This document shows, piece by piece, positions 1 to 64,000 of a DNA stretch of 64,000 nt. Each line of letters begins with the position of its first letter. The first letter of the stretch is position 1. Both the position numbers and the translations under genes were made by a program. The notes beneath the pieces are model-generated. The model was given only the letters and a program-made list of their open reading frames with translations. It was not told where the DNA came from and ran no database searches. This DNA is from Xylographa opegraphella (taxonomy: Eukaryota), in assembly GCA_022813865.1 (NCBI GenBank), contig JALDZX010000055.1, positions 1 to 64,000 of the forward strand. Direction: 5' to 3'.

Positions 1-208
1 CCGAATATACGATTACTGTTGCCCCCGCCCTGATCCAAATACACGTGCCTTTTAATAAATATAAATATAGGGTAGGGTTTCGGCGTGGGGATGTGCATTA
101 ACATCGGGCCGTGCACGGAGCCGGGAAAACTCTTAAACGAACATCTTATCGGTTTCCCAAAAACTTTTCCTAAACACTACAGCTGATCAAGCTCTAAGGC
201 TATTCACG

Positions 209-2503
209 ATGGAATCTAGACGAAAGCGGCGGCGACTCCTCACCCATGGGGAGGCCGTGCTGCCAGCTACAGAACAAGCTGGAGCAAGTACGATAAGCGA
301 CGGAGTCGAGGACCTGCATCACAAACAGAACGCCCCACAATCAAGATCCCTTTTTGTTCGGTCCCTCCCGTCTACTGCCACAACTGAAAGCTTAACGGAG
401 CTCTTCTCCCAGTCATATCCTTTGAAGCATGCTACTGTGGTATTAGATCCTATTACAAAGAAGTCCAAAGGCTACGGTTTCATAACTTTTGCCGACGCAG
501 AGGATGCACAACAAGCTCGGGAGCACTTCAATGGATCGACTTTTGAGGGCCGAAAGATCAAAGTAGAGGTTGCAGAGCCCAGGCATCGTGAGGTTGAGAA
601 TGGAGGCCCTAGTGGACGTCAGAAGAGCCAGCAAACACCTGCTGCAATCAAAGCCAAAGCAGACCGCCAGAAAGAAAGACTTGAGAGTACAAAGTCCCCT
701 AAACTTATCGTTCGGAATCTGCCTTGGTCCATCAAAGACTCGGATCAACTGGCTTTACTGTTCAGGAGCTATGGCAAAGTCAAGCATGCTACACTTCCCA
801 AGGCGAAAGCTGGGTTATCTGCAGGATTTGGATTCGTTGTTTTACGAGGGCGGAAGAATGCGGAAAAGGCACTAGCTGGTGTAAATGGAAAAGAGGTGGA
901 TGGCAGGACACTTGCTGTGGATTGGGCCGTTGAAAAGGAGGAATGGGAAACACTGCAAATGGGCAAGGAGGTGGACGAGAAGTCTGACATCGAATTCGAT
1001 CAGCTAGAATCATCGTCAGATGATGAAAGCACAGTGAAATCTGAAGACGATGAAAAGGACTCGTTAGACCTTGATGGTGTACCACTAAGTGATGCTGAGC
1101 ATTTAGACGCCGGAGAGGATGACGATGACAAAGACTTCGATTCCGATGACACTGATCAAGATAGACCATCCGGTGGGAAGTCGCAGGATAATTCGACGAC
1201 TCTTTTCGTCCGTAACTTGCCATTTACCTGCACGGACGAAATCTTGCAAGACCACTTCAAATCTTTTGGCGCGGTGCGGTACGCTCGAGTGGTTTTCGAT
1301 CATTCCACAGGTCGATCTAAAGGCACTGGATTCGTTTGCATGTACAACCTCGACGACACTGCCGCTTGTCTTCGGGATTCTCCGCGGGTAGAGTCAGTCT
1401 CGACACAGGCTGACAGAAATCATGCTTCTAGGAACGCCAAGAAACACTCTCTTCTCGAGGACACCCACACCGATCCGTTGGGACGATACACCATTGAAGG
1501 TCGTGTTCTACAGATTTCTCGTGCAGTCAATCGTGACGAAGCTAGTCGACTCACGACTGAAGGAAGCTCGATAAGAGATGCTCGTGACAAGGATAAGAGA
1601 CGTCTGTATCTCTTGTCGGAAGGCACAATTCATTCTAACTCACCGCTGTATAACACCCTGTCGCCATCAGAGGTTCAAATGCGCGAAGATAGCGCGAGAC
1701 AGCGGCAAGCACTCATCAAGAGCAACCCGTCGTTGCATTTGAGTCTCACAAGATTGTCCATTCGAAACATTCCCCGCAGTATCAGATCCAAAGATCTCAA
1801 GGCCTTAGCCAGAGAGGCTGTGGTGGGGTTTGCCAAGGATGTGAAAGATGCGAAACGAAGCCCACTTTCGAAAGAAGAGCTATCTCGCGGTGGCGACGAA
1901 CTCAAGAGGGCCGAAAAGGAGCGCAAAGCAAAGGGTAAGGGCATCGTGAAGCAAGCTAAGGTTGTCTTCGAAGGACGAGAAGGTGGCAAAGTAGCCGAAG
2001 AGAGTGGTGCTGGAAGAAGCAGAGGCTACGGCTTCGTCGAGTATGCCTCACACCGATGGGCTTTGATGGGATTACGTTACCTCAACGGTCATGCTGTGAA
2101 ACACACGAGTGAACTCAACCCCAAAAACGCTGTCAAAGAAAAATCTAAACGGCTTATTGTAGAGTTTGCAATCGAGAATGCACAAGTTGTGCAACGAAGG
2201 CAAGAGCGAGAGGTCAAGGCTCGAGAAAGGTCAAAATTGGTGGCCGAGAGGCGCGCGAGCAGTGATGTACCACCCACCAAGAAGGCCATCTCGAGAAACG
2301 ACATCATGGCTAGAACCAGGAAAGGCGCCAAAAGAAATGCCGGGAAACCGGAGGTGCGAAAGCAAGATTCTTTGGTGGAAAGGCAGTCTTTGGTTCAAAA
2401 TGGTTCCGCTGATCCGGTTCTTCCTGATAAGCAGGCGAAGCGACAACAAATCATAGGTAGGAAACGGATGTTACGAAAGGCACGAAAGATTACTAGAGCC
2501 TAA
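209..2503 (+). CDS. NOP4: Nucleolar RRM protein Nop4/RBM28 (60S biogenesis)
   Basis: 764-aa intronless ORF. Four RRMs (RNP2/RNP1: LFVRSL..KGYGFITF, LIVRNL..GFGFVVL, LFVRNL..KGTGFV, LSIRNI..RGYGFVEY), an acidic linker, DKRRLYLLSEG, RLIVEFAIEN and a basic tail. Confidence 0.93.
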   Translation: MESRRKRRRLLTHGEAVLPATEQAGASTISDGVEDLHHKQNAPQSRSLFVRSLPSTATTESLTELFSQSYPLKHATVVLDPITKKSKGYGFITFADAEDAQQAREHFNGSTFEGRKIKVEVAEPRHREVENGGPSGRQKSQQTPAAIKAKADRQKERLESTKSPKLIVRNLPWSIKDSDQLALLFRSYGKVKHATLPKAKAGLSAGFGFVVLRGRKNAEKALAGVNGKEVDGRTLAVDWAVEKEEWETLQMGKEVDEKSDIEFDQLESSSDDESTVKSEDDEKDSLDLDGVPLSDAEHLDAGEDDDDKDFDSDDTDQDRPSGGKSQDNSTTLFVRNLPFTCTDEILQDHFKSFGAVRYARVVFDHSTGRSKGTGFVCMYNLDDTAACLRDSPRVESVSTQADRNHASRNAKKHSLLEDTHTDPLGRYTIEGRVLQISRAVNRDEASRLTTEGSSIRDARDKDKRRLYLLSEGTIHSNSPLYNTLSPSEVQMREDSARQRQALIKSNPSLHLSLTRLSIRNIPRSIRSKDLKALAREAVVGFAKDVKDAKRSPLSKEELSRGGDELKRAEKERKAKGKGIVKQAKVVFEGREGGKVAEESGAGRSRGYGFVEYASHRWALMGLRYLNGHAVKHTSELNPKNAVKEKSKRLIVEFAIENAQVVQRRQEREVKARERSKLVAERRASSDVPPTKKAISRNDIMARTRKGAKRNAGKPEVRKQDSLVERQSLVQNGSADPVLPDKQAKRQQIIGRKRMLRKARKITRA

Positions 2504-3582
2504 GACCTCATCTTCATGTGTTTGAAAGGTCTTCCAAACTCTTTCCAGTATCGATGGTCCGCCGGGGGCGACGTCTTGTTCACTAAAGTACTTTCCGACA
2601 AAGTAAGAATTGGATGATGGTCTGGCTCCAGATCTATCACTCATTGCTGGAATTGGGATCGTTGCACATAGAAGTTCCGGTTAGTGCTATCTGGCCCGGC
2701 CATCATAGCCTTGGTACCTATGATCTTGCATCGTTGCCGAGACTCATTCTGTACAAAATAAAGATGCATGTAGCCCCCAAATACGCATGTATCCGTTATT
2801 CTGTTTCCCCATCGTGCTCCGACTTCCGCTTCCTCCACCAACCCTCGTGTGACTTGTCATACTGCCTCCCTCAGCTTTGAGAATCGATCAAATTCTCCTC
2901 CTATCTCTCCTCTGAATATGTATCAATGTACTTGGAAGCTAGAATCGAGGTCTAACATCCTGTCTGATTGTTACCATGCATGACGCTCACTATCCATGGG
3001 AAGCCGCACACGGCGTGCAAGTCAGCAGCCGCCTTCCAAGCCTCCGATGCTGGTGCACTGATGCCGGCCGTCGCCATCAGACCCGGCATACGCAGGAAAA
3101 GACTCCAGAGACGGATGATTGTGAAACTGCAGTATCTGCATTGGAGCTGCTGCACGAAGAGAAATCAGAGAAAATTGCGAGGGCCATGAATACCGCAGAC
3201 CCAGGTTGCTCTCAAGCGAAGGCAAAAGAGAGGTTCATTCTATGTATATATATGGGGTTTCTTGAAACTGATATTCTCATCGCCATAGGCCAATTGTTCT
3301 CACATTCACGCCACACTCACCTCTTCACGGTCCTTGTACTCCCTACTGCGATATATTAATCACTCGAAGCCGCAGCTGCGCTCCATCCTTCCCGCTCTCA
3401 CGCCATCAGCGAGGTCCGCACCCCCGCCCAAATCACACAACCCGAATAAATATTTCTTCGGAATCGATCGTCGAGACTGAGACGCGGCTGAGATCCCCAG
3501 GGACCCGCTTTTTACCAGCATAATTAAACTCCCCACCCACACGCTTCTCACATTACCTGTCACCCCCCACACGGAGGCCGCG

Positions 3583-3879
3583 ATGTGCGACTTCGAGCTC
3601 ATCGTCTACCACTGTGGGCACGAGGGTCACCGCCGTTTTGCGTATTGCCATCACGCGCGCAACCAGCCCGGCCATATTTGCTCGGGCGTCAAGGCTTTGA
3701 AGCGGCTGTGGCACGCGGAGGAAGACTGCGACAGCTGTGTGCAGCAGCAGGAAGAGCAGAATCAGCAAGAGCAGTATCAACAACAACTGCAGCAGCAGCA
3801 GCAACAACAACAACAACAAGGTCAAGAATCAGGACAAGAACAACAACAACAAGAGGACGAAGAGATGGCGCACCCATAG
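3583..3879 (+). CDS. Small Cys/His-rich protein with poly-Gln tail
   Basis: ATG-initiated 98-aa ORF with MCxxxxxxxxCGH...YCHxAR...HxC...CxxC pattern, typical of small fungal putative Zn-binding proteins; C3-biased codons. Confidence 0.7.
   Translation: MCDFELIVYHCGHEGHRRFAYCHHARNQPGHICSGVKALKRLWHAEEDCDSCVQQQEEQNQQEQYQQQLQQQQQQQQQQGQESGQEQQQQEDEEMAHP
3740..3852 (+). repeat. CAG/CAA trinucleotide repeat (poly-Q coding)
   Basis: Runs such as cagcagcagcagcaacaacaacaacaacaa. Confidence 0.85.
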
Positions 3880-5936
3880 TACCAGGGTACCCATCAGTGA
3901 TAACGTCACTCCGAACTCTCGATATGTCCGAATGGTCACGGGGGTCGCGCTCAGTCCTCGCGCCGACAATTCAAGCCTCAAGGAGAGCCCGCTCCGCATC
4001 TTCCACACGGTGGCTCTGCGCTTCCGCCACGGGGCCACCACTCGTACATTTGATATACATTCAGGGCCTTTTCCGGATATGACGCCGGCTGTGCAATTTT
4101 TGTTCTATTCAATTTATTTTGTGGTTTCATGCCTTTTTTGGATACGGTCGTGTATGTGCTTGGTGGCTTGGCTTTTCTAGAATGCGAACGATTGGGAGGG
4201 GTTTCCCTCCATTGCGATAATTTCGGTTATTAATGACATATTTATTCCCGTGTCCCAATCCACTAGGTGCTCATGGTGAATGTGCCTTGATGGTGAAACA
4301 GTTGCTGGCAGTCGTTCACAAAGCCGCGCTGGTTGCTTGCGCGAGATGCGGTTTGGCTAATAATGGGGCCCGTGTCGTAGAAATAGCCCACCACCGTGCT
4401 TGTGAACCCCCTCCCTCTTTCCCTTTCACCACGAACCCTGTCCCTCTCCCTCTATACCCTATGATTTTACACACCACACCACACTACACCACATCCCTCC
4501 CCTCCCCCCCTACAGACCCACAACCCTCTCTCCCCATCAACCTCCTTCCACCAATCTCTCTCTTCCCAATTCCCCGTTCCTCCTTCCCGACTTCCTGTTC
4601 CACGTTCCCGGTCCCTTCCCCCCCCCCCCTCTTTCCGCACAAGCCGATTCGCGCGGAGCTCCCTCCGTCAGTGCACCCCGACGCGTTCCACAGCGGCGCG
4701 ACCAGGTGGCGCGTTGATCTGGCAGGTGGGACGGGACGGGCGTGTTTTCGCCGACGGGCTTGGATGGGGTGTCGGAGGTTGGTGGCACAGAGGCTTGGGG
4801 ACGGAGTGTTGGGGAGGCAGGGTTGAGAATTTGGGGGGGGGGAGGTGGTTGAGTGTTGGGGGAGGGTCATGGGGGTTGAGAGGTGAGTGGTGGAGCTGGA
4901 GGGGAGGGTGTGAGGGACTGGGGAGATGGATCGAGGGCGGTCTGGCCGGCTGGGAAGATGGGAAGATGGGGGGAGGCTGCGTTTCAAGTCACACGGCTAG
5001 GCGGTGGTTGGATGGGATAGGGCGTGGCGATGTAGGCGCGAGCTGGAGGGAGGTGGCAGGGCAGGCTTGGGCTGTGGTGGATTGGGACATGCGGTGGTGA
5101 AGATTCTGAAGCTGCGTGGCGAGGACAGCCGGAAACCGGGACCGCGGAGCGTGCTGGATCGGGGGATGGACGGGGGCTGAACCGATGCGGATGACGACCG
5201 TCGCAGATCCGGTACTGGAGCTAATTCCGTTGTCCCTGCATTGGCTGCGGAAGAGTGGTTCCAGCACTTCGATGTGCGTGTATTGATATTGCATCGGTAC
5301 CCTGTATGTGTGCGTCAGTCGGAAACGGGCTCGATGTCGCCATTTGGGCAGGACCTAGGAGCGGCCGCGAGCATGACTGATGCATGGTTCGGGCGCGGAA
5401 AGGAGTACAGTCGTTCGATTGATCGTGCTTTACTTCCGCTGTTCGTTCGATGCCTGCCTTGTGAAAATGCCGATCATCTTGCATCGGACCATGTGGCGTG
5501 ACAGAAATCCGGGGTACTCAGAGTCAGGCTTTTTGGCTTCACATGGCGTGGCGTGGTACAGAGCTGATGAAGTCTCAGGACAGCTGTCGACCACGTCGCC
5601 GTGCGGGGCATGTCGGCGATCGCGTGCTCTGGGAAGCTCTCGATATTATGGTTCTCCTCGTGCAAAAGGGGTGTGTGTTCAGCACATGTTCGCACGAGAA
5701 GGCTAGCAGTAATGGAAACTTCCTCCTGCAATCAGGCTAGCCATCGAAGCAAAAAGAAAGTAATCGTAGTCAGGCGGCGGAGCCAATCGATGCTCACGAT
5801 GCTCTCTGCTTTCCAGAAAGCGGGACCGTGCACCGTGTAGCACTTCAACTCACCACTGACCTAAAGCACCTTGCCACGCCGCTGTTGTGCAACACGTCAT
5901 ATCCGTAACTTCGACTCTGCAAACCCGATTCGCTGT

Positions 5937-6579
5937 TCATGATACCACCTTCCCCACTATATTGTACCTCTTACTGAAGAAAGTCATCCATTCGTTCAGG
6001 ACTGTCTTTTCCTTCTCCGGCAAATCCTCCCATTCCGGCCGGCAGTCCTCCGGCTTCACGGATGACATCGCCAGTGCTCGGGAGGCATCTTTCCCGGCGA
6101 AGACTATGAAAACAGAGTCAGTCGTTGAATGTTTGAAGCTGGCGCATGATTGTTCAAGTGCCGAATCGTGCTTGCAAGCGACGCCCGGCCTTGCGAGAAA
6201 CGGGCAGCGAACTACTCCGACGGTGTCACAAGCTGAGGGGAATGCTTTGGACGAGGAATTTGTGGAGGATGGCTGTAATACCGCGATATGGCCCTTTGGC
6301 AGCATAAGATGCATTTCCAGTCACGTCAAAGACAGTTCCCTTGATCGCTACCAAGGTAGGTTTCGAGTCATCGGTCCCTAATCGCATATCAAAAATCAAT
6401 ATCCTTAGTCCGAGCTGCCTTGCGCACTAAATTCTCTCATTGATGGAAGTCTATTGCTGCTTACCATCACATTTGGCAAGTTCTTCAACGGTGATTGGGT
6501 CTGATTTGGGGGCATCAAGCTGTGGAGGGTTCTTTGGAGCAAAGTTCTTCGGCTCCTCCACATGTCCAGTGGAAGCCAT
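5937..6579 (-). CDS. Cytochrome b5-like heme/steroid-binding protein (MAPR/Dap1-like), 3 exons
   Basis: Exons 6579-6465, ~6377-6282 and 6103-5937 splice to ...ITVEELAKCDGTDDSKPTLVAIKGTVFDVTGNASY...PYRVFAGKDASRALAMSS...EWMTFFSKRYNIVGKV. Confidence 0.9.
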
Positions 6580-7033
6580 GGCGAGCTGGATTAGAAACGG
6601 AGTAAATAGCAACTCAGCCTCCGGGACTGTCAACGATGTGAAGTCAGTGTTGAAGGAATTAGGGCGCAGCTTGCTAGCATGGACATCTATGCGGGGCACG
6701 GAGGAAAAGTGTCGGACACGGGCCGAGCCGTGTGTGGCTGGTGGAGGCTCTGCTCCAAGTACTTCAGACTAGGTTCTGTGTATATTGAATGCTCTCCTGG
6801 GGGAAGTGAATAGAAAATCGCAAGTGTATCATGTACTCGACATACATCATATGCCAAACGATTCAAGTTATTCGGCCCTCCGTGCGCGTTATCTAGGTCT
6901 TTCTAAATCCTGACCATTGAATCTGTGCCTGCAAGCTATTTGTTGGGATTCCACAATTAAATACAGATTTTAGCTTTGTACAATGCTTCGAGACGGTGGA
7001 ACAGCACCGCTAAATAGCGAAGCCTGTGAAGTC

Positions 7034-9099
7034 TCATGGCTGTACCGGCTGTTGGACCATCAGAGTCATCAACGAATGAGCAACCTCCGCCGCAGCGAGG
7101 ACCGTAATCTCGCCGGCGCTATCATAGATAGGGGCAACTTCAACAATATCGGCACCGATGATCTTCATTCCTTTGAGGCCGTCAAGAATTGAAAGCAGCT
7201 CCCGCGTGGTCCATCCACCGACTTCGGAAGTTCCTGTGGCTGTGGACAGAAGTCAGCTTGAGAAACTCAAGGAGTTGGTATCAATGCACGACCACGAGCT
7301 TTCCGTGTTGCAGAATCTATTGAGCATCGAGTACCAACTCTGAACCATCCCAAAATATCGCTAGAGCTCTGCCCTCGTACACTCAATAGCGGATCGCCGA
7401 ATGATTGAAATCAAGTTGCCATATAATGAAACAGACAGCTCACCTGGTGCGAATGCTGGATCTAGAACGTCAATATCCACCGATATGTATACGTTTGTGT
7501 CTCCGACTCGCGACTTAAGCTTGTCGATAATTCCACTGACGCCAATGCGGTCAATATCCTTGGCTCGGACGATCTCGAATCCACAGCGGATATCGTTTCT
7601 TAAGTCACCTTTCGGTCTGATTAGAGGAGCCCGAATTCCTGCATGGATCGATGTATTGCGGATCAGGCCTTCTTCATGGGCCAGGTGTAAGAATGTGCCT
7701 ATCGTCGTCTGAGTAAGGACATCTCATTCTAATTGGGGGCTCTGGAATACCGTGATTCACGCCACTAAAACCTCCTATCAGCTCATATGAACTACGTGAA
7801 TTGACAACACCGTAGGAAGCCTTGATTCAGCATAGGTTGCGACTTACGCATAATGTGATATACCTCCACCTGACTGCAATTAGCGGGCTCCAGCGAACAA
7901 CGATCTTCCGTGCTTACCAATCGTCTTCGGGTCCCAGGTATCTATCACCACATTAGCAAGAAACATTACATATTAGGATATATATATAGAGGTAACATAT
8001 GTGTATCGAGCACAAGATGGGTCGCTGTAAGAGATAGTATCAGCCTACCTATGTGGGAATCGAAATGTATCACGGAGACTTCGCCCCAATGTGCATACGT
8101 AGATCTTAGGGCTGCCAGCGTAGTAGTGTGATCACCGCCTAGGGTGATTATACGCGGGGTCGAAGACTTTCTTGTGGTGGCCGCTGCGCGGCCAGATATT
8201 ACCTGTCATAAAATTGGTATCAAGCACAGTTGATCCGACAGCGATAGGAAGAAATGACTGCCACGAGATTTTTGCTACACTCACCTTGTGAGCTTTCTCT
8301 AGTTGTTTTAGTGCAACAGTATTGTCAAGAAATGTGAGCGGTGCATCTCCGCAATCAATGATAGTCGCCCAATCGTCAAAAGAATTCTCTCCTAGGAATA
8401 ATCAGTCATTATTAGGTTCTCCAGGATCGTTGCGGGTAATGAATCTATTCAATTCCACTTACCAGTGTACACGCTCCAGCCTGCCACCGGGCTCATTCGC
8501 CGAGAGCCCTGTCGGATTCCTCCGGGACCAAACCTAGCTCCGGGTCTTGCAGTGACACCCTATCCAATGGCTTAGCATCAACGAGAGATCCATTAGATTG
8601 TGTGAATGCAATGCTTTAAGGCCCACGAGTAGAAGTAGTCGCGGTATGTCGCGGGTAATCATCGGGGTGGCTTTTGTTCTTACTCAGAGGGGGATAGCCA
8701 TTGATTGATTGAAATGCTTTTAGACTTCTTGACTCGGACATTTCCTGCCTTCGAAGACCGCAGAAAAGGGCATCGCCAACCAGCACCCAAAAAATGCAAG
8801 AACCAAAAAACCGAAATTGTATTTACCGTGTCGAATGGAGCCCCAAGAAAAGCAATGTCATACTTAGGTGCATCATCCGTATCTTCAAAACAATTGACAT
8901 ACGGCAGATGAGCAAAAGTGGTCAGCCCTGAGAACTGGCTTCCAGTTGTAATATCCACATCGTCAAGACTACCACCTGCTCGTAGCGACGATTGGTATGC
9001 ATAGATTGCATCGACAGGCGGAAATACAATTTCACGAGCACAAGTCGCAACAAGCAGAGAGCAAATGGCTGATACAGACAACAGCTTATTTGAAGACAT
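7034..9099 (-). CDS. Agmatinase/ureohydrolase (arginase family) with N-terminal signal peptide, ~9 exons
   Basis: Spliced motifs [74 protein letters not shown] introns with branch points. Confidence 0.92.
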
Positions 9100-10994
9100 T
9101 GTGTTGGAAGCAGCTGAAGTCAATGAAGGTGATGAGCGTCGGACTAAGATTTTCTCATCGTCATTGAGAGAGACCCGGTCAAGGTAGTCTGGCTCACGCA
9201 TCGGGCGGTGCTAGTGTTACGAACTAGATGCCGAGCTTGAGGCCGGCATGTAGAGCATCAGAACATGCCAGATCTATATATGAGGATGCCCAGAGTCAAC
9301 AGAGAACTCTTTGTTCTTAAATGAGAGTCTTCAGCTCGCCGCAAATATTTGCGTTATACCGCAGGTATCGCTTAAGATCGGGGATGCAAGACCATGCACT
9401 GCACTGATCTTTGCACTCTACTCAAATGTCCGTCTTCCTTTCATGAAGGAATATGTTGTCGACAATTGAATACTACACAAGCCACCGCTGTTGGTAGTTT
9501 CTCATTCTTCTTTGCACCAGCTGCCACATCACAATCAATGTCTAGTGCTCCAGATTCTGAGCTTCGTGCTCAACCGCGACTAGGGCTTCGGCTCTACATA
9601 GTTTTACTCTCCCCGAGCATCGTGCTCAACCTCTACGGGTCTATCCAAACCAGATTAGTCTTCTAATGTGGACTTCCTCTTGCATATTGAACGGAAATGC
9701 CTTGGAGTGCACATAGTTCTGATTAGAATCAAGGCCATTGATTCTGGCCGAAAGGGTCATGGCACCCACGCCGAGAAGTACCACCGATATCGTGACCTCG
9801 TTTAGCTATGAGCCTTGTAAGATGTCATTAGTCTGAACCCTGTGATCGATCGTTTGACCTCAGACAATGTGTATATGAATAGATGAGTTGCGGAATAGGA
9901 GCTTTTAGAATTCAAGCGCAATCAAGAGTTCAAAGCCGTACTATCCATTCTTCTGAGACTCGGCTGGCATATATTGACGCCTTACTCGAGCCGTATCGTG
10001 CAGATCACCTAAAGCTGAACCAAACAGTGATCAGTTGTATCCAGAAGTGTCTTCAATTGGTCCTTTACATACCAACCCAAAATAGACATCTTTCACCGGC
10101 GAATAACCAGTGACATCATCTGGCGTTCTTCTTTAAGATGGTCAAAACATACCGGCCGTAAGAAGTTACCACTATTGTTCAATGGGTTGAGTTTTTCTGG
10201 ATTCCCAGCCGCGCAAATCTTAACTTAGGTCGTCGTAAAAAGCCAAATCGAAATTGGGAGACTCAGAGATGTGCATTTTGAGTTGGGAACTCTGGTCTGA
10301 TTGGGTTACCCTTCGAAGCCGAACAATAGTGTGGTAGTAAATAGCATTAGACGATGAATAAAATTTGATGAAATGCCAGCTAAATATGTGGGACGGGGAG
10401 GGAGGTATCACATAGAGGTTTTTCTCCCTCTTTCGTCTCTCTCCATCTCTCTTGCTCGGGCTAGATATCATGCATGTTGTTCTTGCAATACATGTTCCGT
10501 AAACTGTATCATAGCACGCTGGGATTTTTCTTATGAGTGAAGACCGGCCCTCACCAACTCCCAGTGGCGGATGAATGCTCCGGTATTTCACAAGGCTCGT
10601 CAAGATGGATACACAAAGCTCGGCCGGTTGAGTTCCGAGCAATTGGGAGAAGGCAAGCTTATGAAAGGATGCGTTTGAATGGCTACGGTTCTCTATGCTG
10701 TGATAGGTTATCGCCGTAGATCTGGATGTGGCAAAGCGAAATCGCATGTCGGACCGCCTTTCCACACAGCTTCGGCTAAATACTGGTGAAATTCCTCCGA
10801 TGCCTTCTCCACAATCCCACGACGTAATGGGGCAGGTCGGCAGAGCAAGTCCCCAGCTTATAAAGGCCTCCTTCACACTGTTGCCTTTCGTTGTTCCTTG
10901 ATCATACACGAGTACCTCCTGCAACTCAATTGACCTTCTCACGCTTCAAATAAGAACTTAAACGTCTCAATCACATTCAAGTACATCTGCAGCC

Positions 10995-12395
10995 ATGGGT
11001 GACATGCCGAAGAGCCTCCGGGAGTCGATGGAGCATTCCAAAACCGAGTACAAGCGCTTGGGCAAATCGGGTCTGAAAGTTTCAGTCCCAATCTTTGGGG
11101 CTATGAGCTTCGGGCACGAAGACTGGCAGCCATGGGTTATAAACGAAGAGAAGGTATTTCATACCATGCTAAATGCATTATGCTCAAATCAGGTAGAGCT
11201 GCTCTGACAATTTCATCCAGGCACTGCCTCTCTTAAAGGCCGCTTACGACCGTGGTCTTAATACCGTATGTCTCTGAATCTTCGCCGAAGGGCACACCAC
11301 CTGACAGGAACGGGTTCATATGCTGACTCTTTTCAGTGGGATACCGCCAATGTGTACTCCAATGGTGTGTCTGAGGAGATTATCGGCAAGGCTATCAAAA
11401 AGTACAACATCCCAAGACACAAGCTGCTCATCCTGAGTAAATGCTTCGGTGCCGTCGGCGAGGAGCCAAGTGTACGGTCACAGATGTACCCGGACAAGAT
11501 TGAGCAAAGTAGAGATTACGTGAATCAGTTTGGTACGTCTCAGGACAATATGCTCCGAGGCAATCATCTCGATATTTTGCTCTCGAGAAATGCTACAGCT
11601 ACTGACATTCTTTGTTACTGAAAGGTCTCTCACGGCAAGCCATCTTCAACGCAGTTGATGCATCGCTCAAACGCCTTGATACGCCATATATCGATCTCCT
11701 TCAAATTCACCGCTTCGACAAAACTACCCCCATTGAAGAGACAATGGAAGCACTCCACGATATCGTCAAGTCCGGCAAGGTTCGCTACATCGGCGCGAGC
11801 TCGATGTGGGCTTACCAATTCGCAATGATGCAATTCTGTGCCGAGAAGAACGGATGGACGAAATTCGTCAGCATGCAAAATCATTATAACCTACTTTACC
11901 GTGAGGAAGAAAGGGAGATGAATGCATACTGTGACGCCACGGGTGTTGGCTTGATCCCAGTAAGTTTCGACCTTCTCAGAATTGTTTCCCAATGTATTGG
12001 GGCAGCTCTCAATCAAGGCATTGCGTACTGACTCCCGCTTCTCACAGTGGGCACCTCTTTGCCGAGGCTATCTGGCGCGACCCCCCGGGACCTTTGGCAG
12101 CACGGATCGATCCAAAGGCGACAAGGAATCAGAGAAGAATCACACCAGTACCGGCACTCCTCCCATTGACCAAAAGATCATTGTTCGGGTAGAAGAACTT
12201 GCGAAGAAGAAGGGCTGGAAAATGAGCCAGGTAGCATTGGCTTGGATCAACAAACGTTGCGCAAGCCCCATCATCGGTTTCAGCAGCGTCGAGCGGATGG
12301 ACGAGGCTATCGAGGCAAAGGGAAAGACACTGACGGACGAAGAAGAGAAATATCTCGAGGAGCTTTACGAGCCTAAGCAGATTATGGGACACTAG
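10995..12395 (+). CDS. Aldo-keto reductase (aryl-alcohol dehydrogenase-like), 5 exons
   Basis: Exons 10995-11153, 11221-11265, 11337-11532, 11625-11959, 12048-12395. Motifs [65 protein letters not shown]. Confidence 0.93.
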
Positions 12396-12610
12396 ATTAG
12401 AGCAATAGATGATTTGTGAAGCGAGCAGTATTTTCCCATTCCTGAAAGCCATCAATCAATAATGTACATAAACTCCCATGCCCACCTCACTCCACTCCAC
12501 TTCAATTTTTCTTATCCCTCACCCGCTCCATTATCTTCCCCAATCCTTGCCGAACCCTCTACCCTCCCCTTTCCCCATCCACCATCCAGCCCACTCGATC
12601 CCCCCACTCC

Positions 12611-12847
12611 TCACGCCCCCCCCTCCCGCTTCGCATACTCCTCCTCCATCCTCTCCTCGTACAGCTTGTCCGCCGCCCGCTCCACCTCCGACTTGGCATG
12701 CTGCGCCGCCGAGCTGCCGCTCGCGGCGCCCGCGTCCGGTACCGAGGCCGAGGCGCGCTGTACGGTGGACCTGGCGTCCTCGTTGGCTTGCGCGTCGAAG
12801 GTCGCGGACGCGGATGGCGTTTCGAGCGTCTGGAGTGGTTGGGGCAT
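12611..12847 (-). CDS. Small conserved hypothetical protein (78 aa)
   Basis: ATG in good context (caaaATG). C-terminus ADKLYEERMEEEYAKREGGA is a motif I recall from small Pezizomycotina hypothetical proteins. Confidence 0.75.
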   Translation of the reverse strand: MPQPLQTLETPSASATFDAQANEDARSTVQRASASVPDAGAASGSSAAQHAKSEVERAADKLYEERMEEEYAKREGGA

Positions 12848-13844
12848 TTTGTTTGTGGTTGTTTGGGAGTGGGGTTGGGGGTGGGGGTGGGGTTTGTCGT
12901 GAGGGTTATGGGGGCGTCAGGAGTTTTTTTGGTTTGGTGGGCTGTGGAGGCCGTTGGTGGGGAGGGTTGGCGATGGATGAGGGACGTCATTGCCGGGATG
13001 GGTTATTAAGGTACGTGGTGGGATGGTGGGTTGGCGCTGACTAGTTAGGGAGAAGCTTGTTTGTTGACGTTGGCGGTTTCATGCACAAAGTAAGGTAGGT
13101 ATGTACCACAGTACGTACAGTACGTTGGTTTCTGAAGGCGAGTTAATTGATACTTGCGTACTTACATATTAGCCTACAGTCTCGGAGTAACCGCACGTCC
13201 CTAGGATAGGCAGTAGTATCCATAATTCACTTTTCTTCCGAACAATGGATTGTCAATCGATGTAAAAGCTCGGTTGGAACAACCTGCAATTCCAGCTATG
13301 CTATGCTATGCGATGATGGATTGGTAATCAAAGATCTTGGCATCAATATTGCCTTTCGCTGTGTTTTCTACATATCGTTCCACTTCTCCTTTCTAATAAC
13401 CTCAAAAACGCCCAATGTATTTTGTGTTCTCAAATCCATTGGATGTCTTGGGGGCCGATATGTTGGCTGAAGTCGCGCTTTCGACTTCGCCGCATCAGTA
13501 ATACAACTCTTGAAGGCTTCCTCTTCGCCAGTATACAGATTTATCAGCATACTTGCAGCTGGAATTTCTGTTTGTTCACCTTTGGGAAGTGATGTTTGTG
13601 ATATATTGCGCTTATGACCACAGGATAACTGTGCTATCTTGTTTTGATTGTCAAATTTTCATACTTGTCCATTCAAAAAGGCATTACAGTACTCTGGTAG
13701 TACCCAGTTTTAGTAGCCTTGAACTTATTCAGCGTATTTCTTTCGACAACCTTTTCCAATTTGCCTGACGTCCTATGTAACGCTCCGCATGAGAGACTTG
13801 CTTCATCCTGGACTCTACTTTACTGACCAAGACCCACCGCAACA

Positions 13845-15501
13845 ATGCAGTTCGAGGTTCGCAAGATCACCCGGCAGGCGAAGACATTCTCTGACTATTG
13901 GTAGATTCTCGCAAGTTTGTTATTCCTGGTCCGACTGTCTCTAGCAAGCACTGTGCTAGAACATCAAGGAAACCTAGAAAACAGTGCTATCCTCGAAAGA
14001 ACATTTCCCAACCTGCAGTATCTTAGAGATGATGGGTCTCGTCGTCCTGGAGAGCAGATCCTAGAGCAACGAGCTACAGCGCTTCTCGGTGTGGGTGCGA
14101 GACCCAGAATTTATCAAAAACGCCCTCCTATATGGGCCCGAGATCCTGATGAACTTGACTGGAGGATCCATCGGAGGACGAAAAGGAACATCCTTAGTCT
14201 AAGAACGCCAAAAAAGAAGGCCGCAACGACCCCAGCGGCTCCAGCTGCCCCAGCGGCACCTCCAGCGCCAAGCAAGAAGGAGGCCAAGAAAATCAAATCT
14301 GCTGCTAAGTTGCTGAATAGTGACGCCCAGAAGGAACTAAAGAAACAGAATAAAGACGAGCAGCACGCAGTCAAGAATCTTCAGAAGATCCAGGATAAGG
14401 CCACAAAAGCGACCGCGAAGACGACTGCTAAGAACGCGAAGAACGAAGGCAAGGCAGCAGCGAGTTTGCAAAAGGATCAAGCTGCACTCCAGAAGGCCTC
14501 TACGATTCCGCCGGGGAAATCAGGTGCCAAAGCTGCGGCAAAGGCACAGGCAGCGTTGGACAAGGCCAAGGCTGGGCTGGTGAAGACTCAACAAAGCGGG
14601 GCAAATGCCATGCAGAAGATAAACGCTGGCGAGAACAAGGCGCTGGACAAGAATGCGGCTAAACTCGATAAGGGGATACAGAAGGCGCACAGTGCTCAGT
14701 TCAACAAGGACGGAGTGGCCAAAGTGCACCCCACAACGTGGCAGAAGTTCAAGAAGGTCATGGGCTACATTGGCACTGGGATACTTGATGTTATACCCGG
14801 CACTGAAGAAGTGGGAGCGGCATTGACCATCGCGCGTACGGCTGCTACTGTCGGAGCAAAGGTAACCTAAGCCCTTAGCGATTCCTCCGAACGAGAACTG
14901 ACATTCACTGCAGGTAGCTGCTAAGGCAGCAGTCAAGGACGCCGCAAAAGAGGGAGTCAAGGTAGCTAAGGAGCAGGGTAAAGATGGAGTGGAGAACGCC
15001 CTCAGCGGGCCGAAGCCGGTCAACCCCGTGACGGCGGCGAAGACTGAAACTGAGGCGCAGAAGGCCCATGCCCAAGCCAATGCTGACAATCTGAAGGCAC
15101 AGTACCAGCAAGCTGCTTCCCACGTCCAACATCCCGCAGCGACACGGAAGTTTAAACGTGATTACAACCTGGCAGATCACTACAGAGTGGCAATGGTTGA
15201 ACGCGATGCTAAGAAAGCGGCCGCGGATACAAAAGCTGATAATATCAGAGCATATTATCAGAATGCCGCCGCGGATGCTCAGCAAGCCGTATTACAGAAG
15301 GCAAAGCGTCATGTCCTAACGGACAGTGGGTATGATGACGGAAAAGGCACTGATAAGATGGATCACAATATCGTGGTGCGTGATCCAACCAAAAAGCCCT
15401 TCGTCCCCTATGTACCGTGGCTCAGCGGGTTCCAACACCCGCACGACGTCCACACCAGGCGAGCCGCAAAGACTACCAGAATCCCGCCCTCCCAAGGGTG
15501 A
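13845..15501 (+). CDS. Secreted Lys/Ala-rich precursor with multiple Kex2-type sites, 3 exons
   Basis: Exons 13845-13856, 13905-14861 and 14914-15501 join in frame. Signal peptide MQFEILASLLFLVRLSLA; dibasic sites QKR, RRTKR, FKR, AKR. Confidence 0.75.
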
Positions 15502-16496
15502 AGCATCGCCCAGCAAGGGCCAAGCATCATGTTCCGTCTGAAAGGAATGTAGAATGCTCCCCGAACCTGATCTGCGAACCTCAACGAGCATGACTAGGCC
15601 GGGTCCTTCGGGCCATCAACACAGGATGGGTAATATTCATCGCGGCTGGACCGTTGCAGAATCTTGATTTTGTGGAGCACGCTGGTATTGTGCATCTACC
15701 GGCAGTACTTGGATGTGCGTTGATACATAGCAAGCTATTCTCCTTTATCCCGCTCTTCGGCCTTCCAGTCTGTTTGAACCGAAGCAGTGACAGGAAAGAA
15801 ACGAGAATTAGAACTTCACTATCCGGGCACACATGTACAGTAGGAGATTCCTAACTTCTCACACACATCTTCAGTTGTCTTTTCCAAACAGCTTAGATTT
15901 CTATATACGTGGGATTTTATTACTGTTCCTGCTATATATTGTTGGCTCCAGCAATGCCACACGTTTGCTTTACCCCGCTAGGGTGCTTCGTCTTCTCGTC
16001 AAGGATCCGTGTCCTGACATACCCGCCTTCCGTTACACCATCCCACACCTGCACCTTCTTTTACTACCTCTGTTAGGTAGAACAATGGCGATGGAGAAGG
16101 GCGCGAGGGGCGACTCGTACAGCTGGAGCTAGGTAGCTTACTCCTAACTGGCTAGGAGGATACTTGGTTGGTGTCCTTGGCATGGCATTAGTGTTTGTTT
16201 TTGATTTATTTTCCAGGATTCTCGGGCTTGGATGGGCAGCACTGTGGAGGTGGGCTGTCATTTATCCTTAGTGACCAATATTATTGATAGCCTACTTTTC
16301 TGTGCCACACATAGTATGACCGTACGGAAACGCATGTGAGCTAGTTCTAGCTACTGTAGCAGCAGCGGACAAGTAGTAGTGATTACAAGTGTTCTGCGTA
16401 GGGAACTCCGTCCCGGAAGCCACAATACATCCAGAGCCTCAATGCTATGGACTCCGCTGCAACATACACACCTAAAACTCTAGAGCACGTAAGCTC

Positions 16497-18060
16497 TTAA
16501 TCGTCCTCCTCATCATCCACCACCCGCCTCCTCTTCGTTCTTCCCCCAGCAGCATCATCCTTGTCACCCTTCGGATCTCTCTTCTTCGACTTAGGCTCCG
16601 CCTCATCGTCGTCAGCCATCTCCTCCTCCTCTTCGCTATCATCAGGCACAAGCTCTGGTTCCTCGTCACTGCCCACCAGGAACCCATCGTCTTCATCGTA
16701 TTCGTCTTCGCGTGTACGACCCCTGTTGCGGAAGTCGTCCTCATCGTCGCTGTACTCGCTATTTCTGCGCCGAGGCTTCCTCGCTGGCTTGGCACGCGGC
16801 CGTGCCGTGGTAGCACCATCCTCGTCTTCGAGGCCTCCGACCGTCAGACCCGCACCGGAACCTCCATAGCGGAGACTGGACCGGCCAAGGACACGGTTCG
16901 CTCGGTCGCGCTCCTTCTCTTCTTGGTTCTGGCGGCGCCGTTGGGCACGTAGCTTTTCGCGCTCTGCTTGCTCGGCTCGTTTCTTGGCCAGTTCTGGGTC
17001 TTCTGAGATGTTAATAACTCCAAGTCCACCATCTGGAGCGTTCTTGTTGCCTTTTACGGCTGCAGCCATTGACTCTTGAAGTCGTATGAGGGCATCGTCA
17101 TTCTGCTCAGAGTTTGTTTGAACAGTAAGAGAGTGAGTGATGTGATTCGTGAATTGCGCAATGGATGTTGCTTGGTGAACGGAGGCAAGATAAGTATGTG
17201 AATCCATGCGAGCATCGTAAGAAGTCCCCTTGACCGGCGCAAGGGGTTTCGACGGTAATTCGTACTGTTCCATCGGATTCGACGCGATTTGTAGTGTAAA
17301 TGAGCCATCGGACCATTCTATGATGCGAGAATTGGATTGCAAAACATTTGGATCTTTAGGAGATCGTCGCCAACGAATTGTAGTTCTTGCGGTTTGAGCT
17401 GCGGAGAAGGTAGAGGATGGAGGACCTTGAGAGTGATGATCGGTTCGAGGAGGCTGGAAGGTGTTGAAGGAGAAAGCCTTGGGATCAAGACCTACAAAGT
17501 GCGGTAACTTGAGGAGATAGGTCTATGTCCAAACTATTAGTTATGGATGGGAGATGAGAGGACGTCGATAATACAAACCTCGCCATCAGTGCTGCGGGGA
17601 TGACCGTGTCTCCCAATTGAGAAATCGGCCACTTGAACAGACTTCTGTGTTTCCATCTCTTCTTCCCCAGAGCCTCCCCCATCTTCTTCCATTCGATCAT
17701 TACGATCCTCGTCGTCCCCCGAGTCAAGTTCCTCGTCGTCAAGCTTACGTTTCGTGCCCTGTGGAGACCTAACAGAATTAAAAACTTGGAAAAGCCATTG
17801 ATAGCGAAGAATACTGACTGTACATCGCCTTCATCCTCGGAGCCAGAGCCGAATAGTCCTCCCCTATCGTCCTCGTCTTCCAGACCTCCTGCTGTAGCTC
17901 TCGCTGTACTGCTCATGATGGCTGTGTGATCTGGCAAATCATAGCTATCACCATCGGCAAAGTCTTTGGTTTCGGTACTATCCATAATATCGTCTGCAGT
18001 AGGATTGATATTGCGAGCGTCTTCTTCAACCTTGAGCTCGTCGACTGGGAACTCCGCCAT
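16497..18060 (-). CDS. LEO1: Paf1 complex subunit Leo1, 3 exons
   Basis: GGLFGSGSEDE, KRKLDDEELDSGDDEDR, IRWRRSP...LQSNSRIIEWSDGSFTLQIAS, DPELAKKRAEQAEREK, acidic tail; introns near 17.82-17.77 kb and 17.58-17.52 kb. Confidence 0.9.
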
Positions 18061-18553
18061 AGAAGATTGCTTGGAGCTGTGCTTGAATCGTGAAGCTCAA
18101 TCCAAGCCTCCAGGTAGAAGTCTTTTCCTCACGCGACTTCCTGACCGTGCACAGCGCAGTAGAAGAGTTCACAGCTCAAGAACACTGCTGTAAGAGTCAC
18201 CTGTGCAGTCAGCAGCCTTGTTAGTGAAGCTGCTGGGTCGACCACACGAGAGGGATTCTTGGTACCTGACGGAACACCGGCTTGATAGTCCGAACTCCCT
18301 CTAAGCGCGTCTACGGCGGCTACAGCACCACAGCTAGTGATAGACGCCTGGTACCTTCCCGCACATCTAGATCTCGCCGTAGACTTCTTTCTTTCTTCTT
18401 CACCTTTCACCTCACTGTCAGACACTGCAACCTGCCACATCTCGCTGCCCCAACAACCTGACTTTTTCTGCACTCTTATCTTCTGAAAGCACATAATCAT
18501 CCATCTACTCACTTGATAAGAGAACAGCATCGTAAAGCCCAGATTTCACAGAC

Positions 18554-20122
18554 ATGGCAGCTTTCCTTCAGAGCGTGTGAGTAAATATGATTTTCCTACG
18601 ATTCCAGCTTTGAATTCTGGTAAGTTGAGCGGTAGCTTGGCGTTTTCCGGAAGACTCTATGCGTGTCTTAGCTGTTCTAGCTTTGTTTTGAACGTCGCAA
18701 TCGCACTGAAAATTTTGTGATCGTCCGAGTTTTGCAGCTTCTTCCCTCCGACCTCTGTCCAACACCACCAGAACCCACTCTTATATAGCACTCCTGCAAC
18801 ATGACAACATTTTCTGTTGCGTATATATGATCTGTTTTTTTATATATATGATTTGTTTTTTTATATTTGATCTGTTTTTTTATATGAGTATGAAGCCTAC
18901 CTCGATATTCGAGATGGACAGTAGTGAACAACCTGCTGTCCAATTTCTACAACTTGATGCTGTAAGAAAGCTGACTTCAATTTTCACAGTCGCAGCTTCG
19001 GAAACAGAACGAACAAGGGAACCGGCCCAGCGCCGGGCAACCAGCAGAAAGGAAGCGGCTCCACAACCTCCTCTCCCACCACGGCATCTCCTGCCACCTT
19101 CAACCCGCCCACCTACCCCACCTCTTCCACCCCGACCCACCTCTCCTCCACCATGAACACCGACAACACCTTCATGGAGCCGCAACTGGAGCCGGAAGCC
19201 CCGAAGTTCTTCTTCCGTGAGAAGTTCGCCAAGCTGGGCGTCAAAGGCAACTTTATGCCTCTAGCAGCGCAGCCAAAGAACGTGGACCTCGGCGATTGGC
19301 TGGCATCCCAATGTGAGAGCGTACCCGAACTTCACTTACACAGCAAGCTGACCAAACCACAAGGCCACGAGCAATGGCGGGTCCTCGAAAAGCTGCTAGA
19401 GTGTATTAAAGAAGTCGACACCACCACCGGCGAACCTCTCTGCAACCGACGCGACTGTCCTGTCATGTCTGCTGGCCGGTAAGCCTCAATCTGCCAAGCC
19501 ACAACTTAACACTTCCCCCACTATCAGCCCACTAACACTCCTTAGCGCGCACACCTACACCTGGCTGAACCGCAACAAGGACCCGATCAAAGTCTCCGCA
19601 CCTGACTACATCGGCATGGTTCAGCGCTGGATCTGTGGCAAACTTACCAACACGGACGTCTTCCCTACAGACGCCGTCGCCAGCGCGCCAGCAGACTACT
19701 TCGCCAGCGGACTCAACACTCCCACCGCCACGACACCCATCCCCGCCGGTCCCACTGCATCTACCGCACCACTGAGCACGCTCGCAGGTCACGAGTGGGT
19801 CGGCAAGAGCACTGGCTTCCCAGAATCCTTCTTCAACGACTGCAAGACAATCTTCCGGCAGATGTTCCGGTTATACGCGCATATCTACCACTCCCACTGG
19901 CTCGACCCATTCTACCACATCCAATCCCAGAACCCCCCCTCCAGCGGTTGGACCGACCTCAACAGTTGCTTCGTCCACTTCGTCACCGTCTCCAAGCTCT
20001 TCGGCCTCCTGTCCGACCGCGACATGGAGCCGATGCAGCCGCTCGTTGACCTCTGGATCACCAACGGGAGCATCCCCGCCGAGGCCGCCGCGGGGGCGTG
20101 CGTCATCGTGCCACATCAATGA
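18554..20122 (+). CDS. MOB1/phocein-family kinase activator (Mob2-like), 4 exons
   Basis: Exons 18554-18576, 18990-19312, 19364-19478, 19546-20122 are in frame. Motifs VKGNFMPLAAQPKNVDLGDWLA, CPVMSAG, YTWL, APDYI, FPTD, GFP, IFRQMFRLYAHIYHSH, LNSCFVHF. Confidence 0.88.
18824..18887 (+). repeat. AT-rich tandem repeat (~3 x ATATGATCTGTTTTTTTAT) inside MOB intron 1
   Basis: tatatgatctgtttttttata / tatatgatttgtttttttata / tttgatctgtttttttatatga. Confidence 0.8.
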
Positions 20123-20721
20123 GGGCGTGAGACATTTCTTCCGGGCTTGGTTAGACAGATACGCGGGCTGGTTACGGTGTTGGGATTTCTTCAGGAGTGT
20201 GGGTCGTGAGAATACAGGCCGGGGTGGTCTGATCGACGGCGGAGTCTGCATTTGGACCAGCATATTTAGAGCATGGGCGGGGAGCGAAAATTTGCATGGT
20301 GGTGTGGATGGAGCATTTTCGAGCTGCCTATTGGCACTGACTGGCTGGGAGAGAGAATGGTCCCCGAGGCCTACGGGCGTTTTTCCGACGATTGCTGGTG
20401 TGCTTTATCTGACGAGTGTTCGTGGACTTTACTTAGCGAGTGTTGATGGACTATGGACTTCATCCAAGGAGTGTTGGTGGACTTGATCCAACGAGTGTCT
20501 GCGGACCTTTATCTAACGAGTGTTGATTTGCTTTACATGAAGCGAAGAGGAATGTTAATCTTTACTACGCCACTATTTGATCATGCTGTGAATGAAAATG
20601 CAGACCACTGTGCTTGTTGCGTGAAATCTATGCATGTTACGCTCATCCTTGACGACCATTCCATCCCCCCCATGCGTATAAACACGGAAACAACCAATCC
20701 ACCAACCCGCACCACCACACG

Positions 20722-22469
20722 CTACCCCCCAACCCCCACACTCACCGCCCTCCTCCTCCTCCTCCTCCCCCCCACCCCTCCCCCCACCCCCACCCCCTCC
20801 ACCACCCCCCCCCTCCCCCTCCTCACAAGCTGATACCCCCGATCCAACTCCACCTCCACCGCACACCTAACCTTCAACGCGCCCACAACAGGCCACACGG
20901 CCCTCTCGCCCCTCCTCACCCAATAGCCGCTCCCCTCGCACGACGGCGGGCTGAGCAGGACACACAGATCGCGCAGCGCAAAGGGCGGCACGAGCGTGAT
21001 GCCCGGGCCGGGCAGCACCACGGCCGCGAGCAGGGTGGCGGGCAGCAGGCCGCAGGCGGCGGCTTGGCGCAGGCGGTGGGCGAGCTCGAACGCGAGGAGG
21101 CGCGTGGGGGTTGTGGGGGTGGGGGGAAGGGAGAGGGAGGGGTGCGTGGTTGAGAGGAGGAAGTGGTTTACGTTGAAGAGCTCCGCTGTGCGGGCGAGGG
21201 GGAGCGTGGGTGAGGGAGGGGGGGTGGGGGGGGAGGGTAAGGGGTGGATGGTGCCGGTTTCGTCTTTGCAGTAGAGGAGGAGGGGCGTGGGCGGCGTGGT
21301 GGAGGAGGCGAGGGCGGCGGAGTAGATGAGCTGTTGGAGAGGAAGGGGGGGTTAGTGGTGTGGGAAGAGAGGAAGGGGGGGGGACGGACCACGTTGGGGG
21401 CGGTGAGGTAGTTGAGCAGGTTGGGCACGCCGCCGCGGCCGGAGGTGGCGACCGTGATGTTGAGCACGCGCTTCGTGCGCGCGTACGCCTCCTCGAACGT
21501 GAGCTCGCCGACGTGCGCGCGCACGCACGCCTCCAGCAAGTCGCCGTCGAGGAAGTGGCCCTCCTGGACGTAGCGCCGCGTGCGCCGCAGCAGGTCCTGG
21601 AGGATACCGGTCCGCCGGTCCAGCGGTACTAGGGCCTTTTCGTCCGAGGCCGCGCTCGAGCCGTCGGCGTGCAGGGGGCGCGCGAAGGCGGCGAGGTCGA
21701 TGCCGTCGCCGTTGAGGAAGGCCAGCAGCTCGTCCTCGGTGTGGACGCCCACGAGCGCGGCGATCAGTGCTCCGCTGGCGGTGCCGGTGATGATCCTCGG
21801 CAGCAGGCCGCGCAGGTGGAGCGCCTTGACGACGCCCAGATGGCACAGGCCGAAGACAGCACCGCCCTGCAGCACGAGGGTCGAGCGCCCGAACGCCTGG
21901 CGCGTGTCGTGCAGCAGGTCCAGCTTGGCCTGCGACGTGAGCCCGCCCTCGTGGCTCTGCGCCGGCGGCAGCGCGGTCACGTATTCGATCGCCAGCGCCA
22001 CCTGAGTGATGTAGTCCTCGATCAGCAGCTTCGTGCCGGCGCAGGCACGGTTGAAGAGCCGCGGCGCCGTGATGTTGCCCAGGTTGCGCACCAGGCCCGA
22101 GCGCAGCAGGCTCACGAGCCCGAGGATATCCTCATCTTCTCGCGCGACGATGATGGCTTGCAGCCGCTCGTAAATGAGGCGGAAGTCGTAGATCTTGCTC
22201 GTCGCGTTCTGCCGCCACAGGTCGGCGCCGTCGAGCTCGTCGAGGCGGTAGGCAACCTCTTCCCATTCTTCAAAGGACTGCGCCGCTGCTAGTTCGTCGA
22301 GGAGGACTTCTCGAGGTTTCTTGCGGTTCCACCAGCCGTAGGCTTTCTAGGAGCTCAGACAGGTGTCGTTAGTCAATTGAGCTTACGGGTGAAGTATAGC
22401 AGCAGCCCGACTCACGTTTCGCCAGAAGCCGCCGACTTCAGCGGCCACGCCGTAAGCTGCGGAGAACAT
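20722..22469 (-). CDS. Patatin-like triacylglycerol lipase, Tgl3-like (DUF3336 + patatin), 3 exons
   Basis: Exons 22469-22416, 22346-21390, 21330-20722. Motifs LLRSGLVRNLGNI, GTKLLIEDY, TRQAFGRSTLVLQGGAVFGLCHLG, LLPRIITG, LTFEEAYARTKRVLNITV, LLNYLTAPNVLI, ELFNVNHF, GERAVWP. Confidence 0.88.
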
Positions 22470-23352
22470 TGAGCCAGACTTGATTGCGGATCCAGGAACG
22501 CTTCCATATTCTGTGTGGCTGGTAGCTTGAGCGGAGGTCCTGATGGACGGATATGCGCTAAACTGCTGGAGGTCGATTGCCTTCACATGCAAAGGCTCGC
22601 TTGGTTGAACGCTAGCTGCATTCGGGGAAAGCTCTACAGTTGCCCTACTCGTTACACACCTCATACTGTACATCTTGTACACAGCTATATCCAAAACCAC
22701 AAACAAAATATACCACAAGCTAAACACAGCCTAACACAAACCACCATCCACGAACAATACCACAGCATTCCACCAAACCCAAATGAACACCATCCTAGCA
22801 CGTGCAATTAACCAACGCAGACAGGCCCCTCCCTAACAGCCTACTTAAAATCAATGGTAACCCAACCAAGTAATCATACATTAAAATGCGGTTTGATGAA
22901 TATATACCATGACACGCGATGGCAGAAGAATTGGTCTTTTGTCCCTCACGAAATCACTTTGAAGAATCTGGCTATAGATTTCCATTTCCCAAAAGTACCT
23001 ATGCTACACTCCAACCCCCCACACAGATGCCACATCATAGAACCCCCTTCCCCCCCCCTCCCCCCCCGGCTCCCACAGCACGCAAAAACGCTCAAACGGC
23101 CCAACAGCGCCAACGCTCAAAAAGACGGACTCGAACCCAGAGGCACCAACCGAGTTAAACCCCCCCTTCCCTCCCCCTCCCCCTCCCCTAAGTGGCCAAC
23201 AGCCCATATCCATATCCAAGCTCCCCCAACACAGCCAAGCGGAATCCTAGAGAACCCAGCAGCAGCAGCAGCAGCTATAGCCCACTCAACCATCGCAGCG
23301 CAGCAGAGACGCGGGATATGGATGCCGCAAGTGTACCAGTCATCTCCCTCAC

Positions 23353-24684
23353 CTACCGCGCCTCAGACAACCTCCCTATCTCCTCCCCCCCTTCCTCCCC
23401 CCTCTCAAACACAAACCCCTCCCGGCCCGGAAACCGACTCTCCAACACCGGCAGCCTCAACGCCCAGTCCTCCAACTCCGTCGCCTGCGGGAGACAGACG
23501 CCCGCTTCACGGACGGGCGAGCGCGCGTTGAGCGCCGAGGAGAAGGGGGAGGGGGAGGTGAGTTCCTGGAGGACGAGCAGGGAGGAGGCGCTTGGGTGGG
23601 TGGAGAGGGGGTGTGGTGGAGGAGGAGGAGGAGGGGGTTTGGTGGTGGTTGTGGGGGAGCGGTGGGTGTTTGGTGTGCTTGCTGTGGTGGTCTGTGGAGG
23701 AGAGGGCATAGTGGAGGGTGAGGAGCGCAGGGGCGTGTTTTCAGCGGTTGGAAGCTGAATGATGTTGTGCGATGGGTCGTCTGCGACGAATGTGCCAGAC
23801 CGAGGAGCCTGTTCCCGCCGCACGGGGCTCCCCGCCTTCGCCTCTCTGTCATGAGGCTGGCCAAGTGGCCGCCCGCCAACCGCCTCTCGCACCTCGTCTC
23901 CCGCGATCCGCATCTCAACCTCCTCCTCCGCTGGCGCCCTCTCCCGCCGCCGGACCTTCTCCTCCAGCGCACGCTCGCCCACTTGCCGGCCCAGAGCGAG
24001 GGCCCGCCCGCTGCCGTGGCTGGCGCCGCTGACGCTCCGGCTGCGGGGCGTGCGCGCCTTGCCTTCCATGACCTTCGCGCTCGGTGGCGGCTGCAGCATC
24101 CAGCGCGTCTCGCTCTTGCGCGTGGGCTGCGTACTGACGACCGGGGGATGCAGGTCGTTGACGGCGGGGTTGCGGGCCGTGTAGTAGGTCCCGGAGCCGC
24201 TGGTGCCGGTGGGGTTGATGCTCGGCATGCCTCCAGCCTCGAGGTCGAAACCCCATAGTATTTCGTCGGGGCGCTGATAGCGTCGTGTGTTCCAGCCTTG
24301 TTCGCTCGCGGCCTCCTGCACGGGCGACAGCCCATCCAGGCTCTCGACCACGAGCGTCGAGTCCGCGCTGCTGGCGCCGGCGCTGCTGCCGTACCCGCCC
24401 GTATTTAGTTCTCTCGTGCTCCCGTTCTTCGATTTGTTGTTGCGGTCGCCCTTCTTCGGTGGGGGACCGGGCCCCAGGACCATTTCCTCGCGCCAGTAGA
24501 TGTTCGTGCTGAAGGGTGAGGGGTGCTGGTAGAACTCCGGCGATACCTCCTCGATGGCCGCATGCTCGGCTTTCTCACGACGGTTTTGTTTCCGGCGCTT
24601 GCGCTGGTAGGCCAGCTTCGTGCACGGTGCGCAGGAGACGTAGTAGAAGATTGCGGACTGGAAGCCGCGCCAGAACCAGGACAT
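23353..24684 (-). CDS. Conserved fungal hypothetical protein
   Basis: Likely start MSWFWRGFQSAIFYYVSCAPC (ATG 24684, accATG). Motifs YQHPSPFSTNIYWREE..LGPGPP, WNTRRYQRPDEILWG, ARNPAVNDLHPPVVS, WMLQPPPSAKVMEGK. Confidence 0.8.
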   Translation of the reverse strand: MSWFWRGFQSAIFYYVSCAPCTKLAYQRKRRKQNRREKAEHAAIEEVSPEFYQHPSPFSTNIYWREEMVLGPGPPPKKGDRNNKSKNGSTRELNTGGYGSSAGASSADSTLVVESLDGLSPVQEAASEQGWNTRRYQRPDEILWGFDLEAGGMPSINPTGTSGSGTYYTARNPAVNDLHPPVVSTQPTRKSETRWMLQPPPSAKVMEGKARTPRSRSVSGASHGSGRALALGRQVGERALEEKVRRRERAPAEEEVEMRIAGDEVREAVGGRPLGQPHDREAKAGSPVRREQAPRSGTFVADDPSHNIIQLPTAENTPLRSSPSTMPSPPQTTTASTPNTHRSPTTTTKPPPPPPPPHPLSTHPSASSLLVLQELTSPSPFSSALNARSPVREAGVCLPQATELEDWALRLPVLESRFPGREGFVFERGEEGGEEIGRLSEAR

Positions 24685-25200
24685 GGTGGGTGGGGGTTTT
24701 GGTGGTGGACTTGTGACCAGAGCCCGATGTGTAGACGTAGTGCTGTCGCCGCGGTATAGCTCCTGCTCGTCTGAGGTGCAATTGAACGCACCGAACCTCT
24801 CGATCAGCGGTAGCTTGTGAAGCGCTTGCTTCTTCAATGGTAGCTTGTAAAGCGCTTCCTGCCTCAACGCAACCAACCCCACCCGTCGAACCGATATTCA
24901 ATATAGGCAGCGGCTCCCCAGCCTCAAGCCAACCAAACCCACCTGTCGCACCGCTACCCAATACAAGCAACACCTCACCTCACCTCACCTCACCAGCACC
25001 AGCAGCAATCGAATCGAATCGTCTCGTCTCTTACTGCTCAACACAACCCTCAGCACCACCGACCCATCCCACCCTCTCTCCAGGCCAAAAAGTAAACACA
25101 GGCACCAGCAAAACCTATCGGTACTCCCCCAAAAACCAGATTCACCCAACCACAGTTCCTGCAGCGCCGCCCGCGATGGCGAGTTGTGCGCAAGGCAAAG

Positions 25201-25255
25201 GCGGACGAGCGGACGAGCGGACGAGCGGACGAGCGGACGAGCGGACGAGCGGACG
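25201..25255 (+). repeat. (GCGGACGA)n octamer tandem repeat, ~7 copies
   Basis: Directly visible; lies upstream of the 24684 gene. Confidence 0.95.
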
Positions 25256-26103
25256 CGAGGGGGCGGGGGGTTCGTCCTCACTGGTTTCCCGGAAGCCGTC
25301 AGGCCAGTGAAAGCGTCTCACAGAAAGACGACGTTGCCGACGACGTTAGGTAGAGAAGCGACGAGCAAAACGGGGCATGTACGAGGTAGATCTAATGCAA
25401 CAATGGGCATCAACACCAGCAGCGCGATCGAGGCACCGCAAATGAGTCTCGGGACGTCGCAAGTACTTCTTTATCGTGCTATTGAGGGGATGGATATCCC
25501 CAGCGTCTTGGAAGCGGGAAACGAGCCGAGGGGAGCGAAGCTATGACGCCGACAAAAGCTCACTGCTTATCATGGCTTTCCCTCCGCAGCCCGGGTCCGG
25601 TGCAGAGAGGTGAGGATTTAATAAGTGGGTTTTTCGGATGATGGGCGATGCGAGATGATGACAGCGAAAGGATTGCGCTCGTGCGATTACGCGCGGTGTA
25701 CGGTAGTATAGTGATGGATGCCTACCAGCGGCGCTACGTGAGAATGTGGTACGGTACGGTACAACGGCGCAGGAGACTTCGAGGGGATTCGAGAGACCGT
25801 GCTTTCCCATTATTCACAACGCAAAGGCATTGTCAGATCACGAATTGCCCATCGAGTGTCCGTGTATTAGTCGCTGAGCTATCTATCTTGGTGGTCCAGG
25901 CGTCAGATTGTATCGCCGGCCCAGTGGTATCTTATTATTCCACATCTGTGTGCGCCGTTTGTTATGCAGTGGGCTTTTGGTAACAAGTCACAGTAGAAGG
26001 ACAAATCACATGAATTATCGCTGGGAAGTTTCCTCAAAATGAGTCAACACCCTAAATGTCCATCCTGAAATCCCCATTACCCAACCAATTCGGTGGAACC
26101 GCT

Positions 26104-26821
26104 TCACAAGAGAGCCGCAAAGATACCGGCAACGAGGCCGAGGCCAAGAGCGGGCTTCATCATACCGCCAACATTGGCGACGGCAGTTGAAGAGGTAGTA
26201 CTCGCAGGGGCGGCGCCGGTGCTGCTGGAAAGGGCAACACTGACGGTGCTGAGCGAGGCACTGAGGACGGTGGTGTTGGAACCCATGGGTGCGCTCGCAG
26301 TCATGAATCCAGAGCTGGCAGACATCGGCATGACCGGTGCAGCAGTTGTGACGGGGGCTGGGATACCGGGAGAGCCAGACATGAAGGAAGCAGCGGCGGT
26401 TTCCGAAGTAGCGACCGGGGGCATGCTTGTCACAACGGCGGGCATGGAGGTGGCCACGGGAGGCATGCCAGTCACAACACCGAGAGAGTTGGTCAGGGAG
26501 AGCATAGAGGTCAAGGCGTTGGTCTAGGAGACGAGTGTCAGCACATTTGGATTGAAAGCTCAAGCGGAGTGATCGCAAGAAAGAGTGTTGTTGCGATCAC
26601 TGCGAGTCCCAAGGTACTCCCCGACGACTGACACTGGACGAGGCACTTACGTATGCTGATGAAGATGGTGCAGCCACAGTGACCTGAGGTTGACCGTCGG
26701 TGAACTCCGACACGGGAGCCACGACACTGGTTGGAGCCTGGACCTGTCCATCACCGATCTGGCTGACCTGGGCGAACGCGACTGCGGCGAAAGCAACGGC
26801 GACGATGGCTGATGCGTGCAT
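26104..26821 (-). CDS. GPI-anchored Ser/Thr-rich cell wall protein with PIR repeat, 2 exons
   Basis: Signal peptide MHASAIVAVAFAAVAFA, PIR motif SQIGDGQVQA plus degenerate SEFTDGQPQ, intron ~26650-26524, TNSLGVVTGMP, hydrophobic C-terminal GPI signal. Confidence 0.88.
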
Positions 26822-28368
26822 GTTTGCGGTGTTGACGTTGTATTAACTTGGGACGAGTGAAGTGGGTTGAGATGGTAGACGGAGGGATGGCGCTCGGAAT
26901 GTGCGTAGAAAACGAGTGTGGGGTCTGCTGTTCAAAGAGTGAATGGACGGCGAGTGTGGGATGGATGATGCCAGTTGGTTGGTGCAGGAACGGAGAGTGA
27001 GGAGGGAGAAGGCCAGAGATTTATGGGGGGGGAAATCAGCAACTTTGCAGCTAGCGCGTTGCCCCTGGATGCGCGACTCCTTGTCTGTGGCGGCAAACCG
27101 GTTTCACCCAATCTCGCTTCATGGCCAGTGCCCCCAGCTCACGGGGAAGCCTGCTGATTGGGGGAAGCACCGGTGGTGTTGAGCGGATCAACATGCGAAA
27201 GCGAGGCCCGGGGTTATTCATTACTATTATTATGTATGACTTCGAGCTCGACCTTGCATTGATCAACAGGCTCAGCCCCAAGGACCGGAATGTCACCTCC
27301 GCACTCCCATGCCAACAGACGTCGTCCCCCGGGCCGTTCGAATACCTGCCTCAACCACCATCAAATAACCATCACTTCAAACTATCCACTCAACTCTACC
27401 CGCACCGAGCGATCAAAAACCCGCCGAAGCTCAACCATCGTCAAGAAATTACACCGCGACTAAAAGGCGGACGCTAGTAGATTTCCCCTGACGCTAGTTA
27501 AGCTAGTGGTCCCGCTTACTCGATGAAGCAAGGCGTCGCGCTTAGCAAGCGTTGGTCTGTGGGAGTCTAGACCCTTTCAAGCTTCCTCACTTACTGTGTA
27601 GTCCATGATGGGGATTTTCATCGCAGAGGGAACATCGTCGACTTTGAAGTTGGTTCATAAATCAGAGTCACGTAGTACACTGCATCACCCTCAGAGTCCC
27701 ATGAATCCCATCGTTCGGTTTGCCACGTCCGATGTCGAGTGGTCTGATGCATGGCCGTTATGCTCCCCCACGGTAGCCATGCAGTCGTGAAGCCTAAACA
27801 GCGTACCACAAGCACTATTTAATAAACACGTCGAGTTCACTGCACTTTCGAGACATAACCTTCTATTTATCGAAAGCTGTACTCTCCACTCCCTCTCTCA
27901 TCCCACAAGCCGACCCGCATCCCTTCCTCTGCTTGCCTCTGCTTGCCCATTCGTCTGCTTACCATCCATCCAGACCATGCCAGCAGCACCATCTACTGCT
28001 GTGTCCCCAAGGACCCATCGTTCGAAACACTACGGGTGCTTTGGATCCGTGCGGCATGCGAACCCGTTCCTGGAAGATGTAGCTCCCAGCGAGAGACTGG
28101 ACACGAGCGCGGAGTGATATCCGCCGTGGGCAACATCTACGGTCCCACGGCCGCAGCCTCGGTCGTGCAGCCTTCCAGCTGCCAAAAGGGACCTCGGATC
28201 GGATCAATGAGACGAGGTAAGACCGCCCGTTCTGGTACTTTCCATTTCTTGCCCTCCATCATCTCATCGTGATCGGCAGACATCCGCCTCCTCGCGCCGT
28301 GGCCAAGTAGTGCAGATAGAGGTCCTAGGAACCCACCTGTCGTGAATCATAGCCTTCGTGAACGATGC

Positions 28369-30613
28369 TCAGTACGAATTCGCCCAAGGACCCTTGGTCC
28401 AGTCCACCGAGCTCAACCACTCGGCAAAGTCCGGATCGTCCGTCGGCCCCATGACCGACGTGATGTCGATGTCGGGCACGAACTGCGCCTCCGCCTCCAT
28501 CGAGCTCAGCCTCAGCTGCGGGTCGAACGTCGCCACCGGCTCGAGCACCTGGTCGAGGATGCGTCGGATGACCTTCCGCATCCGGACGCAGAGCGTGTAG
28601 TTGCCCTGCGTGGGACGGATCGAGCCCAGGCATCCGATGAAGATGCTCAGGTTCTGGATGACCTCCGACCGCGGGAGGGTCAGCGGGTACAGGTGCGGGT
28701 ACTTGGACTGCTTGAGCAGCTCCATGGCGAGTACGCCGGCGGTGGGGATGCCGAAGTAGACAATCGCCCACGAGAAGCCGACTTGGTGCTCGTGCAAGCG
28801 GTCGCGGTTGGCCGAAAGAATGATGATCCGGTCGAGCATTTCCTTCGCCGTATTCAGCATATCCTGCTTGTTCTGTTGCGACCCGTCGTCCGGCAGACGT
28901 TCCAGGAGGAATCGGTTCAGCAGGAACTCCAAGCTGAGATTCACTCGGAGGATCAACATGTCGCTCGGTGACTGCAGAAACATGGGGTCTTCGGGCTGCA
29001 GCCTCAAATGTGCAGGCAAGCTAGCGTACGCCTGTTCCGAGCGTTGTTTCACGTCACTGTGACAAGAGTCAGCGGAGACATCTTATTGGCGTTGTAGATG
29101 CTCACTCTCGACGGAGGTATGAGGACCCTATGTCCGGTCCGAGTGAAAGCTCGAGGATTTCATCCCGTATCATGGCCATCACCATCCACGCTCGCCCGGT
29201 GGTCGATTGCGTGACAGTCGTATCTTTCCGCCAGCCCTGGTCGTCGAGCTTAGTGTCTATAATGACCTTGAGTGTCTCATCATCCGCCATCAACTCGACA
29301 TCGGTGAGGTCCAAAGGCAATTGGCAAACACTGTAACGACGAGTGAGCGCCGGTGGCCGCCCAATGAACGTGGCAAGCTGTTTGTCGGAGATGAATACAG
29401 CGACAAAAATCAGTTTCCGTAGCTCGGCAACCATCAATGAGGGTGAATTCGAGGCATCGCTGCCACGATGTAAGCCAAGAGAGGTGATTGCACTCGCAAG
29501 AGCACCATGTCTTCGCCACGACTGACGACCTGAAGAGGGGTCAGCACGTTGAAGCCTCTCCGTAAAGCCGTGACTCTCAAAGGGGAACCTACTGGCATCT
29601 CCGCTGTAGAACGTGTTGAGCGAATGGATATGATGCATTAGCCATACAACGTATTCATTAACGGCACTACTGTCGTCACACAGAATGAGGCACGCTTCCG
29701 CACATTCACTCATCTTCCGCGCATATTTCCTCCTGTCCCTAAGAATTTCATCTTCCTTGACTAAAGAGTGACTATTGAAGTCCGGCATACTCATGACAGC
29801 CAGTCCGAAGATAGCAAAGAACGTTCCAATGATCTCCCAGCGAAGTCTGCTGCCAGTGAAAGACTCCAACCACTCCTCGGTACTTCGGCACGTCGGTATC
29901 GGGACCAGTTCGTTGTGGAGGATTGTCTGCGCCATGGTGGTCAACGATTCCTGGCTCCTCGGCTCATTCAAAAAGCCACCGTAGGTCGACCAGATAGACT
30001 CCAGGCAGTACTTCATCGAGGGAATGTGTAACTCAACATCGCACGAAAGAATATGACGGGTGATCAAGCGCCAGCACAACTGCTGTTCCGGGAAATGCTT
30101 CAATATCGAAGTCCCAAGGCTCAAACGCTCCGATTTCCACCATTGGTCCTGCTCGTGGTTTGTTTCTGACGAGAGCTCATCCTCGGTCTGCATCACCAGG
30201 AGATCCTCACCAATGTTGGCTTGGTTGTCTCGGAAAACGGCCGAGAAGCTCGTGGGACCCAAGAACTCGGACGAGGACACTCGGATGTCTTCCGAGTCTT
30301 TCACCCGTTGATTGACAAGAAACAACAGATTGGAGCTTCCACTGATATGTTGGCCATGATGCCGAGGGGCGCCGGGGCTCGGGACACTTCCGGACTTCTT
30401 CTGAACCCGCGCCCCCTCGACCGGACTCGGAGGCGGTCTCGTCAGCGGCGCTGGGTGATAGGTACACTGCGCGACTATATTCCGGCGGCGACAACGCTGG
30501 CAAATGGGTAGCTCGTGGCCACAGGCAGCTTTTGCTTTCCGGCAAGGCTCGCATGATTGCGGCTTCCCGTTTCGACGTAGTGGTAGCCCGTTCACTGCGG
30601 CGGGAGAAGACAT
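28369..30613 (-). CDS. Zn(II)2Cys6 fungal transcription factor, 3 exons
   Basis: RRNGKPQSCEPCRKAKAACGHELPICQRCRRRNIVAQCTY cluster. Fungal_trans region SLGLHRG...ELRK..F...DKQLATFIGRPP...LPLD. Introns ~29590-29531 and ~29105-29057. Confidence 0.92.
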
Positions 30614-31787
30614 AATGGTGCACTCACACACCAGAGATGATAGAGTTTCCTAGCGGTACAGTCTTTCGCCGATGTACCCACGGCGGAGGCAGTCAGAGCT
30701 CAAAGTCGGAGTTGGCGGACTTGTTGCTCAATGGACTCCATAGTAGCCATCAGGTCGAAGTCATCGAAACGTTAGCACTGTGTAGACACCTACTCATTAG
30801 ACCTTATGCAGGCAGTAATAGTGCTGAGCCTGGCTCATGTTTCTATTCCTGTCAGGACTCATCTGATTCGGATGGGTTGACCGTGTGCACAGTAGGAGCA
30901 TGGTGTGATAGACTCCGCTCCTGCCGCTGCTTTGACCGTCTTCGCCTAACCGAGCTCCGGGGCTCAAGCTCTTAAGTGCTTGTTTAACTCCGAGCGAGAG
31001 AAACTCAGAGTGGTCGCAAAAGCGGCGACAGTTCCATCTCGTCCGACCAATCCTACGCAAGTACTAACAACTAAGTACCTTAATGCCACCCGCTTCGACG
31101 AATCCCAAACCGCAAGAATATGACTCAATCGAACGGCGTGTCATCCTCTTCCCAAGGCATGGAGCATTCCCTCAGTACGTACAATACACCCCAGAGACCG
31201 CACGCATCCCAATCCACTCCGCGCCCACTCACCACTACCCGTTCCTGCGCTTTACGCCCTGTGACCGCGCCCTAGCAGCCGCCAGCCTCGTCAGCACACA
31301 CGTTTGTCCCGATAAGCACGCTCCTGGCTCTGCAGGCAGCGACAGCAATGGCCGCGAGTTGCGCCAGAAATCGGGACTTCCACCCTGAGCACACCTGCTC
31401 GCACGAGGGAGGGGGATTGGATGGTCCTGCTTCTGCCTAGAGACAACTTACCCTCTCCTATCTATCCCATCGGGGATGTATGAAAAGAAAACACCGGTGT
31501 AATGCTTGTCGAACGCCCCCTCCCCCGCATCAAAGCGTCGTCGGCCATTGACTCATACGTCTTGATCGGGAAACGCTTCTGCTGTGATTTCATCCCCTGC
31601 TTCGCATTGGGTTTCCGTGCCTGACCCTGCCTACCTGGTTCTTTGTGCGGTAGCTGCCTATATATATTGTGCTCATCCCCGCTTGCCCTCGATCGATATC
31701 AACTCCTCAACCCACCATCCGCATACCCCATATCCACTCACAAGCAACCCAAGCACCCATCAACCCACCCCCCTCTAAACCGCCCCA

Positions 31788-32080
31788 ATGCCTTCCGCCG
31801 GCTTCCCGACCGCCCACAGCAGCACCTCCTCCATGTTCCCCTCCTCCGCCACCTCCGGCACCAGCATCTTCGACGCCTGGCGCGCCCGTTCCGCCAAGAA
31901 GTCCACCCCCAACTCCACAGACACCGCCTCCGTCCGCTCCGCCAGCACCACCACCGGCCTGCTCTCTCCCTCGGAGCAGCAACCCCGCGCCCAAGGTCCG
32001 CCCCTGTCGCTGCGGATTCCGCGCCGCTGTCTCCTATAAAGCTGACTCCCACAGAATCGACTCGAAACCCGAAACAATGA
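31788..32080 (+). CDS. Possible small Ser/Thr-rich protein (77 aa), 2 exons
   Basis: ATG 31788; intron 31996-32054 (GTCCGC..GCTGAC..CAG) gives ...QQPRAQESTRNPKQ*; C3-biased codons; no recognisable domain. Confidence 0.4.
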
Positions 32081-32928
32081 CTTTCCCGTACAGTGGCCAC
32101 GAGGGGGTGGGAGCGCACTTTCCCCAAGTGTTAGCCGTCGGCGCCATGTTGGCCCGGCGAGGTGACGGCGTTGGCGTCGGAGGGCAATGGCTGTGAGGAT
32201 TGGGAATATGGGGAGGGGCGTTGGGTATATACGGGCACCCGGCCGCCAAGTCGTGACACTTGCCTGCGTTACAATGGTGACGGAGTCGTTTGGCGGGGGA
32301 CCGGGCGTACGGTGTCAACGCACTGCTGATTTGCCGAAGGCTTGGGAGTCTTTGCAGTCCCGCTGTCTTTTCTGCACACGAGGATCGAATGAAAAGCACG
32401 AGGGAGAGTGAGGGTTGATGGCAGAAAGGCAAGATCGTGGAGCACGATAGCGTAGGAAAGCAATCTAGACGGGGCAGATTGAAGCATATCTCATTGACCG
32501 TGCTTGCATTGCTCTTAATGCTGGTGCCAAGCTTCCAACATGCCCTCCCCACGCTCGCCACTGTAGGAGATGGATCTGCAATAGAAAAGAGTCACACGGT
32601 CTAATCAGGCACATCACGATGGACGGCATCTGGATTGGATGCCAAAGGGACAATTGCTGATGATCGCAAGCTGACCAATGAGTGCTTTCTAGAGTACAGG
32701 CTATCATTGGCAAGGAGCAAGAAGAGTAAAAGCTCGTAATTCATGACTTCATTACCTAGCACTTGGGTTGGAAATAGCTTACCCCCGATTTGCAAACAGT
32801 TCGCACAGACAGATACGCAACTGCAAACAGCTCGCACCGACAGTTCCGCAAACATGTGGGGCAGAAACGCCACTGGATACTCTTTTGGCCTTCAGCCTCT
32901 CCTCCAAAAAGGGCACCGCGCCGACCTC

Positions 32929-35208
32929 TCACTTCTTGCCCTCTAGACATGGTCCATTCCCCTTCTCGGCCGCGTTCTTTTGAGGGTCGTCGGTATCGAG
33001 CTTCGTTTTGGCGACGGCAGCTTGAGCCTGTGGTTTTTGTCGTATGGCCCGGATTGTAGCAGCCTGTTTCTGATGGTACACCCGGAGCCCGACTACACAT
33101 CTTGCATCCCACGGGTTATCGGCTGGTGTTGCAGTGTGCGGTTGGTCTTTAGCGGGTGCTGGAGACGGATCAGCGGGTGCTGGAGACGGATCGGCGGCAC
33201 CGTCACGGTGGTCGCCGATTGCACCGTCTCGCCTTTCAATCGGCTGTGGAGCTGCATTTGACGAGACGTCTGTGGTGGTCGGGCTTTGGGGGTGTGCTTC
33301 AGATGAAGTATCCATATCTGCCGTCTTGGCGGCCTCAGCATCCCCTGCTGTGTCCTTGTCATCCTTCGGTTCGGATGTGGGCATCTGCGCTTTGGCGTGA
33401 GCTAAGTCGTAGGAAAGTCCGATAGAAAGTAGCTTGGCACGATCCGAAAGCCAGTTTCGCTTTACAACGTCTTTTATCTTCGGAAGAATCGAGTACCGAG
33501 TTCCGGTGATCTGCAGAAGCACCTCGTAGGTACCAGCTTCGAGGTCGACCTCAGCAGTAGCGGATCGTGGCCTGTTAGAGAAGCCACGAACAATATACAC
33601 GGCTTCACCAGATCGATGGAGTCGGAATGCAAGATTATAGGAATATTGGCCGGTGAGACCCTTAAAATACCGGCCATCGAGTTTTGAGAGCACAATGACG
33701 GTGGTGCCCGGCTTAGAAAGGACAAATTCGAACTTTGTGTCATTGTAATCGCCCGACCATGGCACCTCGATTGTGGTCCAGTGTTGAGAGACTTTCCATT
33801 CGGGCGAGAAAATTCGTGTCCGCCACAATTTGTAAAATCGACGCAGGAAGTCTGCGTACGAGATCCAGAAGATCCCGTCGTTACCGAAGCTATGGTCAAG
33901 GTCTTTCAAGGCTTCAGAGGTCCATTGGCTGCTTCCATCACTCCAAGGACCATTCCATCCCGTGTCTCCCCATGGATTCTTGACCAAAACAAGACGATTA
34001 TTCTTGTAGTTCACTGCTTTAAGGACAGAGTATGCGTGGTTGTCCATGATACCTTGTCTACCCTTCTGATTGGTGTCAGAATGGCTATAACATTTTGTAG
34101 CGGCACCGAAAAAAAATTCTCGGTTCACTTGCAAAAGCTCTTCGTACCACAACTGATCCTTATCAAGGATATTGGCAGTTTGGATTAATATTGACACTCC
34201 ACCTGTAAGATCTTCGAATGCATCACTTCATGTATAGGCATTAGCTGATTGCAGTAGATCAGGTTCGGCAGGCCTACCCTTGCATTCCACGAGCCACAGC
34301 ATCAAAGTCGCCATGAGCTTTTGCATAAGCTTTTTCAATCAATGGTACCCATGTCTCATTAGGGTGATTGCAACTACTGAAATGAAGTGCATTTGAACCA
34401 CTTTGATAGGCCTTACGATACTCTTCTCGTGAAACTTCAGGAGCAATGTGCTCGTGAGTGTTGTCCCAATCGGTGCGTACGGAACCGTCACAATCATCAT
34501 AATCCTGGATACCAAGGTAAAGCTTGTCGTCTATGACCTCTGATACCCATTCGCCATCTCGAAAGAATACAAATCCATACACACCAACCTTCTCGTTTCG
34601 TGCCCGTTCAGGACAAATCCTCTCGATCAGATGGCGAGACTCGGTATCGACACACAATGATTCGAGAGTCGAGATGAACCAGCAATCACCTATAGCTCCT
34701 TGTCGTATGCCTTTGACCTGGGGCCCGGCACCTTCATAAAAATGTGGATCTTCAAAGATATCCCCTACTCTTTTGACGCACAATTCGGTCGCACTTTCGG
34801 ATGCGTCCTCGTCAGAAGCGGTCGGTAGTCCTTTCAGGCAGTAATCCAGGTTGTCTAGGTCAAAATGTGGATCGCTATATTTCATGTTGTTTCTCTTACA
34901 CTCAGCAACGATCTGAATAACCCTGGCTTCGCATTCTTTAACAGCCTTTTCATATGATGCTGCAATACTGCGTCCTCCGACTTCGCCTTCAGGCGTATGT
35001 TGTCTGACCAGCTTGCCATAGACATTACTCGGGAGCACAGAGGACGCTTTGTTAGTCAGTGTCTACTATTACCTACTGAAAGTCGAGCAAGGTTGGATCT
35101 CAACATACAAGAACTAGTAATCTTGGTGGGTTTTAAACTGGTTGCCCAGAAATGGTCGATCATCTCTTGGGACGACAAGATTTCCGGTAGCTGGTTACTA
35201 TCTGCCAT
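32929..35208 (-). CDS. Calpain-like cysteine protease (peptidase C2), 3 exons
   Basis: Intact triad QGAIGDCW / NHAYSV / KNPWG; also WVPLIEKAYAKAHGDF, FEDLTGG, WNGPWSDGSSQW, DGIFWISYADFL and C-terminal PWDARCVVGLRVY. Confidence 0.9.
33151..33192 (-). repeat. 21-bp tandem duplication (ADPSPAP x2) in calpain tail
   Basis: agcgggtgctggagacggatc occurs twice in tandem. Confidence 0.85.
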
Positions 35209-35822
35209 GGTGATATGATAATCGACTAGACGTGGTCACGTTGAATAGAAACAAGATTAGGCTTTGTTCGTATAAAAGCCTTTGGATTTTATGGAAAAAA
35301 AGCTCTACATGTCGGAGGATAGAACACCAAACGTCTGAGGATAGAGCTTATCTGACAAGAGTGGCTTGATAACCATGCTGCACCGGCAGCATTTGAGAAT
35401 GCTGCGTGCCAGAGGCAGCGAATGTGGGGAGGTCGGACGGCCATTGCGCGTGACAAGTGTGTGACATATAGCATATTCTGATTCACTATTGGGAAGCTTG
35501 TACAGTCTCTCCGTGCACCTCAATGAGTAATTCAGGTCGCTGTTGCTTGGTCAAAATTATGAATGGGTAGTCGAATTCACACTGGATGCCGGTGTTCCAT
35601 GACTTGACAGGACTGCTAGCCGAAGCGGCTAAGCTATCCTAGCGCGTCTGGGTGCCAAGGTTCTAGGGCTTCTAGTCGCTTAGCACTCGGCAGCGCTTCC
35701 ATGGACGCTTGATGTGTTGCAGCTAAACGCCACATCAAATAACATACCTACTTGTACTATTCATAGCTTATCGAGTGAGTCTGGTCAAACTTTCACGTTC
35801 GTTGCTTTCAACGCTGTGCTGG

Positions 35823-36488
35823 ATGGGCCGAGCTCAGGAACAAGTCCTAGCAGCTGCTCCTTTGCAGCCTTACTTGTCTCTCCCCTCAATAGAACGCCAA
35901 CTGACGTACATCGCTACTGGTGCTCTCGCTGGAGGGTGTACATTGGGCGTTGAATTAGGTTGGCAGAGGCCTGTCCCATCTGCTCCTAAAACATACACAT
36001 CTTTCTTGAGAGCCTATGGGCCAGCGACTATAGGACGCGCTGGTGTTCGGTTTTGGGTATTTGATGCTGTAAAATCCCAGATGCAAGCCAACCAAAGCGT
36101 TTCCTCTCTGCCGACTTGGACAATCGGTGCGTTATCAGGCGCGGCAGGCGGTCTGGCTGAGATATGTGCTCAATCACTCTACCATCACCGACTACCATCA
36201 CGACCCGCTCTTGCATCTCAAGGCAGTAAGCTTTTTTTCTGTTTTGGATCCTACACATTCTTGTCAACCACTTTCTCGGACGAGCTACCGCCGAGGCCGT
36301 TCTGGTATTGCTGGGCAATGGGCGCCACTGCTGGTGCTATTGGAAGTGGCATTGTGGCCAGATTTGAGGGTGTGAAAGGCCAGCGCTTGTGGAGAGGTGC
36401 AATTCCTAAGGGAGCTTGGGCCATTGGGACAGTGATTGCAGTACAGGTCACTAGCTGTGCTGAAGTTTTGAAGTTGATCGACGATTGA
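35823..36488 (+). CDS. Small multi-pass membrane protein resembling a reduced mitochondrial carrier (SLC25-like)
   Basis: First ATG 35823, 221 aa. Three Gly-rich helices (IATGALAGG, IGALSGAAGGLAE, MGATAGAIGS) alternate with RAGVRFWVFDAVK, LFFCFGSYTFL and LWRGAIPK. Confidence 0.6.
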   Translation: MGRAQEQVLAAAPLQPYLSLPSIERQLTYIATGALAGGCTLGVELGWQRPVPSAPKTYTSFLRAYGPATIGRAGVRFWVFDAVKSQMQANQSVSSLPTWTIGALSGAAGGLAEICAQSLYHHRLPSRPALASQGSKLFFCFGSYTFLSTTFSDELPPRPFWYCWAMGATAGAIGSGIVARFEGVKGQRLWRGAIPKGAWAIGTVIAVQVTSCAEVLKLIDD

Positions 36489-37899
36489 GACCTCCACAAC
36501 AACCCGGTCAGATGAGCATCAATTGTTTTCATCACAAACATCCTCGCTAGAGCCTATGAGGTATTCACACTCCAGGATATACTTTGGTTCAATAGGCCAG
36601 ATCACCCCCGATTGTGATTGCGTAGCCGCTTCCAATAATACAGTTTCGCCTTCCAAGGTCAGTTCACGACAAAAGCGTCTGTTAGAAAGGTTTGAATTCA
36701 TCTACCAAGGCACGGTGTTCGAAGTACATGTTATCCTCACATGAGCTTGTAGCCGTTCGTTCAATCGAGCTAATGCCAGCAAAGCGGAACTTTCTGCAGG
36801 CGACATAGACAGCTTCAAAACCCCATCCTTGGTATCCATGAATACCACAAACGGAGCCGTTTGCCTTTGTGCTCAAACGGCGACTCACAGATGTACTGAA
36901 CGTACCCAAGCTAGACCAAAACAACTTGAGCGACGCATGGCAGTTCTTACCCTCACTTTCTTAGACGGATTTCACAAACCGCAAAAGTTCCACTGTTATC
37001 AACATCATTAAAGTCTTCTCTACCTGGGACCTCCACCACAGCCAGTATCTGTTTCAGATAGCATTAAACGACAATACGATCGTCGCGAAAAACATATAGT
37101 GTTATTTGCCATTCCCAAGCTTACGAAATAACAAAACTATTATAGAGCGTGCTCCGTTCCCAACTCGGGATATAACATAGGACACTGTTCTCTCAGGACT
37201 TCCGTGAACGTACCCCGAGCCCGGACGACTCCCTCTACAAGAACAGTGCCGCATACGGATGGCAACGATGGCAAGGGATTGCACAGTCGGCGTCGAAGTT
37301 GCACAGATAATCTCCTGGAAACATGTAGATCCATGAGCAGCCAAGCAGAATTGTTCAAAACCTATTCTCCTTTCATCAAGTGTCAAAATCGACGACAGCA
37401 CTTGTTTTTCAATCCAGAACAATCTTATGCTTGAAATAAACAAGTGCAAACATAGCTTGCCCTTAATACTGTTGCAAGCATCACCCCAAAGTGCGCCCGC
37501 AACGCCCACGCCCCACGACGACCCGCGCTTTCCGCCGCTACACCGGACTGCGCGGATCCTACCAGCTCCGACATGCCCGCATAGAGCGACACGGTCGGCT
37601 GCTTCAGCTTGCAAGCATGCATCTCGACAAGCGAGTACGCCTCTGGCAGCAGCTGATCTGGCAATTCCTCACGGGGCGGCTCACGCATGCTCAAGTCCCC
37701 GAGTGAAGATGCGGTGAGCGGCTGGCGCATGGTGGAGTCCGCGCAGAAATACGCAGTGGGTGGTTTGGGGTGACGAGTTACGTGCGCGCGTAGGCGCCAC
37801 CCTGCGAAGACGCCTACTACGAAGAGGAGTGGTAGGCCAAGATCGAGACCTACTCCGAGGCCGATAATGGCGGACTGGGGGAGGGCGATTGACGGGGGT

Positions 37900-38125
37900 G
37901 GTCTGAGCGAAGGGACTGAGGATAGGGCTTGGCGCAGTGTCGTTAAGCTGGGAGCCAGATTGGGAAATGCTGAAATTGACGCTGTGGAAATTCACGAGGT
38001 CGATTGCGCCGGGTCCGAGATCGTACAAGCAGAGGGAGAACATGTCAGAGGCCGAGAGGTTGGTCTCCATGGCTACGGTCGAGGTGCATTGTATTCCGAA
38101 TGTCGTGGTGGTCATACCGTCTGTC
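37900..38125 (-). pseudogene. Degenerate tandem paralog remnant of the adjacent 39273 gene
   Basis: FGIQCTSTVAMETNLSASDMFSLCLYD...NFHSVNFSI aligns by eye with IGTQLNWTVGTSSNLSLVNLFHLCLYN...NFNSMDFYI; no signal peptide or TM segment recovered. Confidence 0.55.
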
Positions 38126-38314
38126 AGTAATTGCGCTTTAGCTGGTTGTTAGTTGAAGTAGTTACCTTGGCCAAAGACATCCTCTGCGAGAGCGAAGAGG
38201 AGTAGCATGTACATAGAGGAGGCGAAGACAGCTCAATCTTGAGTAGCATGGCAGCCGAGATATAAAGGGACTTCAAGTCTGCTTTTGCGTCCATGACGCT
38301 AGTTAAGCATAGTT

Positions 38315-39273
38315 TCAAGGTTGTTTTCGCACTGGAGGTCGACGTAGTGGTTCCCGACGGTCCCTCTCGAAACGTTTCTGATTGTCTTGAGGTACAGAAG
38401 CCGGTCTTGGTATAAGGACTATCCGTGGCCTCTCCAATACACGGCCGGACCGAGAGCGATTGTGCTGCGCCATGGAGCCTTTGCTCGATGTGGAGGCCGA
38501 TGAAGCTTCCTTTCTTGATTTCCTCGATCTTATTTGCCACCCGGTGAAAAATCCAGCGAGGAAAAGAAGTGGCATACCACAACCAAAGCCCACTCCGAGT
38601 GCTATGATAGCTGCATGTGGCAAATCCGTGGAACAGGCAATGGTGGGTGCTGTAACTGCTGTTGAAATCACACCGGAGCTTGTGATTGTGCCAGTAATGA
38701 CTGCTGAAATGGTCCTGGTAGACGGAACAAGCGTGAGAACCGACGGGGTTGGACGCAGAACTGTTGTGATGGATGTAGACATATTGGATGTTATGTAGAA
38801 GTCCATAGAGTTAAAGTTCTCATTGGGGTTCTCCGCGTTGTAAAGACAGAGATGGAACAAGTTCACCAAAGACAGATTACTACTTGTGCCAACTGTCCAA
38901 TTGAGTTGAGTCCCGATCTCAAGGGTGATCTTCTGGTCTATCGAACGGTCAGTTCGATTCGTTTCGCCTTACGTCAAGAATATAGAAGATATATTCGAGC
39001 GAGACAAGCGTCTGAAGCCTACGTACTTATTATCACATCATAGTCTTCAATTCCACCACTGCTTTGCCAAAGCCACAATGATTCATTGACATAATTGGTG
39101 GACCATTTGAGCAAAACATTAGTTCCGACCTCGAACGTGACCTTGTCGTCGCTATGTGACGCGATGTCAGGAGGAAAGGCCCAGCTATTCTGACAGAGAA
39201 TAGTACTGGCACATGTGCATATAGCTATCACGGTTGCTCTGCCGAGAGATTGAAAGGCTCCGTAACGATACAT
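38315..39273 (-). CDS. Single-pass cell-surface protein (Mid2/Wsc-like architecture), 2 exons
   Basis: Hydrophobic N-terminus, small beta-rich domain (LLKWSTNY..LWLWQ...NWTV...FHLCLY..FNSMDFYIT), S/T stalk, TM AAIIALGVGFGCGMPLLFLAGFFTGW, basic tail; intron ~39026-38937. Confidence 0.75.
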
Positions 39274-41401
39274 TAGGTAATCTCTGAGGCTGCTGGGCAA
39301 GATCTGATCTCACGTAACGAATACTTGAATGAGCTTATTGTGATGAAGCATAGCGTAGCAAGAGTGAAAGGTTATCAAAGATAATTAGGATATTACACTT
39401 GTAGTGATGATGTGGCACTGACTGCATCGAATACACATCGACCCCAGTATCATTTCATTTTCAGCTTGACTTGACCACTGAGGGATTCTGCAATTTGGCT
39501 AGCTTAAGTTTTACCATGTTTCAAGCTCATGTAAACAGGTTGCATATATGCGCAGCTTGGCACCTCGCTCAGACTCAAGGTAAGCATCGTTCAGCGCAAA
39601 TAAAGGAGCAGAACAGAGAACTTCAAGCCAAACATGTGGTTGATCAATCTAAAGGAAATTGAAAGAGCTTCAATAGCATAGTTGGGATTTGGGATAACGA
39701 CCGATCTGTAGACTTTGGGAATGCCGGCGAAAGTCGAGAGGTGCTCCGCCACTGCGCATGCGGAATTGGGGTATATATAAGCGAAGTGGATACATGGTGT
39801 ACGGGCATATTGGCGCACCGGACTACTCTCGAATATTCCACGCTCACAAGTGCAAGCAACAGAGCTTGGCTGTGGTGGAAGTTCCCTGGAGCTGTAGTTG
39901 TTACTGTCATGATGTTGCCGCCAGGTCATCACGGCCCTTTCTAGCCAATGTCCCCATTAAAAGTCACCCAGCCGCCTTTATTTTGCTTAGGTATGCTTAT
40001 TAAAGGCTTTTTGGATTTTTCTTGGACTCCGATCTCCAGCACTGCGCCATATAGCTTCCAGGTAACAGCGGTTCTTTTATATCAAAGCGTGCTGTTTGAA
40101 GTGCATATGATGTCGATTCGTGCTGGCGATCATCACTGAAAAGCTCCTCACTGCAGCAGCATCAGTCTTGGTGTTGCCATTTTTCATTTGAACTCCTTCA
40201 TGGGGAATTGCCCATGGGCATCATCAATGACCCACTTGGCACTCCGGAGTTAATATACCCATGACTATATCATAGTTGACTGATAGAGAAGATCCTGAGT
40301 AAGTCGAGAATGTTCGCATATTGATTGAATATCCATACTTATCAAAATCTGGAGTACGGAGTAGCATGGTGGTAAGTAGGTCAGGTACCACCTACCTTAA
40401 GGTACCTAGTCTACCTAAGTTACGCTCCGCACACCCGATGCCGAATGAGGAAGTTGAAACTGCGACGGACCGAATTCTCCGTTGTCCGGTAAGCTTGGCA
40501 GCACTAAAGTTACTAATGCTTCGTAACTGCCAAGCCACTTTTGCGGAGAACGCAGAAAAGACGTCCAATCCCCACTCACGGAATTCGGTCGTTGCAGCTT
40601 GACGTGGCTTTCTGGCCAGTGGGAGCCAATTGAATCGGCCATGTCGGTCCCATCGTACTCGTAGCGTGGGTCACTGATTCGGCGCCAAACCTGTAATCTC
40701 ACTAATTCATGCACCCTCCCCAGCAGCCTTCAGGCGATCCCTTTCCAGGTGACTGCTCGAACTCTCGTGAACCCCGGACGCATATGTGGCAATTTACGAT
40801 CATACATGTGAGCTGAACGTGAATAGGCCACATCTGTTGCCAGCTTGGTACAGAGTAAAGCCCAGATCGCCACAGTCTACCAAGCCAGATACCTGAATTT
40901 ACGTCAACGGAGGACCCCCTGCAGGCGAATCGAGCTTAAAGTTTCTCCGAGAGTGGCCGTTACCCGTCCGAGCCCGTCCAAGATTCATCTATTCACTTCC
41001 CAAATATAGGTACCTACCTGTCGTCAGTGTGCCATCGCACTAGTCTCTCTGACTGTGTACTACTATCTCCAGTTGAGGCTTAAGCATTGTCTCATCCGAG
41101 AACCGTCTCGAATCGCTCGGTGCTCACGTAGCTAGTGAACACCCCTTACTTGGACTTCCGCCAGCCTATCAGCAACTACTTGAGTGTAACAGGAGGAAAC
41201 TTTCTACTCTCTCGAGAGTTGAGTCAGCAGCAAGTCCAGTCCTGCGATTCACCTTCGTGCTCGCTCAACAACACAATCAAATCATAACACTGAGACTACA
41301 ATCCACGGGCTAAAATCACCCTTCACCAAAGCACAAGGCCACACCCGAGTGAGTGATCTCTAGTTCATTACATCTTCACACTGCTGAATATACTTCTAGT
41401 A

Positions 41402-42769
41402 ATGGCCATTATGGAACCTTGGCAATCTTGGGGCGTTGTGGCTGTGGTCGGGGCCAGCGCGTATTGGTACTACACAAAGCAGAAGCAGGACACATCGAAA
41501 GCTGCTCGCTCAGGCCCAACCGCGGGCAAGGGCATTCCATCTGGTATCCACCACCCAGAAGGCACAAAAAAACGCTACAATTCCTCTGGCACGTCCAACC
41601 AAATTGCAGGTGATATTGCAGACGTGGCCCCTGTCTCTGTGACTTCCAGTGGTAAGGAAAAAGTTAAACAACGGAAGGGTGGGAAGAAGAAGCGCAGTGG
41701 CTTAGCAGGGAGCTCTGCGGTAGATGTGCCAAGCAACAATGTACCTACGGTTGACGATCGTGATGGAGACGGAGATGATGAGGTTGACAACAAGGAGTTC
41801 GCCAAGCAACTGAGTGGTGTCAAAGCTGGAACGTCCTTGAACACTGCAAGCACAGCTGTACGGCCACCTCGTACCAAGAAACAGAGCCAGATTAATGGTT
41901 CTGCTCACATGGGCCCTGACACAGAAGCAATCAATAATAAGAATCCTTCCGGGACCTCATCAACAACAGGTGCAGATGCGGATGATGACATGTCTTCTGC
42001 CAATTCTTCTGCTCTTGGTGCAATTAATCACGGAGCTGCTGGTGTATCTGATATGCTTGAAGCGCCAAGCCCGGGACCGTCGATTCTTCGCTTGACAGAA
42101 CCCGTTCATCCACAACGTCCAAGTGCGCCAAAGCAGAGCAAATCAATCCAAGCTCAAGAAACCAAGAAGCAGAGGCAGAACAAGGCGAAGAACGAAGCCA
42201 AAAAGGCCGAGCGCGAGCAAGCTGAAAAAGAGCGACGTGTACTTCTCGAGAGACAGCTCCGAACAGCGCGAGAAGCCGAAGGTAGACCCGCCAAGAATGG
42301 TGTAGCTATCCCAACTCCTCTCAAGACAAATGCTTGGCCAAACTCATCGAACGGGACAGTCGTTGCCACTTCTACTCCAGCCAATCGGGTCCAGACGAAT
42401 GGTGACTTGCTTGATACATTCGATGACACACCTAAGGTGGAGACCGGAAACAAACTAAACAATAGGCTTCAACATGATCCTGAGGTTTCTGATGGCGACT
42501 CAAAGCTATCAGACTTGAATTGGCCATCCGAGGAAGAACAGATGCGTATGCTCGATGAAATGGATGGCAGTGGATCGTGGCAAACAGTCAACCCAAAGAA
42601 AAAAGCGACCGGCAAGAAGGATGAAAGTGTAAAGAGCGACGCTGGAGGTAAGAGGGAGGCGGTGGTGAAGAATGAAGAGCAAGAGCGGAAGAAGCCGAAA
42701 GTTGAAGAATACCTGCCATACAAAAATTTTGACCACCCGGAGAATTCTGACTGGGCTGTTGTTGCCTGA
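41402..42769 (+). CDS. Conserved fungal hypothetical protein with N-terminal membrane anchor
   Basis: 455-aa ORF: WGVVAVVGASAYWYY, DNKEFAKQL, SSTTGADADDD, VSDMLE.PSPGPSILRLT, ETKKQRQN...RTAREAEGRPAKNG. Confidence 0.85.
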   Translation: MAIMEPWQSWGVVAVVGASAYWYYTKQKQDTSKAARSGPTAGKGIPSGIHHPEGTKKRYNSSGTSNQIAGDIADVAPVSVTSSGKEKVKQRKGGKKKRSGLAGSSAVDVPSNNVPTVDDRDGDGDDEVDNKEFAKQLSGVKAGTSLNTASTAVRPPRTKKQSQINGSAHMGPDTEAINNKNPSGTSSTTGADADDDMSSANSSALGAINHGAAGVSDMLEAPSPGPSILRLTEPVHPQRPSAPKQSKSIQAQETKKQRQNKAKNEAKKAEREQAEKERRVLLERQLRTAREAEGRPAKNGVAIPTPLKTNAWPNSSNGTVVATSTPANRVQTNGDLLDTFDDTPKVETGNKLNNRLQHDPEVSDGDSKLSDLNWPSEEEQMRMLDEMDGSGSWQTVNPKKKATGKKDESVKSDAGGKREAVVKNEEQERKKPKVEEYLPYKNFDHPENSDWAVVA

Positions 42770-44067
42770 GTGATGGGTCCGATCTCTCTGGATAAATCAA
42801 ATGTCAACCTCATACTCCGAGGAGACATTAAAGTCCCCGATGGCGTTGTTCGGTATTTTTTGACCAAGTTCACATAGCTATCCTACAACGTGCCTCCGAC
42901 ACACATTTCCTCAGCGGAATTTGTACCATACCCCCAAGGTATGCCTTCTCGCTATTGTAACAAGCGCATGCTTCGTATGGCGGTCGACTTTCATGATGCA
43001 TAGCGTTGCGAGAGCGGCTAATTAGGGTGGCTACTATGGTGATGGATTTGCATTAGATTGCTTGCATTGACTGGTGTCTTAACTTGTGCGACGGCCTCCT
43101 TGGTGGAGTCACTCTATTGTGTACGATGAGATACTTAAGAACCTCACTTCGAAGTTGGTACCGAAGTAGAACTAGCTAGTCCTCTAAGTGCATGATTCTG
43201 CACATGTACGATGTATCTCAAGAAATTGGTATTTCATCAATCCCGTAGTATGGACAGTTTTCAAGCTGCGATTCAGAACGATACCTTAGCTCTTACTACA
43301 TATAGTTTACTGAAACGGACCAGTACAATATTGACGAAGTACTGTTTATGGTCGTCCGTCAAGCTCAGGTAGAGGACAAGAGACCAAGCATATTGTCTAG
43401 AGCTCAATTGAAGATGGTAGAAGATGAACCAAGTTCCACCAATAGCTCGAGTGGCCCAATCCTAAATCTGTACTAATGGAGCCTGGTGCTTTACCGATTA
43501 ACAACGCACAGCCAAGAGAACGAGGCTGTTGGGATTGTGCGATAGACAGCGTCTTTCAATTGTTCCGTAATTAGCATCTGAGGATATACTGTAACAGGAA
43601 CGAGACTTCTTCGTAGTGTTTGCAACTTGCCAACAAAGCATGATTGTCCGGCTCGGACTATGTGTCCTCAAGCACGCAACAACCAATCGTCCAACTCAGA
43701 GGCTTACTCTGACGACAGTCCACACCGGTATTACACCCGGGCCGAAAGCAGCCCTGTGCGCGTAAAGGAATCTGGCTAGACCGAACGCTCTCGAAACCAA
43801 CCTGGCGACATCTCTCAGTAACCCACATCTAACAGTCGTTCGAGTCCACTCCTGCAACTCATGTTTGCCGACCACTCCAACACCGTCGCTCTGCAATAAA
43901 ACCCTCCCTTCTTCCCAGGATCCTTTCGAGGATCACTCAGGTCAGGCAACTTCAGTCTTTCATTCCCATAGTATTCATTTAATACTCTTGTACTGACGAC
44001 TACTACTGGTTAGTAGTCTCAGTACGCCTTAATCAACCACTGCATGTCTTACACCCAAACGCTCACA

Positions 44068-45243
44068 ATGGCTCAAATTCGAGGAACGGCTGGCTACAAC
44101 CTTGGCCCATCTTCCCAGAACCGCTTCGGTGTAGGTGCGGGATACACTAATATGAAGGCCGAGGCCACCAATGATCCGAGTCCGCTGGAAGCAATCAGGG
44201 CACAGACAAGCAAGATCGAGGACTGGTTAGATACTCTATCGGAACCTGTAAAGCCGTACGTTTACGGAACTTCCGCAGGACATGGATGTTGAAGATTCAT
44301 GAGAAGGACACGATACTGACCGACGTCAGATACCTACCTGCCATTGGACGCTTTTTGATTGTTGTCACGTTCCTTGAAGATGCAGTAAGAATAATGACCC
44401 AGTGGAACGATCAACTACTCTACCTCCACGACTATAGGCATTGTGAGCTACACTTCCAGTGCTACCACTCAATGCGTCATACTAACCTGGATATTTCATA
44501 GTCCCAAGAGGTGCAAATCATATGTTCCTGGCTGTTAATGTCATTGCCATGATAATTTGCTCGACGATGGTTATAATCCGAAAGCACAGCAATGAAGCTG
44601 TCGCTGGCCTTTTAGGTGTTGTGGTCACTCAAGCTCTTGGTTACGGCCTCATTTTCGATCTTAACTTCTTCCTTCGCAACCTCAGTGTCATGGGAGGCCT
44701 TATAATGGTGCTCTCTGACAGCTGGGTGCGCAAGAAGTTCGCTCCGGCTGGTTTACCACAGATTGACGAGAAGGACCGCAAGATGTATTTGCAGCTTGCC
44801 GGTCGCATCTTGCTTATCTTTTTATTCGTCGGCTTTGTTTTCGCCGGTGACTGGAGTGCCAGCAGGATTGTTGTCTCGGCTCTTGGTTTCGTGGCATGTG
44901 TTATGGTTGTCGTAGGCTTCAAGGCCAAGTTCAGTGCTATCATGTTGGTGCTCATCTTGAGCGTTTTCAACGTGCTTGTCAACAATTTCTGGACAGTATG
45001 TCATTCTCTCCGCAGGCGAATATTTTCCACTACTGACGACCTTTAGCTGCACGAGCACCACCCTCAGAAGGACTTTGCCAAGTACGACTTCTTCCAAATC
45101 CTCTCGATAGTGTATGTTATTATCTTACTCTACCATCTCAGTATCAATAATTGCTAACGATCCCTATCAGCGGTGGTCTTCTACTACTTGTAAATATGGG
45201 CCCGGGCCAATTCAGTGTGGACGAGAAGAAGAAAGTCTACTAA
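44068..45243 (+). CDS. ERV29: ER-derived vesicle cargo receptor Erv29/SURF4, ~5 exons
   Basis: KPYLPAIGRFLIVVTFLED, FFLRNLSVMGGL, FAPAGLP, NNFWTLHEHHPQKDFAKYDFFQ, GPGQFSVDEKKKVY* (di-lysine ER retrieval). Confidence 0.95.
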
Positions 45244-46725
45244 GTTCTCCTTGCTGCACGGCTCCTGCCCTTTCTCATTCCCGTACCTCATAAGCCATCC
45301 TCTCACTTCCAGTATCATGATGCGAGCACGATCTTCACCACAGGAAAAACCTATAACGAAGTGGATTTCTTACAATCCATACGCGACATCGCCACCAGCA
45401 GAATTAATTTCATTGGGAACTTTCGCATTTTGGGGCGCGCGGCTTACGTAGCTGCTATTTGGTACAAAAGTCCCGAGAGCGCTTTCTCGGATTAGTCAGT
45501 TCAGACGTTATTCTGCCTCATGGCTGGGACATCTCGGAAAAGGACTGGGAAATGGAGTTCCAATTTAAAAATGATGGAGTCAATGTTCTGCTCGTTCTCC
45601 AATGACATGGTGACTTATCATTTCGGTCTTCACCTATTGATCTTTCACATGTGCCTTGACTTCATACCTTGAAGCCTCACACTTCCTGAATCTGCTTCCA
45701 TTCCCTTCACGCCATTTTCGCATCTCTTTCCTTGCCCATCCAGGTTTCCGATTATGCCTGCAGCTGAAAAGCCAATACTCTAGTTCCCCAGTTTGGTCTA
45801 CACTCTTGCTGACAGTTCTCGTAACGTCTCTCGGCGGTATCACCGCCCACACGCATCATAATAGTATAACGAATCTCCTTTATTGAGCCTTGGTGGTGCT
45901 ACTGAATCTCCCTCACGATAGCTTTCTCCCCAGCGTGGCGTCCCACATCACGACTTCTCGCCCCAAAGCTCCATTTACGCGCACCTGGTCCCGCCCACAA
46001 ATTTCCCTTATCCCGCCACTAGTTCGAGTCCTATTCGCGCACCAAGGCCTCCAGGGGACGAAGGCAATGTAGCAGTTTCGTTCACGCTTCCCCCGCTGGG
46101 ATTCGCTTGGCTTGAATCGGCTGTACTGCTGTTGATGTTCACGAACGGGGGCTCCAGGCCTAGTCGTTGAGGAAGGGGCGTTGCTGGGCTGCTGGGACCC
46201 GTGGGATCTTCCTTGCAGGCGAGCGGAGTTAGTCTTATTGGTTGTTTTAATCACTGGGGCTATTTTCTTGCAGCGAGAGATGTGAACGGGATGGGTTTAG
46301 AGCAGCGAGGGGGGTGAGGAGGTAGAGAGGAGACAAAATGGAGATAGGGGGGGATTGCAAGGCGGTGGTGTCGAGGTGATGCTTGGGAGATATGCTGGTG
46401 ACGTTGGAGACTGAGGATGATACTTATGGGTCGACTAGTACTGTCCCTTGCGGTGCTAACATATTATATCAACCGTTCATATCGCGCAAGGCCTTCAGGT
46501 CATACGTTGCTCGTGGTCAGAAGAGCAGCACCGCCATCACACTAACATTTGGGGAAAAGAGTTTCTCGTTATACTTTTCTAGGTGAAAAAAAGATTTATC
46601 CAGCGGTGTCTCTCAACTCAAAAGCGCCTTGACCTAGATTGCCGTGGTCCAGCCAAAGGGGAATATCCAGATTCAGATTTCGCATCGCCATCTATGCCCA
46701 AACAAATAGACCCACAATCGAAGCG

Positions 46726-47796
46726 CTAATTCGAGCAGGACATTGGAAATTTGGCAACACGATCCGCTGTATACGCACCCCAGTGCTTTTCATCCGCAGA
46801 CTCTCCGTTCGTACCAATACTTGCAGGCTTGGAAGGTTCGTCGAATGCCTCGAAGTAGAAGACGTCAAAGCCCCAAGCGAGAGCGGCGCAGACACCTTGT
46901 TGATAAAAAGTCGCGGCGTTCTGGGTGCCGGCCATGGCGGACTCGTAATTGGTTCCCCCTGCGAGAAGCGTTTAGCCATGAGATAAATCTGTGCTAAGAA
47001 GGTGGGACAAACCGTCGGTTGGCCATCCAGTCTCTCCATTCCAGATCTCGATATCCATTGAGCCTGCTACGGTCTGGACATGGCCAAATGCTTGATTGAG
47101 ATCGTCGAGGTAGCTGTGACTGGAGTTTGCGAGGGTTTGTCCTTGCCAGTATGAAAAGGCGTTGGCCAAGCTATTCACGACTTAGCAGCTGCTGATAGTC
47201 ATACGATTAGGGCATTGGTACATAAGCTTGAGGCCTCCCTGAATGAGAGGATCGGCGGTACCGTCCTGAAATTTGTTCCAGCTATCTGCCGTTCCGATCT
47301 TCATATTCGGGAAAGTACTCTGCATGTCCTTGATTTTTGAAAGCAGTGCCTGGGCAGTGAGACTGCCCCGATACAACGCTTCAGACCCAACGGTAATAGC
47401 ATAAACGGCACCTGCATTACTAGAATCTGACAACGCACTCTGCAGGGCAGTTTTGTCGAGATTGTACGCATCATCGGTATCAGGCCTGTGGTAAAACATC
47501 AGCATTGATTTGGTAGATGACGCCCACTATCCGTACCAAACTCCAAGTACAACCTTGAACCCCTTCGCCACAGCCGCTGGCAAGATTTGTTGAGCAGTGT
47601 TGCAACCACTTGAAGTGTATGTTCTAACGAGGGTGCTGACGCTCTTCAAAGCATCAAAATCTGCTTCGTAGTCCGCTTGCATCTTACAGTTACCATTTGA
47701 CATAGTGTTTCCCAGTGCAAAGCCCAAAGTACCTGCGGCAGACACTGCCACAGGGACCGTTGCAAGGGCGGCCAAGGTTAGAGACAAGGGACGCAT
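46726..47796 (-). CDS. BGL2: GH17 cell wall beta-1,3-glucanosyltransferase (Bgl2/Bgt1-like), 4 exons
   Basis: Signal peptide, LGFALG, KVVLGVWP, ITVGSEALYRG, GTADSWNK, ANAFSYWQG, ETGWPTDGG, FYFEAFDEP, EKHWG. Confidence 0.9.
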
Positions 47797-48468
47797 ATCT
47801 GTTGACTTTCAACAGTCTTAAGGAGTGTGTATCGTCTGGGTTACAATGTTCGTATTGCGCAAAGAACTAAATGAGTGTGAGAAGCAGGGCAGAAAGCACT
47901 GACTACTATGGGGAATGCAGCTGGTCAACCGCGTGTTCGAACTTGGAGAGATGTTGTTTCGAGCTCTCAAACAGAAAGGAGGCGCTCGCCAACGGCATAA
48001 TATTTGGCCGCTATAGGCCCCCTGTTTCCGGCCCGTTCGGCGAACCGCGTAAACACGTGCGCTTGCCCTTGTTCCTCATCTCGGGCCCCTGTCCGCTACT
48101 CCACGTCAACATTTTTGACCTCCCGGTCCCGTCGACGATGAGTACTATGCCGCCAACCTTGATTGGATTCAGTGGAAGAGTCCTCGAACTGCTGGAGTGT
48201 TGAATGCTAGCTCTTGAGCGGCGTTGAGCCTTATTGTCACTCCCTCATATTTTTCAACTGTGCAATTTATCCCTATTTAGTAACAATGCCAGCACATCGT
48301 CTTGGAAATCTCGAGTGATTTACACTCCGTTCCGCAGCAGGATTTTAGAAATCGTTGGCCTTTGGATACTCGAGGGACGTTTATCCGTCCGCACACTAGC
48401 GGCACGGTGGAGGGTGAGACTCAAATTGTGTGTGCCTCGAAGGCCTATACTCATCTGATTGTACCTAG

Positions 48469-51400
48469 GTCTCAATTGGCACACGTCGTCACCGACTCCG
48501 CAGTCGACTTCCAGCTTGATACGACCCCAGAACGCGAGAGCTTGTACCGGATTCGATAGTGCAGCTCGGCGCACGATCAGTCGCTCGAGGTCTTCGAGTG
48601 TGTGGACTGCGCCTTCTCCTGGTCAGGCAATCCGCTCAAAGTCTCCGAGTGATCCACCACTACCAGCTTATTCGCACTCGAACTCATATCTGAAAAGCCT
48701 GCAGTCGCCAGCTCAACACCAGCGATCTGATAGCAGCGCTTACTACACAGCTGAATGGGGGTCGCCATACGATCTTCCATCCAGCGTAAGGGCACAAATA
48801 GGAGGACACCGGTATCAACAGACAAACAGCACAACCGCTAACAACGGATCACCACCACAACGACCCAGGCGAGAAGCCACTTACAGTCCCTCATCCGCTA
48901 CTACCCAAACGCCGTACAGCGAGCTTCGTAGAGACTCCCGAGTGGCCGTTCCCTCAGGCCGACTATCGCTTCCTGCACGGAATCGGCCACCCATCATCAA
49001 GCCTCGGTGGGGTTTCACTCAGGAGTGGTTGAACAACAATCTGCGACAGACTAATAACGAAGAGAGAGGCAACTGGCTGAGTGACGAGTCAGGTGTCAGT
49101 GACACAGAGGCTGCGCCAAGAATAGGGCCTCTCAAGGGAATTGGAATTCCAGATTCTTGGCTAGAATTCGGAGAGGAGAGAATCCCTAGCAGCTCTGAAA
49201 CAGTATATACCCAGGCTCGAAGGTCTTTACCACAGACAAGCAAGTGTCAAGAGGGTCACTTATCTATATCCCAGAGCACAGCTCATCACAAAGCTATCCC
49301 TAGCGACGTTACCCTGAAGCAGAGAGACTTTGACGACATCTTCCGAAGCAGTCGCGTAGACAACAATAGAATTGCAGACATGGCAACCTCCCTTCAAGGG
49401 CTTCCGAGTGAGCTTCCGGCTCTCAACCTTTCGTCTTCTGTATCTGTTGAAAAGCCACTACCTCCTCAACCTATCAATCGGGCGACCCCGGAACCGCCAG
49501 CCTTGATTACAGCTGTCTCATCGACTGAGCTTCCATTTTATGTCAAGAGGCCTTCACTTTCTTCCCTAGCTTCATTCCAAAGGCCAAGGAAACGTGTGGT
49601 GTGGCGCGGTAAGACCTGTGTCATTGCCTTACCTCTGGATGATGGAACGGATCATCGTAGGCAATATTTAACCCCACGAGATTTTGATGCCATTATTGCT
49701 CATTGGCATGAGCGAGGGTTTAATACTCGCGGTTTCGATCTAGCAGAGATCAAGCAAGGAGATATTCTAGACCACGGCCAAAGTCGGGATGTCTACCCAG
49801 ATCCTCAGGAATGGGAGCGCGAAACACGGGAGAGAAATTTTAAGGTCAGAATACCAGACAGGAAAGCCTGGGACGATTATGTGAACGATTTGAAAGAGCA
49901 AAAGTTGAGAGCTTTGGGCGTAAGCTTCGGAGACGAGGACGTACAGACAAGAAAGTCTCCTGGACTACCAATGAGCAGGCAAGATTCGGCACAAAACCCC
50001 ATGCTACCTCCTCCACTTCCTGAAGGGCCACCCTCTGTGACCAACGCACGGATAAATATTGCACCAACATTCTCACCCTCTCTAACAAGCTCGACAGGTG
50101 CGTTTGACCGCGGACCACCTGTCCCAGCAACATCTCAGCAATACGCAGCTACTTCCGCAAGGCCGCATATGCCAAAGCAGTCTGTAGTTATCAATGGTCA
50201 ACTGTACAATTCGCCACCTTTTCCTAGGCAGCAACCTACGCCACCAATGTTCAATACATGGCCCCAGCAACAATATCTAGGGTCAGTTCCCGCATCTCGT
50301 GGAGTATCGCCGCTTGTGAGCGGACGCAGACAGAGTCTCCAAGGGCCTCAGTCGCCCGTATCTCCAATGCCTGATATGCCATTTGAAAGATACCATCTCC
50401 CGCAAAATCCTGGTGGTCTTCAAACCCATCCGCCAAATGCTTCCGTAATTGAGCAGTCGCGTTTCCAGCACCCGCTGCCACACCAGTACCAAGATCTATA
50501 TCAACCAGTTCCACTGAGGGAAAGCCTTGACTTGAACAACGATCTGCAGCCTATAAAGTATGTCAGCCAGCCAGAGATTGCAAGTCCACTTCCCCAAGGA
50601 CATCGTCATAACCTCAGCGAGTCTTTGCAGAAAGAGATTGATAATGCCGAGTATCATCTTGAAGAATCAATCCGACGTCAACTGGACGAAGACGACGAAA
50701 TATCTCTGCAATCCACAGCCAATGACCATGCTTCAATGTATGCTACTCGAGCGCCAAAGATGAGCTCTGTCAACGGCATCAAGTTGGGGGACCATATAGC
50801 AACGCCTATGTCAGACCTCGACACAAATCCTAGCAATAGTGGTTCTCCGACTATTCGAAGTCCTGAGGCACAAAGAAGAAATTCTATATCAATGCGATCT
50901 ACTCACGTACCCAGATCATCAACATCCAAATTGAACGTAAATGCCCGAGAATTTGTGTTCGATCCGCAGAAGAGCTTTGCTCCCAAAATGTTCTCCTTCT
51001 TGGGCAATCTGAAGCCTTCAGCCGCAGCAGATACAACGGCAAACGATGGGCTGCAGGTTCAACCAAAGCAGAATGAAGTCGCTTCTCACGGCCGTCTGAA
51101 TGTTGCGGCGCCGGCCTTCATGCCTAGTAATTCTACTGTCCGCCTGCCGTCCCAAGAGTTTAGCTTTTCATCCTCGTTACCATCATTGAAACCAGATGCA
51201 CCAGTCTTCAAACCTAATCGTGGACAAAGTCTAGGCCCTGGAAGTGGCCAAGCTGACATGGAAAGTCAACTTCCACGAATATTTGGGAATCTAGATTTCT
51301 CCGAAGCGGTCAAATCGGTTAAGAAGTCTAAGGCTATCCCGATTGTGCGGCCGAATATCACTCATCTTGATGATGACCGGAACAGTGATTTTCAAGAGGA

Positions 51401-54400
51401 TGATGAAGGACGTATCACTCAGGGAGATGGTCGACAAAAACGCATGCGTCGTGCAGATGACGACGGGGATTCAGTTCCCGTCTTTGCAACCCCCAGTCAA
51501 GAAGCTGTTTTGGAGCTTGGTCCAGTCGTCGACACCAACCTGCAAGCCAAGGATGATGCAAATTTAAATGATCTACTTTCCAGGAATGATACATTAGCAT
51601 CCCCAGCCGAAAAAGCGACAGACCAGCTCAAGGATTTGCTAAATAAACTTGACGCTTCTGGAGCTTCAAGCCCGGTAGGAGACCACAGTAGTGTCGGCGG
51701 AGTTGAAAAAGAAAGCGAATCGTTCGAGTTTGAAGACAAATTTGAAGCAGCCTCCTTTAATCTTGCTCGTCCAAGATCTTCCACGCCAGTTATGACAGGT
51801 TTCAATCAAGATGAATTCTCAGACTCAATGTCGCAACGGAATGACACTGCAGCTAACAATGCTGAAAGCTCCACCACAGAAGACGGTCCAAATGGCGAAG
51901 AAATATCACTCACTGCAACGATACAACCATCAGAGTGGAATGCGGATACTGCAATCTATCAGTCTGATGTAGACAGCAACCTTTCTATTTCCGACTCGAA
52001 GGCTGTAAATGATGGCTTAACAGCGTCTCGATATGTCCCAAGGGCCGATTCTCTTGAAATAGTTTCACCCGCGCATGAAAGTTACCTATCTCATAAGGAG
52101 GACTTCTCGTCATCTGCAAGGTCTTCATCAGTTGAGCGGTATATCAGGGATGATGGTATTGATCCTGAACCTTCGTTTCAAGAAATCGATGCAGTGATGA
52201 AACATCTCAATGAGGATTCCGAGGCTGGCGTCGAGCGCCTGAAAACCACAGAAATGGATGGAAGTGAAGCACAAACCCACTCTAGGAGTGCCACTCGTAG
52301 CTCTTTGCCGATTCGTCACGGGACGCCTGTCACAGATCATCATTTGTATGCTCTCGACCAACACAAAGTCCCGTCTTCGAGTCCCAATAGACTCCAACAG
52401 CCATTTCAATACTTGCCTCAGCGAAGTTACGGGTCTTCTGAAAGTGCTGCAGCTGAACTTGTCGCAAGAAGCGCTCGTTATAGTCCTTCATACAAACCAG
52501 CAAAGCTAGAGCAGACATCCTTAGACTCCCCTATTCATCGACTTAATGATGCTACACAATTACCAGTCAGTGATTGGGATGACGTGGTGTCTTCTACCGA
52601 GGAAGCCAAATTTCAGTCACGAAGCAGTTTCTTCGATCACAGAATCAATAATCTAGTTGGAGCAGCTGTGCGAGAACAATTGAAGTCTCTCGAAAACAAT
52701 ATATCGGAGATAAGCAACTCCGTAGCTCAATTGGTTGACAGATCGTCAGCAGGAAGACTTCCGAGGAGTGCGTCTGCACAGATAAAGAACAGTGACGCTG
52801 ATGATGAAGATGACGATGGCAACTTCACCCAAACTCGGGCAATGTCTCCGTTGAAAGAGAGAAAATACGAAAGACTCAAAGCATCTCTTCTGGAAAGTGT
52901 AGCAAATCAAGGAAAAGCTAACTTTGAGGAAGGTTTTGCGGAAATCATGGGGACATTAACGGACCTTAAAACCGCCCTTAAGCAGCAAAAGTCGGATTCG
53001 ATTGCTGAGATCGAGTCTACCGCACAGGAAGTCATTGATAAGCACCTCCCTGGCGAATCGGCACCGATCGTGTCAAGTCGTCAGTCTGCCACTTCAGAGA
53101 AATATCAGCTTCACATATCCGGCCTTGAGAGTATGCTCAAAATTGCAGAAAGTCGTGCAGATGAGGAACTGAAAGCTCGAATATTGGCTGAAAATGCTTT
53201 GGAAGACAGTCAGCAGCTTTTACGCCTCGCTCAAGCTGATGCAGCAGCACAGCGTGAGTCTGCCGAGGAAACTGAGCGTAGTCTTCGAGATTTCCACGAA
53301 GAGCGATTACAAGCTGTGCAACGTTCTACCCTACTCGAAATTACGCAAGTAGATCTTCAGAGAACAGTTGCTGGACTCAATGAGAAAAATGCCACTTTGG
53401 AAGACACTCTTGAGGAGTACCGGCTATCTAGCGCTCAATGGAGAGAAGAAATAGACGAGGCGAAGACCAATAACAGCAATTTAGACCGTACGATACACGC
53501 ACTAAAAGCAGAGCTGGAAGACGGTATCCGAGGGCGTCACATGCTGCGGACCAAGCTTAACAGTCTTCAAGAAGAAATGACGAATGCTGCCCGCAACATT
53601 GCTCGAGACCAGTCGTCATGGAGGCACAAGGAAGAAGAACACAAGGCTAGACACGAAATGCAGAATGCCAGACTTGAGGCAGAAGCTCGCACACGCGAGA
53701 GGCTGGAGCTTGAAATTGAGCGACTTGAGGCGCAAGAGAAGGAAGCAATGAAATCTCGTTTTCTCGTCGATCAAGTCCAGGGGGAGAATAGCAGACTAAT
53801 CACGCTTGTCAACGAATTGAGGCAGGAACACGAACAGGCGCGGAAGGACTCGGCTCGATATCAGCGCGAACTACACGATGCAAAGGAAACTGGTCGACTA
53901 GACATCCAACGAGTACAAAATGCTATGGAGGCAGACATGGAAAAGGCAAATCAGGAAGTACAAATAGTGAGAAAAGATTGCGAAAGTCTGATCGCTAGAT
54001 TGCAAACACAGCTTGAGGATGCTCAAGCAGACGCTAAAGCTCTGAAATCTAGATATGAGCTCATGTTAGAGGAGGCGTCCGAGTCGAAAGACGAAGCTCT
54101 TCGGAATGCTGCAGAGGCCAGAGACGCTGCTTTGCAAGAACACTACCGGTTTCATGAACATTCCCTGGATGAGCTGAAGAGACTCCATGAACAAGTGCTG
54201 GCAGCCACGTTAGAACGAAAGGATCACGCATTGGCAAACGCATCGGAGGACAAGCGCCTTACGGAGCTCTATTTGGGAAAACGTATCAACTTAGCCGACG
54301 AGAAAATCCTACATTATCAGGATCGTATTACACATCTAGAGGAGAAGCTTGAGATTGCGAGGTCAGCCGCTCAAGCTGCGGTACAGGCTGCGCAATCAGC

Positions 54401-55313
54401 GAGAGGCTCACCAAGCCCCGCTGTAAATCGCGATCAAGTATCAGTCTCTAGGGGCTCTGATGTTAATGGTAAAATATCCCCCCAAGCTCTCAGAGAGTCG
54501 ATCCTCGTGCTACAGGAGCAGCTTCACCAGCGGGAAAGCCAAATCGAGAATCTTGAGCAAGAATTGGCAAATCTTGACAAGGATGCGCCTACGAAGATTA
54601 AAGATCGCGACATTGAGATATCTTGGCTTCGGGAACTATTGGGTGTTCGTATCGATGACCTCCAAGACATCATCGGCACATTGTCACAGCCTTCTTTCGA
54701 CCGCGATGCTGTCAAAGACGCTGCAATCAGACTGAAGGCTAACCTTCAAATGGAACAGCAAGAGAAGGAACGTGCGATCGCTGGAGGGCAGAGTTTCCCC
54801 TCGCTTGCAAGCATTTCAAATCTAGCAGCCTCTCCGCGAACCCTGCCTCTTGCTGCTGCTGCTGCTTGGGGCAATTGGCGCAAAGGACAGTCCACCTTCG
54901 CCAGTCTCTCAGAAATGGCCAATGGCAGTGCGAGTCAAACGCCATCGAGGTCATCTCCGCAAAGCTTTCTCTCTGGATTGTTGACACCGCCAAGCACGAA
55001 TATAAGGCAAACTCCACAACCAACAGCTCCAGCTCCAGCTCCAGCTTCTCGGTCAAAGTCCGCGGAGTACCGTCCCTTACGTGGATACTCTACACCACGG
55101 CAGAGCACTTCGCGAGCTGGTGGAGGGAGATCGATCCACGATCACCCACCACCGGAGACACCACAGCTTCTCCGGAAAACTTCATATGATCAGGATGCAC
55201 AAAGTGGACACTATAGCTTGGAAAGATATGCGGCGGAGGACGATGAGAGCACAGCCGATGGCAATGTAAGGGGGGAGGACGAAGGACCATTTGGACCGAA
55301 CATCGAAACTTGA
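48469..55313 (+). CDS. Very large low-complexity/coiled-coil protein (often auto-annotated 'myosin class II heavy chain-like'); start uncertain
   Basis: Stop-free frame 48459-55313; first in-frame ATG only at 49380. KRVVWRGKTCVIALP, PAM2-like SKLNVNAREFVF / RLNVAAPAFMP, long C-terminal coiled coil, ISWLRELLGVRIDDL. No myosin motor motifs seen. Confidence 0.85.
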
Positions 55314-56020
55314 CAGTACAATTTTCTTTCGTACCTGGTTGAAAAGATATGGGTTGATTTGAGCCTGAGGAATTGTGTGTTGCGGTATATGCCCAACAAG
55401 ATTGCGAAACAGCATGGATTTGTGGTTGGATATACCCCCTTCTCGTCATTTGTATCCTCTCTTAGTAGGGACAGAGTAGTTTAGCTTTCGTCGCCGTTAT
55501 GGTAGTTGATTACATGAACATAGGACTTTTGATTAAATGTTATTATATTACGCATTGCTTTATACCAACACGTTGATAATTAATCCACCCAGCTTTGCTC
55601 AAAATCGCATCGCGTGAGCCCTAATTCAGCGTAACGGTTATACCAGCCTTCTAGCTATCAGGTGTCATTGTTCGTGGTTCTCTGCTATTATACACTTCAA
55701 CAGGACCCCACACCACTATTTCGATCAGTTCGCTGGGTACTCAATCACATACACTTGCGGTCCTCGAAGAATACTGCGTACTAAATCTGATTTATGCTGT
55801 CACGGTGCTATACAACTGCATTCTATAGGGGCAATTCGTCCATTTGATATTGTTTATCAGCCTTGATAATCCTACCATTAATGGCTCTAGACATTTTTGC
55901 ACCTGTGGACACGATCTACCATGATCCTTCCTGTCAACCTTCCCATCAGTGCCGAATCTGACCATGCTGCAACTCATCAAAGTAGCGTTTTGGCTGTCCC
56001 CTCTCTTCCCGTTGACAGCT

Positions 56021-56710
56021 ATGCAATTCATGATGTCCTTGTGGTCGTTGACCTGGAGTTCTCTATACGATGCATTGGTAGCCACTCTTAGCTCAAAATC
56101 GGGGTCCCTCTAAACTTCATGTCCACTTTCGGCGGCTCGACAACTACTTTCAGGATTCATGTTGACCAAGATCTCATCCAGGAGACTACTCTGAACTCCA
56201 TTATTGGCCGCTGAACCATCGATCTAGATGACCGAGTCTGCTTAACAGTGCCGCCCACGCATAGTATGACTCCGCCAAATGATTACTAGTAAATTGGCAC
56301 TATCGGATTGTCGTTCTAAGAGTACCTTACCTTGGTCGTCGACAGCTATTCCTATGCTGAAACAATCCAAACCCGTATCTCTCCACTTCATACACCAACG
56401 CTCCAATCGTACCGATACCATTCCGTTGAACTTTCTTCATGGCAGCTTCGTGGAAGCTGGCAGTCTTCTCTATAATCTGCTCAGCCCTCCCAACTCATCG
56501 TCGCCTACACTTCATGTGATAGCACCGAGTATACCAAGCTTTGCCTTTCTTACTTTCCCCGTGAAGCCTTGGTTTAGCTGTCCGGAAAGCCGCAAATACT
56601 TCTCTTTTGCTAATGCTGCAGCTAAGCTATACTTACCACATTATCCAGGGTGGTGATTACAGCGAATCCATCCTCTGTCTCATAGTCAGTGAATGACCAT
56701 TCCTTAGCGT
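56021..56710 (+). pseudogene. Epoxide hydrolase (EHN + alpha/beta hydrolase) pseudogene
   Basis: Fragments FRIHVDQDLIQET, LHFIHQRSNRTDTIPLNFLHG-SFVE (WPG missing), LHVIAPSIPSFAF, then frameshifted LMLQLSYTYHIIQGGDY; in-frame stops; 3' half absent. Confidence 0.8.
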
Positions 56711-57179
56711 TCTTGGTCTTGCCTTAGCCATCGTATATGATAATGATAAAGCGCGGTACCTCAGCGATGTTGAGTCTCAGCATTGCTCAAGTCAACAGTG
56801 ACTCTGTATCCATAATACAACTTGACAAGCGAAGTGATTTATTCTCGGTCCTCAAGTGTCTAGACTTGCTTCCGCCGCAATCCGGCAAGCTCCTTGATAT
56901 GTGAATCATGACACCCACTCTTTCCTGCTCGCTGGTCCCACGGCGAATGTTTGGCGGAAGTGCCACAGGCCCAAAGAGGACTAGTGCGACTGGCTTGATC
57001 TGTCTGCCTCGTTTCTTGACCTTATCATGTAACCTCTCTGACCTACCGTACGTATCCCTTTGTAATTCTTCTGCTGTTCGAGTTACTAGCTTCTTTTCGA
57101 GCTGATCACGAGGTTTCTGTGTTTTCTCGCGGACGTGAAGCAAATGTATCGTCAGTAGTGGACTAATCGCATCCTCACC

Positions 57180-59906
57180 ATGGCCCTCCAAGTAGCACTC
57201 TCCCAAGCGGCCTACGATGACAATATTGAGCTGGAAAGTATAAGTGGTGATTCAACAGGCTCGTCTGGCTATATGACTCCACCAGAGAGACCGTCGACTC
57301 CAAATACCCAAATCAGTCAAATCCCTTCCGTCTTCGCGAGGCTTCCACCCCAGGTAATGGTATTATACCACCAACCCTTGGGTCTTGCTCCTATGACATG
57401 TTTGCCACCTTGGAACATGATAATGAAGTACATGAAATTTGTTGCTCTCTTTGCTGTAGCTGTGGTTGTTGTACCGCCAGCATTCTCTGGGATGTCGGAT
57501 GGAAGGAAAAGCGCAAGGCTCGCGGAATGGGGTGCGATGGTAACCTACCGGCAGGCATGTCTTGTAAGCTCCAGACTGTGCAAATTGTGACTCATCTTGG
57601 TCTTAAGTTGATGTATACAGAATGCAACGTCCGTGACCTCGCAATGCGAGGAGCTTCTCAGTCGACCTTTAGATCCGCCTCCGGATGTTGACCTTTTGAA
57701 TCTGAACAAACGCTTTATGGTCGCCCGTGAAGTTCAGGGCGACCACAAATTCCAACCGCAAAGTCATTGGGTCCTTGAATCGGTTTATGCCATATATGTT
57801 GTATCTATAGCTTTCCTTGCGTTGTTTCATGGAAGGCGATGTGTTACCGTCCTAACCAGTCTGTTACAACTTGTTGTCTATGTTACATTGGCAACAGTAC
57901 CCGGCTTGAAATCGTCTTCAAGGAATCGTCGGATGCAGCGACTCAAGCGCCTGCTTGTTTCGCTGGGAGATAGTAGTGACTTTACCAGCCTTCTCATCAC
58001 ACCTGAGACAATACTACCTATCACAGCACAGGAGATTCGAGGCGACTCGTCGGCCATTGATTCGGGAGCACAAGTTTCGAATCTACGGCGACTAGCAAAT
58101 CGGGGCAGTTCGAGAACGTTTACACTACTAGAAGCAGCTAGCGCTGGAAGCACTACAGCGGTCCAAGAGCAGTTATCTCTAGGCAAAAATCCGAATACAT
58201 ATTATGGAATCTGGCCCAACTACCCCCTGCTGGCTGCTGTACGAGGGAATCATCTCGCTACTGTACAGCTACTTCTTCATTCAGGCGCAAATCCCGATAC
58301 TTCTACCGAATTCAGCCTGACTAGACAGCAGCAGCAGGTCCTAAGATTCCAAAAGGTTGAAGCTGACGATGAGCTCTTGAGGGTGCGGCTTAACCGATTA
58401 TACAGTACATATTGGCGAGGTGACCGGCAACAGACGTCCTACCTGGAAAGTTCTGAATCGGAGACAGCGCTACATATCGCTGTGGGATTGGATCAAGAAT
58501 GTATTGCCAATGCGCTCATCGTTGCCGGCGCTAACGTTGAATCTCTCCGGAGTGACGGACAGACACCTTTACACATTGCATCGCTGGAAGGTTCTACACG
58601 CTCCGCTGATACACTGCTTGTGCACGGCGCAGATCCAAATATGGTCGACAGAGATTTACAAACGCCTTTACATGTGGCATTACAAGAGCGTCATGACATT
58701 CTCGCAGGCCATCTGATCTGGGCAGGTGCTAATACAAATGCTAAAAATTACAATGGAGTCACTCCATTAATGATTGTTTGCCACAGGTACATCGATATGA
58801 CGATCGAGATCCAGAGGTGGCTCGTGGAATCTCCAGCACAGACATGTGGAGGGCAGTCCAATGATTCAATCATCAACAGGAACCAGCCTGAGCTCAAGGT
58901 TGATCCTGAAAATGTTCTCAGAGGTGCTCCAGAGGACAGCTTGCTCGGAGAAGAAACCTCGGAAGATCCAAATACAAGCTCTCGGTCAAGACTGTCGAGC
59001 TCGGTTACATCTTCTGATTGTGACCTGGAGCCGATCCTCCATCTTCTGGTCCGCGGTGGAGCGAATGTAGATGTCGTGGACCAGCAGGGTCAATCGTTGC
59101 TTCACATGGCAGCAATAGGTGCACACTTCGCTTTAGTGGACTTCTTGATCTCCAAAGGCGCGAATGTTAATATTCAGGACATGAATGGACAAACGCCTCT
59201 GCACCATGCGTGTCGGATCCGGGATATTGCAGTTGCCAAGCTGCTCCTTGGGGCAAAGACAGACACGGAGATATTGAGCCACAATGGTAAAACAGCTCTA
59301 CACATCGCAGTTGAGTTTGGACATATCCCTCTGGTACGCCTCCTCTTACTTTATGGTGCGAACATCGATGCGCCCTTCCGCAGCCGCTCACTTATCATGG
59401 AGCTCGCAACTTCACGCGGCTGGACGGATATCGCCTCATACTTGTTGGACAGCGGGAGTACTCTCCAGTTGGGCTGGCCCGGTATGAAGTCTCCGTTGTA
59501 CATAGCGGTGGAAAAGGGAAACCGGGGACTCGTCGAGTTCCTTCTTAAACATGGCGCCCCCCCTCGACTTGGACAGATTACGAAGAGCAACGATCCGCAA
59601 ATGTCTTATACCCCACTAGGACAAGCTATCGCAAGTGACAATGTCGACATTGCCAGGCTTTTGACGCAGCACGGAGAGAACGTAAGGTCCGTACTCCGTA
59701 ACGGCGGCACATATTTATGGAACTGCATGTCTCGCAACCCGCTGGCCAGTGCTCATATGATCGACTTTCTGTTAGCGGAAGGGGTCGATGTCAATAAGAA
59801 GAACCACGATGGCGAGACGGTGATCTACGCTGCGAGGGCCAAAGGGTTTCCAGAATTCGCCGAATATCTGGAGGGCCTCAACGCTGGAAAGGAGAAGATT
59901 GATTAG
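57180..59906 (+). CDS. Membrane-anchored ankyrin-repeat protein, 2 exons
   Basis: Exons 57180-57563 and 57621-59906 (phase-0 intron). TM FVALFAVAVVVVPPAF, LAEW...YRQAC..SQCEELLSRPLDPPP, 1-2 more TM segments, then >10 ankyrin repeats (GQTPLHIA, GKTALHIAV...). Confidence 0.85.
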
Positions 59907-60300
59907 GTTAGGCTTGTTTATGCGATTTCGATATAGTTCGGTGCTCAGCGGAATGGACTTTGACGGATGAACATATTGAGATAGATCAGTGCGGATTTGA
60001 TACCTGGAAGGTCATCGGTGGGGGGTGTTTATGAATGACCATTTACGAGCAAGGAGATTATATTGCTATAGCCTTACATACACCAAATCCCGAATTTGAC
60101 GCCGAAATGAAGATCAGGATCGTGGCGGTGTATTGATCATATCACAACTGATACTATGCATGACCAGGAAAGATGAAGGCGACTGCCACAGCTAGAATCA
60201 GGATATCCAGTTGAGAGGAACCACGGAGAACAGAAGCTGAGATTTGTTCGGAAAACTTAGTCGATGGTCGTGGCGAAAGGAAGCAGTGGCAGGTTTGCAG

Positions 60301-60330
60301 GCGGAGGCGGAGGCGGAGGCGGAGGCGGAG
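60301..60330 (+). repeat. (GCGGAG)5 hexamer microsatellite
   Basis: Directly visible. Confidence 0.9.
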
Positions 60331-60610
60331 GAGGATGAGGAGGGGTGAAAAGGAGGCATTGTCGATAGGAAGAACTGCACGAGGTCGATGACCGATGTCG
60401 GCATCAAATTCCGTAGTCAGAAGCATTCACGGTAACGTTGATAGACTAGCACCGGTCTCCTGGGACAAATCGTAAAGAGTTGATGAACCCCCTTCTTTGT
60501 TCATGTGCATAACAAGCGGCGAATATCTGAAACAAACGCGAAAGAATTCTATTGTCATCCTATGTGAAGACGTATATAATAATTTTGTGCCAAATTCAAT
60601 TATTGATGTT

Positions 60611-60682
60611 GGATCTGTGGCGCAATGGTAGCGCGTCCGACTCCAGATCGGAAGGTTGCCCGTTCAAATCGGACCAGGTTCA
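60611..60682 (+). tRNA. tRNA-Trp (anticodon CCA), intronless
   Basis: Acceptor GGATCTG/CAGGTTC, D-arm GCGC-AATGGTA-GCGC, anticodon arm TCCGA-CTCCAGA-TCGGA, T-loop TTCAAAT; TATA-like tatataat ~38 nt upstream. Confidence 0.95.
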
Positions 60683-60712
60683 CTGTTGTGGCTCTGCTAC
60701 TGTAGTGATTAC

Positions 60713-60719
60713 TTTTTTT
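60713..60719 (+). terminator. Pol III terminator (T7) of tRNA-Trp
   Basis: T7 run 30 nt downstream of the tRNA 3' end. Confidence 0.75.
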
Positions 60720-61463
60720 GATCTTTGGAGATATAGATCTTTGCTCCTACGAATGTTTAGAAACAATATGGTTTTATATACAATAGGATTGTGTTGGTAC
60801 GCAGGCACCCCGTGCTTACTCGAATCCCTCGCATGAGGCAACTCTATAAGTTTTTTGGTGATCATTTTCAGACAGACTGTCAGACATGCTTTCTATTCAA
60901 AAGCCATAAGTATATAGGAAGTGTATATAAATCCATTCAAGCATCGTCAGACGAATAACATATGAAACCCCAAATCATCCCCAACCCAATTCACATTTCC
61001 CAGCTCCCAAACCCTCTTCGCCCGACCAGCCTCATCAAGCTCTCTCTCCTTATCCAACTACTCCAAAAACCTCCAACATTGCAGACCACACCCTCACAAA
61101 CGATACCATCAAGCCGCCTCGACACAACACACCCATCCCCCCTCGCCACCATGTCCCGACCCGCAACGATCGACCTCCGCACCGAGCCGCCTGACGAATC
61201 GCGCGCCTCCAAGCCTGCACATGGGCCCCCCTCGTCATCGCGGCCCTAGCCCTCAGGGCCTCCCACTTCACCGCCTCCATCCGGCTGGCTGGCTGGCCGC
61301 CAGGCAGTTGGCGCGCTCGCCATCTCTCGCCATCATCGAGTGTGACTCGTAGGGTATCTAAACTCCCATAACCCCCCCATCCGCCGGGCCTTTTACGAAA
61401 AACCAATTTCGAGTCACTACCTCTCATCAATCAAATCCACAACGACCGCACAACCGCACCATA

Positions 61464-61937
61464 ATGCCCTCCTCCTCCTCCTCCACCGCCGCTGCCACAG
61501 ACGACGCCCCTCCCCCATCCTACCACCACCACCCGCCCCCACCCCGCACCACCTCCCCCCCCTCCCTCCGCTCCCTCCCCGCCTACACCCCCTCCCGATG
61601 GGGCAACTACGCCAGCGAGGCCGACTACCTCGCCGCGCTGCGGGCGTGGGTGGAGGAGAAGCAGTACGTGAGCGCGGCGGCGCCGGGGGAGCGGCACGCG
61701 CTGGTGGGGTTTTATGGCGCGAAGACGATGAGTGATTATGCGGGCGGGGTGGGTGGGGGAAAGAAGAAGGAAAGGAGGAAGAGTGAGGCGCTGGTGGGGG
61801 AGGGGGGGATGCAGGGCGAGGGCGAGGGAGAGGGAGGGAGGAGGAGGAAGAGTAGTTTGGGGGAGTGGTTGAGGGGGAGGAGGGCGGGTGGGGGGGGCGT
61901 GAGTGGTGTGGGGAGGGGAGGGGAGGGGAGGGGGTAG
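61464..61937 (+). CDS. Small conserved fungal hypothetical protein (157 aa)
   Basis: cataATG start; complex core LPAYTP..NYASEADYLAALRAWVEEKQY...LVGFYGAKTMSDY flanked by low-complexity ends; RRKSSLGEWL. Confidence 0.7.
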   Translation: MPSSSSSTAAATDDAPPPSYHHHPPPPRTTSPPSLRSLPAYTPSRWGNYASEADYLAALRAWVEEKQYVSAAAPGERHALVGFYGAKTMSDYAGGVGGGKKKERRKSEALVGEGGMQGEGEGEGGRRRKSSLGEWLRGRRAGGGGVSGVGRGGEGRG

Positions 61938-62665
61938 GCATCGACGGCGGTTGACTATCATCGACATCTGGCAGGTTTTTGGGTGGTGGATATGGGTTGC
62001 TTTGGGGTTATACGGCAGCTCTCTCGTTCCCGAGAATTGCCCAACGCGCATATGTGGTTAGCAGTCTCTCCTTGACACATACGGAATAATACCACGAACG
62101 AAACCGATACCGCAGCAACGACCACCCCGTTCATATCTCGCTCAACCCCTCTCCACCCATCCCCCATCAAATCCACCTCCCCCGAGAATCCGCACCACTA
62201 GCAGCTTCCCCAAACGTCTTCCTCACCCCCGTGCAAGTCCTCGTACGAACCCCTCCCTGGCTCTCTTCAAGCGTGCAAGACTTTCTCTGCCCCTGAGTTG
62301 GTATATAAGGACTCCCGCAGCCCATCTCCCCTTTCTTCCGCTCGAGCATCCAGCGTCCAGCGAGCAGCGGCAATTAAATCATATCCTCTTGAAATCCACC
62401 AGCGTAGCAAGATAATGCTCACCATGCATGAAAGCTTCCTTCGGAGCACCATACCTTCCATACTACACCATCCTCATTCCTCCTCAACCCTCTCCCCTCG
62501 CTCCCTCTCTCACCCACGCATCCACAACCTTCCTCCCTCCCCAGCACCACATCACCAACCCAGCAGCCATTCAACCCCACCCCCACCCAAGCCACACACC
62601 ATCCACACATCGTGCACACATAATGCACTTAACTCCACCCCTTCCGCGCACGCCACGAGCCCATC

Positions 62666-62700
62666 TCCAGCTCCAGATCCAGATCCAGATCCAGCTCCAG
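62666..62700 (+). repeat. (CCAGAT/CCAGCT)n hexamer repeat
   Basis: tccagctccagatccagatccagatccagctccag. Confidence 0.8.
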
Positions 62701-63654
62701 CGCAGCTATTCGACCTTTCGTTCGTCCGTCCGTCGAAGAATTCCCTCGGCCCCGCTCCGCCCCGCTGCACTGTCCATGCTATGCCATACCATACGATGCC
62801 ATGCCATGAGCCACTAAAAGTGAAAGGTGTGTGCCAGATCGACTTACCCTGCTCTACCATGCTCGCCATGCTGCCACCTCCCAATCGCCTCCCTCTCCAA
62901 CCCCTCTCCCTCCCCCTCTCCCTCCCCCTCTCCCCTCTCCCTCCCATCTCCCCTCACCCACTCGACATATAAACAGAGAAAAAGAATCCATTCCCAAGAC
63001 TTTCCTAGCTAACCATTTATTTATCCACAAAAAAAAAAAGATTCCATCAACCTCCAACACCCAACACTCAGCAGCACGAAACCTCTGGACGTCAGACGGG
63101 GGCAAAAAAGTCGCTAGTTGTGAGCGCGAGTCGGAAGTGGTAAGCGCAGACGGGGCATCGGGGCGGGGAGAGGGGACGCCGGGTTTGGGAAGGGGGGGGG
63201 GGGAGGGGGCCCAGGGGAGCGATGGCAGGCAGGGTAATATGCCCCTGCAACAACACAAAGGAAAAGAGAAGAAAGACATTGGGCGTGTGTGCAAATCTCC
63301 AATCCGAGGGGGAAAAACATCATCAATACAGACATGCAACCAGTCACTCCCACCTAAAGCAAAGCGTCATGCCATCTACCCCATCACGCCCACAAGACCC
63401 ACGACAGCCCCAGGCCCACGACTACAATCACCGGCACGGGCAACAGCACAAGTCTATTAGTTAATGTGTATGCAAACTACTGCACCGTAAGCTTACGTAT
63501 ATGTACACGTCCTCGTCAACTTTTCACCGGCACAGGAGGGAAAGGAAAAACAAGGAGTCCGAGTTGAACCAGTTGTTCACAAGCCCAAGCCATGTAGTTG
63601 TACCAAGGAAAACACAATACACTCGGGGCCGTGTACGTCTGCCATCCCCACCGT

Positions 63655-64000
63655 CTAGTCATCCACCTCCGCCTCGTTGGCGCGAGCGGCCAAGTGCCAC
63701 CGCTTCTTGCCAGTATCATCCATCTCATGCTCAAGAGCCAATTTCGAGAGATGGCCGATGATGTTCTCCATCTGGGTGTCACCGGCGTTGCGGGTCTTAC
63801 GGCCGAGGTTGTCGAGCCACGAAATCTTGTTCAGGAGGAAATAGACAATCGCAATCACAATGATCACGGCCAAGGAGTAAATCCAGATGACAACCACAGT
63901 GACAATGCTCGTGTTGCCAACCTTTGGCGGGACGTCAGTGAGGTTCGTAGCCAGATCCGCGGGGTCACTTGGATTCTCGCCGCTCCCGGAGATCCATCCG
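63655..64000 (-). CDS. PMA1: Plasma membrane H+-ATPase, 3' end (partial; gene continues beyond window)
   Basis: GWISG...TSIVTVVVIWIYSLAVIIVIAIVYFLLNKISWLDNLGRKTRNAGDTQMENIIGHLSKLALEHE...AEVDD* matches the Aspergillus PmaA-type last TM and regulatory tail as I recall it. Confidence 0.85.
   Translation of the reverse strand, partial: GWISGSGENPSDPADLATNLTDVPPKVGNTSIVTVVVIWIYSLAVIIVIAIVYFLLNKISWLDNLGRKTRNAGDTQMENIIGHLSKLALEHEMDDTGKKRWHLAARANEAEVDD

What the first reader, a model, noticed from the sequence alone, without database searches (positions are those of the whole stretch)
48286..49382. ~300-codon Met-free, AUG-depleted N-terminal extension: candidate non-AUG initiation of the giant coiled-coil gene
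Seen: the frame is open from 48459, yet the first in-frame ATG is at 49380. Across ~910 nt (48469-49379) I find only one ATG in any frame (48755, out of frame, T at -3, weak context), where roughly 14 would be expected by chance. The extension has complex Trp/Tyr motifs (SSAYYTAEWGSPYD, WGFTQEWL, GNWLSDES, VTLKQRDF). A plausible intron 48414-48468 (GTGAGA..CTGAT..TAG) joins it in frame to an upstream exon that also lacks an in-frame ATG (TTG 48302, stop at 48281). That exon carries a 10-codon AUG uORF (48286, MPAHRLGNLE*). Known: near-cognate-initiated N-terminal extensions with leaky scanning exist in filamentous fungi (e.g. Neurospora cpc-1). Inference: long and short isoforms arise from non-AUG versus AUG initiation. 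The protein has PAM2-like motifs (LNVNAREFVF, LNVAAPAFMP), hinting at a translation-linked scaffold under translational control.
Basis: partly seen in the sequence, partly recalled or inferred. Interest (0 to 1): 0.72.

Follow-up and report, generated by a model that had tools for sequence, protein, structure and literature searches.

The report
Non-AUG start of fungal PxdA gene
The giant coiled-coil gene is the lichen fungus's copy of PxdA, the endosome hitchhiking tether, and sequence comparison suggests it makes a long form from a conserved non-AUG start codon and a short form from a downstream AUG reached across an AUG-free stretch.

Summary
The frame is open 48459-55313, the first in-frame ATG is 49380, and 48469-49379 holds one ATG (48755, out of frame, T at -3).

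The gene is the Xylographa opegraphella ortholog of Aspergillus nidulans PxdA (AN1156). The roughly 300-codon extension is coding: it is conserved across Pezizomycotina, with dN/dS 0.08-0.27 in relatives.

Two codons before it, ten lineages with DNA carry ACG or GTG, never ATG, always with G at -3 and G at +4. Here that is ACG 48404 and GTG 48407. Exon 1 has no in-frame ATG and a stop at 48281.

From start to second Met, 13 lineages hold 22 ATGs against 74.7 expected. ATG is 0.33 of expectation; 13 control trinucleotides are 0.85-1.22. The second Met has a purine at -3 in 13 of 14 lineages. Where a first AUG exists, -3 is a pyrimidine (4 of 4).

Best reading (0.55): weak near-cognate initiation gives a long isoform, and leaky scanning to AUG 49380 gives a short one.

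No RNA or protein data exist for this species. An A. nidulans nonsense allele inside the extension gives the mutant phenotype, which complicates the short-isoform claim.

This is a new member of a known kind.

The parts
47536..47796 (-). First exon of the divergently transcribed GH17-like gene (ATG at 47796-47794). It bounds the shared 487-bp intergenic and promoter region.
   Evidence: Translation. Weak Pfam PF00332 match, 18.1 bits, below the cut-off, on 87 aa. It matches the N-terminus of the fused Lambiella model P0011.
48286..48318 (+). 10-codon upstream ORF (MPAHRLGNLE*). It is out of frame with exon 1, has A at -3, and ends 86 nt before ACG 48404.
   Evidence: The same five residues (MPAHR) begin the X. 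pallens and X. trunciseda gene models.
48284..48413 (+). Exon 1 reading frame: 43 codons open after stop TAA 48281, with no in-frame ATG. This is the leader plus the start of the long isoform.
   Evidence: Ungapped 16 of 43 identity, counted by eye, with the Lambiella model segment that ends AVEG|LNW.
48404..48409 (+). Candidate near-cognate start codons ACG (ggcACGg) and GTG (acgGTGg), two and three codons before the exon junction.
   Evidence: The homologous codon is ACG or GTG with G at -3 and G at +4 in 10 lineages.
48414..48468 (+). Intron 1: 55 nt, phase 1, GTGAGA...CTGAT...TAG, with no ATG inside.
   Evidence: Same position and phase in L014, L034, the L001 group, L035, L017, L025, L027 and L029.
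48469..49379 (+). Exon 2 part that encodes the Met-free N-terminal extension. This is the 'AUG desert', with one ATG in any frame.
   Evidence: Protein conservation.
48755..48841 (+). The only residual ATG. It is out of frame, has T at -3, and opens a 28-codon ORF that ends well before 49380.
49380..49382 (+). Second, strong-context AUG (gacATGg): the proposed start of the short isoform.
   Evidence: The equivalent Met has a purine at -3 in 13 of 14 lineages. Nine short-form loci start here.
49380..55313 (+). Coding sequence common to both isoforms, up to and including the stop codon (PxdA ortholog body and coiled-coil C-terminal region).
50931..50960 (+). PAM2 motif LNVNAREFVF.
   Evidence: Pfam PF07145, 26.3 bits against a cut-off of 20. 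Position.
51096..51125 (+). Second PAM2-like motif LNVAAPAFMP, not called by Pfam.
   Evidence: Position. One search reported only one stretch.

Best explanation
The gene is the PxdA ortholog. I propose that its mRNA is decoded from two starts.

Step 1. Scanning 43S complexes first meet a near-cognate codon in exon 1, ACG 48404 or the adjacent GTG 48407. Both sit in a strong context, just before a conserved phase-1 intron.

Step 2. A minority of complexes initiate there. After removal of the 55-nt intron they translate a conserved extension of about 306 residues fused to the rest of the protein. This is the long isoform.

Step 3. Most complexes leak past and scan about 920 nt that selection has kept almost free of AUG in all three frames.

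Step 4. They initiate at the strong-context AUG 49380 to make the short isoform.

The short uORF at 48286 may further lower or tune the flow to the near-cognate codon.

Shown by computation:
- the extension is coding and under purifying selection in relatives;
- the intron and the near-cognate codon are conserved;
- the AUG depletion is specific to ATG and found across the family;
- the first start is weak and the second is strong.

Inferred, not shown:
- that the near-cognate codon is really used;
- that both isoforms are made, and their ratio;
- the transcription start site;
- any role of the uORF or the hairpin.
For: Identity of the gene.
- 100% match to X. opegraphella MMC26_006290.
- Homolog of A. 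nidulans AN1156 (E 4.5e-21, 92% of the N-terminal query covered).
- AN1156 is PxdA.

The extension is coding.
- Motifs are conserved from Lecanoromycetes to Eurotiomycetes and Sordariomycetes.
- dN/dS is 0.27, 0.08, 0.16 and 0.10 in the four pairs with unsaturated dS.
- All 13 start-to-second-Met models translate without a stop.

No AUG start.
- Exon 1 opens after the stop at 48281 and has no in-frame ATG.
- The same holds in L014 (27 codons), L034 (16), the L001 group (13, 10 loci) and L035 (42).
- Public gene models of relatives begin in incompatible ways. Examples are MFVLRKELNEC, MPAHR, MC, a fusion to the neighbouring GH17 gene, and GTG or TTG read as M.

Conserved near-cognate codon.
- ACG or GTG with G at -3 and G at +4 in 9 of 9 lineages, plus L035.
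- It always sits two codons before the phase-1 junction or its intron-less equivalent.
- 23 of 39 fetched loci have this layout. Four have an AUG instead, 9 are short forms, and 3 cannot be judged.

Leaky-scanning signature.
- 22 ATGs against 74.7 expected in 10,413 nt, and 2 in-frame Met in 3,471 codons.
- ATG observed over expected is 0.33. Thirteen control trinucleotides are 0.85-1.22.
- 21 of 24 residual ATGs have a pyrimidine at -3, and 22 of 24 open short ORFs that end before the second Met.
- The first AUG, where present, has T, T, T or C at -3.
- The second Met has a purine at -3 in 13 of 14 lineages.

The short form can stand alone.
- Nine loci and several database proteins begin at the second-Met equivalent.
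- In A. nidulans the whole N-terminal region is dispensable for peroxisome movement.

Precedent. Fungal 'DualAUG/DualNCC' genes swap repeatedly between weak AUG and near-cognate starts (passages of PMC7049704).
Against: - No RNA run holds this locus, so the transcription start site, the intron and expression are unverified in this species.
- No DNA of close Xylographa relatives could be obtained. Conservation of ACG/GTG rests on relatives 28-47% identical in protein.
- These lineages are related, so the counts are not independent events.
- The A. nidulans allele S201stop lies inside the extension and gives the peroxisome phenotype, although the N-terminal region is dispensable. If a short isoform were made in quantity from the same mRNA, a milder phenotype would be expected, unless nonsense-mediated decay removes the mRNA.
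- The JCB paper describes one band of about 250 kDa, fitted to the larger predicted ORF.
- The A. nidulans annotated protein begins with Met (MRQ...). A first AUG may therefore exist there.
- An alternative first exon cannot be excluded from sequence alone. The public model uses ATG 47846 with a donor at 47877.
- uATG 48286 has A at -3. If it lies in the transcript it should capture many ribosomes.
Confidence: 0.55

Rival explanations
1. Ordinary AUG start on an exon not recognised here. An upstream or alternative first exon supplies an in-frame ATG, and the long protein is the only product. One example is the public model: ATG 47846, donor GTGAGA 47877, and a 592-nt intron to the acceptor at 48468.
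For: - The public annotation P0002 uses exactly this.
- The donor at 47877 is one of only three strong donors in 47800-48420.
- ATG 47846 has A at -3.
- The A. nidulans protein is annotated with an initial Met.
Against: - The ATG lies 50 nt from the start codon of the divergent GH17 gene.
- The intron would be 416-592 nt against 50-64 nt for the conserved intron in five lineages.
- The model skips exon 1, whose end and intron are conserved in many lineages.
- Three other Xylographa models do not use such an exon.
- It leaves the ATG-specific depletion and the weak-then-strong start pattern unexplained.
Confidence: 0.2
2. The start is deliberately weak, but the second Met is not meaningfully used. 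AUGs were purged downstream only to avoid wasteful out-of-frame initiation or decay of a lowly translated mRNA. Only the long isoform matters.
For: - The S201stop allele behaves like a null.
- One band of about 250 kDa is described.
- All 26 phosphopeptide rows seen for PxdA could come from either isoform.
Against: - Any ribosome that leaks past the weak start must reach the second Met, because almost nothing lies between.
- That Met keeps its position and a purine at -3 in 13 of 14 lineages.
- Natural short forms begin there.
Confidence: 0.12
3. ATG 48286 is the real start. A 13-nt coding exon (MPAH, with part of R) is spliced from 48299 (GTCTTG) to 48469, as in the X. pallens and X. trunciseda models.
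For: - Two relatives' models begin MPAHR|LNWH.
- The ATG has A at -3.
- It uses the same acceptor as intron 1.
Against: - The donor GTCTTG is poor. It has C at +3 and T at +5, so it falls below the score of 5 that only 47825, 47877 and 48414 reached in the donor listing.
- The model skips the conserved ...VEG| exon end and its strong GTGAGA donor.
- A strong-context AUG start would not need an AUG-free extension.
- Conservation of MPAHR is equally explained by the overlapping exon-1 frame.
Confidence: 0.07
4. The extension is not translated. It is a long, AUG-poor 5' leader of a protein that starts at 49380.
For: 5' leaders are often depleted of AUG, and natural short forms exist.
Against: - A stop-free frame of about 300 codons is kept in 13 lineages.
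- dN/dS is 0.08-0.27 with dS above 1.
- Conserved peptide motifs span fungal classes.
- All indels after the start are multiples of three.
Confidence: 0.03

Closest known systems
Leaky-scanning dual-start genes of fungi ('DualAUG' and 'DualNCC'; Wallace et al. 2020, NAR, PMC7049704; passages read)
   Same: A weak first start (poor-context AUG or near-cognate codon) is followed by an in-frame strong-context AUG. Evolution swaps between weak AUG and near-cognate codon. Two N-terminal isoforms result.
   Different: [quoted passage not shown] Here the two starts lie about 306 codons (920 nt) apart. The extension carries conserved Trp/Tyr motifs and does not look like a presequence. The start sits 7-10 nt before a conserved intron.
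Neurospora crassa cpc-1 N-terminal extension started at near-cognate codons (Ivanov et al. 2017, mBio, PMC5487733; abstract read)
   Same: A long conserved in-frame extension of more than 700 nt without AUG, conserved near-cognate codons in Pezizomycotina, and uORFs in the leader.
   Different: cpc-1 is a transcription factor under GCN4-type uORF control. Use of its near-cognate codons was shown in vitro and in vivo. Here nothing is shown experimentally, and one codon position is conserved where cpc-1 has several.
Aspergillus nidulans PxdA (AN1156; Salogiannis et al. 2016, PMC4748578, and 2021, PMC8101442; passages read)
   Same: Ortholog. It has the same overall layout: a long N-terminal uncharacterised region, a C-terminal coiled-coil region, and the same N-terminal motifs and second Met.
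   Different: The A. nidulans protein is annotated with an AUG (MRQ...). No isoforms or unusual initiation appear in the passages I read. The window's gene has no in-frame AUG before codon 308.
Rice tungro bacilliform virus leaky scanning, and mammalian PTEN-L, MYC and FGF2 CUG-initiated extensions (recalled from memory, no call)
   Same: A non-AUG first start followed by a long stretch poor in AUG that lets ribosomes reach downstream starts.
   Different: These are viral polycistronic or mammalian cases and are unrelated in sequence. They are named only as a mechanistic analogy.

Membership tests
PxdA family (orthologs of A. nidulans AN1156; Pfam PF26916 in precomputed tables) | Full-length sequence homology to AN1156 | tested here: met
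   P0068 (AN1156.2) was hit with E 4.5e-21 on the N-terminal 480 residues at 92% coverage. The full-length alignment A1 gives 35% identity to P0068, the 17th of 18 rows.
PxdA family (orthologs of A. nidulans AN1156; Pfam PF26916 in precomputed tables) | Match to the Pfam family model | tested here: inconclusive
   The precomputed table lists PF26916 for the identical protein P0002. The local Pfam copy gave no family for P0001, or for the C-terminal 637 aa. The model may be missing from that copy.
PxdA family (orthologs of A. nidulans AN1156; Pfam PF26916 in precomputed tables) | Endosome association and tethering of peroxisomes and mRNPs | not testable with these tools
   Known only for A. nidulans.
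Non-AUG-initiated N-terminal extension | Frame open upstream of the first AUG, with an in-frame stop further upstream and no in-frame AUG between | tested here: met
   Stop at 48281, then exon 1, intron 1 and exon 2 open to 49380 without ATG.
Non-AUG-initiated N-terminal extension | Extension under protein-level purifying selection | tested here: met
   dN/dS is 0.08-0.27 in four pairs of relatives, with conserved motifs. It was not measurable for the window itself, because no close relative's DNA was available.
Non-AUG-initiated N-terminal extension | Conserved near-cognate codon in a favourable context | tested here: met
   ACG or GTG with G at -3 and G at +4 in 10 lineages.
Non-AUG-initiated N-terminal extension | Experimental initiation at that codon (profiling, proteomics, mutagenesis) | not testable with these tools
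   No RNA holder was listed and no ribosome or N-terminal peptide data were available.
Leaky-scanning dual-isoform gene | Weak first start, few or no intervening AUGs, strong in-frame second AUG | tested here: met
Leaky-scanning dual-isoform gene | Two protein isoforms observed | not testable with these tools
   Only one band of about 250 kDa is described for A. nidulans in the passage read. The S201stop phenotype argues for caution.
PAM2 (PABP MLLE-binding) motif | Match to Pfam PF07145 above the gathering score | tested here: met
   26.3 bits against 20 for residues covering LNVNAREFVF. Binding to PABP was not tested.

The most novel reading that the evidence does not exclude
The conserved leader is a dedicated initiation device. 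It consists of a short uORF, then a stable hairpin (GCAAGC-N4-GCTTGC and variants) ending exactly 13 nt upstream of the ACG/GTG codon.

Once the hairpin has passed through the 40S exit channel it refolds behind the scanning complex. This holds the complex over the near-cognate codon. It would be an upstream mirror image of the known downstream-hairpin effect. Together with the uORF it would set a regulated ratio of long to short PxdA. The two isoforms might then couple endosomes to different cargo, such as peroxisomes and PABP-bound mRNPs.
Probability: 0.15. Interest if true: 0.85.

Novelty: new member of a known kind. Interest (0 to 1): 0.62.

Why it matters
PxdA is the best-studied tether for organelle and mRNP 'hitchhiking' on endosomes. 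A recent preprint shows that mRNP hitchhiking also needs it. If PxdA is made as two isoforms from one mRNA, constructs, truncations and alleles in that field need re-reading. The conserved 300-residue extension also becomes a candidate cargo-specific or regulatory module.

For translation research, this would be an unusually long and deeply conserved near-cognate-initiated extension. It is about 306 codons, with a 920-nt AUG desert, in at least two fungal classes. The start codon sits at a fixed place next to an intron and, in seven lineages, a fixed 13 nt behind a hairpin. That arrangement is directly testable in Aspergillus or Neurospora.

For genome annotation, it explains why models of this gene begin differently in almost every fungus, including fusions to the neighbouring GH17 gene. 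It also gives a rule for correcting them.

Tried and rejected
- RNA evidence. The look-up of sequencing runs listed no RNA holder: three DNA runs of one study, of which only X1 holds the stretch.
- Read laying reproduced the assembly from X1, the probable source. It also showed two tiny low-depth pieces of a relative in X2, which were of no use.
- No whole genome is held for the window.
- The metagenome scan returned no close Xylographa relative. Conservation of the exact codons within the genus could therefore not be checked.
- Frameshifting. I first considered that conserved out-of-frame ATGs in L027 and L036 pointed to frameshifting or uORF overlap. This is rejected. Those ATGs lie in the 3' end of the conserved intron, between branch point and acceptor. 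The apparent in-frame start of L029 is the same intronic ATG.
- Downstream hairpin. One about 16 nt after the GTG is seen only in the L001 group and L035 (z -2.0 and -1.1). WIN (z -0.4), L014 and L034 lack it. It is not a family feature.
- Covariation in the upstream hairpin. None of 9 pairs shows a compensatory change in the MAFFT alignment, which also misplaces the L014 and L034 arms. RNA structure against DNA palindrome is undecided. WIN has only a 5-bp stem at the matching distance, and its fold is not significant (z -1.4).
- A. nidulans phosphoproteome supplement (file cut when stored). It has 26 rows and 6 unique PxdA phosphopeptides starting at residues 702, 824/826, 1154, 1293 and 2144. 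None falls in residues 1-314. With 14% of the length at stake this is uninformative. The paper's other phosphosites were not visible.
- Earlier findings of this scan: nothing on record.
- Literature. No paper holds both 'PxdA' and 'leaky scanning'. Three hold 'PxdA' and 'start codon', and none is about the PxdA start by title or abstract. Seventeen hold 'PxdA' and 'isoform'. I saw ten in the listing and read passages of one, and none was about PxdA isoforms.
- My first regex count of Met positions missed most proteins. It was replaced by locus-based counts.
Full report
**1. Observation**

The frame is open from 48459 to the stop at 55311-55313, which is 2284 codons. The ATGs in 48000-49400 are 48138, 48147, 48204, 48286, 48755 and 49380.

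Between 48469 and 49379 only 48755 remains. It is out of frame, has T at -3, and opens a 28-codon ORF that ends at 48841.

Expected ATG counts for a stretch of this length depend on the null model:
- 14.7 from the window-wide mean
- 11.5 from base composition
- 8.2 from dinucleotides (all)
- 5.9 from permuting the stretch's own codons (P=0.0115)
- 7.2 from synonymous resampling with the gene's own codon usage (P=0.0005)

Only 0.29% of 911-nt windows in the 64 kb hold one ATG or fewer. Equal-length windows further down the same gene hold 13-24.

**2. What the gene is**

The translated frame is 100% identical to X. opegraphella MMC26_006290 (2291 aa). Ninety-five homologs were scored with E of 0.001 or better, among them A. 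nidulans AN1156.

AN1156 is PxdA, the endosomal protein needed for peroxisomes to hitchhike on early endosomes (PMC4748578, passages). According to a 2026 preprint it is also needed for SsdA-mRNP puncta that carry the poly(A)-binding protein (10.64898/2026.04.14.718127, passages).

**3. The extension is coding**

Its motifs align from Lecanoromycetes to Aspergillus and Cladophialophora. They include SSSVWTAPSP, YYTAxWGSPY, GFTQ[DE]WL, ERxNWLSD and TLKQxDF.

In the four pairs of relatives with usable dS, dN/dS in the extension is 0.27, 0.08, 0.16 and 0.10. This is similar to, or lower than, the next 1500 nt of the same genes. In the alignment of L027, L029 and L036, the gaps placed after the start region are multiples of three.

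**4. The 5' end**

That exon is open for 43 codons after stop TAA 48281 and has no in-frame ATG.

The intron is conserved in position and phase. Each exon 1 below ends in a split codon one base before GT:
- WIN: ACG GTG GAG G|gtgaga
- L014: GAG GTG GAA G|gtatgt
- L034: GAA GTG GAA G|gtctgt
- L001 group (10 loci) and L035: GCA GTG GAA G|gtcgta or gtcaac
- L017, L027, L029: GAC ACG GAA G|gtgtgt or gtgag
- L025: GAC GTG GAT T|gtaagt

The Lambiella protein model reads AVEG|LNW at the same place.

Intron lengths are 50-64 nt in five lineages. They are 56, 153, 190 and 214 nt in L025, L029, L017 and L027.

In each lineage with DNA the exon-1 frame has an upstream stop and no ATG.

Public gene models show the difficulty. 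They begin with MFVLRKELNEC (this species), MPAHR (two species), MC, an internal made-up start, a fusion to the upstream GH17 gene, or GTG/TTG read as Met by prokaryote-style callers.

A search of 47798-48413 for ATG plus donor plus acceptor combinations found nothing convincing. The only strong donors are at 47825, 47877 and 48414. The combinations need introns of 416-592 nt without a branch-point match. Their ATGs lie 50-75 nt from the start codon (47796, minus strand) of the divergent GH17 gene.

**5. A conserved near-cognate codon**

The codon two places before the junction is ACG in WIN, L017, L027, L029 and L038. It is GTG in L014, L034, L001, L035 and L025. WIN also has GTG as the next codon.

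G stands at -3 and G at +4 in 9 of 9 lineages, and in L035. This conservation reaches beyond what a 5' splice site needs.

Of the 39 loci fetched:
- 23 have this layout
- 4 have an AUG at nearly the same place (L022, L023, L026, L037)
- 9 are short forms
- 3 cannot be judged (L013, L033, L036)

**6. The leaky-scanning signature**

From the proposed start to the second Met, 13 lineages hold 22 ATGs in 10,413 nt. Codon permutation expects 74.7. There are 2 in-frame Met in 3,471 codons.

In 14 lineages, over slightly different segments, ATG is at 0.33 of expectation. Thirteen control trinucleotides lie at 0.85-1.22. Downstream Met content is 0.85-2.7%.

Of 24 residual ATGs listed, 21 have a pyrimidine at -3, and 22 open short ORFs that end before the second Met. 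Four of them later proved to be intronic.

Where a first AUG exists, -3 is T, T, T or C. The second Met has a purine at -3 in 13 of 14 lineages; here it reads gacATGg.

Nine loci and several database proteins begin at the second-Met equivalent. tblastn found no extension in the up to 4 kb held upstream of them (E of 1e-3 or better).

**7. Mechanism proposed**

Weak initiation at ACG 48404 or GTG 48407 gives the long isoform. Most scanning complexes pass on, cross the AUG-free 920 nt, and start at 49380.

The uORF at 48286 has A at -3 and ends 86 nt before the ACG. It may divert or delay ribosomes.

In L017, L027 and L029 a 7-codon uORF, M(R/V)QHSG(R/Q), starts at -61 in the weak context tccATG.

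In seven lineages a hairpin ends exactly 13 nt before the near-cognate codon. It is GCAAGC-N4-GCTTGC, extended in L014 and L034, and GCAGGC-N4-GCTTGC with a G-U pair in L038. The folds of L014, L034, L027 and L029 have z-scores of -2.1 to -3.3; L038 has -0.2.

WIN has only a 5-bp stem at the matching distance from ACG, and its fold is not significant.

The A. nidulans model begins MRQ, like that uORF. From the protein alone I infer that the uORF AUG may have become in-frame there. This is not verified.

**8. Against, and open**

- No RNA or protein data exist for this species, and the transcription start site is unknown.
- Relatives with DNA are distant (28-47% identity) and phylogenetically related, so the counts are not independent.
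- The hairpin shows no compensatory change in 0 of 9 pairs.
- The S201stop allele of A. nidulans pxdA gives the phenotype, although deleting the whole N-terminal region does not. One band of about 250 kDa is described. This fits a dominant long isoform, or nonsense-mediated decay of the mutant mRNA. It lowers my confidence that the short isoform is abundant.

**9. Comparison and novelty**

The kind is known. Fungal DualAUG/DualNCC genes interchange repeatedly between weak AUG and near-cognate starts (PMC7049704, passages). The cpc-1 extension is another example (PMC5487733, abstract).

What is new:
- the gene family (PxdA);
- the length of the extension and of the AUG desert;
- the fixed near-cognate codon beside a conserved intron;
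- the leader hairpin at constant spacing.

No paper in the library holds both 'PxdA' and 'leaky scanning'. Hits for 'PxdA' with 'start codon' or 'isoform' were not about this, as far as titles, abstracts and one paper's passages show.

**Verdict**

- Observation: confirmed.
- Novelty: new member of a known kind.
- Interest: 0.62.
- Confidence in the full two-start model: 0.55.

Noticed in passing
window 47536-47796 (-), and protein models P0011, P0067, P0073: A GH17-like glucanase gene lies head-to-head with the PxdA gene here, with its ATG at 47796 on the minus strand. In Lambiella insularis and two Aspergillus species the public models fuse GH17 (PF00332) to PxdA in one protein of 2488-2609 aa. 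This is most likely an annotation artefact caused by the missing AUG.
   Followed up: partly
L027:2739-2806, L029:2602-2669, L017 about 3642-3709: Exon 1 is nearly identical between L027 and L029: the last 74 nt before the donor differ at two positions, although dS in their coding extension is 1.2. It holds a conserved 7-codon uORF, M(R/V)QHSG(R/Q)*, at -61 from the near-cognate codon. The A. nidulans PxdA model begins MRQ.
   Followed up: partly
L014:3811-3833, L034:3774-3800, L017:3674-3689, L025:3538-3553, L027:2771-2786, L029:2634-2649, L038:1141-1156: A palindrome or hairpin, GCAAGC-N4-GCTTGC (longer in L014 and L034, G-U variant in L038), ends exactly 13 nt before the ACG/GTG codon in seven lineages. 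No compensatory changes were seen, so RNA hairpin against DNA palindrome is undecided.
   Followed up: partly
L001:3862-3890 and L035, spliced mRNA +19 onward from GTG: In the L001 group and L035 an 8-bp hairpin (TGTCTGCT/AGCAGACA) begins about 16 nt downstream of the GTG. This is the spacing at which downstream structure is known to favour weak start codons (recalled). It is absent in the window and in L014 and L034.
   Followed up: partly
window 50931-50960; A. nidulans PxdA residues 824-836: The PAM2 motif passes Pfam. In the A. nidulans phosphoproteome the peptide just before and into this motif (SKLStSsLNVEAK) is multiply phosphorylated. With the report that PxdA is needed for hitchhiking of PABP-marked mRNPs, this suggests a direct, phospho-regulated PxdA-PABP contact. 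No 'PAM2' was found in the one preprint searched for it.
   Followed up: partly
L007-L009, L011, L012, L019-L021, L028: Nine loci encode PxdA-like proteins that begin at the second-Met equivalent (M..PLDPLDPN..KPLPPPP). No extension is detectable in the up to 4 kb held upstream. I did not determine whether these are paralogs or lineages that lost the extension.
   Followed up: no
window, 911-nt windows starting at 17601-17643 and 40807-40813: These are the only other places in the 64 kb where a 911-nt window holds two ATGs or fewer.
   Followed up: no
L001:3645-3693 and L035:3625-3672: Two short uORFs (MSVL*, and an 8-codon one) are conserved in position between the L001 group and L035, about 150-200 nt upstream of the GTG. 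The block also resembles intron signals (GTCAGT...GCTAAC..TAG in L001), so they may be spliced out.
   Followed up: no
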